Made by a program: the position numbers and the translations under genes | From: Eledone cirrhosa | Taxonomy: Eukaryota | DNA: 64,000 nucleotides | Assembly (NCBI GenBank): GCA_964016885.1 | Contig: OZ024742.1 | Span: 223,076,001-223,140,000, forward strand | Direction: 5' to 3' | Shown here: positions 1-64,000 of the stretch, piece by piece | Layout of the letters: the number at the start of each line of letters is the position of its first letter | Numbering within the stretch: the stretch's first letter is position 1 | The notes under the pieces: model-generated | Database searches by the model: none | What the model saw: only the letters and a program-made list of their open reading frames with translations | What the model was told of the DNA's origin: nothing

Positions 1-839
1 AGGCGGGCAAATGAGCGCTTCTTCTCTCTCCCTATTTTTACCAACGACGGAGGCGGCTATTACCATTACTATAACCGTGACCAACTCCAACTTTCATTGA
101 TTTGTAATGGATGAAAAGAAAAAAAAACTTGAATCAATCCATTTGTTTGTGTTTCTTCTATAATAGAGACGAGAGATCGTGCTTCCCTCATCATCATCAT
201 CATCTTAATCACTGGTGGAACGTAAAATAATGTAACTTCTCTCTTTCTTATTCCGAACTTTCGCTCCATCTTTCCCACCTCTTTCTCTCGTTTCATTCCT
301 ACTTCTGTTTGTTTCTCTCGTTTCATTCTTTCTTCTGCTTGTCTCTCTTTCTCTTGTTTCATTCTTATTTCTGTTTGTCTCGCTCTCCCCATCCCATCGT
401 TTCTCTCTCTCTCCATCTGTCGTTCTATCACTTCTTTTCTCTCACCTCTCGTTATATTACATCTTCATCTCTCTCCTCCTCCCTCGCCCTCATTCCATCA
501 CTTCACTCCATCTCGTTATATCACGTCTCCATCTCTTTCCCACTTTATCATTCCATCACTTCTCTATCTTTCTCGTTACATTCTTAGGCTTCTCTTATCT
601 CACTCTCTTTCATTCCATAATCTCTCTATCTCTCACACTCACCCTCTATCGTTTCACCACCTCTAACTCTCTTGTTCCATCACATCTCTCTCCCCCTCTC
701 TCGTTCCATCACTTCTCTTTCTCCCACTCACTTGTTCCACCCCTGCTTCTCCATCTCCCCTCTCTATACATCTCACCATCTCTCTCTCTCGCACTCTTAC
801 ACATTCTCTAATACTCTCTCAGCTCACCAAAATCTCTGC

Positions 840-987
840 CAAGATGTGCAGTGGCGGTGTTGTAACATTATATTTATGATAGTCTATACAAATAGACATT
901 TCCTATATACACAAATTCACCGAATTTTAACTACAAGGCTTATATCTACGTACACAAACTGTCCACAGAACCTCATCTGGAAACAAG
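840..987 (+). other. Candidate non-coding 5' exon ending in a strong splice donor
   Basis: AAG|GTAAGA at 985-993 is a near-consensus 5' splice site. It follows a CT-rich tract and unique sequence in the CpG-richer start of the window. The exon start is a guess. Confidence 0.35.
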
Positions 988-1021
988 GTAAGAAACACAT
1001 ACCTATATATATATACCCATA

Positions 1022-1023
<2 letters not shown>

Positions 1024-1099
<76 letters not shown>
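1024..1099. repeat. (CT)n then (TA)n microsatellite
   Basis: Directly visible; it produces the ER/SL low-complexity ORFs. Confidence 0.95.
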
Positions 1100-1939
1100 A
1101 ATTTCTCCGTTGGAATGAAGAGAAACTCATTTAAGATTTAACCACAAAAAGTAAATATAAATATGTACCATAGTAACAACGTGTATAGGTTGTCTATGCA
1201 TATGATCATACCAACGTATATATATATATATACGTGCGTATATGTTGAGTTGTTCGCATATATGTTTGTGTGTATGTTGAGTTGATCATATGTTGATTTG
1301 AACTTATGTATGTGTATATATATATGATTTTATATCGTCTCTCCCTCTCTCTATATATGTATATATTTATACACACACACACGCACTTGTTGTCCTTGCA
1401 TGTGTCCACTTATATAATCCCATTAACAAAATCTGTGAATGTCAACGAATTTTCCTATATTATTTTATTTCCATCTACTAACTCAATCAATGTCTATTGA
1501 TGGTGGTGGGAAGAAGAAAGACTGAAAAAAGAAGGAAGTTTCTGTTTTTCTTTCTCTCTCTTCATCTATCTTTTATTTTTTTACCATTCCATAACCACAC
1601 CAAAGAAGAAAAAGTATAGAGCTAAACTAGAACACCAGATTATTAGGGTAGATGATGTGTGTTTCAACAACTATTTCCACCATCCCAAATTTCGGTCAGA
1701 TAAAGCTGTGATGATGAATACATACAAGGTGGTCATGTTTCTCAATGTCCATGCAATCAATTGTCTCTCTCCACCCCTCACTCTCTCTCTAACATCGCTG
1801 GATTATATAGCAACAAAACTTGGGATATTTTAAACACTTGTAACTATTGGATTTTTTTTTTGAAAATCAAATAAACTGATTTGTGCCAATTTATGTACGT
1901 ATGTGTGTATGTTTGTATACCCACAGACACTTGAGACTA

Positions 1940-2048
1940 CTAAGAACATTATTCAACTTAGTACTTCATACTTTAAAGAAAGTAGACTGTAGATAGACAT
2001 GTAAAGCCTTATGGTCAAGCTTAAACCGTTTCGAAATAGTTTAAGCTT
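1940..2048 (-). mobile_element. Penelope pLTR-like fragment with small fold-back (same family as 8005-8185)
   Basis: Aligns by eye with 8007-8090. Ends in the imperfect palindrome AAGCTTAAACCGTTTCGAAATAGTTTAAGCTT (2017-2048), which has a GAAAC on the - strand. Confidence 0.5.
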
Positions 2049-2084
2049 TACCGAAGATTTACTTGTCTTTAAATAATAATAATA

Positions 2085-2180
2085 ATAATTGTTTCTACTT
2101 TAGGCACAAGGCCAGCAATAACCCAGTGCATTACTGGTACTTTATTTTATCGACCCCGTAAGGATGAAAGGCAAAGTCAA
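2085..2180 (-). mobile_element. 5'-truncated SINE (short deletion subfamily)
   Basis: TTGTTTCTACTTTAGGCACAAGGCCAGCAA...TTTATCGACCCCGTAAGGATGAAAGGCAAAG beside an (AAT)n tail. Near-identical copies at about 26930, 40929, 41873, 44205, 51880, 52083 and 53783. Confidence 0.9.
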
Positions 2181-2244
2181 TAATTATATATATATTGAAG
2201 AGGCATGTTTATGTACGAGAGTGTACATATAACGTTCAGATATT

Positions 2245-2370
2245 AACTCAATGAGTACTCAATACACGTGAAAAGAGTGTAGTAAGATTTATTTTCTGAA
2301 CAAAAAGGTGGCACTGACTTCGAAGTTTCGGTGTTGATGTCTCTATTGGCAGAGTTTCGAGACCTTCATA
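2245..2370 (-). mobile_element. Penelope pLTR-like fragment with 3' half of a hammerhead
   Basis: The - strand reads GAAACTTCGAAGTC (palindromic stem III plus GUC), then CACTC..GAGTA. Related copies at about 5505-5585 and 6910-7030. Confidence 0.55.
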
Positions 2371-4280
2371 TATATCTATATTGGGGATGGGAAGACTAGA
2401 CACCACAGTAGAACTCAATACATGTATAGACGTATGACACACATTCTTTGCATCTAAACATGTTTGGGTTGTTATTTTATAAGTTTGAGCTAAGTTTTGT
2501 TTCTATATTTAATTTATGGCTATTATATTTCTGTTCATATTTGCCGAAATTTCGTTTAATTATCAAGAACTAATGAATGAGGCAGCAGTGTTATTAATTA
2601 ACATGTAGTGCAACCACACGTATTTTCATTTTCTCCCCAACCATTAACATACATCTATATCAACGAAGAGTTAACTAGAAATAAACTGTTTTCTTCTTTC
2701 TCAGCTGCAACATTTAATTACCAATTTAGATTTAGCAATATAATAGTAGTAATAATAATATTGTTATATTTATATTAAAATATAAATAGTTATTGTTTAA
2801 TATTACAGTATGAGTTCAACGAATTTTATTACGAATTTAAGTTTTAAAAAAAAATGTTCTTTTGTTATTTATGTAACTTCTGTTGCATTATATATCCTCC
2901 CACACAAATGTGTGAATGGATGGATATATTTGCTGCATTTTATTATCCCATGTGACATAAACAATGTGTGTTTGTTGTTTGCATGTAGTTTTATGAATAA
3001 TGACTATGAATAGGCAAACCTACAATGAATTTCTTTTTGCCAAGCACGTCTATTGTCTACGTAGTATTTTGGGTTTGAAATGGCTGGCCATACATTGCTA
3101 TGTTATATATATTGTAACTAACTAATGGGTTACATACACGTAGACCTACATTCGTTGCTATTTCTCATATCCCTCTCTCTCCCGCTTCGAGGAATTTCAC
3201 TATTTGACAGTTGATTATGGGGCGGTGATAGTGCTATTGCTGTTCTTACTGATAGAAAGGGTTGGTGTTAGGCTAAAACGAAGTTGGCTAAACGTTGTGA
3301 CCGTATTTCTAATGAAATAAATACACTCTATTTCAGTTAATTAACTTTTAACACCCTGTATTGATTTAGCAAAAGAAAAAAAAAAGAATATGTAAAAAAT
3401 AGGCTCTGTTAATTTAAATATTTATAGTATCTTTATTGGTGGACAGATCGTTGTGAAAATTTGCAGTATTAGAGTTAAGGTTTTAATTTTTTATATGATG
3501 CAGTCATAGTGCTGTTTTGTATTTTTCAAGAATGCCTTGTTAATATGATTTTATGATGTAGGACATTAAGAGTTAATGAAGAATTTTGAAGGATTTACTA
3601 AAATCATTAGTTATTTCATTTTACTAACATAGTAACTTAACATATGGTTTTCTAGGAATCTTTAAAAATGAGTGGTTTTGTTTCATAGACCCCAAACCGG
3701 TTATTTATTCTTGTTATCCAAACCAACATGTGTGTATGTATAATATATATATAGTTTTCAGAGCTCAAGTTGTAGACATATGTTTATATTTATTTCCATT
3801 ACAGTTCTCTCTCCCCGCCCTCTCTCTCTCAGCTTGGAATAATGAAGCGATGCAGATTTTTAGTTTGTTAGTCGTGCTTTTTTTATTTAGGTATGCTCAT
3901 TCATATCCAAACCACCCAACCTTGTTAGTAATGTATTATTGTTGTTTCATTATCGATTTATCGATGTAACCGTAAGTCTTCTTCCGTGTTGTAGTAGAAT
4001 GGATTTAATATATACCTGTCGAATGTTTAAAAAACAACAACAAACATGATGAGCTTTTCATAACGGGTACTATACTAGCTGTAATATAGTAATTATAATC
4101 ACATATCTATCATATCTCACATTTCTTTTTTGAGAAATAGTGAATGTTATCGTTTACGGTTATTGTTGATATATCGACCTTTTACTTGACTGGTACTTTA
4201 TTTTATCGACCCTCTCATCTGGATGAATAACAATAATAATAACAACAGTAAAGCTGTAATTACCATTATATTAACTCAAA

Positions 4281-4470
4281 GGGCGGTAGATTAGCAGTAT
4301 CGGCAGAGTGTCGGGCAAAATGCTTTGCGGTATTTAGTTAAGACTCTTACGTTCTGAGATCAAATCTCGCCGGGGGTCAACTTTGCCTTTTAGCAGTTTT
4401 GGGGCCGGCATAATCGAATTTCTCCCCCCCCCCCCCAGATTGCTGGCTTTGTGCCAAAGTTAGAAACAAG
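4281..4470 (+). mobile_element. tRNA-derived SINE, older long form
   Basis: GGCGG head, box-B-like GAGATCAAATC, CAACTTTGCCTTT core, GTGCCAAAGTTAGAAAC tail. Confidence 0.8.
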
Positions 4471-7400
4471 TATTAACCACTCCAATTGAAACAGTTTTTA
4501 CCAACAATTTGCTCTTTATCAAGAATTTTTTTCTTTTAACAACCACGTAACCCTATCGAACATATTTCGTCTACAAGACTTTTATAGTTTTGCACATTTT
4601 ATTTCAATTCATCGTATTGTAGTAAGAGGCGTAGGATTAAAGATGTCTCGGTATTTGTTCCGGCTCACTGCGTTTTGAGTTCAAATCCCACCGAGGTCGA
4701 TGAATAAAGTACCAGTCCAATACAGGGATCGGTTCTTCCGCTATCTCTCTTTATCACCCATTCTCTCTCTGGAAGAAATCGGAAAGATGGGGCCCGCCAG
4801 GTTTAAAATGTCCAAGGACGGAACCCCTACGATTCCACCAGGAGTTCAAGGGCTTTTTCCTTTCCTTTTTCCTTAAGGGAAGTTATAGCCAGTTATTTTG
4901 ATGTTTGTTCTTAAGATATTAATTAACCATTGTGACTTATGGTTAATTTTTAAGACCTCTTTTCTGCCATAAACTACTGTGTAACATAACTATTTTATTT
5001 CATCTTGTGGTTCCTCCTATATAAACATAAACTGCTGCGTAACTTAACATTTTCGAACGTATTTCGTCTACAGTGCTTTACAGTGTTACATATTTTACAG
5101 CCAGTTGCTTTGATGTTTGTTGCTAACGCCATTGGCTTTAATTGTATTAAATTTCTGGCTAGGTCGTTCGTTCATGTATTCCATCTCTATACACATCACA
5201 TCACACATCTACCTCTCTCTCTATGTGAAGTCTGCTCTCGTCTAATTAGATGAATCGGCGGAAAATGGAATACAGAAAAGAGAGAGTGAGAGAGAAATTC
5301 TTCCTTCCGTTTCCTTCACTCTAATATTTGAAATTGCTTCTTTCCCTAACTTAGTTGACCTGGTTGGTAATTTTTGTGACTAAGAGAAACTGGGTAGTAA
5401 AAGTGAGAGAAGTTACTCTCACACACACACATATGTGTATGTATGTAAACACACACATATACTGAAGTGTTTTAAATACCAGTGTACTTAAAACATTCCA
5501 TCATTAACTGAATAAGCACTCAATATATATAAGTAGAGTGTAAGATTTATTGACAAAAAAGTGAGTGACAGAAGTTTCATGTGATGTGTGTTTATGTTGT
5601 ACTCATTTTCCCAGATGTTTATTATAATCTAAAGGTCATAAATAGTTTAGTCTGTTTTGGAACATAATGTTGGGTAGTGATGGTGTTGGTTCTATAGTAA
5701 AATGGTAATATAGTGGAATGTGCCTCCGTCGGTTTAGACAATGAATTTTCAAGTTGTTCAATCAACGGAACATCTTGCACATGAAATTAATTAACTTGTA
5801 AATGGCTGAGCATTTTACAGAATGTGCCAGGCATTATTCTCAGGGAGATTCAGCGTAACAGTGTGTTTCAAGGCTGGCCCTTAGAATTACAGGTGCAGAC
5901 CATCCGACAGGCTTCCAGACAGTTTCTCTCTACTCAATTTCATTTATAGGTCGATCCAAGTCTATGGGAAAAGACATTTACTCATGTTACTCAGGATGCC
6001 ATAAAGTGGGATCGATCCCAGAGTTTAGTGATTGAGAAGCGAACCCTCAGAAATAAAGCTTTTAAATTCGTTGTTTACTTGTAGTATGTATAAATTATCA
6101 AATCTACATAAGTTCTGATACACTTTGGTCGAAAATAAACTATGTCGTATATATTCTGCTCCAAAAAAATTAGATACTCCTACATATCTGTTGTAAAATT
6201 CGATCCTAGTTTTTCATGGACATTAAATCAATATTTGTGAATCAAGTACTATCCTGAACAAATATTACGATAAGGAAATTAATTTTACTACGCTATTATG
6301 TCGTGATGTACACAAGTGGAAATATTTACAAAGGCTTCGCAGCCTCATTTGTGTGTTTTGCATTAGTGTTTTGATGTGTAGAAACATTGGTATTATTACT
6401 GTAATCCATTGATTTTGTTTGGGTTTCTGCTTGTTGATGTTATATTTTGGATTGTAGTGTAAATGTCATCCTGTCGAAAATAGTGTCCGTGTAATAGCCG
6501 ACCCCATAAATATAACCTACAAACACAGTAAAAAAATTCGACGTTTACAGTATATACGGTATAACACTTGAGAAACGAAGCATGCCTAACATTTAGTTTC
6601 GTGCCTTACTTCTTTTTTTTTATTTTCTGTTGTTTTTTTTTTGTTCATACGACTTATCTGAACGAACGTGAAATTCAGCCATACAACTTTAACTTATGTA
6701 CTAAAATGGTAAATTTTCATGTTGGTTTATATATATTCGTGGAGGGAATTTTCTTCTATTGTAAAAATATTTCTGTCTCTTCGACAAGAAATAAGTTTTG
6801 TGTAAACCCCATAGAACTCCGAAACAACCGATTTCAGATGAGTTAGGTGTCGAAAAATATCCGAGGAAATGTTTTAGATGCCAGTGTACATAAAAGTTCA
6901 AATATTAACAAAATGAGCACGCAATACATGTGAGCAGAGTGTAGTAAGGTTTATTTTCTAAAAAAAAAAAAAAAAAGGTTGTGACTTCGAAGTTTCAGCG
7001 AGTCTCTTTTCTGATTGCTGTCACTTCGAACTTTTTATATTCAAGGTTCGGTTCGGATACATCGGAAATTGTCTTTTATTTTTATTCCTCTCTTTATTGG
7101 ATCTTGTTAAATATGTCTCCTTTTACAGTTCGGTTGCATATTAGAAAGTAATTCTTTTGGAAAGATAAATTTTTAGGAAATTCCAGATGTTATTTTATTA
7201 ATCTGATAGACATATGTAACGAAATTGATACCAAACCACATGAACCCATCCCTGGTTCTACGATACAAAACTGTTTTTTTAAATGTTTGTTTATTTAAAA
7301 AAAAACTTCCATCATAATTCTGTGTAAGAACCTTATGTTCCAAACACCAGCCTAATAATTAGAAAGAATCTTAGAAAGAAAGTTATATTACTGAATCTCT

Positions 7401-8053
7401 TAAAATTATTTTCAAAATTATTTGAAAATCGTAGGGGCTGCCTAGCACATTTTTAGAAAGAATTTAGTTAAGAGGTTATTAAATAAAAAAATATACAATT
7501 TGGGGTTAAAATTCTTTTTTTCCGGAAAACTTTCTGTGTCTTATAAATACGACTTTATATTCTTTACCATATTTCTAATAAAAGACTGCCTATGGTTTTC
7601 AAACAATTTTCCAAAAAATCAAGAATTTGGAGGTATTTAGTATGTAACGTAACTTTCTCATTATTAAGCTGGTGTGTGGTGCATAACCTAAAGGTTCTTG
7701 CATAAAATTATGATGGAAGGTTTTTAAAATAAACAGCTTTCTAGAACGAAGGGCGGTTTGGTATCAAAAGGTTTAATTCTAAAATCTTGCTTTTAGTTGA
7801 AGTTTAAATAAAAATGAAGGAATAACTGGTTCATTTGTGTAGACTTATTTGTTTTTTCAATAGAACCTCTGGAGTAGTTTAATTTTTCAGTCCCGCCCCG
7901 TCTTTTTTAAATATAAGTGTCCTTCACTTAAGGTCTTAGCTGGATTACGTACAATGTAGTGTATGTGTATGAGTGTGTGTATAAGAATATGACGTTACTA
8001 ATTAAAAACCATTATTCAACTTAATGCTCCATACTTTAAAGAAAGTTGAGTGG

Positions 8054-8183
8054 AGATACTAGGTTTTACATTCAAGCTTAAAGCATTTCAATGATTGAAT
8101 GGAAATATAATTATATTCCATATGGAATATAATTTCCATTCAGTCATCGAATCGGTTTAAGGTTGATTGTAAGGTTTACATGT

Positions 8184-8185
<2 letters not shown>
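8054..8185. repeat. Diverged fold-back (inverted repeat) of a pLTR-like fragment
   Basis: ATGATTGAATGGAAAT...ATTTCCATTCAGTCAT core with imperfect outer arms; abuts (TA)n at 8186. Confidence 0.75.
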
Positions 8186-8239
<54 letters not shown>

Positions 8240-8240
8240 T

Positions 8241-8293
8241 GAGATTCTACAGGACTAGAACTGTTTCATTCTTTAGAAATCATCAGGAATCTC
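8241..8293 (-). ncRNA. Type I hammerhead ribozyme motif (mirror copy on + strand at 8296-8342)
   Basis: The - strand reads GAGAUUC-CUGAUGA-UUUCUAAAGAAU-GAAACAG-uucuaguc-CUGUA-GAAUCUC. Stem I is 7 bp, the core is intact, stem III is 4 bp and the site is GUA. Stem II is short with a U-U closing pair. Confidence 0.75.
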
Positions 8294-8944
8294 AGATTCC
8301 TGATGATTTCTAAAGAATGAAACGGTTCTAGTCCTGTAGAATATCATCTATATTAAAACTTTTATACTCTGCTATGTATTGAGTACCTTACTTACTGTGG
8401 TTACCTCCGATTCAACCCGGAATAACGTGTATATATATATATCTGTGTGTACACACGAATGGTTTACCGTTGTAGAACGGAAGGAAACCGCAGTTAAATT
8501 AAAGTAGTCAATACATCATGTAGAGAGGATAGTTAATTTTATACATATAAGAAGAACGTATATATCCCACACACACTGTCATAGTTTTACATACGTTTTC
8601 TCAATCATACACGTGGCTATTGTATTGGAAACGTACACACAACAGTATCTAATCTAAAATATCTTATTGACTCAGAGCATGCAATACAGGCTACTAATCC
8701 TTTTCTCCTCTTTCCTCCTTTTGTGAATGAACAAATATTCATTTCAGATATTCAGATATAGATTTCCCTCCCATTCACATCACATCATTGGTAAAATATT
8801 CGAATTTTTATTCTATTTCTTCGACCATCTCCTAGACTGTTGCTTCTCTCTCTCTCTCTCTCTCTCTCAACATGTAGTATGAATGTGTGCTGGCATGATT
8901 CGTTCTAGAGTAAAAACCGTATATCTATCTATCTATCTCTATAT

Positions 8945-9757
8945 GTATAAAATGGACGGTAAGATGAAGGTAACAAAAAAGTTAGTTACCTAATAATCTT
9001 TTTTGTTGTTGCTATTGTTTCTTTCGTCCTAATATTTCGGGACCTAAAACTCTCTTCTCAGAGTATAAGAAACCGTCAGAGAAATATGTACCAGTTTCTT
9101 CTCTTTCGAATTAAATTTAGATTTAAATTTTATAAACCGCTTTCAAGCATTGTTTGATGTTTGCTTTTTTATTCGCAAGAAGCTGGAGGATGAGATGTTG
9201 TTTAGGTTGCGTGTGGGGGACAAGTTCTAATCTATTATTTATTTGTGGGTTGAGACTATGAATGAGCAAGGATTCCTTAATTCTTAAATTGCTCACATTT
9301 CTCTATTTGGCTTCAACATTAACAGGTATATTTTTGTTGGTGTTTTGTATTTGTCTGTGTTTTTTGAATGAGGATGCGTGTATGTTGAGTTGTTCTTTAA
9401 TGCGGGTGTGGAGTGCTTGAATCGTGCTACCAATGTAGAACTCCTTACGTTTGCTGCATTCAATCCGGTATACCACAGGTGTCCACAGGCACATACGTGT
9501 GTCACGGATAGGTTAGTTAGTCAGTGAGCATTGTGTGTTGTCTCTGGATTGCTTTTTAGAGATAGAAATCCACGCATTGCTGGGTGTGCTAATTGTATGT
9601 CCAGTCCTTTGCTGGTAGCCGTGGTTATGCTTTCGCTGAAGTGTGGTACTTTCATGAAGCAGGTGTTAGAGGAGATCTTATCCCTGCGCTGCCTTCAATT
9701 CTGAAGACGATTCACTGTGGATGTTAGGTATCCGTTCATCTTCAGTACATCTATGAA
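8945..9757 (-). mobile_element. Penelope-like element 3' fragment (GIY-YIG endonuclease and pLTR), decayed
   Basis: VVYRIECSKRKEFYIGSTIQALHTRIKE...LRIKESLLIHSLNPQINNR, with NGY upstream; stops and frameshifts. Degenerate hammerhead-like CUGAGAA...GAAAUAUUA at about 9030-9061. Confidence 0.85.
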
Positions 9758-10225
9758 GTGTGCAGTGTGAGTCATCTGGTCTTCTGTCTTGCTGCATTTA
9801 TTCCAGATATGAGTGTTTCAGTTTTTGCAGCACTGATTTTCATTCCAGCCATGCAGCAATTGGCATCAAACCTATCAAGTGCAAGTCAGGGATCACCTTC
9901 TGTTGAGTTAAATAACATAATGTTTGCAAATTCCAGCCAACTGATTCTACACTTGCTAGTCATGATACCACTTCCAACCTGGCTGTACATGTCAATCTTG
10001 TTCATGAAAATAATGAAAAAGAGAGGTGACAGTATGCACCCTTGGTGGAGTCTAACTCCCACATAGAATGATGTCGATTTAGCACCATTTATCTGAACAC
10101 AAATACTTGGGCATTCGTAAAGAGACTTAAGGGCAGCAAGAAGCCGACCATTAATCCCATACTCCTGCAGAAACCTCCACAGCAGGTCCTGAGGAATGTG
10201 GTCATATGCCTTTTCGAGGTCTATA
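9758..10225 (-). mobile_element. RTE-clade LINE RT fragment
   Basis: DLEKAYDHIP...GVRLHQGCILSPLFFIIFM. The catalytic motif has decayed to FANI. Same family as 54900-55695. Confidence 0.9.
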
Positions 10226-11116
10226 AAATGATTAGAGCATTGGATAAAATGTTTTGCAGTATTTATTTCAATTATCCACATTCTTATTTCAAATCCCGCC
10301 AAGGTTAACTTTGCATTTCAACCTTCCTGGGTCGATATAATCGACTTTCCCTTCTCCCAAATTTCTGGTCTTGTGCCAATGTTAGAAAGAATTGTTAAAA
10401 CTATATATATCCATTTGTCTGTCCATCTTGTCTGCCTGTTCTTTTTGAATCATTTCTGGTTCCCAACACCATCGAATTTCTGACCATTGCCTGCTTTTTC
10501 CTTTTCTCACACCCACTCTTATGATTTCTCTGCCAATTTTTTTCTTTTCCTTTTCTAGACCTCCCCCTTCCCCTATCTTTTTGGTTCTTTCTGGCCTTTC
10601 CTTCTTGCCTCATCACAAGTAGTTCACTATTTCATCTCCTCATCTTCTCTCTATCTCTTTCAGCTACTTTCTTTACTTTTACTTCTTCCTTTTTCAATTT
10701 TTATTTTACTGGTACTCGGATGTAGGAGCGTATATCTTAATGAAAAATCAACCCTGCTTCATTTACCCCCCCCCCTCTCTATCCTTGCAAGCAGGGAAAA
10801 AGCGGACGTAAAATGTGTTATGTAATATATATATATATATATATATAAATATAAATATATGTATTGGACTTGGTGTTTAAAAAACTAGGATTTAAATATA
10901 TTCAAACATTAACTGAATTAGCTCTCAATCGTGTAAGTAGTGTAAGTTTCAGCTGTCTGAAGAAACACATGCACGCAAATGCACAGTACACACACACATA
11001 TATATATAATGCAACGAAACCATATAGTTATGCACAGATAAGTGAAACTGATTTGCAGTTTTCCAGGCCTTCGAACCATGAACATTTCACACACACACAC
11101 ACACGCACACGCACAC

Positions 11117-11173
<57 letters not shown>

Positions 11174-11379
11174 TATATATAAAAAGAGAGAGATATAGAT
11201 AGAGAGATAGATATGTACTGCAACATGTATATATATCAAACACATACTGTATAAACTATAATAGATGCACTTTCAGAATTTACCAAATTTGTATAAAATA
11301 TTGTTACTTTAATTGCCAATCGTAGCGATCACTGCGGCACCAAGCTTCTCAAAGCAGATCAATGAACACTATTTTGGTT

Positions 11380-11422
<43 letters not shown>

Positions 11423-11699
11423 AGGTATGGTAAGTAGGGAGAGGAGAAGGCGTTGGGTAGAGAGAGAAAGGGAGAAGTAGTTGTATGTTTCGATGGGAAT
11501 TGAATCTGAATATTTGAATGTTTTCATTCAGCTTGTTAGAGAGAGAGAGACCTACCATTACTATATCAATTTACACACACACACACACACACACGCGCAC
11601 GCGCACACGCACGCACACACGCACACACGCACACACGCACACACGCACACAGTCTAACCCATGCTAGCATGGAAGATGGACGTTAAACGACGATGATGA

Positions 11700-12005
<306 letters not shown>

Positions 12006-12083
12006 GTATGCTAGCGTGGAAGATGGACGTTAAATGATGATGGTGTAAATGTGTATATATGTGTGTGTGTGTATGCATATATA

Positions 12084-12790
12084 GGGTCAAAGAAGCAAAG
12101 AGATGTAGAAGGGTAAAGCTGCAGGACTGTCATAGTTGCTGAGATGATAAAAGCATCGAGAGAAGTAGGTGTTGAACTAGTAATCTGCATAGTCAATCAG
12201 GTAATACAGAACTGAGTCACACCCAATGACTGGAGCAGCAGTACAATCATAAATTGCTACAAAGGCAAAGGTGATGTTCTAGAAAGGAGCAACTACAGAG
12301 GAATAAAACTTATGTATCAAGTTATGAAAGTGATGGAAAGTTATAATACAGCTAATTGGGAAAAGAGTCAAATTAAACTAGATGCAATTTGGTTTCATGC
12401 TGGGGATAAGTATTACAAATCCTCTCTTTTTAGTTAGGCAATAGCAAGAGAAGTTCCTATTTAAGAATAAACCACTATATTTAGCTTTTGTTGATATAGA
12501 AAAAGCTTTTGACAGAGTACCTCGATCTGTTCTGGTGGTCCTTAACCCTTTAGCATTTACATTACTCTATATTTACTAGAGTATTTTCATGGTAAAGGCC
12601 TTATCTCTCATAGTCTTGAGTTTACGAGATTTGGATGATGTTATTGTTTATTTTAAGAACAATATCTTAATGTTGGTTACGGCTAGTTTCAAAGAGGGGA
12701 AAACATTCTGGCTGGATACAGCTAGTTTAAATGTTAAAGGGTTAAAGAAATTAGGTATAGAAGAATGGTTTGTCAACCCAAAGCTATAGC
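12084..12790 (+). mobile_element. Older RTE-clade RT fragment interrupted by a MITE
   Basis: IVAEMIKAS...PNDWSSSTIINCYKGKGDVLERSNYRGIKL...QFGF...LYLAFVDIEKAFDRVP...WWSL|KKLGIEEW. Confidence 0.9.
12546..12741. mobile_element. piggyBac-type MITE with TTAA target-site duplication
   Basis: TTAA-CCCTTTAGCATTTA ... TAAATGTTAAAGGG-TTAA. Removing it restores the RTE reading frame. Other copies at about 23481-23903, 45350-45549 and 48542-48759. Confidence 0.85.
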
Positions 12791-13177
12791 AGAAGATATT
12801 TGCTCAATCTGTCATGCATTGGTACAGAACTCAAAACCAGATGGTTGCAAAGCAAACTCTTTCACTACACAGCATGACTGTGCCCAAATAAACAATTTCT
12901 CTCTCTCTAAAACAAATTTTGTTTCATTTAATGTATTATTAAAACTGGTGTAGTGGGGATTGTCCATAAAATATAGGTGTGGGTCCCACAACATAAGTTT
13001 GGGAACCACTGGTCTATACTGTTGGATTTGATTTCTTTGCACAACAATTGGAAATGAAGGATTCTTAATCGTATTGCTAAGTAGCTACTAAGTAACTTTG
13101 TCGTAATGTCGTAATCTTAATAAATCAATAATATCTACTTTGTAAATCAATACAAATAATCAGTCTTTAAAGTTCAT

Positions 13178-13720
13178 GGCTACAGCATGGCTGAATGGTT
13201 AAGAAGTTTGATTTACAATCATAAGGTCCTGTGTTTGATCCCACTGTTTGGTAGCATGAGCAAGTATCGTTTACCTAACTGTGGGTCAACCCATGCTTTG
13301 TGAGTGAAATTCTGTAGACAGAAACTGTTGAATGGAAGATAGCATTCTTATCACACACTGTATTGTGTTGAATCTCCCTGAGAATTATGTTAAGGTTACA
13401 TGTGCTTATGTGATACTCAACCACTTGTACTACAATAAAAGATGGATGGTACCTGTAAATTACTGGGATAGCCTTGTCATGCAATGTATTGTGCTGAATC
13501 TCCCTGAGATATGTGTGCCTGTAGTATACTGTAATACAAGATGGACAGTACCTGTAATTGGAAAGAGCCAGCCTTGTTACACTCTGTGTTGTGCTGAATC
13601 TCTCTGAAAATTATGTTATGGTTACACGTGTCGGTGGAATGCTCAGCCACTTAAACATTAACTTCATGAGCAGGCCATACCATTTCTCAAACAACTAGAG
13701 CACATTGTTGAAACTGACAG
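13178..13720 (+). mobile_element. tRNA-derived SINE (second family) with internally triplicated segment
   Basis: TGGCTGAATGG box A, GTTTGATCC box B; TGTGYTGAATCTCYCTGA occurs three times (about 13365, 13491, 13590). Confidence 0.7.
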
Positions 13721-14194
13721 AGGTCAATTCTATACAAAGCTTTATTATTCAAAGTGGATGCTCTTTGTGACTAGAAAATGGAGGTACTGTAGCATTATAT
13801 GTTCACTGATTATTGTAGAGAGATGCAATGTCTCTTGAAATAAAATTACTTTTTCTTTTGTTTCCCAAGAAAGTGTTTTTATACAAGATCCTTTCTTCTT
13901 TGGGCCTTCAATTTCTGATGATATTTTAGAAGCACCATTGTGACGTATGGTATTTCTTGGCCCATTTAAACCTGGTGGATCTCATCCCTCTCCAGGTGTA
14001 TATGCACATGCACACACGTGTGTGCACAGCTGATTTCTTCCGCAGAGAGAGAAGGGGGAATAGTTTCTGGTACTTTATTTTCAACCCATAAGAATGAAAG
14101 GCATTGTTGACCATGGCAGAATTTGAACTGAGGACAGAGGGATGGAAGAAATAGATCAAGGCAATCTTTCTGACAGTCTAATGAGTCTACCAAC

Positions 14195-14440
14195 CAACAG
14201 TTTCTTATATATGGTAGCAGCTAGCATTTAAGGCCAGTTCCCTTGGTATTTTAATGACTCTGACAACCGGCTGTCTCTTATACAAGATTAGCAGCTAGCA
14301 TTTTAAGGCCTTTTTCTCTGGCATTCTAATGACTCTGTCAACTGGCTGTCTGTTATACAGTATAGAAGCTAGCATTTTAGGGCCATTTTCTTTGATGTTC
14401 TAATAACTCTGTCAACCAGTGTTTTAAGGTTATTTTCTTT
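14195..14440. repeat. About 74-bp tandem repeat, roughly 3 copies
   Basis: AGCTAGCATTT(T)A..GCC...TAATGACTCTG.CAAC recurs at about 14219, 14293 and 14367. Confidence 0.8.
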
Positions 14441-14579
14441 GCTAAAACAGGGGCTAGCCTTGCAAGCCTGATAAAAGGCTTCATAGACATCATGGGGTAT
14501 TTTTTGAGGTAGTGTTTTATAGCTGGATGTTTTTCCTTATGCCAAGCCTTTTAGTTGCTTCTTGCAACATGCAGGGATC

Positions 14580-15060
14580 CAGGGAACAAATTCTACACTG
14601 GATACACACAGCAATTTCTTAAACAGGATATGTGATGTTAAAGCCTATCATTGTAAGATTATAACTTTAGAAAGCTTCCATAGGTTGGTGGAATAGATCC
14701 GTGTAGAAAGATAGTTATTGAAGAATTTGGTTAGGATTACAGCCAGCTGAGGAGTGAGTGCACGATGGAGGAAAACACCATCAGGATAGGTTGCTTGGTT
14801 GAGCTGGAGTGACTAGAGAAGTCTTTGCACTTGGTGACTGTGCAGTTGAGGTTGGGAAGGGCTTAGTGTGTGTGTGTGTGCAGTGTGAAATTGGAAGCAA
14901 AACAAACAGTCAATGTCTGCTATTTATAGAACCATATTAATGTGGGTTGGAAGATCTGCACAGCTAGTAGTAGAGATCCTCTTGGCAAGGGACCAGAAGG
15001 CTCGCCTTGCAAACTGGGAACTGAGGCAGGTTGTAAGTCGTGCAGTGCATGAAAGCATCC
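14580..15060 (-). mobile_element. CR1/Rex1-group LINE RT N-terminal remnant
   Basis: Manual - strand translation: QATYPDGV...LTPQLAVILTKFFNNYL...LWKLSKVIILQ**ALTSH. This matches KAxGPDG..LA..L...FN..WK...PIALTS. Confidence 0.55.
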
Positions 15061-15355
15061 TTGGCTCTTAGTTGTTTTGTTGGTGGGGGTGGTGGTGATG
15101 GTGTTGTTGGTGGTGGCTGACTTCCTCCTGGTAATATAGAGGTAGTGTCGGTAGAGTAACCTTTTAGTGATATATTTCTAATGAAATACTGTATTTCAAT
15201 TAATTAAAGAAGAATTTTGAGGGATTTAAAATTATTAATTATTTCATTACTAAGATAGTATTTACAACATAACAAAAGATTCTTATCTAAAATTATGTTG
15301 GAAAGTTTTAATTTAAATAGGAATCCTTTAAAATGAATAGTTTTTCATAGGACCA

Positions 15356-15685
15356 TGGAGGCATATGGCTTAGTGGTTAGAGCATTGGCCTTGCAATCGA
15401 AAGGTTGTGAGTTCAATTCTCAGACTGGGTGATGTGTTGTTTCCTTGAGCAAGACACTTTATTTCACATTGCTCCAGTTTACTCAGCTGTAGAAATTAGA
15501 TGATAGGGACTGAGGTCCCTATCATTCCACTGCAAAGTGGTCGTGGAGGTGCCACGGCAAAAAAGCACCCAGCACTCACTGTAAATGAGGTTGGTGTTAG
15601 GAAGGGCATCCAGCTGTAGGAATCAAGCCAGAATCAGTTCCCCTCCCACTCTTGCAAGCAGGGAAAAGCGGACGTAAAATGATGA
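15356..15685 (+). mobile_element. Full-length SINE with tRNA head and RTE-type 3' tail, TSD AGGACCA
   Basis: Box A TGGCTTAGTGG, box B GAGTTCAATTC, tail GGACGTAAAATGATGA. AGGACCA at 15349-15355 and 15686-15692. Inserted in a TTAA-type MITE. Confidence 0.9.
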
Positions 15686-16748
15686 AGGACCAGAGCTGGT
15701 TTTGACCAGATTGGTATCAAAAGGTTTAAATATGGAGTTGGTGGTAGTTGTATTTTTTTCTGGTGGGTAAAAATTTAGTTAGTGGATGGATTTCTTCTGG
15801 TAGCATAAAGGTGGTAGTTGTGATGGCTGTTTTTTCATGGTGGTATAGAAGTGGTGTTTGAGATGGCTGGTTTTCTTATGGTAATATAAGGTTGGTGTTT
15901 GAGATGGCTGGCTTTCTTATGGTGACAATTGTAGTAGTGGTGGTGTTGTTGGTAGTTGTGATGGCTGGCTTTCTTCTAGTAAGCAGTGTTCATCATCATT
16001 GTGTTTGGTATGTTAAGAGTATGGCACCAGTCACCTCCTGTTTAGCTGTTTCAGGTGGACTAAAGCTGAGGTACGTTTGCTGCCAAACATCTTGATCATA
16101 CACCCACACGTTTTAGGTGGACCAAAGTTGAGGTATATTTATTACTAAAAGTATTGACCACACACACAGCCAGGTGTTTCAGGTGGACCAAAGGTGAAGT
16201 ACATACACCACTGACAGTATTGACCACACACATATACACCTGCTGGTGTTCAGCTCAGTTCATTAAGGTTGAATTGAGTTTGTAAAGAGGTTGTAGGTAG
16301 TGTTGAATTAAAGCATCTAAGGACCCCGAACTATAGAACATTAGAAGAGATCAATAAAGAGATCAATAAAATAAATACCAGACTTGAAAAAATAAGTACT
16401 GGAGTTATGATTAATTAAATTCTATCAAGGCAGTGCTGTAGCATGGCCATAGTCTAATAGTTGAAACCAGTACAAGAATAAAGGAATATATTTAAAATGG
16501 GACGAAGTAGGGGTGACTGTACTATGAGGCTCTAGGCTGAAGCTCACTTAGCCCTTACGTAAATTTACTGAGAAGGGGCCGCCTGCATTGAAAGGATGGT
16601 GGGTTGTCATGGTTACACAGGGGCCAATATATACTATTGGGTGCAGATGGTATGCAATATTTCAATGCTGGTTTTACATTCATTTCTGATAGAAGGAATA
16701 CAATTGTGTGTGTGTGTGTATGTGCATATGTGTGTGTATATGCACGTG

Positions 16749-16789
<41 letters not shown>

Positions 16790-16794
<5 letters not shown>

Positions 16795-17910
16795 AGAGTT
16801 TAGTGTAAAAGTTGGTGTTCATCAGGGCTCTGTTCTTAGCCCCCTACTATTTATTATTGCCCTTCAGGCTATAACAGTGGAGTTCAAGACCGGCTGCCCA
16901 TGGGAACTCCTATACGCAGATGATCTAACGCTCATAGCTGAATCAATGGCCGAGCTAGAGAAGAAATTCCAAACATGGAAGCACGGCCTAGAATCAAAAG
17001 GCCTTAAAATTAACCTGGCTAAGACTAAAGTTCTAGTTTGTAGGAAAGAAAATAAGGCGGTGGTCCCTTCCGGGAAATGGCCATGCTCAGTGTGTAGGAA
17101 AGGCGTAGGTAGAAACTCCATTTTATGTCCCAAATGCAAAGTATGGGTGCATAAAAGATGTAGTGGGATCACAGGTAAGCTAACTAAGAACATAGATTTT
17201 ACATGTGGCCGGTGCTCTGGTGCAATAAGTAGCAGCAAGTGCCCACAAAATACTAGCTCTTTCAATTGCGCAGAGGGTTCTATAGAAATAGTGGACAGCT
17301 TCCGTTACCTGGGTGACAAAATCAGCAGTGGGGGAGGATGCTCTGAAAGTACAGTAGCTAGAGTCAGAACTGGATGGAAAAAGTTCAGAGAGCTTATACC
17401 ACTATTAGCCGCTAAAGGGTTCTCCCTAAAAATGAAAGGCAGGTTGTATGATGCCTGCATACGAACAGCAATGTTGCATGGCAGTGAGACCTGGGCATTG
17501 TGTGCAGAGGATATACGCAGACTAGAGAGGAACGAAGCTTGCATGCTCCGCTGGATGTGTAATAGTAATATACGTGAACGGCAAAGCATAAACGAACTAA
17601 GGAAAAAATTAGAAATAAGAGGGATCAGATGTTGTTTACTCGAGAGAAGGCTACGTTGGTATGGTCACGTGATGCGCATGAAAGACGATAGCTGTATAAC
17701 AAAGTGCAGGGCAATAAAGATAGACGGTAGCTACGGAGTAGGCAGACCCAGAAAAACCTGGGACGAGCTGATAAATTCCGACCTCACACACTTACACCTC
17801 TCCAAGACAATGTCACTGGCCCGAGACCTTTGGCGGTACTCAGTAATAGAGAAGACCCGCCTTGCCTAAATACAAAGTAAAACATACCACAGTCAGTAGG
17901 CATCTCTAAC
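16790..17910 (+). mobile_element. 5'-truncated young RTE LINE (RT C-terminal half, open frame to 17869)
   Basis: GVHQGSVLSPLLF, LLYADD, KTKVL, FRYLG, RRLRWYGHVMRM, GRPRKTW. Starts abruptly after (TA)n. Confidence 0.95.
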
Positions 17911-18104
17911 AAAATACTATAATATCTCTCTTAGGAATAGACATACACACATTCACACAGGAATAGACTGTTACAAACAGCGGAAAGAGTTAGGCATCCT
18001 CTAAAGCAATATTCATAGCTGGAACACACATACACAAGCATCATATATATATATATATATATATATAATAGAGAGAGAGAGAGAGAGAGAGAGAGAAGAA
18101 ATTA

Positions 18105-18391
18105 AAAGATGGTTAAAAAAGTTCCATATATTTTATTATGCGCATTTCGAAAACAACATCATCCTGGGACAAAAATTGTGTTCTCATCAGATAAAATAAG
18201 GTAACATGATATGAGGCCTAAAAACACTTGTGAACAAGAAAGTGTCCAGTCTACATTTTTGTTCACAAGTGTTTTTAGGCCTCATATCATGTTACCTTAT
18301 TTTATCTGATGAGAACACAATTTTTGTCCCAGGATGATGTTGTTTTCGAAATGCGCATAATAAAATATATGGAACTTTTTTAACCATCTTT
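18105..18391. repeat. Perfect 133-bp inverted repeat with a 21-nt spacer
   Basis: 18105-18237 is the exact reverse complement of 18259-18391 (checked by eye). Confidence 0.95.
18298..18367 (+). ncRNA. Type I hammerhead ribozyme motif (mirror copy on - strand at 18129-18198)
   Basis: UAUUUUAU-CUGAUGA-GAAC...GUUUUC-GAA-AUGCGCAU-A-AUAAAAUA. Stem I is 8 bp, the core is intact, stem III is the palindrome AUGCGCAU, and the site is AUA. Confidence 0.8.
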
Positions 18392-18564
18392 ATATATACT
18401 CCAGTTATACCAACTGTTGAGTGCTACTTATCTGATATATATGCATAGTTTTATTGTTCTACAATATTACTCATCTCCTACATATATATATATATATAAT
18501 GGTAGAACACTGGAAGGTAATATCCGTAGTGGTAGAGCACTCAGTCCATGGGACGAGTTAGGTA

Positions 18565-18669
18565 GAAGTGGTTATACAACAGTTAGTTCACCAAACCGAG
18601 AACAATTGTTTCGCCTAAGGTGAAACAATTGTTCTCGGTATGGTGAACTAACTGTTGTGTAACCACTTC
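18565..18669. repeat. About 52-bp-arm fold-back centred next to a hammerhead 3' half
   Basis: GAAGTGGTTATACAACAG...AACAATTGTTTCGCCT / AGGTGAAACAATTGTT...AACCACTTC. Confidence 0.9.
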
Positions 18670-18753
18670 CAATAAATATATATATATATATAACGAAGTC
18701 CAGAAATAGCCGTCGAAACGGCTTGAGCTCTGCCGTCGGAGGTCATACATTTT

Positions 18754-18819
<66 letters not shown>

Positions 18820-19462
18820 TATATATAAACACATATATGTATATGTATATTCTCACACATATAATAGAAAAAAAGGAATTAAACCAGCTGATATGATCGA
18901 TATTACATATGAAGTATATATTTCTACAGATGTATCATTTTTCTATAGTTGAATTGCTAAGTAGCAACTAATTGTTCCACCACTGTTGCCCATATGGAAT
19001 GAACCTCTGCCGATTTTGACGGTGAGTGTTCCAGTTTTTTTTTATCAATGGAACAGCCTACTTATGAAATGAATCTGTAGAAGGTTGGCCATTCCACAGA
19101 TGTGTAACCGTAACGTAATTTTTAGAGAGATTCAGCCACACACGGCTGGTCCAGTGAATTACTAGTCAAGTTCATCTTGTATTGTAGTGCATGTAGTTGA
19201 GCACTCCACAGATACATGTATCCATAGCCATAATTTTCAAATTATTATTTTAATAAACAAAATTGGCCTATTTTAAATTTTCTAAACTTCAGACTGAGTT
19301 TAATTATTATTAAAAACCAACAAAAACGTACAAATCCAAAATCGAGAAATTTCCTCTCTGGGGGTACAGTTGTCTGAGATTGGGAACCCCTGATGTAGGC
19401 TAATTTATTGAATATAATTTACTAAAATACAATCAATAGAAAGTAATCAGAGCAAAGAAAGC

Positions 19463-19494
<32 letters not shown>

Positions 19495-19853
19495 ACACAA
19501 CAACAAAAAAACAAAATAAAAAACAACAACAAAACAACAAAAAACAAAACCCACGAGATGCACACTCAATTACACACTACAACAGGGAATGTTGGTGTTT
19601 CCTTCTAAAAATGTTAACATGACTGCACCTTTGAATTACATGTACAGCCCATCCAATGGTCTTCTACACAGTTTCTGCTTATCAAATTTCATTCAAAAGG
19701 TATTGGTAAACTCGAAGTTATGGTTGAAGACACTTGCTCCAGGTGCTGAAACCATGTTCTTGCAAAGTGAACTCTTAAATGACACAGTCGACTCTATTTG
19801 CATGTTTGTGATCCCAATTGAAGAATTACATACAGGTCACACGAAACCATACT

Positions 19854-20124
19854 AGCAAGCCATTCTTGAAAAGTACAAAACAACACAGTGACTGCATCTC
19901 ATTGAAAATTAAAGTCTTTACTGTACTACTGCAAATTTTCGCAATGATCTGTTCAATTAGTAACGATATTATAAACATTTGAATTAACAAACCACATTAG
20001 CAAGACATCCGTGAAAAGTACAAAACAGCGCTATAATTGCATATCATTAAAAACTAAATCTTTAGTTGCAAATTTTCACAACAATCTTTCCAGTTATAAA
20101 GATACTATAAACATTTGAATTAAT
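19854..20124. repeat. Two-copy tandem duplication, unit about 144 bp
   Basis: TAGCAAG...TGAAAAGTACAAAACA...TATAAACATTTGAATTAA at 19854 and 19998. Confidence 0.85.
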
Positions 20125-20428
20125 AAATTTGCTTTTAGATAATTTTAGCTAAATCATTACAGGATGTAGGTGAGTGTGGAGTTAGTGAGAATGTGTGTGA
20201 TAGGGCTCTGAAGGCCACCGGCTCACCAATTAAAATCTTTTTTTATCTATTCTAACAGACAGTTTTAGTAATTTAGAAGGCTGTGGGTGTCGAAGCGTTG
20301 TTATGATTTTTATCAGTTACCGGCTTCCGTAGTTTACTACTTATTTACGTAAACTTCACGTTGACGTACGTTAAGTTCTAACCAATTCTATTTTTGCTCC
20401 TGGAAGTCTGAAGAATGTATTGTGTGTA

Positions 20429-20475
<47 letters not shown>

Positions 20476-20641
20476 GCGATAACAAATTATTGTTATAGGT
20501 AGTCCACTTAGATGTAGTCCAGTTAGTATACTCCGAGTAGTGGATAGTATTAACGCTTGGCTAAGTTTGACTCAACAAGACGTTTCCATAGTGATGCTGC
20601 GAGTACGCAGTGATTTCTATGTAGTTGGAGTAATAATAAAA

Positions 20642-20846
20642 CAAGAAAGAAGAGTGACATGGTTTGCTATACAATAAAGGCTTTATTCACATTGCTGACA
20701 ATTGTTTCTCTGAACTGGTAGGGCTAGAGATCGCTACCCGCCTGTTTTTGCAGCGATCTCTTAGACCTACGAGTTCAGAGAAACAATTGTCAGCAATGTG
20801 AATAAAGCCCTTATTGTATAACAAACCATGTCACTCTTCTTTCTTG
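20642..20846. repeat. About 95-bp-arm fold-back with a hammerhead 3' half (GAAACAATTGTC) in each arm
   Basis: CAAGAAAGAAGAGTGACATGG ... CCATGTCACTCTTCTTTCTTG; few mismatches. Confidence 0.9.
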
Positions 20847-21389
20847 ATATATATATGTGTGTGTGTATGTATGTGTATGTATGTGTGTGTGTATGTATGT
20901 GTGTGTAGGTATGTGTGTGTGTATGTATGTATATGTGTGTATGTATATATATATGTGTATGTATGTATATATGTGTGTGTATGTATGTGTATGTATGTGT
21001 GTGTGTATGTATGTGTGTGTGTGTGTAGGTATGTATGTGTGTGTGTAGGTATGTATGTGTGTGTGTATGTATATGTGTGTGTGTGTATGTATGTATATAT
21101 ATGTGTGTGTGTGTGTGTATGTATGTATATATATGTGTGTGTGTGTGTGTATGTATGTATATATGTGTGTATGTATGTATATATGTGTGTATGTATGTAT
21201 ATATGTGCGTGTGTATGTATGTATGTGTGTATGTATGTATGTGTGTGTATGTATGTATGTGTGTGTATGTATGTATGTGTGTGTATGTATGTATATATAT
21301 GTGTGTGTATGTATGTATGTATATATGTGTGTGTGTATGTATGTATGTATATATGTGTGTGTGTGTATGTATGTATATATATATGTGTG

Positions 21390-21430
<41 letters not shown>

Positions 21431-21521
21431 ATGTATGTATATATATATGTATGTGTGTATGTATATATATATATATGTGTGTATGTATGTGTATATATAT
21501 ATATATATATATGTGTGTATG

Positions 21522-21566
<45 letters not shown>

Positions 21567-21615
21567 GTATATATATATATGTATGTATGTGTGTGTGTGT
21601 ATGTCTATATATATA

Positions 21616-21650
<35 letters not shown>

Positions 21651-21891
21651 GTGTATGTATGTATGTGTATATATATATATATATATATGTGTATGTATGT
21701 ATGTGTATATATATATATATATATATGTGTATGTATGTATGTGTATATATATATATATATATATATGTGTATGTATGTATGTATGTGTATATATATATAT
21801 ATATATGTGTATGTATGGATGTATGTGTATATATATATATATATATATGTGTATGTATGTATGTATATATATATATGTGTGTGTGTATGTG

Positions 21892-21922
<31 letters not shown>

Positions 21923-21949
21923 GTGTGTGTGTATGTCTATATATATATA

Positions 21950-21982
<33 letters not shown>

Positions 21983-22083
21983 GTGTGTATGTATGTATGT
22001 ATGTGTATATATATATATATATGTGTATGTATGGATGTATGTGTATATATATATATATATATATGTGTATGTATGTATGTATG

Positions 22084-22130
<47 letters not shown>
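20847..22130. repeat. About 1.3-kb compound TA/TG/TATG microsatellite
   Basis: Directly visible; it explains the three 365-444 aa CVYM ORFs. Confidence 0.97.
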
Positions 22131-22803
22131 AAGTATTCTGGAGGATGAGAGTTCAGAGGATGGTATGATGATATTAGCCGGAAGTTATTCTTATTGTAAC
22201 ATTACACTTTTCATCGTTGTTCTTGTTGTTGCTGTTGTTGATTGTGTTGTTGCTGCTATTATTAGATTAAGAGCGTAAGCACTGATAGAAGTTGGTATTT
22301 CTGGATAGATATATACTTAGTAATTCTACAATTTCTCCTCTATCTAGTCATTTATGCTATTATCTCAACTGAGAGATGTATTAGATTAAACTCCCACACA
22401 CCCACCTACCAACACACACCTGGCCATAAAATATTAATTCCTCATCAGAAATACGAAGTAAACATTGAAATTAAATTGGATATTTTGCTGTAGTTAAAAT
22501 AAAATATCGATTGACTAAACGAATTGTTAGTCACTATAATATAGCGTTTGTTAACCCGTTTCAATGCTGTTGCTAATATGAAGACCACCCAAGGAGCAGA
22601 CCTCGAAAGTGGCATTACTGAACCTTTTATACAAATTTGTATAATCATATTGCATATATAAGTTCCTACAATCAATGAATAAAATGGTAAACAAGTTTGC
22701 AGCATAGTACATTGTAGGCTCTAAATATCCAGACACACATTGTAGAGCTAGCTTAGGGTGCTAAATAATAAGGCACTGGCTCTGGCCCTATATATATATA
22801 TAT

Positions 22804-23228
22804 CAGGGGCGAAGGATCCGTGCATGCAACGCTTGCAGTACATGCGTTATAGAATCTTGAGTTGATCAATTGCGTCGGTTGAAGCAAGCAGAATTTTGGC
22901 TGCTTACTAAAATGTATAGACACGAAAAAAGATAACACACACACGCACAAACACATACACACAAACACATACACACAAACACACACGCACAAACACATAC
23001 ACACAAACACATACACACAAACACACGACAGCTTTGGGGCAAGCAGAATTTTGACTGCTTACTAAATGGTAGACACATAAAGATAACACACACACATACA
23101 CACACTAGATAACACTACATGCGGCTTTGAGGGAATTCGGGGGGGGGGGGGGTAAGGCTGCACAGCCCCACTTTCCGCCATGGCGATTGGACTGCATGCC
23201 CTGCTTTCCAGGTTACCCTTCACCACTG
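22804..23228. mobile_element. MITE with CAG-terminal inverted repeats (hAT-like) inside (TA)n
   Basis: Left end CAGGGGCGAAGG; right-end reverse complement CAGTGGTGAAGG. Internal direct duplication AAGCAGAATTTTGRCTGCTTACTAAA. Confidence 0.6.
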
Positions 23229-24449
23229 ATATATATATATATATAGCAGTAATTTGATGCTCTCCTCAATAGTTTCTTTCACACTATCAAGTGGCCACCA
23301 TTAAAATGACCAATATGTCATAGATTTTGACATAGGAAATGGCCATCTGCTTATTCTTGTTCCGTAGATGGATTGAGCGATAGTGATATTATAGCTGGCT
23401 CTCAGAGTCAAATAGAATGGTTGCGGAGTTGATTCTGAGCAGTTAAGATGTAGTCCACTGTCTCCACCACAACAACTTAACCCTTTAGCATTGAAACTGG
23501 CTATATCCGGGCAGAATTCTCTCACCTCTTTCTGTTCAATCTGGCTGCTCATACTTATATTAAGGTATTATCTTCAAAATAAATAATATCAAAATCTCTT
23601 TGTTTCGATATTATGAGAGATAATTATGTGAAATAAAGTTTACTGTGAAAACACAATAGTAAGGATTCGATTGACTTTCGTCAAATCGGACCGAGGAAAC
23701 AATGTTTCCGTTGGTCTTTCCAATTGCTAATACTATCTATCGGTCGCAACTCCAGGTAGAAGGAGCAATGTGAAATAAAGTGTCTTACTCAAGGACATAA
23801 GGCATCACCCGGTCCAGGAATTGAAATGACAACCTCACGATTGCGAATCCAACCACATGCCTTCATGCAATAGTAAATATAGAGTAATGTAAATACTAAA
23901 CGGTTAAGCCTTGCTTTCTTATATTGTCAACAATAGCCTCGTATCAGATTATTAAATTAATAAATATATTTAAATAACGATCATGTTTTATTTGTTCATT
24001 CAATGGCATTTCAACAGCGCTATATATGGGACAGATCTACTCTATACATAATCAGCCATCAAGCAAACAACATTATTACTTCAACATCTGCCACACCAAA
24101 GTAAATAACGAACAATAATGCCAAACCGAGACCAAAACTATCTCTTCCACTACATCAATATATACTCCATTGCTACATATTATCATCGTTTTTATGTTGA
24201 TTTTTTCATGCTGGCATGGGTTGAACGAGATTTTGTGAGGCAATCAATGTTTTACAGTTGGCTGCCCTTCCTGACACCAAACCTTTTAGTCGTTTCTTAT
24301 ATGATGCTGGTATATGGTGTGCCTATTCTAAACTGGCGAGAAACATACATATCGAGCGTTAAATGAATATATTTCTTCATTATACTGTATTGTTTCCGTT
24401 TATCTTTCGCATATATATATATATATATGTGAAAGGTAAACGAAAATAA

Positions 24450-24482
<33 letters not shown>

Positions 24483-24814
24483 TATACTCACACACACACA
24501 CACATATACATACATATATAAGAGAGAGAGAGAGAGATTGAGGTGTGTGTGTGATTTCAATTTTTAGTGTATAATTTGCATACAGCTGTTACTAAACTCT
24601 ATTTTAGTAAATATATATATATAAAATTATATTGCTAGCAGGAAAAACAACCATTAATTGATGATGATATACATAAAACTATGAAAAAATATGAGTTAGT
24701 GCTTTTATCTATTTAGATTTTATGTATTCTATATAAAATTTATAAATTCAAATTGTTTTGAAAAAATGTAATCAGGTTTAAAATGAAATACATAATGTGT
24801 GTGTATGTATGACT

Positions 24815-25110
24815 ATTGAAAGCTGAAAATAGGCTAAGGCCAAATGTAAGATGTAACCCTTCTCTTCCAAGGCTGGTAATAGGCCCAGACCAAATGTTAA
24901 ATATAGGCACCTTCAAAGCTAGTAATAAGCTGAGGCCAGATGTTAAATATAGGCCCCTAAAGCTGTTAATAGACTCAGGTCAGATCTAGGACATATACCC
25001 CCAAAGCTGGCAATAGACCCAGTTTAGATGTTAAAGCCAGCCCTCCCAAAGCTGGTAATTGATTCAGGTCAGATGTGAAATGTAGGCCCTAAAGCTGATA
25101 ATTGACTCAA
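24815..25110. repeat. About 44-bp minisatellite (resumes at about 25570-25720)
   Basis: AAAGCTGGTAATAGRCYCAGRYCAGATGTTAAA units. Confidence 0.8.
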
Positions 25111-26699
25111 GTAGGCTACATTTAAACAGCTCATTAAGTATTTCAGTAATGAATGCTAAATACATATGATTTATGTATAAGTGCAAATGATCAATTAGAG
25201 GGACAATGAACATCTAGCAGCATGACATTGTCATGTCACCTGCTGCTTTCGATGTTGTACCTTTATAGATAGGTGTGACCTAGTGGTTAGAATGTTGGGC
25301 TCATGATCACAATGTCGTGAGTTCGCTTGCTGGATTGGAAGGTACATTATGTTCTTGAGCAAGACTCTTCATCTCACGTTGCTCCAGTCTACTTAGCTGA
25401 AACTGAATACCAACAGCTGCTGGGGGTTAATCTTATGATAGACTAAAAAATAACAGCTGCTGTTTTTATTTGTATAGACTTTGTTTTCTAGATGGAATAT
25501 ATAAATTTATTAATTTTTTTAACATGTCATCTGTTTTAAAATGAAATATGTGTGCAAACCTGTACAAATATGATAATAGACCCAAGCCATATGTAAAATA
25601 TAGGCTCTCACCTAATGTAGGCCTCATCCTAAAGCAGGTAATAGGCCTCTAGGCCTGTTGTAAAATGTTGGCGCCTCACAAAGCTGGTAATAGATCCTGG
25701 CAAGATGTTAAATGTAAGTTTCCCTCACCTATCCACCACCATTGAAACTGGGATATGGTCCAACCTAGTCAGCTTTTGAGTTTGGGTCAGATTTTAAACT
25801 AGGCTAGGAAATGTGTCAACTTTGAGATCGAATGACAAACATCTGGAAACAATGATGGGCAGAGTTAATCAACCACAGTAACAAAATCAGAATTAGCTTT
25901 AGTAATACATTTCTGGAAATTCAACCTCACAAGACTTTTGAGTAAAATTGGGTAGAGAGAAACTGTGTGGAAACCCGTTAGATGAATTGTACTTGTAATT
26001 CAGAGGTCCATCTTAACCCAAGCCTTATGAGTGAGATTAGGTAGACAGAAAACTGTGTAATCCTGTTGGATAGATTGTACCTGTAATTTGAAGGGTCAGC
26101 CATGTCACATATTTTGTCTGAAGAGAGAGAGAGAGAAAGGGTGTGTATACTTTACTAAAAACACCAATTCAAGGATGTATTTGGTTAAACTAGTAGAGAA
26201 TTAATAGAATATATAATGTAGTCTAGAAACTAGTGAAACTTTCCACTTTCAAGGTTTTTCCTTTTAATTTTGTTGAGAGATATTTTGGTTTGTGTAATGA
26301 CATTGCACAAGACCGAATGAGAAACAGTAAATTAAAATAAGACAACTAAGGTGAAATATATATAATTAGTGATAGTACTGTTGCTTGTTTCCTCAGGATT
26401 AGTGCTGTGTTGGTCTTTTACTTATTGATATAATTGTTGGACAAACAGACTGCAACAACATAGGGTCCTGTTGAGGATTTGTCAACTTTTGGTATTGGAG
26501 TGAGAATAAAATGCTCTCAGTATACTCTGTAAAGTGGTTGGTAATCAAATGATATATACATCATCATCATTTTTACGTCCATTATTCCACACTTGCGTGA
26601 GTTGGATGGGTCCTTCTTTCCACTTTTCGCATTCCATATATATATAAAAACATTTCCGATTCCGCCCTGCCCGTCCATTCAATCTTTCTAATTTCTCAT

Positions 26700-26830
26700 T
26701 TTTTCTTCTGATGAAGGACTAGCGTCCGAAACCTTAAGACCCTCTTCTTGCTATTTCAAGCGTTAAACTAATATATTCCTTCCATATACTATACTGATTG
26801 TGTTGTTATTTCTGTTTACCTTTTACATAC
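26700..26830 (+). mobile_element. Penelope pLTR-like fragment with mutated hammerhead
   Basis: UCUU-CUGAUGA-A-GGAC-UAGC-GUCC-GAAACCUU-AAGA (26704-26739). Core and stem II are intact; stem III and the cleavage triplet are non-canonical. Confidence 0.65.
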
Positions 26831-27770
26831 ATATCTTAACTATAATAAAGAAAGGAGTGCAGGACTGCATCCAGAATATATTTTTTTTACCCCGTTTGTA
26901 AAATAAGTTGGATTACTTTGAATAAATAATTGTTTCTACTTTTGGCACAAGGCCAGCAATTATCCCAGTGCATTACTGCCACTTTATTTTATCGACCCCG
27001 TAAGGATGAAAGGCAAAGTTAAATGAATGAATATTACATAATTTATGTACTAAATTTCGTGGCTGTTGATTAAATATATTTTATAGCTTATTTAAAGATT
27101 CACTTCTTTAAAATTGTCAAATGTCAACACTTCCGGTTAGCGGCCGTTCTATTATAACACTTATAATCGCATATATTTCCGTCACTAATTTTCTTTGCAG
27201 TTTATATATAATATCGTCTTTTTTTAAATGTATCTTGGATTACGTTACTGATTACAGAAGACAGTGTAACACAGTCTTCATTCAATTTCTGTGTATATTG
27301 TCAATTACGATTTTATTTACATGAAATATATTTGTGTATAATATCAATATACACACTACACATGCTAGCAGAAAATCACCCGAAGTAGAAAAATGCATAC
27401 AGAAGAACAGTTACATAAAACAAACAGACAACCGAATATTTACATGTTGCGTCACCTTTTGGCATGGAATATTTTGCATTAAGGTGGGATTGCATTTGTA
27501 ACACCAGTTTGCACAACAGATTGGAGAACTGCTCTGTTGGTAAGACACATGTGAAACAATATTACAAGAAAGAATGAATAGAAATATTATGTGCCTTTTG
27601 ACAAAAACAAAGCTAGATATATAAAAATATTATGACTAGAAATAAATAATTAATAAACTTGTGACTGTAAAGACAAAAGACATTGTAAAATGTGCAACAG
27701 GTTAATGCTAGAAATGCTTGTATATAAGTTGCATCTTTTTATGAGAAAATATATCAAAAATTAGCTTTTG

Positions 27771-28220
27771 TACTTTCGGGTCCCAAATAATAGAGTGGTG
27801 GGGATAAGCAGGGGAGTGTGTGTGTGTGTGTGTGTGTGTCTGTGTGTATGGAAAATTGGCAGTTTTTCTAGGTTGTCTTTTGATTTTTTTTTAAAAACCA
27901 GAATTAGTCATTTAGTTTACATATTGAGAGCCCCCGACCCATCCTATTTATTTTATAATGGGATTTCTAGTAATATACTTTTTTGGTCAAGTATGAAATA
28001 CAGGTTAAGTATGAAATGACTGATTTCAAATTGAAAGTGCTTAAAGAAATCGGACATTTCATACTTAAGGACTTAATATAATGTTTTTTAATGTATAAAG
28101 AAAATTAATTGTCCCAGCAATTTCGCTGGAGATAGATTAGCAAAATTTGATAAGTTGGGGGTTGGAAAAAATCTGAAAAATTAATAATAATTTTTGCAGG
28201 GTATTCGAGACATGAGAGTA
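27771..28220. mobile_element. Decayed TA-flanked MITE (Tc1/mariner/pogo type)
   Basis: TACTTTCGGGTCCCAAATA versus TATTCGAGACATGAGAGTA: imperfect TIRs with terminal TA. Confidence 0.5.
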
Positions 28221-29900
28221 CTGGATTTACAAAACCTCCATTCAAAATACAATACATTGTAAATGTGTATAACAAGGTAGTGTTTTATACATGAGTATGC
28301 AAAGTAGTTTTCTAGGTCTTGATCTGATGATTGGCTTTTTTTTTTAACTTCTTTAATACCCGACCACCTGAAACAACCCCTAATTCTATGATACAGTGCT
28401 GTTTATTTTATAGTGTTTATATTTATCTAAAAATCTTTTATATAAGAACCTTTGTTAAGATATGTTTCAAACCCCAGCTTCATAATTATTTAAAAATCAT
28501 AGGCAGTGTCTTTTATTAGAAATATGGAAATGAAAGCTAAGTTGAATGGGTGAAAAAAGAACTTTGTGCAAATACCCACATTGACTAGTTTAGAGGATAA
28601 GTTTAATAAATACAGAAGTAGTAGTGTAGTAGTAGTTTAATAAAGCCATTAGAAGTAATTAAGATATTTTGTTTCAAACATCTCATTGACAAATATTAGC
28701 CCCCCTCCCAACAAAAACCCCATTGAAAGAGGAAATATTCCCCTAACCTAATTTTTCCAACATGAATTAAAAAAACAAAACAAAGAAAAATAGAATGTTG
28801 TGTGACCATGTGACATTTTGCATTGGATATAAAAAAAAATTATCCAAGCTTTCTGTTGGTGAACTTACAGTAATAGGCAGAGGGTGGGGGTCACTCTAAT
28901 TTCTCTCCCTGCTTCCTCCCCCTTTTCTTCCTTCTCCTTCCCTTTTATCTGATACTGGTTCTTAATTTATGTATCAATATGACTCTAAGATATGAAGGTG
29001 GTGGTGGTGGGGTCATTAAGGCAGTTGTTTGGTTGTTGATTTTACTTTTTTCAACCATATTTCATTGACACACAGACATTTCCAACCATATTTCATTGTA
29101 ACACACACACAGACAGCCAACCAACAAGCAAGTTAACTAGCCAGCCAAATGTGTTGGTAACAATTAAACATCTTTATCATTAAATGTAGGTTGAGAAGAT
29201 TTTTCAATTTATCTATATTGATAAATGCACTCAGTATACTCTGTAAAGTGGTTGGTGATAGGAAGGGCATCCAGTCATAGAGAACTTGCCAAACAAAGAG
29301 TTGGGAGTACTTTACAGATGTGGCAAAGACATGGTAACTTCCCTAGTGTTGGTAATTTACTTGATAAATGTATCAAGTACATTCTGTAAAGTGGTTAGTG
29401 ATAGGAAGAGTATTCAGCCATAGAAAATCTTTCAAAAAATAAAGGGGTTTTTCAGCTGTGTTAAAAGACATAACAATCTCCCTTGTGCCGGTGCTACAAT
29501 AAAATGCACCTGGTGCACGCTGTAGAGTACATGAATGTATGTAAGCTATATGTGGGCTCCTGGCTTGTTTGAAAGGTCAGTAACTCTGATTAAGTATTGA
29601 CTTGATCTATCACCTTGCTAGCATTAAATGAGTTGAAGTACTTACTGTATTTTATGACATATAGTCACCTCACCCATGTCTGACTAATAACACCCGTTCC
29701 CTGTTCAGTAGAGAATATTATGGAAAAAAAACACATTAACTTTAACCTGCCTGTTACTTCAGCCTGTGTGATATATTTTTTAGCTATTTTTTGAAAAAAC
29801 AAAAAAAAAAAAAAAGGTCTTATATGACATCAAACGTGGTATATACTAGTCTTGCTTATTTCATGTGTATATCACTCATCTTCATCATCAGTCTGGTTGT

Positions 29901-30175
29901 TTTTTCATTGATGTAACAGTGGGATCATGATGGAACTATTTTCATTGGTGTAACAGTGGGATCAGGCTTTGATGGAACTATTTTCATTGGTGTATCAGTG
30001 GGATCAGGTCATGATGGAACTATTTTCATTGATGTAACTGGGATCTGGTCATGAGGGAACTATTTTCATTGGTGTAACAGTGGGATCAGGTCATGATGGA
30101 ACTACTTTCGTTGATGTAACAGTGGGATCAGGCTTTGATGGAACTATTTTCATTGTGATAACTATTTTTATTGGT
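29901..30175. repeat. About 40-bp minisatellite, roughly 6.5 copies
   Basis: TTTTCATTGRTGTAACAGTGGGATCAGGTCATGATGGAACTA units. Confidence 0.92.
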
Positions 30176-30243
30176 TCTCCATGTTTCATCAGATTTACTT
30201 AGATTTATTAAATTATTTCTGCCTATGTTAGATTATTTACTCC

Positions 30244-30289
<46 letters not shown>

Positions 30290-31538
30290 TGTTATACTTG
30301 GGGAGGTCATATTTGTGTAATATTGCCAGAATTAATAACAGAACACACTCACTGTTTGGTTGGTTTTCGCTTCTCGCTGTCTTTTATATCGGTAATCTAA
30401 CTTACTCGGTCCTCAATGTTGCCATTGACTGACCGACGGTCAAAAAATAATACAGATACAATATAGACACAAACACATATATATAGTTTATCATAAATCT
30501 TTCGTTGCACATCTGCAACATCGTCAGTGGTCAGTGTATGTCTACGCCATTTTTATTCAGTCTGTCTATATATTTATTTATTTATTTGCTTACTTGTTTA
30601 TTTTATTTTGTTTTCTTTGCGCATGCGTTTGCGTGTGTGTATAGTGTTATGTGTGACTAGTGCTTGTTGTTATTGTGCTTGTGTATGTATTTATTTATTT
30701 ATTTATTTATCTTATTTTATTTACTTATTTATACTTCTCTTAGGTCAGTGTTGTTTGTTTGGGTGTTGTTGTTATTCCATTCATTCTTTCTGTTTAGCTT
30801 TGGTCTTCTAATTTCTATTTCACTGGCCTCTCTGATTTGCCTATCTGCTGGGTCATTTCTATGTTTAGATATTATTCTAATTTCTATGTTGTCTATGTTA
30901 CCGTCATGTTATTGTCTAGCATATTTGTATAGTACTGACCCGTTTTTTCGTCCTTTTAGTTCCCCCCAGTGTTGGTCTATCCTTTCACCTATGCTACGAG
31001 CTGTCTCACCTATGTATGTTGTTGTCATGTTTCTGCAAGTACCCTCTGTACATCTTATGCTATAGACTACGTTTCTAGTTTTACAGTTTATCCGGGGGTT
31101 CACCTTACATATGATACATTTCCTATTGGTACAGTGGGTTTTCTTAAAAGGGTAGGTTTTGCTGATCAGGGATTTTATGGTGGTTCCTGGCTTTTCTACC
31201 ACCTTTATTTTTAAGTGGGTCTTTCTCAGGGCCTTTCTACACTGGTTAGCTAATTTCCCTCCAGGGGTGGCGTCCACAAACATGACACTCTGGTATCTCT
31301 GGTTGTCGTACCATGAGGTGGCTTTCCCTATCTTATGTCTAGCCCTATCTAAGCTATTCCATGATTTGCTCCTGTATAATGGGCAAATTCTTTTCATGTC
31401 CAGTTCTATGAGGGTCTTATACTTTTCCATGGCTCCTTCGTATACTCTGACTCTGTCTCTTTGGTTGTAGCCAGAGAACTGCATGCGGTTGATGAAGTGT
31501 TGGATGTGTTTTTCCATTTCTGTTGGGTCGCACATGCT
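30290..31538 (-). mobile_element. Penelope-like element 3' part (linker, Cys motif, GIY-YIG, pLTR), Neptune/Naiad type
   Basis: SGY...PLYR...FVDATPGG...VVEKPG...CTNRKCIIC...C..NVVYSIRC...YIGETARSIGERIDQH. One premature TAA at 30909-30911; the frame then continues (RQIREASEI...LNRKNEW) to a stop near 30729. Confidence 0.9.
30488..30533 (-). ncRNA. Degenerate type I hammerhead in the pLTR of the Penelope-like element
   Basis: UGACCA-CUGACGA-U-GUUGCA-gaug-UGCAAC-GAAAGAUUUA-UGAUAA. Core and 6-bp stem II are intact; stems I and III carry mismatches. Confidence 0.65.
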
Positions 31539-31539
31539 A

Positions 31540-31785
31540 GACACATTCTTCACACAGTCCACGCTGTAATGTGGCCATGTAGGTAACACGGTAAAAAGTT
31601 CCCAGTTCAACACTGTAAATGTGGTTGGTGTTAGGAAGGGCATCCAGCCGTAGAAAGCCTGCCAGATAGTCCTATACGAGCAAGACACGGTCACCCGACC
31701 AACCTTGCCTCAAGTGGCACAACTCGCGTCTAACACATGCTAGCGTGGAAGATGGACGTTAAACGATGATGATGATGATGATGAT
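31540..31785 (+). mobile_element. RTE 3' UTR/tail fragment
   Basis: GTGGTTGGTGTTAGGAAGGGCATCCAGCCGTAGAAA...GGACGTTAAAC(GAT)n; the same sequence follows the RTE ORF at 38170-38480. Confidence 0.85.
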
Positions 31786-32174
31786 ATATATATATATATA
31801 GATATAATGTAAGTAGTTAGATTTATATATCTGTATGTAAGTGTGTGTGTATCCTTATGTCAATTACGTCTTTGGAAATGAAGTTCAGGCTTATATAACT
31901 ATTTCTAGTTGTGTTATAACTGACATAAAAGTATGGCTATTTACAGTTAATTTTGAGGTCGGACAAATGGAGAAGCTGGCAGTGAAGTGGAAGTGGGGGA
32001 TTACATATATTTAATTATTTGATGTTGATTAATGTCACAGTTTGCTAATTTGAAATTACTTTCGCTAGAACACTGCAGAATTCCGATTAATGGTATTTCT
32101 TCTAAATACCAAATTATTGTAGTGTTCTACTTCTCAATAGCTCATTGTAGTTTTCCCTTTCTAAATATATTTTT

Positions 32175-32790
32175 GTAAAATGCACCCAGTACACACTGTA
32201 AAAAGGTTGGTGTTAGGAAAGGTATCCAGCCATAGAAACTATGCCAAACAAATGGTTGGAAGGACTATTCAGTTGTGTCAAAGACACAACAACCTCCCTC
32301 GTGCTGGTGTCATGATAAAATGCACTTAATATATTCTGTAAAGTACTTTGTAATAGAACATAGACAATATAGAGTAGAGAGGACTCTTCAGCATTGCTGA
32401 ATACAAGATAACTACCCTAGAGCTGGTGCTACAATAAAATGCACCCTGTACACTCTGCAAAATGGTAATGCTGGTAACATGGCAAAATGCACCCAGTACT
32501 TTCTGCAAAGTGGTAATACTAGTGCCATGATTAAACTCTGTAAAGTAGTAGTACTGGTGCCACAATAAAATGCACTACATGCAGTCTGTAAAATGGTAGT
32601 GCTGGTGCCACAATAAAATGCACCTAGTACACTTCGTAAAGTGCTTGGTGTTAGGCTAGGCATCCAACTGTAGAAAACATGCTAAAATATGGAATATAAG
32701 TTATGGTTCTTTGACCTGTCTAGGCTCAGACTGTGACCACTCTTCCAACCCATGCCAGTATGAAAAATTGACATAAAATTGATGATGATC
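32175..32790 (+). repeat. RTE-tail-derived array with about 41-bp tandem units
   Basis: AAAATGCACCCAGTACACTCTGTAAAGTGGTARTGCTGGTGCCACAAT repeated, ending in an RTE-type tail. Similar arrays at about 42440-42740 (+) and 48885-49330 (-). Confidence 0.8.
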
Positions 32791-33799
32791 CATTTCTAAA
32801 GACATTATTGTAGTGTCCCAAAATACATTGCCTATGATTTTAAAATGATTAAAAATTCGGATGGATTTAGTAATATAACTAACTTTCTCATTATCAAATT
32901 GGTGTTTGGAACATAAAGTTTCTTACATATAATTATGAGGGAAGGTTTTTTGATAAATATAAGCACTTTGAAACAGAGCTTTGTATCATAGAACCAGGGG
33001 CAGTTTTATGTGTTTTGATATCAAAAGTGTTAACTTATTTTTTTGAAAGCTATTTTATTCTAAATAAGTTCAGTAGTTAGAAAGTGTATTGAAAGGCTTT
33101 TTTAGGGGATACATTCTTTGGTATTTGATTGACACTTGCTTTAAGAGTCAAGAGCAATCTTATTACTGTTTCATGATTAATGCTGACATAATATAAGCAG
33201 GTGACAATTGAAGAATATAATTATGGTAATTAGTGAACTAAATAATTACTGTTTTTAGTGAGTCTCAAGGACAGAAGTGAAGGTCGAAGTGTCTGACCAT
33301 GTGTTGTTTATAGTGAAGGTGCATGGCTTAGTGGTTAAGGTCTTTGACTCAGAATCATTAGGTTGTGAGTTGAATTTCTGGACTGGTCAGTGCAGTGTGT
33401 TCTTGAGCAAGATGCTTCATTTCATGATAGGACTGGGGCTCCCATCATTGAAATATCCAAGAAATCTCTTATGAGATACAACCTTGTAGGAAGCCAGTTT
33501 AACCTTCATTGGTGTGTGCTGTACTAACAATATGACATTAAAACACCCAAGAAACCACCTGTGAGATGCAACTTCATAGTAGGCCAGCTAAACTTGCATA
33601 AGTGTGAGGTACTCATTTTCATTTTTTATTTCATGTGTTTATATCTCCTGACTTTCTTTCAGCCCTTTTTTTCCCTTTAAGTAAGGGACAATATCTTGCT
33701 TGCTTTAGTTTTCCTGGCTGAGAAAATATTCACCTATATGATTATATGGTTAATTGTAGATTGTGAGCTTTTCATGAGGCCTGTGTGTTTTGTTAACTA

Positions 33800-34215
33800 G
33801 GGTACATAACGCTGTGTGTGGGTGAACAGAGTCCTTAAAGCTGTGTATGTGGGTGGGACTTTTAACACTGTATGTGTGGATAGAGTACTTGACACTTACT
33901 GCATGGGTGGGACTTTTAACACTGTATGTGTGGGTAGAGTACTTGACACTGCATGGGTGGGACGTTTAACACTGTATGGGTGGGATATTTAACACTGTGT
34001 GGGTGGGACATTTAATACTATATGTAGGTGGAGTACTTGACATTGTATGTGGGTGGGACATTTAACACTGTGGGTGGAGTACTTGATACTGTATGTATAG
34101 GTGGGACATTTAACACATTGTGGGCAGGAAATTTAACATTGTATGCGGGGGCATGGTACTTGACACTCTATGTGGGTAGGGTACCTAATACACTATGTGG
34201 GTGGGGTATTTGACA
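33800..34215. repeat. About 25-28-bp GT-rich minisatellite
   Basis: ACACTGTATGTGGGTGGGACATTTA / GAGTACTTG units. Confidence 0.85.
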
Positions 34216-34841
34216 TCTTGTGTTTAATTAATGAATTCTTGTTGTTTTCCTGTTGAAATCCTGTTTCAGCTGGTATATTCCATATGTGTGTAATTATATA
34301 TAAAATATATCTGTAATACATTATTGCTGGGGTAATTAATCTCCTCTGCTGGCTTAATTAGCTTTATAACTTGTGAAATCATAAACAGTTGCTGGTATTA
34401 CATTGTCTCTGTGCCAGACACTTGATTACCCCCCTCTCTTTGTTTGTCACCACTCCTCTCTGTTTCTCTCTACCTTCTCTCTCTCTATCTCCTCCTCTCT
34501 ATCTTCTCTCTGTCTCCTCTTCTCAATCTTCTCTCTGTCTCACTGTCTCTCTCTCTCTCTCTGTCTCACTCTCTGTCTCACTCTCAGTCTCTCTTTGTTT
34601 GTCACCTCCCTTTTCTTTTTCTCTCTATCTTCTCTCTGTCTCCTCCCCTCTATCTTCTCTCTGTCTTTCTGTCTCTCTGTCTATTTCTGAAAAAATTTTT
34701 TTATAAAATGATTTCATTCCTTGTGTCGGCTTTGTTAATTTTGTATATTAAAAAAGTTATAAAAAATGAATTCACAGACAGAGCATAGAGAACACAGTGA
34801 AAGGTCTCATGTAGAGTCACTGTCAGAAACTGAAAGAATAA

Positions 34842-35786
34842 ATGAGGAAGGCAGTGTCTCTGATGGAGACAGACTGTAAAGAAAGACAAAGCCATATTTT
34901 AAATAATATGGCTTTGAACACTCACATGGATATGGCAAACCAATTCAACATGAACATCAGTACCAGCACCAACTATGACAACAACAACAAGGAGAACAAA
35001 AACACTAACAACAACATCAACAAGAACAAGGAAAACAAAAATGAGTACAACAATGACAACAACATCAACACCATCAACAAAAACTCTTTCGCTGCTGCAG
35101 CAGCCCAAAAAAAAGAAAAGAAAAAAAAAACAGTCCATGCTTTACCATGGACCTTAGTAAAAAGGACAAGAAGTTGGCTCAGGCATGGAAACTTATCAAA
35201 CAAGAGCAAACCTGGGCTAACTTAACCATCTCGACAGAGGCTGTGGAAGCAGTGGAGAGGAGAATGGTGATTTTTTTAGATACATTTCAGTGCAGACTCA
35301 CAAAGTGGAGACCACTTCGCAAGCTGAAGTTGAAGCTGTGCTGAAATGAATTGGACAAGACACCGAGTACATAGCGAGGGGCAGACAATATGGCACCATC
35401 TCGGTGCTGTTTAAGTCAGAAGCTCTCGCTATAGAACACTGACCCTATGCAAAACCAGCAAAGTCATAATGTACTCCTTCCACATGGAAAGAACTGTGAG
35501 AGTCCACATTCCCAGAATTCCACCAGAACTGGACTTGTGGTGGCTCCTGGGATGCATGATTGTGGAAGTGACAGATGCCCTCCCGATCGAGGCAACTAGA
35601 ACAGCCAGGGAAGACTGGTCTGAAGTGGATTTGGAGATACTTCTCCAAATCAAACCTGAGGATCTTAAAAAAATCCCAGACCACACCTGTCTTCAAAATG
35701 GGACTGCATTACAAGTAATAAGTAAGGGCAGAAAGCCACACTGTTTCATCTGCAGAGAAACAACACATGAGGGGAAAGATCATTGA
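34842..35786 (+). mobile_element. Decayed retrotransposon ORF1/gag-like remnant with zinc knuckle
   Basis: Asn-rich leader and frameshifted body ending LQVISKGRKPHCFICRETTHEGKDH*. This is CX2CX4H with the last Cys lost, in the V..GR.P.C..C...H context of non-LTR ORF1 proteins. Confidence 0.6.
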
Positions 35787-35819
35787 TAAAGTATTAGGAT
35801 GATTGTAGAAGAAACAGGC

Positions 35820-36607
35820 TAGGATAAAAATGCAGTTCACGGAATTTTAACAAACCATTTGCACATGCGAAAAATTTGTGCAAAACTAGTGCCCAAACAC
35901 CTGACTCGGGAGCAAACAGCAAACAGGCTGGACTTTTGTCAAGATTTGCTAGAAAGACTTGAAATTGAGCCAAATTTCTTGGATAAAGTAAGAACAGGAG
36001 ATGAATTATGGGTGGACAAAACGGCAAAGTGATGAGTGGCACAAAAAACATCTTGTCTGGAGAAAGCACACATTGTTGATGAAAACAATGATTATCATTT
36101 TTTTCAACTGCCATGATATTGTTCACAATTGGACAGACAATTAATTGCACCTTCTACAAAGATCTCTTGGAACGACTTTGAAAACGGGTCTAGTGTGTCT
36201 GAAAGGACATTGTAGGAGATTGGGTACTGCACCACGATAATGCACCTGTTCATACAGCACTTTCAAATAAGAGAATTTAAAGCAAAGAAAAACATTCCCA
36301 CTCTTCCACATCCTCCCTACAGCCCAGATCTAGCTCCTAATGATTTCTACCTCTTCCCTAAGTTGAAATAGAAGCTGAAGGGTCATCAGTTTTGGACTGT
36401 GGAAAACATACAAAAAATTGTAACCGACAAACTATGAACATTCATTGAAAATGACCTCTGGGACTGCTACAATCAATGGTAAAAATGTTGGAACCACTGT
36501 GTGATTTCCCCAGGGTCGTATTTTGAAGGAGATAACTTGTAATTTTATGTACATCTAATATACATTTAAATAAAACACCAGCACCCTTACTTTGGGACAA
36601 ACATTGT
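35820..36607 (+). mobile_element. Decayed mariner (D,D34D) transposase with right TIR remnant
   Basis: KICAKLVPKHLT, TGDELW, WVLHHDNAPVH, HPPYSPDLAPNDFYLFPKLK, GSYFEGD; many stops. TIR-like TTACTTTGGGACAAACATTG at the end. Confidence 0.92.
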
Positions 36608-37874
36608 TTATATACTTGTATATATGTGTGTGAGTATGGTTATGTTTACCATTAAAATAATTTTGATTTCTCTCACATTGGCCCAGTGCCACACATCTTT
36701 GTAAGTGGAGGAGGAGATGTAAAATCAATTGAACTAACACCACTATTTCAATGGTATTTTACACATCAAAGACAAACATCATTAACTGAGATTTATTTAT
36801 TTATTCATCTATATTACAAATGGTGAACAATTGCAGTATTTATAACAAAGAGCTAATCAGTTGCTCACTGTATTTCTGATAGTGAAAGAGACAAGGGAGT
36901 GCCTCTGACTCGATGTAGAACAAATATTTTCTTTCCTATAGCTGGTATGTATCAGAGAAAGATATACACATTAAACTCATCGTTTTAAATCTGCTATTTC
37001 ATGCTGGTTTAGTGATTAGGATATTGGGCCCACAATCCTAAGGTCATAGGTGCAATTCCTGGAATTGATGGTGTATTGTGTTCTGGAACAAGATGCTTCA
37101 TTTCATGTTACTTTTCATGATAGGACTGGAGTCTCTATTGTGAAAAAAACTGAGAAACCTATGAGTTAGAAACTTCAGAGGAGGTCAGCTAAAATTGCTT
37201 AGATGTGAGTTGAAAATTTCATTCTGTTAACAAGGGCTGGATTAGACTTTTTTTTAGGCAGTTTTCTACAGCCAGATGCCCAACCCTTTATTATATTTTT
37301 AGTTGCAAGATGAAATGCCGAATTTTGAAACTTGCAACAGAATAGACTTGGCTGAAGGTATCCATTGAATGTTTTACACAAGAAATATTTAATCCCCTTT
37401 GATATCAAACTGCCAGAAGTTGCCACTGGTTCTCCAAAAAGTGTGAATTTTAAAATGTTTAATTTCTCTAAAATCATAATTTTATGTAAGAACCTTTCTT
37501 CAATTATGTTCCAGAAACCAGCATAATAACGAGAAAGTTATATTACTAAATCACTCCAAATTCTTGATAATTTTCAGAATTATTAGAAAAACATAGACAG
37601 GTCTTTCATTAAAAATATGCTAACAAAATAGTTGGATATTCATAGAGAATTCCTTTTTTGAGATGGCAGGGTGTGGGTTGAGGGAGAATTGGCTCCTATT
37701 TCTAGTAGGGGGAGTGACCATATAAAGGTTATCTTATTAACTTATGTATATATTAGATGAAAAGGATCAATGAAGACTTAAAATAAAGCTGCAACTAGAA
37801 CAGACTTCTTGAATGGTAGCTAGGCTGCACATGAGGAAATATGTAAGGATGGAAAGATAAAAAAGAAATATATA

Positions 37875-39580
37875 TCATCATCATCATCGTTTAATGTCTA
37901 TCTTCCACGCTAGCATGGGTTTAGAGGGGAATTGTCCCACATGAGGCAAGATTGGTTGTCTTGTTCGTATAGGACTGTCTGGCAGGTTTTCTATGGCTGG
38001 ATGCCCTTCCTAACACCAACCACGTTTACAGTGTGGACTGGGAGGTTTTACCGTGTTACCTACACAGCCACATTACAGCATGAACTGTGTTTTTTTTTTG
38101 TCGTGACACCTACACGACCTCATTTATTTAGGACTGGATGTTGTGGTACCAACATAACTTTATATATCATCATCATCATCATCGTTTAACGGCCATTTTC
38201 GACGCTAGCATGGGTTAGACGGGAGTTGTGCCACTTGAGGCAAGGTTGGTTGGGTGACTGTGTCTCGCTCATATAGGACTATCTGGCAGGCTTTCTATGG
38301 CTGGATGCCCTTCCTAACACCAACCACATTTACAGTGTGGAACTGGAAACTTTTTACTGTGTTACCTACATGGCTACATTACAGCGTGGACTGTGAGTTT
38401 TTTTTTTTTTTTTGGTCGTGCCACCTACACGATCTTGATCTCATTTATTTGGACTGGATGTTGTGGTACCAACTTTACAGAGAGAGGGTGGTGTTGGTGG
38501 GAGTGGGAGGATAGGGTAGGGGTAGTGGATTGGGGTGTATATTTGGTTAGTAGGTGCCTACTGACTGTAGGTTTCGCTTTGTACATAGGCAAGGCGGGTC
38601 TTCTGTATTACTGTGTAGCAGCAAAGATCTCAGTCCAATGACATTGTCTTAGAGAAGTGCAAGTGTGTAAGGTCGGAATTTATCAGATCGTCCCAGGTTT
38701 TTTTGGGTCTACCTACTCCGTAACTACCATCAATTTTGATCGCCCTGTACTTTTTTATGCAGCTGTCGTCTTTCATGCACATCGCGTGACCATACCAACG
38801 TAGTCTTCTCTCAAGTAAACAGCATCTGATCCCTCTTATTCCTAATTTCTCACTTAGTTCATTTATGCTTTGCCGTTCACGTATGTTACTATTACACATC
38901 CAACGGAGCATGCATGCTTCGTTCCTTTCCCGTCTGCACAGGTCCTCTGCACATAATGCCCATGTCTCACTGCCATGTAGCATTGCTGTTTGTATACAGG
39001 CATCATACAATCTGCCTTTCATTTTTAGAGAGAAACCTTTTGTGGCCAACAGCGGTATAAGCTCTCTGAACTTTTTCCATCCTGTTCTGACTCTGGCTAC
39101 TGTACTTTCAGAACACCCTCCGCCACTGCTGATTTCGTCACCCAGGTAACGGAAAGTGTCTACTATTTCTATAGAACCATCTGGGCAATAGAAGGAGCTA
39201 GTATCCTGTGGACACTTGCTACTTATTGCACCTGAGCATTGGCTACATATAAAGTCTACGTTCTTAGATAGTTTACCTGTGATCCCACTACATCTTTTAT
39301 GTACCCATACTTTGCATTTGGGACATAAAATGGAATTTCTGCCTACTCCTTTCCTACACACTGAGCATGGCCATTTCCCTGAGGGCACCTGTGCCCTATA
39401 TTCCTTTCTACAAACTAGAACTTTAGTCTTAGACAAGTTAACTTTAAGGCCTTTTGATTCTAGGCCATGTTTCCATGTTTGGAATTTCTTCTCTAGTTCA
39501 GCCATTGATTCAGCTATGAGCCTTAGATCATCTGCGTATAGGAGTTCCCATGAGCGGCCGGTCTTGAACTCCTCTGTTAT
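37875..39580 (-). mobile_element. 5'-truncated RTE LINE with duplicated 3' tail (same family as 16790-17910)
   Basis: LLYADD...FRYLG...RRLRWYGH; premature TGA at 38630. Tails at about 38165-38480 and 37875-38160, each ending in (GAT)n. The 5' break is at (TA)n. Confidence 0.95.
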
Positions 39581-40025
39581 ATATATATACATATAGCATG
39601 TTGGTCTCTGTATCTGACTTATCTCATAACCTAACAACCCTTCTAACCCATGCATGCGCAGAAAAATGGATGTTAAATGACAACAATGATGATGATGATG
39701 ATGATATATATATATATATAAAATTGTTATCCTGACCTCCCAGACCCTGGCAGTATGAGAAAAGCAGGATGTGGAGCTGGTTATAATGTCAGAAAATTTA
39801 AAGTCCCAAATACCCCCCCCCCCCCCCCCCCCCCCCCCCCCGCCCCTCTGACACACACTTACATTTTATATATATATATATGCTCACTTATCTTTACAGT
39901 GACTAACAACATCCCGCTGGGAAAAATTATATAGTATTATTTTGAAATTTTAATTTTTTGCTGGTTCCTAGTATTATGTTCTGATGTGAAACATCTATAA
40001 TTGAATATTCTATATTAATATTTAA

Positions 40026-40333
40026 CCCTTTCGTTGCCATATTTCTAATGAAAGACACTGCCTATGATTTTCTATTTCTGAAAATAATCAAGAATTTGAA
40101 GGAATTTTGTAATAATAATAACTTATGTATTATAAATAACTCTGGTGTTTGAAACATAAAATTATGGCCAAAGGTTTAAATTTCAATATAAATATTTTAA
40201 AGTAAACAGCTTTGCATCATAGAACAAGGGCAGTTTAGTATCAAAAGTGTTTATTTAAATAAGATCTCGTTAAAATGGGTGATATTGTTTAATAGACTCT
40301 GATGTGGCTTCAGGTGCTTTGACATCAAAAGGG
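40026..40333. mobile_element. Second piggyBac-type MITE family (TTAA-CCCTTT...AAAGGG-TTAA)
   Basis: Ends visible here. Many decayed copies, for example at about 3300-3720, 7225-7775, 15160-15727, 28345-28525, 32790-33035, 37395-37625, 40585-40794, 42790-43027 and 56630-57075. Confidence 0.75.
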
Positions 40334-40928
40334 TTAAAGAGAGTAGTAAATTTTAGTCATCCATCTCTAAATTTGTATTACATATTTTGTAATTAAGTGG
40401 CAATATATCTTTAGTATTAGTAAATATGTTATAAGGAGGAAGGAAGTTTCTTAAGTCCCTCCTCTTAACTTATGAGACATCATTGAGTGGAGAAAAGTCA
40501 TTGACAAAAGCACAAAAGACTTCTGGTAAATTTTCTAGGGTAATTTTGCTTCCCTATCACGGCTTATATTAAAATATTTTTGTGACTATTTCTAATGAAA
40601 TAATCTATTTCAATTAATGAATAATTTTGAAGGATTTACTAAAATCATTTCATTACTAAGATAGTAACTTGACATGGTTCTTATATAAGAATTATGTTGG
40701 AAGGTTTTAATTTATATAAGAACCCTTTAAAATGGGTGGTTTTGTTTCATAGAACCAAAGGCAGTTTAGGCTGGATTGCTATCAAAAGGGTTAAGTCTCT
40801 ACTCTTATCAGTGGATTTTGTTGCCATTTTTACTACTCTATAGGGGATTATATGAAGATACTTTCTTTTATGCTCTCACTTGAAGGCATGAGGCGTAATA
40901 GTGGCAACATTAGGTTTAAAATCATAAT

Positions 40929-41112
40929 TGTTTCTACTTTAGGCACAAGGCCAGCAATTACCCAGTGCATTACTGGTACTTTATTTTATCGACCCCGTAA
41001 GGATGAAAGGCAAAGTCAACCTCGGCGGTATTTGAACTCAGTTCGTAAAGAGACGTAACTATGCTGGAAAGCATGGCGTCCGACCCTCTACCGATACTGC
41101 CAATCCACCGCC
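40929..41112 (-). mobile_element. Full-length young SINE with 21-bp TSD
   Basis: CATTAGGTTTAAAATCATAAT at 40908-40928 and 41113-41133; GGCGG head and GAGTTCAAAT box B on the - strand. Confidence 0.95.
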
Positions 41113-41872
41113 CATTAGGTTTAAAATCATAATGTTGTTGGTTTAGTTTCTAGATCTGACAGTAAGTTGTGTTTTTGAGTGAAACACTTCATTTCATGTT
41201 GCTTCAGTCAACTCACCTGAAAATGAAGGCCACCAGAAGCTGGGAGTTAACCATGCAATTGCCTGGTGTTCCATCCAGGGAAGAGTCTTGTTCTCTCAGT
41301 TGCTTAAACCAAGATAAGTCTTGGCCTAATCAGCCTCCAGGCTTGGAAAAGACTTTATTTAAAAAAAAACTCACTTATTGGTTGCAGTCATTGGATTGAA
41401 GCCATACTGGGGCAACACTTAAAGAGTTTAGCCAGTCATATCAACCTGAGTTTTCTTAAAGTCTGTTGCTTGTTTTATTTATTGCTGTTTGTCAAACTGC
41501 TATGTTATGAGACATAAAAACAAATATAACTGCTTGCTAAATGGTGATCGGAGTTGAAATCCTGCCTCCTATCACAAAAAAAGTGGTGATGCTTCTGTCA
41601 AGAGTTGTTACCAGTAGATAGTATCATCAATGGAAACATTGTTTCCTTGGTCTGTTTCTATTGGTCTTTTCATTTCTAATACTATCTGCCAGTCACAATT
41701 CTTTGTAGAAGAAATAATCTGATAGTCTTTTCATTGCTGCTATTACCTGCTGGCCACAACTTCTGGTAGAAGCGTCACTGCTTATATACTGAGAAAAAAA
41801 GAAGGAAAGGAGCCAATTGTCAAATCAGATCAAGGAAACAATATTTTCATTGGTCTTTCTATTTCTAATACT

Positions 41873-42052
41873 TGTTTCTATTTTTGGCACAAGGCCAGCA
41901 ATTATCCCAGTGCATTACTGGTGCTTTATTTTATCGCCCCCGTAAGATGAAAGGCAAAGTTAACCTCGGTGGGATATGAACTCAGACCGTAAAGGGGTGT
42001 AGCTCTATGCTGTAAAGCATGGCGTCCGACCCTCTACCGATTTTGCCAATCC
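41873..42052 (-). mobile_element. Young SINE with 10-bp TSD TTCTAATACT
   Basis: TSD at 41863-41872 and 42053-42062. Confidence 0.9.
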
Positions 42053-43039
42053 TTCTAATACTATATACCAGTTGCAACTCTTGGCAGAAGAAAGGATCGA
42101 TAGTCAAATTGGACCAAGGAAACAATGTTTAGATTTGTCTTTTCAGTGTTGATAGATTTTATTAATAACTTATGAAGATAATGAGTGTTATTTTAAGGAG
42201 TGATGTGACTGGCGCTATAGATATTATGGTTTATATTTAATGTCTATCTGGATCATATGAGAAACAGCTGAATAGATGGTCTGTCAATCAGACAGAGAGA
42301 TGAGTGAATGGATAAATAGACAGACAGACAAGTACATAGACAGACAGATGAATGGGTGGATGGGTATATAAATATGAATAAAAATAGATGTGTCCTGCTT
42401 AATTTTGTGTTGGAGAAGACTGAGTCTGGCCTAGCATGTAACAACCTCTCTAGTGTTGGCACCATAATAAAATGCACTCAGTACACCCTGTAAAGTGCTA
42501 GTGTTGGTGCCACAATAATATCAACCTAATCCACTCTTTAAAGTGGTAATGCCTGTGTTACAAAAAATGCACCCAGTACACCCTGTCAGGTGGTTGGCAT
42601 TAGGAAAGGCAACCAGCAGTAGAACCTATGCCAAATGTGGAACATAACGGGCAAAAGGGTTGCTCTGATCTGTCTGGCCTTGGACTGTGACAACCTGTCC
42701 AACCCATGTCAGTGTGGGAAGCTGACATAAAATGATTATGAAACATTTTTATAAAAGTCAATTGTTACATAATAATTGTTAATTATAATTTAATGCTTTT
42801 GATACCAAACCTGAAACCACCTCTGGTTCTCTGATAAAAAAAACTGTTGTTTTGAAAGTGTTTATATTCATCTAAAAACTTTTCATCATAATTTTATATA
42901 AGAACCTTTTATTAAGTTATAATTAATGATGTGAAACTTAATTGTTTTACTAAATCCCTCTAAATTCTTGATTATTTTCAAAATTATTTGAAAACCATAG
43001 GCAGTTTCTTTCATTAACAAGGGTTAAAATGTTTATATA

Positions 43040-43207
43040 TTGAAATTCCATTATAATGAAATTCATGGGGTATAAAAAAAATTTGTTGTAACGAAAAATT
43101 CTTTATAATGAGATCAACCTAACACATTGAGATGGGGATTGAAAAAAATTTTGTTATACTGAAAAATTTGTTATAATGGTATTCGTTATAACGGAATTTT
43201 ACCTGTA
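43040..43207. mobile_element. Tigger/pogo-like MITE remnant
   Basis: Internal TTYGTTRTAAY repeats; ends TTCGTTATAACGGAATTTTACCTG-TA. Confidence 0.5.
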
Positions 43208-43884
43208 TTCATCTAAGATCCCTCCATCATAATTTTATGTAAGAACCTTTGCGCTGTTGTGTTTCAAACACAAGATTATTAATCAGAAAGTTAATAATTA
43301 CATTAGAAAGTCCCTCTAAATTCTTGATTATTTTTAATTAAAAATATGGCAAAGAAAAGTTTAAAAATTAAGAAAACAAAAACAATTTGTTCTAGTTTCT
43401 CTAAAATGTCAAATATTTCTGTTGATTTAATTCAAAGTTTATTGAATTAAAACCTTAATAAATATAATAAAATATCCATGAATTGAAATATAAAATTTCT
43501 ATAAACAGTTAATTATTACATAATTTTTATTCACAATTAATGTAATTACTGATATTTGTCTAGAAGCTTTACCTCTTTTTGTAAAAATTCTCAGTTGAAT
43601 TTCAATATTGCTCTGTTTATTCCTGATCTGAATATTTTCTGAACTTGCTTTGTCAGCTATTTTGACATGTCAGATAATAATTGTTTCTACTTTAGGCACA
43701 AGGCCAGCAATTTGAAGGGGAGGTGAAAGTTGATTAAATCGACCCCAGTGCATGACTGGTGCTTTATTTTATCGACCTCGTAAGAATGAAAGGCAAAACT
43801 AACTTTGGTGGGATTTGAACTCAGAACGTAAAGGGTCGATAATATTAATATTAATAATAATAATACCATCACCACCACCAACAA

Positions 43885-44195
43885 CAACACTATATCTCTA
43901 TCAAGGAAATAATCCAAATATAAAAGATCTGGAGATAGAAATAACTCGAATGTGGATGATGAAAATAGAAATGATCCCTATAATGATAAGGTGCTCTGTA
44001 GAATATAAAAAAAAACACACAAACAGACACATAACCAAAACTTACAAATATATACAACATAAAGAAACATAGCACTACTTGGCACCGCATACATATTATG
44101 AAGTCTACTCTCAATACAATAGAAACAACACTACATATATCCAAGGTGCACAGTGCTGTATATCAGTGATAACACTAAATAGAAATTACTAATGA
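43885..44195 (+). mobile_element. R4/Dong-clade LINE 3' end (restriction-like endonuclease C-terminus)
   Basis: KDLEIEITRMWMMKIEMIPIMI..GAL...IALLGTAYIL*SLLSIQ*; lies between (TAA)n-like tracts. Confidence 0.75.
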
Positions 44196-46419
44196 TGATG
44201 ATAATTGTTTCTACTTTTGGCACGAGACCAGCGATTACCCCAGTGCATTACTGGTACTTTATTTTATCGATCCCGTAAGGTGATTTGTAATTAGGGTATA
44301 AGGCCAGCAATTTTACGGTAAGGGGAAAGTTGATTAATCGACCCTAGTACTTGACTAGTATTTTATTTTATGGGAGATGAAATGCAAAGTTAACCTCGAT
44401 GGGATTTGAGTTCAGAACATAAAGGCCTGTAGCTAAATGCAAAGCATTTTGTCTGAAACATTACTGATACTATTTACCACCTTCATTTCAATAGTAATAA
44501 TAATGGTTTCTAATTTAGGCACAAGGGTAACCATTTGAAAAGGGAAAGTCAAATTGACCTCTGTACTTGACTGGTACTTTATTTTATTGACCCTAGAAAG
44601 ATGAAAGGCAAAGTTGACCTCGGCAGGATTTGAACTGAGAATGTAAAGAGTCGTAGCAAATATCAGACGCTCTAACAATAGGTTTCTAATTTAGGCGCAA
44701 GGACAGCAACTTTTGAGAGGAGGTGAAAGTTGATTAAATTGACCCCTGTAAATTTTTGGTACTTTATTAGTAAAAGTATAAATAGTTTGTTGAGTCAGCT
44801 CTCAGCTCTAGCAATCTAATCCTAGGAGGGCAAAAACGAAATGCTGAGTGAATTTGTGGCAGGCATTAACCTTGTGATGGACAAGCAGCTGTCCAGGGGA
44901 AATCTTGTACTCTCAATAGCTTAACACCAATGAAACTGAGATGCCTTTTGGTTTGATTAACTTTCACATTTGGGGCTAACTTTAACCCTAAAATGAACTA
45001 GCATTCTATCTAGGGAGGAATCTTCTACTCTCTATAGCTTAACACAAATGAAACTGAGAAAAGCTGAAAGACACTACCTTTGGTTTTCAAATAATTTTTA
45101 AAATGAGAAAAAATTTAGAGGGATTTAGAAATGTGGCTAACTTTCCCATTATTAAGTCTTTTACTACCATATTTCAACTGGAAGGCAATACCTGTGTTCC
45201 TCAAATAATGTTGAAAATGATCAAGAATTAGGAAGGATTTAGTGATCTAACTTATTTTCTCATTATTAAGCTGGTGTTTGGAACACAACTTAAAGGTTCT
45301 TATATAAATTTATTATGGAAGGCTTTCAGATAAATATAAACACTTTTAACTCTTTAGTATTTAAACCGGCTCTATTTAGCCAGAATTCTTTCACCACTTT
45401 CTGTTCAAACCATCTGTAACCTGCCGCTCATACTTAAGTTAAGGTATTCTCAAAATAAATATAAAAATCTCAGATTCGATATTATGTGAGGTAAAGCCTT
45501 TACTGTGAAAATATAATAATAAATATAGAGTAATGTAAATGCTAAAGAGTTAAAGTGCTTTGTACCAAAGAATCTGGGGGAAGTTTGGTATCAAAAGGAT
45601 TGATATAAAATTGAAACTAAAACCTTGGATTTTCTTAAAATACGTGTCAGCTAAAACAGTAAAAAAAAATAATGGCTATCAAACTACAAACTAAAGATTG
45701 TATTTTAATTTGAAAACCTCGCCAATCTTTCAAGAATACCAAGCCATTAGTAGAGGTTATTACTGTCATTTATAATCTGTCTTTAGTTTAATTTGATACA
45801 CATGTTTAATCAGTTTTAGTTTTCATTTTAGAAAGACAAATTGCCAAAATTGTCAATATATATATGTGTGTGTGCATATGCGCGTATATATGTATATGCA
45901 TATGTATTTGTGTGTGTGTGTTTGTGTATATGCGCATGTATTTGTGTATATGTGTGTTTGTGTATATGCACATGTATTTGTATGTATGTGTGTGTTTGTG
46001 TATATGCGCATGTGTATGTATGTACGTACGCATATAGGTATTACAAAAAGTTATTACTGCAATAATGATTAAGAATTATTTTTCAGAAATACTTTTATTT
46101 ATTTTTAAAATGAGAGACAGAAACAAAATTAGATTCACAATTTAGCTTTAATCAGATGATTGAACTGAAATATTTATCAAAGAGCTTGTCTGTGCTTCTA
46201 TTCATTTGCCCAGGTATGAGAATTCTCTGGAGCCATCTTACAGTAACTATTCATGTATAATCACATCAATATGTAAGTTGCACCTCAAATTTCCTCACAT
46301 CATAACTCACAAACACACTCTCTCTCGCACAGACTTTCGAATTAGGCAGAAGCTTGCCTGATTCAAGAGTTGTGGAGTGTCATAAAAATAATATAGTGCA
46401 GGGATGGGAAAGCAAATTA

Positions 46420-46660
46420 TCATCATCCTTTGACCTAGTTGGTCAGAATACTCTCATCAATTCCTCTCCATACCTTACAATCCAGCACTACTATCCTCTG
46501 TTCTCTGAGGTGGATTCCTGAATTTCATGAGGCAGTCTCTGGATAAGTCCTTTTTCGATAGGGGTAGACCTCGAGCATGATGGTTAGATAACATTGATGA
46601 GCTTGGCTGGTCTCACCTGGGTATCTAGCCGGATCAGTTGGACTCTGCTCTCATGACCCT
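46420..46660 (-). mobile_element. Old LINE (RTE-like) 3' end remnant
   Basis: The - strand has a decayed D...WR terminal motif (LDCKVWR), then a stop and a (GAT)n tail. Confidence 0.45.
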
Positions 46661-46744
46661 CTAAGGAATAAGTGGTGATAGAAAAGAAGAAACCCTGAAC
46701 AAAATATTGATACAAAGTCATGATAGAAATAAGTTACTTCTCAT

Positions 46745-47665
46745 GTACACTACTATGGATCCTCATTAAAAAAAAATCTAGCCTTAATAATCAATAATGT
46801 AATATTCGACAAATTGACTGGTTTGTTTAATCAACTGCGATCTGATAAAGATCAATCCACCAGTAAAACAATATTTGAATCATTTGCATTTTAGAATAAT
46901 TTCCCATATGAATTTAAAAGTGAAATACATGACACAGATCTCTAAAAATGTAGGTTCATGGAACACTTGGACTATAACTGCTTCCTTTGTGTTATATTGA
47001 CCCACAATGATGATGATAACCAGATATGGGGTAATGATGGAAAGGTAAAACTTAACTTCTTACTTGAGATGTTGCTTCCTGATAAATGTACATCTGTAAC
47101 AGGTAAACCAAAACTATTCTTACAAGTTTGTCAGGGATTGAAACTCGTTAGTGGGATATTGCTTCATGATGGTGCTGTTGATAGGTGGAGTGAATATATG
47201 AATATATCGCATCTTACAGAGTACCTATATGGGCAGACATATTTCTAGTTCACTCAACTGTCTCTGGATTTTACTCTTGGCGAGCTAAAACGTATGGATC
47301 CTGGTTTATACAATTATTATACACTGTAAATGTGGTTGGCTTTTGGAAGGGCATCCAGCCATAGAAATCTAGTCAGAAACAGTCCTATGTGAGCAAGACA
47401 TGGTCACCTGACCCAACTTGCCTCTAATGGGACAACCTGTTTGACCTATGCTGGTGTGGAAAATGGACATTAAACGATGATGATGAAGATGATGATTAGC
47501 CAAAGTTTTTGAAGATGGAGGTCAATTCAACTGCAACAAGTAATGATTTTAGTAAATTATGTGGTTGCTTATGAATATGTGTATAAAGCTATGGATATGG
47601 ATAAAGTGAAACAGGTTCCGTGTATAACAAGCATGCTTACAAAAGAATTACTTTCTTACAAGTAA
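46745..47665 (+). pseudogene. Intronless effector-caspase (caspase-3/7-like) pseudogene
   Basis: ALIINN.F, CFLCVILTH, GKPKLFLQVCQG, HSTVSGFYSWR...GSWFIQ and KQVPCITSMLTKEL in order with no introns. Several frameshifts and stops; split by an RTE-tail insertion. Confidence 0.9.
47321..47497 (+). mobile_element. RTE 3'-tail insertion inside the caspase pseudogene
   Basis: GTGGTTGG...GAAGGGCATCCAGCC...GGACATTAAAC(GAT)n. Confidence 0.85.
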
Positions 47666-50600
47666 TCTCAGTAATTATCAATTTTAAGATCATGGCGATT
47701 TTATTTTTGATTTTTTTAAAATCTTCACCTTTGAAAATGTCTCTCTGCAAAACATTCACTATAAATAAAATTATGAGTAAACACATACATATTTCATTTT
47801 TGCTTCTGGTCCAAAATCAAATTGCCATTTATAAAAATGAACAGTGGACCTTGGCATTCACCACAATATCGCTATGAACAATTTTAAATATTGGTATTTT
47901 ATTTTACTGCTCTTATTTGGTACTATCATATTTATTATAAATATTTATAATATAAACAGTGTGTTTATTGTTTTTGTTGTGCTTTTCCTGTCTTCCACAA
48001 ATCAACCATCTTCATCAACACATCCATTTTTGCTTCAGATATATATCTTTATCATAAAACATGACTGTCATGTGGTAGATTTGTGTGAGAAATTGTAATT
48101 TGATATCTTCCTCCCTATCATTCCCAATCTCACAATCTTGACAAAACAGTCAAGTATCCAGTAGCATTTATCTACTATAGCTATTTATCTAAGTATCTAT
48201 CTATCTTCAGAGGGTAAAAACAATATGTCTGTCTGTGTCCCTGTTATTGCCTCCTCCTTATTGAGGACGCCTTGTTTTGTAAACTCCCCCCATTGTACTT
48301 GTCCCACTTTTGATGCCCTGGTGGCAAATAAAAGAAACATATCTATCTAGTTATTTATCTGTCTATCTGTCTGTATGTCAGTTTGTGACTGTTTACCCAC
48401 ATACCTACCTGCATACCTACCCCCCACCTATCTACACACCTGCCCACCTACTCGCCCACCCACCTACCTACATATCTAGAACTCTCTGATAGTGAAGAGT
48501 CAACAGTGCATAATAATCATACAAAAACAGTGAGTATTTAACCCTTTAGTATTTAAACTGGCCACATCCGGCCAGAATTCTCTCACCTCTTTCTGTTCAA
48601 ACTGGCCATAACTGGCTGCTCATACTTGTTAAGGTATTATTCTCAAAATATATAATATCAATATCTCATAGTTTCGATATTATGTGAGATAATTATGTGA
48701 GATATAGTATTTACCATGAAAACACAATAGTAAATATAGAGTAATGTAAATGCTAAAGGGTAAACGCATAAAAGAAATACATTCATGTAGTTGACTGTGA
48801 CTATAAATTTCATTGACACAAGAAATAGTATTATCAAATGCCAATTGCCACACTTATATAAATGTTACAATCATATATAAACTTCATCACCATTTTATGT
48901 CTATTTTCCATGTTTGCATGGGTTGAACAGGTTGCCATAATGAAGCTAGACAGACAAATTAAACAACTGTGTCTGGCTCATATGTTTCATTTTATAATTT
49001 TTATGGCTAGATGACTTTTATGCCAACCACTTCATGGCGTGTGCTGGGTTTGTTTTCTCAGTGTACAACTTCTACCTGACAGGGTGGAATGGGTGCTTTT
49101 TCATGGCACCAGCACTACCATTTTACAGTGTAGTCTTGGTGCATTTCTGGTGTCACCTGCTCTACCACTTTACAGTGTGGGTTGGGTACATTTATCATGG
49201 AACCAGTACTATCACTTTACAGAGTGGGCTGGGAGAATTTTATTGTAACATCAGTACTACCATCTTCCAGAGTGGGTTGAACTTTGAGTGCATTTTTTAT
49301 TACTCTACCAGTACTACCACATTTCAACACTAGCTTGCTTGTGTCCTTGGGTTGGGAGGACAGTGGTAATGAGTGTCAGGGATAGAAGAGCTGGATTTGG
49401 GCTCCCTGTTACTAGGTGGGATGAGCATGGCTTTCTAGGCTGGCATAGTTAGGCATGGAGGTGAAGAATTCAAGGGTAAGTTTGGCAGTGTAAGTTGTTG
49501 GGGGAATGTTGGGCCATAGGGTGGTCTTGGAGAGAGGGAGAGGAGTGAGCAGGCAGTATCTGGCAGTACAATGAAGGTGCATCTGCTTTTGTGTAGGAGT
49601 CAAGGTTATGAGTGGGAGAAGAGATTAGCTGGGTAGAGGAAGGACTATAGTGGGGGTGATCAAGTGTGTGAGTTGGGGGACGACTTTGTGAAAGGAGGAT
49701 GATGAAAGGCGCAGCCTAAGTGTTTTTCATCCTGCCTGTGTAGTGATGCAAGTCTGTGACATCTCTTCTGTGATGTCCAACTTTTTAAGATCAGCTCATT
49801 AATGCTTCATTGTTGTTGTACGATACAATTATACACTCATCATTGGGTGTTTTTTTGTCAGGGCACTCATATGACCACCTTGTAGAGTGGGCTGGGTGCT
49901 TTTTTGTTGTGACACCATGTATGCATGAATGGACTGCACAGGAAAGGTATATCAGGGGTGTGGGGAGTGAGTAGACATCTACTTTTGTAATGCCCACCTA
50001 GGCCAGATGGACTGTCATATTCTGAGGCTAGGCGAGACAGAAGACTGTTTAGTTCATACATTCCATACTTGTTTTAGCTTGGTTTTCCCAGCCAGATGCC
50101 CTTCCTAGCACTAATCAAGCATTTTGTTGTATTATAAGGTGGGGCATGTCCAGCCTTCCACATTGGCATGGAATGAATGGTGGGGCATATGTCTTTTGTA
50201 TATTGGTATGGGTGAGTTAGGCTTGGCTAGGATGGTAGAATGAAGGTGGGCTCTTTATTATTAAAACACCCAAGAAACCTCCTATAAAATATCTTATAGT
50301 AGGCCAGCTTAACCTACATAGGTATTAACTGTACCAACCACATAAAACTAGGGTCCCTATTACTAGAACACCTGAAAAACCTCTTATGAGATACAACCAT
50401 CTAACCCTGCATAAGTGTGGGCTGTAAAATTCATTTAATCTCTATCAAATCAATTTTCACTGAGAATGTTATCATTTTATGTCTCTTCTTCCATGATTGC
50501 ACAAGTTGGACAAAGCCTGGAACTTACTGTCCATTTCATAGACATTAAGTGGTTGAGAGTACAAAATATTTCCCTGGTTAGGATGTTAGTCCATCACAGA

Positions 50601-51526
50601 GTTAATGCCTAGTTGCTGCTGATACTCACTTTCAGCCTAGTTAAATGAAGTGCATTGATGAAGCACACAATGAGTCAGCTGGACAGGAGGGGTCAGGCTC
50701 ATGACCTTATTGTGATTTCCACTAGGCCACAAAATACAAGTCTTCCCTCATGGATAAGATACCAATCCATCACAAAGCCAACCCCCTGGTACTAATCAGC
50801 TGAGTGAACTGGAGCAATGTGAAAGGAAGTGCCTTGATGAAGAGCACAGTATGTCACATGGTTTGGAAAATCAAATCCATGTCCTTAAGACCATAATAAG
50901 CCTAACCCCTTAATCACTATGTCACACATATTCATATGTCACTGAGAATGGCTATATAAATATTTATGATAAATAGGCACAGGCATAGTTCTGTGGTTAA
51001 GGATTTCACATGGCAACCACACGGTTTTGCTTTCAGTCACACTGTGCACTACCGTGGGCAAGTGTCTCTACTATAACCTTAGGTTGATTAATGTCATATA
51101 TGTATGTGAGTATGTGTACATTGAAGTTTGTTTATGATTGTGTGTGTGTGTTTATGAAAAAAATAACTTAGTGGTTTGACAAAAGAAGATTGATAAAATA
51201 AGTACTAAGACTACCATTTTACAGAGTACGCAAGGTGCATTTTTACTATAGAACCAGCTCTGCCAGTGTATTTTATAGCACTAGCACTAGAAAGGTTTTG
51301 TCCTTAGTATGATTAAATGATCAACTCAATCCTATATTGCATTAACAGATCAATGAATTTATGAAACCACAACTGTTACATAAACTACACAAACTAGTTT
51401 TTGGCCTTTTCTAGAATTGTGTATTGTTGGCTTTGTACCAAATGTGACTTGGCAGATCTATCTAACCTACATTTGCATTGAAATACACACACGCGTGTGT
51501 ATGTATGATTATGTGTGTGTATGTAC

Positions 51527-51569
<43 letters not shown>

Positions 51570-51879
51570 ATAGGAACTTATCATTCTGATCGTTACTTAA
51601 ACACAACACTAGTCAATAAATCTGGAATGGCCTGATGAACACTCAATGATAAACAGAATACATTTGTTGACTCGGAGTAGCAATAATTAATTCAAAAGGG
51701 TACAGGGTGTATAGATGTGTAGAAATAGAAACCAAACTGAGAATGACAAATACCTAGGGGAAATATATATATATATAAAGTGGTTGATACACACATCCAT
51801 GCACGTTCACAAACACACAGTAAATGTTATTGATTGTTATAGTTAGATGTATTCGTGAGTCAATAATAATATTATAATA

Positions 51880-52182
51880 ATTGTTTCTACGTTTGGCACA
51901 AGGCCAGCAATTACTCAGTGCATTACTGGTACTTTATTTTATCGACCCCGTAATGATGAAAGGCAAAGTTAACCTCGACGGGATTTGAACTCAGAATGGC
52001 TAGGGCTGTAACTCTGTGTCAAAGCATGGCGTCTGACCCTCTACCGATACTGCCAATCATCCGCATAATAATATTATAATAATTGTTTCTACTTTTGACA
52101 CAAGGCCAGCAATTACCCAGTGATATTACTGGTACTTTATTTTATCGACCCCGTAAGGATGAAAGGCAAAGTTAACCTCGGC
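51880..52182 (-). mobile_element. Tandem SINE pair (one full, one 5'-truncated)
   Basis: Two copies separated and flanked by ATAATAATATTATAAT. Confidence 0.9.
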
Positions 52183-52884
52183 ATAATAATATAATATAAT
52201 TAATATTCTGTTTGTTTACAAGTAATCAACCTGATAAAATAGCACGTGGTAGATGACAACGTCATCCTTTTGTTCCAACAGTAGCTGAGAGAAAACAATC
52301 GACAATTGTTTCAGAGTGTCTTGTTCCTTGTCAAGATTGTGTATTCTACTCACCTGCTATCCGCTGGAACTAGCAGAGCTGCCTGGTAATTCCCGGCTAT
52401 TTTATTAAAGTTTCAATATTTGACTATTGAAATATGATTGCTGAATTTTAACTAAAGTAGGAATTATAGCAGAATCTTTATTGCCATTTGTTTAAAGCAA
52501 ATCATGTAGATAAAAATATTATTAGTTTTGTCTAGTGGTGATTTTTTAAAAAATACTGCTCCCTATTACAGTCAGCATATATAATGCTTCGCACTTGGAA
52601 GAATCATTAGGTATGTTGTCAGTGAAAAGGGCATGACCCCAAAATAAATTTAGATTTTATTTATCCTTTTTTTTTTTTTTTTGCACAATCAGAACCTCTG
52701 AAATTCAAACAAAATGTGAAGGCTATTTTAAAAAGCATAAATAAAATAAAATAAAATAAAATAAAATAAAATAAAATAAAATAATAAATTTACTATTGGT
52801 TGATGAATGAATGAAGAATTTACTTACTCACATCTGTAATTTAGGAAAGTTTATTTAAATGTGTATAAGAGTGGTAAATATATA

Positions 52885-53644
52885 CATACCAGCCTGATAG
52901 CGCCTGGCGGTAGGCCTGCATCAGATCTTTTAGAAAGCCTTCACAACCAGTGCAACAATAGCAGGATTTTGGGAAAACTAATGGTCCAACACCACAGTTG
53001 TAACTTTTATCACGGAATCAAGTGATTATGGTCATTGAGCATTCCAGTGGTGGTATTTTTCACGCGTCAGAAATGAGTCACCACAATAACCCCCCCCCCC
53101 CCCCCGATACGTACTCGGAACAACAATGTGACTTGAGAGGGCGTGCGGTATATTTACACTGGAGTGGAGGAGGGGGGGGGGGTCTTCCTGAAAAGATAAA
53201 ATGCTGGTATACCTAGCCGAGTGCCAGCCGGACGAGCCAGCTAGTATATATATATATATATATATAGGTGATGTACTTAGCTTCACTTGGATAAACAGAC
53301 GATAAGAGAAGACAAGAAAAAAAAAATATATATATATATATGTACTTGGAAGTGTAAGTATTACAAACCTGTTTCGATTCTGCTGTGCGAGTGTGTCTGT
53401 ATGTTGAAACAGTTGCATTGGCATAATGAAAGGGAGGCAGCTCCGCTGTTCTAATTGCTTCCCCTTTTCGAATATACTTTATTGCCGTGGTTTTTTCATA
53501 ATTCGAGTCGTTGCTCGTCTCTCGGACAAAAATACCCTCACTTTCTTCCTTGGAAAAAGTTACATCTATGGTGTAAATTTGGTGCCGTTTGGTCCAGCCG
53601 TTTGGCCAAAAGTTTGTTACATACATATGATTATTAATATAGAT
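52885..53644. mobile_element. Non-autonomous Helitron-like remnants
   Basis: The - strand 5' end TCTATATTAATAAT..TGTATGT..AAACGGCTGGACC lies near 53643. GC-rich stretch plus CTAG|T at about 53215-53245 (+); GC-rich stretch plus CTGG|T near 52888 (-). Confidence 0.45.
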
Positions 53645-54899
53645 ACATGTATACATCAGTTGATTAGCCTCATTTGCATACCATGTGATTTTATGGCTGG
53701 CTTTGCCAAATATTAAAGAAACAAAATTTGTTTTCACTCTTAACATGGTGGATACATAAATGTCTTCATGAATGATTAATAATTGTTTCTACTTTAGGCA
53801 CAAGGCCAGCAATTACCCAGTGCATTCACTCACGAATACATTTAGGTACCCCCCACATTAAGAGCGAAAACAAATTTTGTTTTTTTTTAATAGTTTTTTT
53901 TTCTAATCTAGTTCTAATTTGAATATGAAAATGTTTCTAAGTTTCTATGTATGAATGTAGTATGGCTGAATGGCTAAGAAGTTTGCTCTGCAGTAATAAG
54001 GTGCTAGGTTGGATCCTTTTGAACCTGTGTAATATCAGGGATTTAGAGGAGATAGCCCAAGAAATGACATTAAAGTGTTTTACATTTTTTTTTTTTTTAC
54101 TGAATTTAATAAAATCATTTTCTGACTGTATGTTCAAAACAGCACTCTTTAAAATTGCATGAGATTCCATGTAGTGGAACTGAACCTGAAATCACACAGC
54201 CATGCTTGCATTGTGCAACAACATTTTAGTGAAAAAAATATTTAGAATTCCTTCACTGTAGTGTCTTCTGTTATTTTATTTTAGCGTGTATCTTGTAAAA
54301 CCAACTTGGACTTTCACTATATAAGTTCTTGGGCAAGTGCCTTGTACTATAGCCTATGTGTTTCAAATAATTTTGATAAATATATACACTTTTACTTCTT
54401 TTGTTACCCTATTTCTAATGAAAGACACTGGCAATTATTTTGAAATCATTTTGAAAATAAACATTTCAAATCATTTTGAAATCATTCAAATAATTTTGAG
54501 GGATTTATTAATATATATAATTTCTAATTATTAAGCTTGTATTTGAGATCCATGAGTTAGTTTAATTAGAAATTATCTTAATTATCACAATTATCATATT
54601 ATATTTGTAGTTAGTGTAAAGATACTAGACTAGCTAACCTAGTTCACTTACCGCAGTCAACTATATATAATCAATTGATTAGTTAGGTGAGTAAACTATC
54701 TCACTTTGTCATTTTATGTCAAGCTGTTACACCCAACTGCTAATGCTCATGGTATTGGGCTCACAATCCTAATGTTGTAGATTTGATTCCTCAACTGGAA
54801 TTTGGAGTGATTTAGTAATATAATTTTCTTATTAAGTTGGTGTTTGGAGCATAACCCTTTCATTGCAATATTTCAAAGGAAATACACTGGCTTGGAAAT

Positions 54900-55695
54900 A
54901 AGTCCTCCTCCTTGCACTTGGGGACAAGCCGGCACAAAGAAGTGTTCTGGCAAACCATCTGCCGACTTCATAATAAGAAGCCCTCCTACCCTCCATACCT
55001 GCTATCTAGAACACATCTGGGGTGCATCCTCACGAGGTGGAGAGAATGCTTTGCTAATATAAACCCGATCACAACACCACCCTCAGATGTACATGAGGTG
55101 CATCTGGGAGCAGTGACTAATCTCTCAGAAGCTGATGTCTCAAGAACAGTTAAAGAGCTCAAATGGGGCAAGGCTGCTGGAGAAGATGAAATTTGGCCTG
55201 AGATTAAAAGCCTTAAATAGAGAAGGTATTCTCTGGCTGACTCGTGTGCCGAGTGGCCTGGATATCTGGAAAGGCACCTAAGCAATGGCAATTAGGAGTG
55301 ATAATCCCAATTTTCAAAAAGGGAGACAAGAGAGATTGTTCCAATTACAGAGGGATCTCCTTGTTAAGTCTCCTCAGTAAAGTTTATGTAAGTGCCTGGC
55401 AAAGAGATGCAGGAAGATTGTCGAGTCCAAGCTAGCTAATAAACAGTGTGGTTTTCACCCCGGATGCAGCACAGCCAACTAAATATTCACACTGAGGCAG
55501 GTATTTGAGAAATCGTGGGAGTATTGCCAAGAGGTGTATTCTTGTTTTGTCGATCTTGAAAAGGCATATGACCATGTTCCTTGGGACCCACTGTGGAAGG
55601 TTCTGCAAGAGTATGGGATCGATGGTCAGCTTCTTGCTGCCCTGATGTCTCTATATGAATGCCCGAGTATTTGTGTTGGGATAAATGGTGCTAAT
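54900..55695 (+). mobile_element. RTE-clade LINE RT fragment
   Basis: GKAAGEDEI, PKQWQLGVIIPIFKKGDKRDCSNYRGISLLS, QCGF, CFVDLEKAYDHVP; frameshifted. Confidence 0.92.
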
Positions 55696-57902
55696 GTCTA
55701 TTTCAGTATGAATAGTGGTGGTAGTTCATTTGGTGGGGGTTGTGGTGGTGCTGGTGGCTGTAGTAGTAATAGTGGTAGTTGTGGTGGTAATGGGTGTAGC
55801 AGTTGTAGAAAGAAGTTTATGGTAGCAATTACAATGAAGTAACTAATATTGGTGGTGGTAGTAGTAAACTGACCAAATGTTGGGTGGAGTGGAGTGGGGT
55901 TGATTGTCTGTAATATTTTATTTAGAGATGCCAGTGTCATCTGTTGACAGATTGTTGAAGAATCTTTCTTTAGTTTGTTTTCATTCTCAGAACATTTTAA
56001 AGCTGATGTTTGGAATATAACTTAACAAAGGATTTTGCATAAAATTATGATAAATATAAACATTTAAAAATGTACATCTTTGTATTGTAGAACATAAACA
56101 CTTTAAAACAAACAGTTTTGTATTACAGAAGTAGGGGGTAGTTTCAGGAGGTTTAGTGTCAAAAGGATTATAATTCCCTGCTGTACTGGAGGAGAGAGTG
56201 CCTTATAAGCCATTAAATATGGTTAAGAAGTTTTATTTCACTAGAAGTGAACCTGAAAGTGTTAACTCACAAAGAAGAACGATATTGATAAAATCGAAAT
56301 AAACTCACTCAACACCAATATATTTGTACAGTTTATGATCAGCAACCAATGAAAGGCATCAATAAGGCCAGGTAAAAACATTCAATAGTTCCCAATATCT
56401 CCAGAAAAAAACAGCAACAAAAACAACAAAACTTCAAACCAACAGAGTTTCTATCAAATCAAAGCTACTGAAGTTGAAATGGAGAGCAAGAAATAGCTAA
56501 ATGGTGCCACACATAAAGCAACCGACTTTGTCATTTCTTTCTTAATCATAAAGATTATGTACAATCAATAATCTATCGTCTTATAATATATAAGTTCTTA
56601 TTGTAGAGGCCAGTCATTTCATCGTTAGTTTTGATATTAAACCTTTCCTTATCACATTTCTAATGAAAGAAACAGCCAGCAATTTTCAAATAATTTTGAA
56701 AATAATAATTTGGAGAGATTTAATATAACTTTCCCAAAAGTTATACATTAAACCCTTTTGTTACTATATTTGGAATGAAAGACACTGCTTGTGATTTTCT
56801 AATTATTTTAAAAGTAATCAAGAATTTTGACTAAAACCAAACCATTTCAACTCACTCTTGATTCTATCTACGATATAAGTCTGTTTATTTTAAGAAGTTT
56901 GTATTTATCTAAAACTTTCCCATCATAGTTTCATCTAAGGACCTTTATTATGTTCCAAACACAAGCTTAATAATGAGAAAGTCAGTTATATTACTAAATC
57001 CCTCCAAATTCTTGATTATTTTCAAAATCATTTGAAAATTATAGGGACTGCCTTTTATTAGAAATATGGTAACAATTCTACATAGGTAGTGAGAAAACAA
57101 AATAAAAAGTATGTATCGTCTAGAGTAAATTTAATTAATTTCAATATCAGCCTATCAGATCAAACCAACAAAACAGTACATTTATTAGTTTTTCCATTGC
57201 TGGTACTATCTACTGGATGCAACTCTTAATAGAAGAATGGATCTGGTGGTTAGATCAGATCAAGGAAATATTTCCATTGGTCATTCCATACTGTCTACCA
57301 GTTGCAACTTCTGGCAACATCAGATCAGATCAAAGAAGATCCCAATGGTCATTCCATTGCTGATACTGTCTGTCAGTTACAACTTCAGGTAGAAAGTAGT
57401 GGAATTTGAACTTAAACTGCACAGAGCTGGATCAGGTATTGCAAAGTCCAGCAAAGTCCAGCACTTTAACAATTCTGCTAATCCACCACCCCTCCACTGG
57501 TATTTTATTTATCAACCCTGATAGGATGAATAGCAAATTTAACCTCGGTGGGATTTGAACTTAGAGCAGAGAGCCAGAACAACTACCAAAGCATTAGGAA
57601 TATTCTAACAATCCTGTCAATTAGCCACTTAATAAATTAAACACTTTTTATTTTTATGTTGAACTACTTATGGGTTATAAACAGATTGACTCTCTCTCCC
57701 TCTCCCTCTCTTATCATCGCTTAACGTCTATCTTCCACGCTAGCATGGGAGCTTTGGCATAGCTATATACATGTATGTGAATTTCATATATTTAAAGATA
57801 TGCAGTATGCTTAATAAACAAACATTTTGAAAGCCCAGCTGTGAATAGAAAGGCTGACGGCCAGTGTTGTCTAGTAGATTCCAGCAGAAGCAATGGAGGA
57901 TA

Positions 57903-57943
57903 ACTGTCTATGCATTTCGAGCTCTGGCTCTCATCAAGACAAT
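57903..57943 (-). ncRNA. Minimal type I hammerhead motif (C3U core variant)
   Basis: AUUGUC-UUGAUGA-GAGC-caga-GCUC-GAA-AUGCAU-A-GACAGU. Stem I is 6 bp, stem II 4 bp, stem III palindromic, site AUA. Confidence 0.7.
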
Positions 57944-58814
57944 GCTTCCCCTTGAAATAGGGCTATCAAAATGTTTATTTATTAAACACACCGTATATAA
58001 GAAGTTTGCACGCACGCACGCGTAAAATCCCAACCACGACACCAAGCTGTTTTGGCTTCTGTGTTCAGCAAACCTTTTCAAGAGTGTAGTAATATTTGTA
58101 GGGTGTGTAAAAATAGGTCACTAGTCTTGGTTGTGTTTTGGTCAAATTTACCATTGTAGTAAATTGGGAGAAAGTGGGGGGGGGGGGAGCAGAGAATTGT
58201 AAATATTTGGACAAGCAAGGGGTCAGGTGAAGTAGTTTGGGTGGGGGTAAGAGTGGAGTAGGAGAAAGTGTATAATGGTCATAGAGATAGGGTGTGAAGG
58301 GGCTGTAGGGAAAGACTATGTATAGACAGGGCTTAGAGGTTGAAGGAGTATTTTTAAGAAGAGAATCAAATTAAAAATAAAATGTGGGTTATATAGAAGT
58401 AAAAGAACAAATGGTTAAGTAAATTAGTAAATAGGATAAAATAAGATAGAATAAGATCAAGTAAAATATAAGGGTTTAAAAATAGGTAAAGTGGATAATA
58501 TAGGTTGGTAAACCAGTGGTAAGGTGTATATGTATTATACAGCACGCACATGCACACACACACAAACAAGTATACGGGAGTTTAGAAGTACATAAAAATG
58601 CATGAATAAATTAAATAACTATTATTTTAATGAAACGAATGGGTTGAGGTAAAATTTAGAGAGTAGATAAATGAGTAGGTTGGTAGATGAGTGAGTAAAG
58701 TATGCAAATTCATACATTCACACATACATACCTCTGTGCACATATGCACCCCTTCCCCCCCCCCCCCCCCCCACATATATGCACATTCACATGCCTGTGT
58801 GTACACATATATAC

Positions 58815-59157
58815 ATCATCATCATCATCATCATCATTTTACGTCCACTTTTCCCTGCTTGCAAGGGAGGGACGGGAACTGATTCTGGCTTGATTTCTAC
58901 AGCTGGATGCCCTTCCTAACACCAACCTCATTTACAGTCAGTGCTGGGTGCTTTTTTGCCGTGGCGCCTCCATGACCACTTTGCAGTGGAATGATAGGGA
59001 CCCCAGTCCTATCATCTCATTTCTACAGCTGAGTAAACTGGAGCAATGTGAAATAAAGTGTCTTGCTCAAGGAAACAACACATCACCCGGTCTGAGAATT
59101 GAACTCACAACCTTTCGATTGCAAGGCCAATGCTCTAACCACTAAGCCATGTGCCTC
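58815..59157 (-). mobile_element. Full-length tRNA-head/RTE-tail SINE (inverted twin of 15356-15685)
   Basis: Reverse complement aligns end to end with 15356-15685. Confidence 0.92.
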
Positions 59158-59178
59158 TCTCTCTCTCTCACTCTCTCA

Positions 59179-59210
<32 letters not shown>

Positions 59211-59289
59211 CTGATAGGGTGTGGTAAAATACCAGGTGGACCATAACCCACCAGAGTACTCGATACTTGGATTAGTAGAGTGGGTTATA

Positions 59290-59410
59290 TGAAAAGATTC
59301 AGGACCCCGATGGCTGAGCTCCAGTCGTTTCGACAGCTAGATCCGAATTCAGTTCGGATCTAGCTGTCGAAACGACTGGAGTTTAGCTGTCGGGGTTCTG
59401 ACTCTTTTCA
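59290..59410. repeat. About 58-bp-arm fold-back with hammerhead 3' half (family of 18691-18755)
   Basis: CTCCAGTCGTTTCGACAGCTAGATCCGAA-ttcag-TTCGGATCTAGCTGTCGAAACGACTGGAG perfect core. Confidence 0.9.
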
Positions 59411-59623
59411 CACACACACACATGCATATCTATACAGTCTCACATGCATACACACAGGCCCATGCATGTCTATATGGGAGGAGGAGGTGGTAAAATTGTC
59501 TACACGCACATGCTTACATGTATCATACACATGCACACACATATATGTGCTACATTCACACACCCATACAAGAATCAAGGAAGGGAAGGTAGTAAAGCTA
59601 TCTGCACATATACACGCATGGGA

Positions 59624-59680
<57 letters not shown>

Positions 59681-60904
59681 ACACATTAATATTCTACCTA
59701 ATTAAGGTTGGACTTATACATGCTATTAGAATTAAATCTAGTGTGGATATGAATATCTTATTGAAGTGAAGTGAAATTTGTTTTTGTAGAAAAGTGGTAT
59801 CTTATTACATGTTGAGTATTCAAAAAAAAACTACAGAGTTAAATAAATCAGTTGAACAATGGAAACAAAAAAATCAAGGTTTAGTGCTGAATTAATCCAT
59901 TGTTTTACAATCATTTTAAAGGGTGAAATGAACCATGATGTTATCGATATATTGACTAATCGATGGTAGTTATGTAGCTCTATTGTATTAGCCTCAATAA
60001 TATGCATCCATTCTGCTGTTCATTTTCAGAAATTAGGCTAATACTATGGTATTACATAACTGGTACCAATTAATCAATATATCAATAATATCCTGGTTCA
60101 TTTTACTCTTTGACAGGCTTCTCCACAGTTTCCCTCTACCGTTAACTCAAGTTTATAGTAGAAGACACTTGCTCATGGTTCTACCACACAGTGGGACTGA
60201 ACCTGAAACCATGTCATTGAAGCAAACATTTTAACCAGAGCAATGTCTATGCCTGTGTTTCTTTTTCTCTTTTTTGTAAAGTAGTAGTGCTGGTGACATG
60301 ATAAAACATACCTAGTTCATGCTATAAGGTGGTATTGCTGGTGACAGGACATCAAGCTGTAGAAACTAGGACAAATATGAAACGTATGAACAAGATGAGA
60401 TCTTTCCAACCTGTCTAGACTCAGTGTCAATCCATCTAACCCATGCCAGCATGGATAACGGACATATGATGATAATAATGGGGATGATGGGTGAAACTTA
60501 GAATTCTGACATTAATCCTTTTTATACTATTAATACTTTTTATACACAGTGTCTTTCATTAGAAATATGGTGATGAAAGGGTTATTAAAAAAGGCTTTTG
60601 TTTAATAATAGATAGGCATCTAATAATATTAAAACATATAGCTCAACTTAGCTTATGGATGACATTTTTAAAAACCTTTTTTGATTAAAAAATGTGGGTC
60701 ACACCATCTACCAAAATTCCACTCACAAAGCGTTGGTTGGCCTGAGGCTGTAGGTGCCACAAATTTCCCAAATTGTTTCAGCATTACATAATTCCCTTTT
60801 GACTGCTTACATGGGGGAAACTACAGAACACAAATATGTTTCATTTTAAAAGATGAATAATTGAACATATGTTTATTTTTCATCATCATTTTAATTTTAG
60901 TTAA

Positions 60905-61625
60905 GGCTGGCGTATTGGAAAAATTGTTAGTGTTAGACAAAATCATAAGAGTGTTAGACAAAATGCTGTACTCTATTTCTTTTGGATCTTAACATTCTGG
61001 TTTCAAATCCTACTGAGATCAACTTTGCGTTTCACTTTTCTGAGGTTGGTGAAATAAAGAACTAGTCAAGTACTAGGGTTGATTTAATTGACTTTTCCAT
61101 CTACAAAATTATTGACCTTGTTTCTAAAGTAGAAATCATCATCATCAAAAGTCATCTTTGGAGATCAATAAAATAAAATACCAGTCAAGTACTGGGGTGA
61201 TATAATTGACTTTCCATTGCTCCAAATTACTGGCCTTGTGTCTACAATAGAGACCATTTATTTGTTAGTATTACTATTAGTTGAGATCAACATTGCCTTG
61301 CAGCATTTCGAGGTTCATAAAGTAAGAACTGGGGTTGATATAATGATATAATTGACTTTCTCCTTACCCCCTTAATTCCTGGCCTTGTGCCTAAATTAGA
61401 AATTATTATTATGGATTGGCAGAATCGGTGAGCGTCGGCCCCTTCGCTTCGAGGCATAGAGTTACAGCCCTTTACGTTCTAATTTCAAATCCCACCAAGG
61501 TTAGCTTTGCCTTTCATCCTTACGGAGTTGATAAAATAAAGCACCAGTAATGCACTGGGGTCGATTTAATCGACTTTCTCCTCCCCCAAATTTGCTGGCC
61601 TTGTGCCTAAAGTAGAAACAATTAT
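60905..61625 (+). mobile_element. Cluster of about 4 head-to-tail SINE copies
   Basis: GGCCTTGTGCCTAAA.TAGAAA tail recurs near 61130, 61250, 61400 and 61618. Confidence 0.85.
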
Positions 61626-64000
61626 CTCTTCTCTATATATATAAAACGGTAGATGTCTGTCTGTGTGTGTGTATGATTTTTATGCATTTCCACATTTCTC
61701 TACCAATTTTGATGATTTTTTTTCCAATGTGCTCCAAATTTTCCAGGGCAGGTCAACGCGTAATTATTTTTGCCAAAAATTTCCTGCTTCTATGAAAAAA
61801 ATCGATAAAACTAAATACATGCTGTAACCCTCTCTCTTACACGCTTCATTCCTCTCACTACTACCATCAAAAATATATGAAACTACATACATGTTGCAAC
61901 TCTTTAAAAGGTTCATCCTTTCTTCTACTCCACTCTCAATCTCCTCTGCAACTCTCTTTAAAAGGTTCATCACTCTCTTTACTCCCCCCCTCAATCTCAT
62001 CTGCAACTCTCTTTAAAAGGTTACTGCCTCCGTCTACTACTCTATCACCATTACAGTTTAGAACGACAAAACTTCTTTTGAAGGAACGCGACACAAACTT
62101 TGAAACCTAAGCAACACAACAACCATAGCTTTACTCTCTCCATCGCTCTTCCCTCTCTCTACAATAGATTATTCCCCCTCTCTATAATTTAACTGCTTTA
62201 CTCTCTTCATGCTTCGAGGTTTAACACTAGCTTCACTCTATCCATCGCTCTTCTCTCTATATATATAATAGATCATTCCCCTTATTCGTTCGGGAACGCG
62301 AAAAAAACTTTGATAACTAAGCAACACATCATTTTATACAACAAACAGTCATAACGACACTCATACATCAAATATCAAAATTTAAAAAGCCGATAACACT
62401 AAATACATACTGCTCTCTCAATGTTACATTTTACACATTTACATTTTACATCAAATAACAATTTAACTGCTTTACTCTCTCTGTCGCTCTTCACTCCCTA
62501 TATGACAACACTGCAGAGAGAGAAACAATGTATATGATCAAATGGAGCCTTCTGTATATTCCACTTCTCTATAATTTAACTGCTTTACTCTCTCTGTCGC
62601 TCTTCACTCCCTATATGACAACACTGCAGTGGAGCATTCTGTATTGACATACGGATTATCTGGGGCATTTTCAATCGGCTTATTGCAAATAACAACCCGC
62701 AAAATAACACTTCATATAACAGATTAATGCTATAGACATATGAATTGGAATGCAACCTGTGAACTTTTTCCTGGGCAAAATTATTCAAACAGACATGACC
62801 TCATTGCCAGAGTGTTCAGACTGAAACTGGCTAAACTCATGGCTTTAATCAAAAAGGTCAGGTATTTGGAGCAGTAAAATGTGACATGTTCACCGTCGAA
62901 TGGCAAAAACAAGGGCTGCCACATGCTCACATTTTGATTTGGTTAGCTGATAAAATCAATTCAAATGCCATAGACAGCTTCATTTCGGCTGAAATCCCTA
63001 ACCCAGCAACTGACAAGGAATTACATGACATCGTCAAAGGTAACATGATTCATGGTCTGTGTGCATTGAGTCTTAATGAGCATCACACGTGTCCGAAAGA
63101 GGGGGGGGGGGTAGTGCAGTAAGGGATACCCCCCAAAATTTGTTGACCAGACTCAGACTGGTGGCGACGGGTACCCCCTGTACAGGCGGAGATGGCCCGA
63201 GAACGGTGGCTTCACCACAACAGTAAGGGGAGGTCAAGTCGACAATAGATGGGTGGTCCCTTACTGCCCGCTTCTCTTGAAGATGTTCAACGCCCACATC
63301 AACGTTGAGTTTTGCAACTCCATCAAGTCGATAAAATACATATGCAAATAAGGGCTCTGATGCCGCAATGTTCGCATTTCAAGCTGAAAATAGCAGGGAC
63401 GAGGTCACAGAATACCTGGCGGGGCGGTACATCAGTAGCAATCAAGCTTTTTGGCGCCTATTTGGTTTACTCCTACACCAACGTCACCCCGCCATCGTAC
63501 AGCTTGCGGTACATTTGGAAAATGGGCAAAGGGTTTACTTTACGGACCAAACCGCCACCAAGTTGGCCGCTGATCCGAAAGAGACCACTCTGACGGGTTT
63601 CTTCAAACTTTGCCAGTTTGATACATTTGCGCAAACAATTGTGTACCCCCAGGTTCCATCCTACTTTATATGGCCGAAATCCACTTGGGTGCGAAAAAAG
63701 TCAGGTCAAGCTGCTGAAAGACATCCTGGTGTAAAATTTGACAGCTGTCTTGGAAGGGTTTACACTGTGCCCCCAAGTCAGCATGAGTGCTTTCATCTCC
63801 GCCTTCTTCTGCATGAAGTTGTAGGCCCACAAAGTTTTCAGGACCTCAAAACTGTTGATGGAGAAATAAGTGATACGTACCGGGAAGCCTGCTTTAAGCG
63901 TGGTTTTTTGGAAGATGATTCGCAATGGGATTCCACTTTAGCAGAGGGTGCTTTGTTGAAATCACCTAAAGGTCTACGGGAACTCTTTGCTATTTTGCTT
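61626..64000 (+). mobile_element. Helitron (5' end, internal repeats, Rep/HUH domain), frameshifted, continues past the window
   Basis: 5' TCTATATATATAAAA. RHDLIARVF, VEWQKQGLPHAHILIW, ISAEIP, MIHG, GYPLYRRR, VDNRWVVPY..L...FNAHINVEFC...IKYICK, RYISS..A.WR, LAVHL, LGRVY, YREAC..G.LEDD. Confidence 0.95.

What the first reader, a model, noticed from the sequence alone, without database searches (positions are those of the whole stretch)
18105..18391. Perfect 133-bp hairpin holding an intact hammerhead on each strand
Seen: identical arms, so the event is very recent or homogenised. Each strand encodes a full hammerhead with 8-bp stem I and palindromic AUGCGCAU stem III. Known: palindromic stem III lets minimal Penelope hammerheads cleave as dimers. 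Inference: in either transcription direction the antisense arm is made first and should trap the ribozyme in a 133-bp duplex. That would protect a host pre-mRNA from self-cleavage while creating an ADAR or Dicer substrate.
Basis: partly seen in the sequence, partly recalled or inferred. Interest (0 to 1): 0.7.

Follow-up and report, generated by a model that had tools for sequence, protein, structure and literature searches.

The report
Head-to-head stump of Penelope retrotransposon
This hairpin is a short head-to-head insertion of a common Penelope-like jumping gene that carries a hammerhead self-cutting RNA motif in its end repeat, a known layout, and its sister copies suggest that such hairpins likely form when the two strands of one DNA cut copy the same RNA from two fixed starting points.

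Summary
In detail: 133 of 133 bp arms, 21-nt spacer, and a type I hammerhead motif on each strand. It is not a unique event. The arm is the terminal repeat (pLTR) of a dispersed Hydra-clade Penelope-like retrotransposon family: 867 exact hits of a 22-mer, with RT plus GIY-YIG ORFs upstream in longer copies. The insert is larger than reported (18094-18481) and asymmetric: only one arm has the 3' tail. Inverted pLTRs, one-ended tails and opposite-strand hammerhead pairs are published. Sister hairpins show no sign of homogenisation. No host gene or RNA data were found, so pre-mRNA protection is unsupported. The family record is informative: 74 of 75 classifiable inverted pairs have one tailed and one untailed end; 31 of 157 arm 5' ends fall in one 6-nt spot; none starts exactly at the ribozyme cut. 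This likely means twin priming on one uncut RNA. The scan noted similar hairpins before, also in this genome.

The parts
18094..18256 (-). Untailed (short-ended) pLTR copy of the Hydra-clade PLE family. Its 5' end is at +3 from the family's CATATG spot; its last bases are replaced by a (GA)n tract.
   Evidence: 163 of 163 identical to sister locus L012; family structure
18238..18258 (.). The 21-nt 'spacer': extra 5' reach of the left arm plus a junction of 2-3 T bases or a short microhomology (ambiguous)
18259..18391 (+). Tailed (long-ended) pLTR copy. A 13-nt deletion between two TCTTT repeats follows 18391.
   Evidence: alignment to L012; loose ends in other copies at 18391
18392..18481 (+). 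PLE 'tail' (88 nt in the family) between the short and long end sites, present on this arm only
18298..18367 (+). Type I hammerhead motif: C3 at 18306, predicted cut after A18359, palindromic stem III
   Evidence: core and stem III palindrome kept in diverged relatives
18129..18198 (-). Mirror hammerhead motif: C3 at 18190, predicted cut after 18137
   Evidence: mirror of the + copy
18043..18093 (.). (TA)n then (GA)n tract, left target flank
   Evidence: sequence
18482..18498 (.). (TA)n tract, right target flank
   Evidence: sequence; 169 of 189 family ends are followed by a TA or CA microsatellite
18500..18669 (.). Second small inverted insertion of a different hammerhead-bearing PLE family (arms 49 of 52 paired at 18565-18669, tail on one arm only) in the same TA tract

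Best explanation
The hairpin is a dead, protein-less, head-to-head insertion of two 5'-truncated terminal repeats of a high-copy Hydra-clade Penelope-like retrotransposon in a (TA)n tract, likely made when both strands of one target cut primed reverse transcription on the same element RNA at two fixed internal sites. Shown: family membership, asymmetry (one arm ends at the short site, the other 88 nt further at the long site), TA target, shared source of the two arms. Inferred steps: (1) The element RNA likely starts at an initiator-like TCATAT about 68 nt before the hammerhead core. (2) The endonuclease likely nicks both strands of (TA)n. (3) One 3' end would prime at the short site (+167) and the other at the long site (+255); both sites are followed by AT-rich bases in the RNA. 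(4) The cDNAs would run towards the RNA 5' end, the second displacing the first where they overlap, and stop at or before it. (5) The two cDNA ends would be joined with a few bases of microhomology or filler. The template was not cut by the hammerhead, because both arms run through the cut site. The hammerhead is conserved for the active element's own cycle. In this copy it is a passenger, predicted to be silent in a read-through RNA.
For: Family: 52 matches from 40 scored of 1762 candidates; 867 exact 22-mer hits, reversed control 0. RT and GIY-YIG ORFs lie upstream of the same arm, and L051 and L062 are direct pLTR-ORF-pLTR copies. Hydra motifs DKT, YRDD, CxCX5C, CxxC-E and CxH are present, CX2-5CxxC is absent. 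One-tail rule: among 88 loci from the first 100 hits in position order, 44 pairs are long/short, 1 short/short, 0 long/long after four hand corrections; 5 pairs were unclassifiable and 38 had no partner seen. A second sample of 56 loci gave 30, 0 and 0, with 3 unclassifiable and 23 unpaired (read by eye). Together 74 of 75, P=2e-21 against independent choice. Arms of one insert share variants at 1.41 per 100 nt against 0.26 (max 0.62) in 1000 cross-locus shuffles. In 31 of 44 compact pairs the untailed arm reaches further 5'; in 12 of these the partner is tail only, so neither arm can be a full copy of the other. 31 of 157 arm 5' ends lie at -1..+4 of CATATG against about 4 expected per 6 nt. 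Both-strand cleavage and extension and two RT start sites bounding the tail were shown in vitro for a Poseidon PLE (PMC11167929, parts 1-2).
Against: No RNA data for this organism were available, so the transcription start is inferred from DNA ends only. ATATG is also microhomologous to the TA target, which explains part of the pile-up. 61 of the 144 sampled loci had no partner seen within the stretch fetched, so twin priming is not the only outcome. Two short/short pairs exist (L163, L053), and three pairs have an arm running past the long site into the ORF (L087, L153, L159). In vitro, PAc showed no difference in start site between strands (PMC11167929), which does not by itself predict one site per strand. 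Classes come from BLAST ends with hand corrections. The RWK motif of Hydra reads RWI here. No tree against published Hydra proteins was built.
Confidence: 0.78

Rival explanations
1. Same element, but the inverted copy arises by self-priming or fold-back, on the first cDNA or on an antisense transcript (Arkhipova et al. 2013).
For: Proposed from palindromes at inverted junctions in Adineta (PMC3846280, passages). CATATG at the hot spot is itself a palindrome, and some junctions carry short local fold-back fillers.
Against: In 31 of 44 compact pairs each arm holds sequence the other lacks, and 12 partners are tail only. A simple cDNA fold-back cannot make these. The antisense-template version is not excluded, but it does not explain one tail per insert.
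Confidence: 0.12
2. Two separate RNA molecules, or the two pLTRs of one tandem transcript, are copied from the two strands, and the tail is set afterwards by endonuclease resolution (Craig et al. 2021).
For: [quoted passage not shown] Long inserts with both arms reaching far into the 3' UTR exist. Overlapping arms need no strand displacement in this model.
Against: It needs an extra rule to give 74 of 75 mixed ends. It does not predict tail-only partners that abut the short site, although that enrichment is weak.
Confidence: 0.25
3. One reading: a selected or homogenised host element in which the antisense arm locks the ribozyme to protect a pre-mRNA and feeds ADAR or Dicer.
For: Folding energies favour the hairpin by over 200 kcal/mol. 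The arms have 0 differences, while the unpaired tail has 2 substitutions and a 2-nt insertion relative to most copies.
Against: It is one of many such hairpins. Sister hairpins decay (3.6 differences per 100 nt). No host exon was recognised. It sits among LINE and PLE debris. A lone sense hammerhead of this type is expected to cut poorly anyway (PMC4209133, PMC11167929).
Confidence: 0.04
4. Assembly or library fold-back artefact.
For: No laid contig spans the hairpin.
Against: The arms have different ends and flanks and a private 13-nt deletion. Dozens of sister hairpins have their own junctions and obey an element-specific rule.
Confidence: 0.02

Closest known systems
Hydra clade of C-terminal-EN Penelope-like elements (Craig et al. 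2021, PMC8557442; e.g. Penelope-13_HM, Hydra-1_Obim)
   Same: DKT, CxCX5C linker, CxxC and CxH around E and N, no CCHH, canonical type I hammerhead, (TA)n target. Penelope-13_HM is listed with a 5'-truncated inverted copy and the hammerhead on both strands (supplement).
   Different: The hammerhead sequence differs from every Hydra row seen in supplement part 2, with a longer stem II. RWK reads RWI. The unit is about 3.7 kb (L062 without two inserted repeats) against generally under 3 kb. The tail is 88 nt against the usual 30-40.
Dual opposite-strand minimal hammerheads of PLEs (Cervera and de la Pena 2014, PMC4209133)
   Same: Pairs of hammerheads 100-700 bp apart on opposite strands, palindromic stem III, dimer-type activity
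   Different: Here the pair is traced to one insertion with defined, unequal ends
Poseidon element PAc of the green anole (Frangieh et al. 2024, PMC11167929)
   Same: Two internal end sites bounding a tail, AT-rich target, hammerhead-uncut RNA as template
   Different: Here both sites lie 5' of the likely start codon (+332), not inside the ORF. Both are followed by AT-rich bases that could pair with the target, whereas PAc start sites are not homologous to it.
L1 twin priming (recalled, no paper read)
   Same: Both target strands prime on one RNA and the cDNAs are joined with microhomology
   Different: In L1 the second site varies and the segments hardly overlap. Here both sites are fixed and the arms often overlap, giving a hairpin.

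Membership tests
EN+ Penelope-like element | Single ORF with RT and C-terminal GIY-YIG endonuclease between pLTRs | tested here: met
   L051 (715-aa open frame) and L062 are pLTR-ORF-pLTR. YRDD and Y.G.T motifs are present. Pfam gave only a weak GIY-YIG hit, E 0.058, in 1 of 4 proteins. The window copy itself has no ORF.
EN+ Penelope-like element | 5'-truncated inverted copy with a tail at one end | tested here: met
EN+ Penelope-like element | Type I hammerhead in the pLTR | tested here: met
   Motif in the window and in diverged relatives. Cleavage itself not testable here.
Hydra clade | DKT in place of DKG | tested here: met
   L051 position 36, L052 position 93
Hydra clade | CxCX5C linker, CxxC and CxH flanking E and N, no CCHH or CX2-5CxxC | tested here: met
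   CNCPVRTKC and CLH found, CX2-5CxxC not found. CNLCLAEK and absence of CCHH read by eye.
Hydra clade | N-terminal RWK motif | tested here: inconclusive
   RWI at the matching place in L052, L161, L062, L051
Hydra clade | Insertion into (TA)n | tested here: met
   169 of 189 ends
Hydra clade | RT phylogeny groups with published Hydra families | not tested
   Published protein sequences were not obtained
Neptune or Nematis clade | CX2-5CxxC linker and CCHH motif | tested here: not met
Non-LTR retrozyme | Head-to-tail tandem units, each with a hammerhead | tested here: not met
   The window copy is one head-to-head pair. Definition from bioRxiv 10.64898/2026.07.22.740005, part 1.
Active hammerhead ribozyme | Self-cleavage at the predicted site | not testable with these tools
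   Indirect test negative: none of 157 arm 5' ends starts exactly at the cut; one locus (L198) starts 1 nt after it

The most novel reading that the evidence does not exclude
PLE inverted repeats are made by obligatorily asymmetric twin priming. One RNP uses two fixed start sites on one hammerhead-uncut RNA, one site per target strand, and runs off at the RNA's 5' end. Genomic hairpins would then map the promoter start and both RT start sites of any PLE family without experiments, and the open question of how PLE inverted pLTRs and one-ended tails form becomes testable in the existing in vitro system. My literature searches found the parts but not this combined rule; the scan's own unreviewed notes state similar models.
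Probability: 0.55. Interest if true: 0.55.

Novelty: new member of a known kind. Interest (0 to 1): 0.3.

Why it matters
The locus itself is ordinary transposon debris. The family counts matter a little more. A near-absolute one-tail rule, a sharp 5' pile-up, and no ends at the ribozyme cut are constraints on the unresolved PLE integration mechanism, here for a clade (Hydra) without mechanistic data. Many such hairpins would also be dsRNA sources if they are transcribed, which is untested.

Tried and rejected
Rfam at gathering threshold: no hit. I first labelled the family Neptune; the motif check against PMC8557442 section 11 rejected this in favour of Hydra. Homogenisation of arms: not supported (that count includes two pairs later found to be wrongly paired, L126 and L140). 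Ends at the ribozyme cut, a lead from e1-8622537: tested with a pattern downstream of the cut, no pile-up. A second pile at +60..+62 is partly later insertions of another repeat, so it was not interpreted. Enrichment of tail-only partners ending exactly at the short site was weak and is not claimed. The contigs laid pool all family copies and say nothing about editing or about this locus. Whether the site lies in an intron remains open. The protein Atlas gave no result. A look-up of earlier findings by sequence and by nearby place returned nothing.

Full report
Observation. The arms 18105-18237 and 18259-18391 pair at 133 of 133 positions around a 21-nt spacer. Each strand carries a type I hammerhead motif with C3 at 18306 (+) or 18190 (-), an 8-bp all-A-U stem I, the stem III palindrome AUGCGCAU and a predicted cut after A18359. 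The 18-mer core occurs twice in the window against 0.12 expected. Rfam has no hit at gathering threshold.

What it is. A search of the window's own 3.0-Gb genome with one arm gave 52 matches from 40 scored of 1762 candidates, many as opposite-strand pairs. An exact 22-mer occurs 867 times and a 25-mer further downstream 923 times, reversed controls 0. Longer copies carry a GIY-YIG-type C-terminus about 0.7-1.4 kb upstream of the arm. Of 32 loci taken by that protein, nearly all have the arm behind it in the same orientation. L051 and L062 are pLTR-ORF-pLTR copies. The proteins show DKT, YRDD, CxCX5C, CNLCLAE and CLH, and lack CX2-5CxxC. These match the Hydra clade as defined in PMC8557442 section 11, except that RWK reads RWI. 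Pfam gave only a weak GIY-YIG hit. 169 of 189 family ends are followed by a TA or CA microsatellite.

Anatomy of this copy. Against sister locus L012, the left arm runs 18256 to 18094 on the minus strand at 163 of 163 identity and ends at the family's short site, in a (GA)n/(TA)n tract. The right arm starts at about 18257-18259, lacks 13 nt between two TCTTT repeats, and continues through a tail to 18481, then (TA)n. So the spacer is element sequence, and the perfect 133 bp end at a deletion. The insert is asymmetric, which also argues against an assembly fold-back. No laid contig spans it.

Family record, ends. Positions are counted from the C of a CATATG 69 nt before the hammerhead core; the short site is +167, the long site +255, the likely start codon +332. 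I took the first 100 of the 867 hits in position order, 88 loci. The script gave 43 long/short pairs, 3 short/short, 6 other pairs and 36 unpaired. By hand I moved L101 to long/short and set L126, L140 and L156 as unpaired, because their neighbour belongs to another insertion. That leaves 44 long/short, 1 short/short, 0 long/long, 5 unclassifiable and 38 unpaired. A second sample of 56 loci came from the first 100 hits of the downstream pattern that were not in the first sample; a few were not fetched or run, and the stretches were only 1.2-3 kb. It gave 30, 0 and 0, with 3 unclassifiable and 23 unpaired (read by eye). Together 74 of 75. Two ranked sets agree: 15 long/short among 24 arm-ranked loci (one by hand), and 14 long/short plus 1 short/short among 28 protein-ranked loci.

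Family record, arms. The two arms of one insert share non-majority bases at 1.41 per 100 nt, against 0.26 (max 0.62) in 1000 cross-locus shuffles, so they come from one source. Compact hairpins differ at 3.58 per 100 nt (30 pairs) and share 0.70; long inserts differ at 6.20 and share 2.05 (28 pairs). Hairpins are therefore not more homogenised. One of 19 compact pairs of the position-ordered sample is perfect. In 44 compact long/short pairs the untailed arm reaches further 5' in 31 (12 with a tail-only partner), the tailed arm in 8, with 5 ties; 22 junctions have an offset of -5 to +2 nt. With sub-lineage references, 31 of 157 arm 5' ends lie at -1..+4, against about 4 expected per 6 nt, and ends are rarer upstream. 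The window's left arm starts at +3. None of the 157 starts exactly at the hammerhead cut (+123); one tandemly repeated locus starts 1 nt after it.

Mechanism. Published work shows a PLE protein cutting and extending both target strands, starting internally at two sites that bound the tail, and using hammerhead-uncut RNA (PMC11167929, parts 1-2 of 4). It also shows an internal promoter in the Penelope pLTR (PMC2377424, passages). With the counts above, the most likely model is twin priming on one RNA, one fixed site per strand, run-off at or before an RNA start at TCATAT, and end-joining. These steps are inferred; the RNA start rests on DNA ends only, and microhomology with TA explains part of the pile-up. 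Simple fold-back (PMC3846280, passages and abstract) cannot make arms that each hold unique sequence. A two-template model with later resolution stays possible.

The hammerhead. Core and stem III palindrome are kept in relatives at 65-82% identity, with changed stems II and III, which fits selection in active elements. The monomer fold scores -4.7 kcal/mol with ensemble probability 4e-5; the stem III duplex alone scores -10.5; the full hairpin -227. Lone metazoan PLE hammerheads did not cut in vitro (PMC4209133, parts 1-2 of 4), and the anole one needed protein. I recognised no host exon among the listed frames and found no usable RNA run. The protective role and ADAR or Dicer action are therefore unsupported rather than disproved.

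What is known. Inverted 5'-truncated copies with a tail at one end (PMC8557442, passages; PMC3846280), opposite-strand hammerhead pairs 100-700 bp apart (PMC4209133) and a Hydra family with the hammerhead on both strands (supplement part 2 of 59) are in print. Other parts of that supplement were only keyword-searched and may list closer relatives. I also saw part 1 of 5 of bioRxiv 10.64898/2026.07.22.740005 and passages of PMC12910113, which added nothing on mechanism. Searches did not show the combined one-site-per-strand model; the L1 twin-priming comparison is recalled. The scan holds 231 similar unreviewed notes, some from this genome. My twin-priming and RNA-start reading was noted, before that look-up.

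Verdict. Real, a new family member of a known kind, ordinary as a locus. Interest 0.3, carried by the family counts.

Noticed in passing
window 18500-18669: A second inverted insertion from another PLE family with its own hammerhead (stem III ACAATTGT) and a Hydra-like ORF upstream in sister loci; about 65-nt tail on one arm only.
   Followed up: partly
window 18691-18756: A piece of a third very common repeat that also forms inverted pairs with a one-sided extension in TA tracts (L076, L161). Probably another PLE end; no ORF traced.
   Followed up: partly
window about 16790-17869 (+) and 38630-39865 (-): 5'-truncated LINE fragments with RT C-terminal frames (RTE-like by recall); the first ends just before the TA tract that holds the hairpin.
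   Followed up: no
window 30909-31709 (-): A 266-aa frame with a CxxC linker and YIGET motif, a GIY-YIG endonuclease of a different PLE clade by eye.
   Followed up: no
L198 (G000:C1 about 80.772 Mb): A tiny family hairpin repeated four times in tandem, whose arm starts 1 nt after the predicted ribozyme cut.
   Followed up: no
L087, L153, L159, L012: Inverted partners that start inside the ORF, beyond the long end site; possibly a third start region or another mechanism.
   Followed up: partly
L051, L052 ORFs: An asparagine-rich, low-complexity stretch between RT and endonuclease, reminiscent of the N-rich inserts reported in Adineta Penelopes (PMC3846280).
   Followed up: no
L062, L099, L137, L149: A roughly 200-nt repeat inserts recurrently into AT-rich spots of this PLE, in several loci right at hammerhead stem I.
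   Followed up: no
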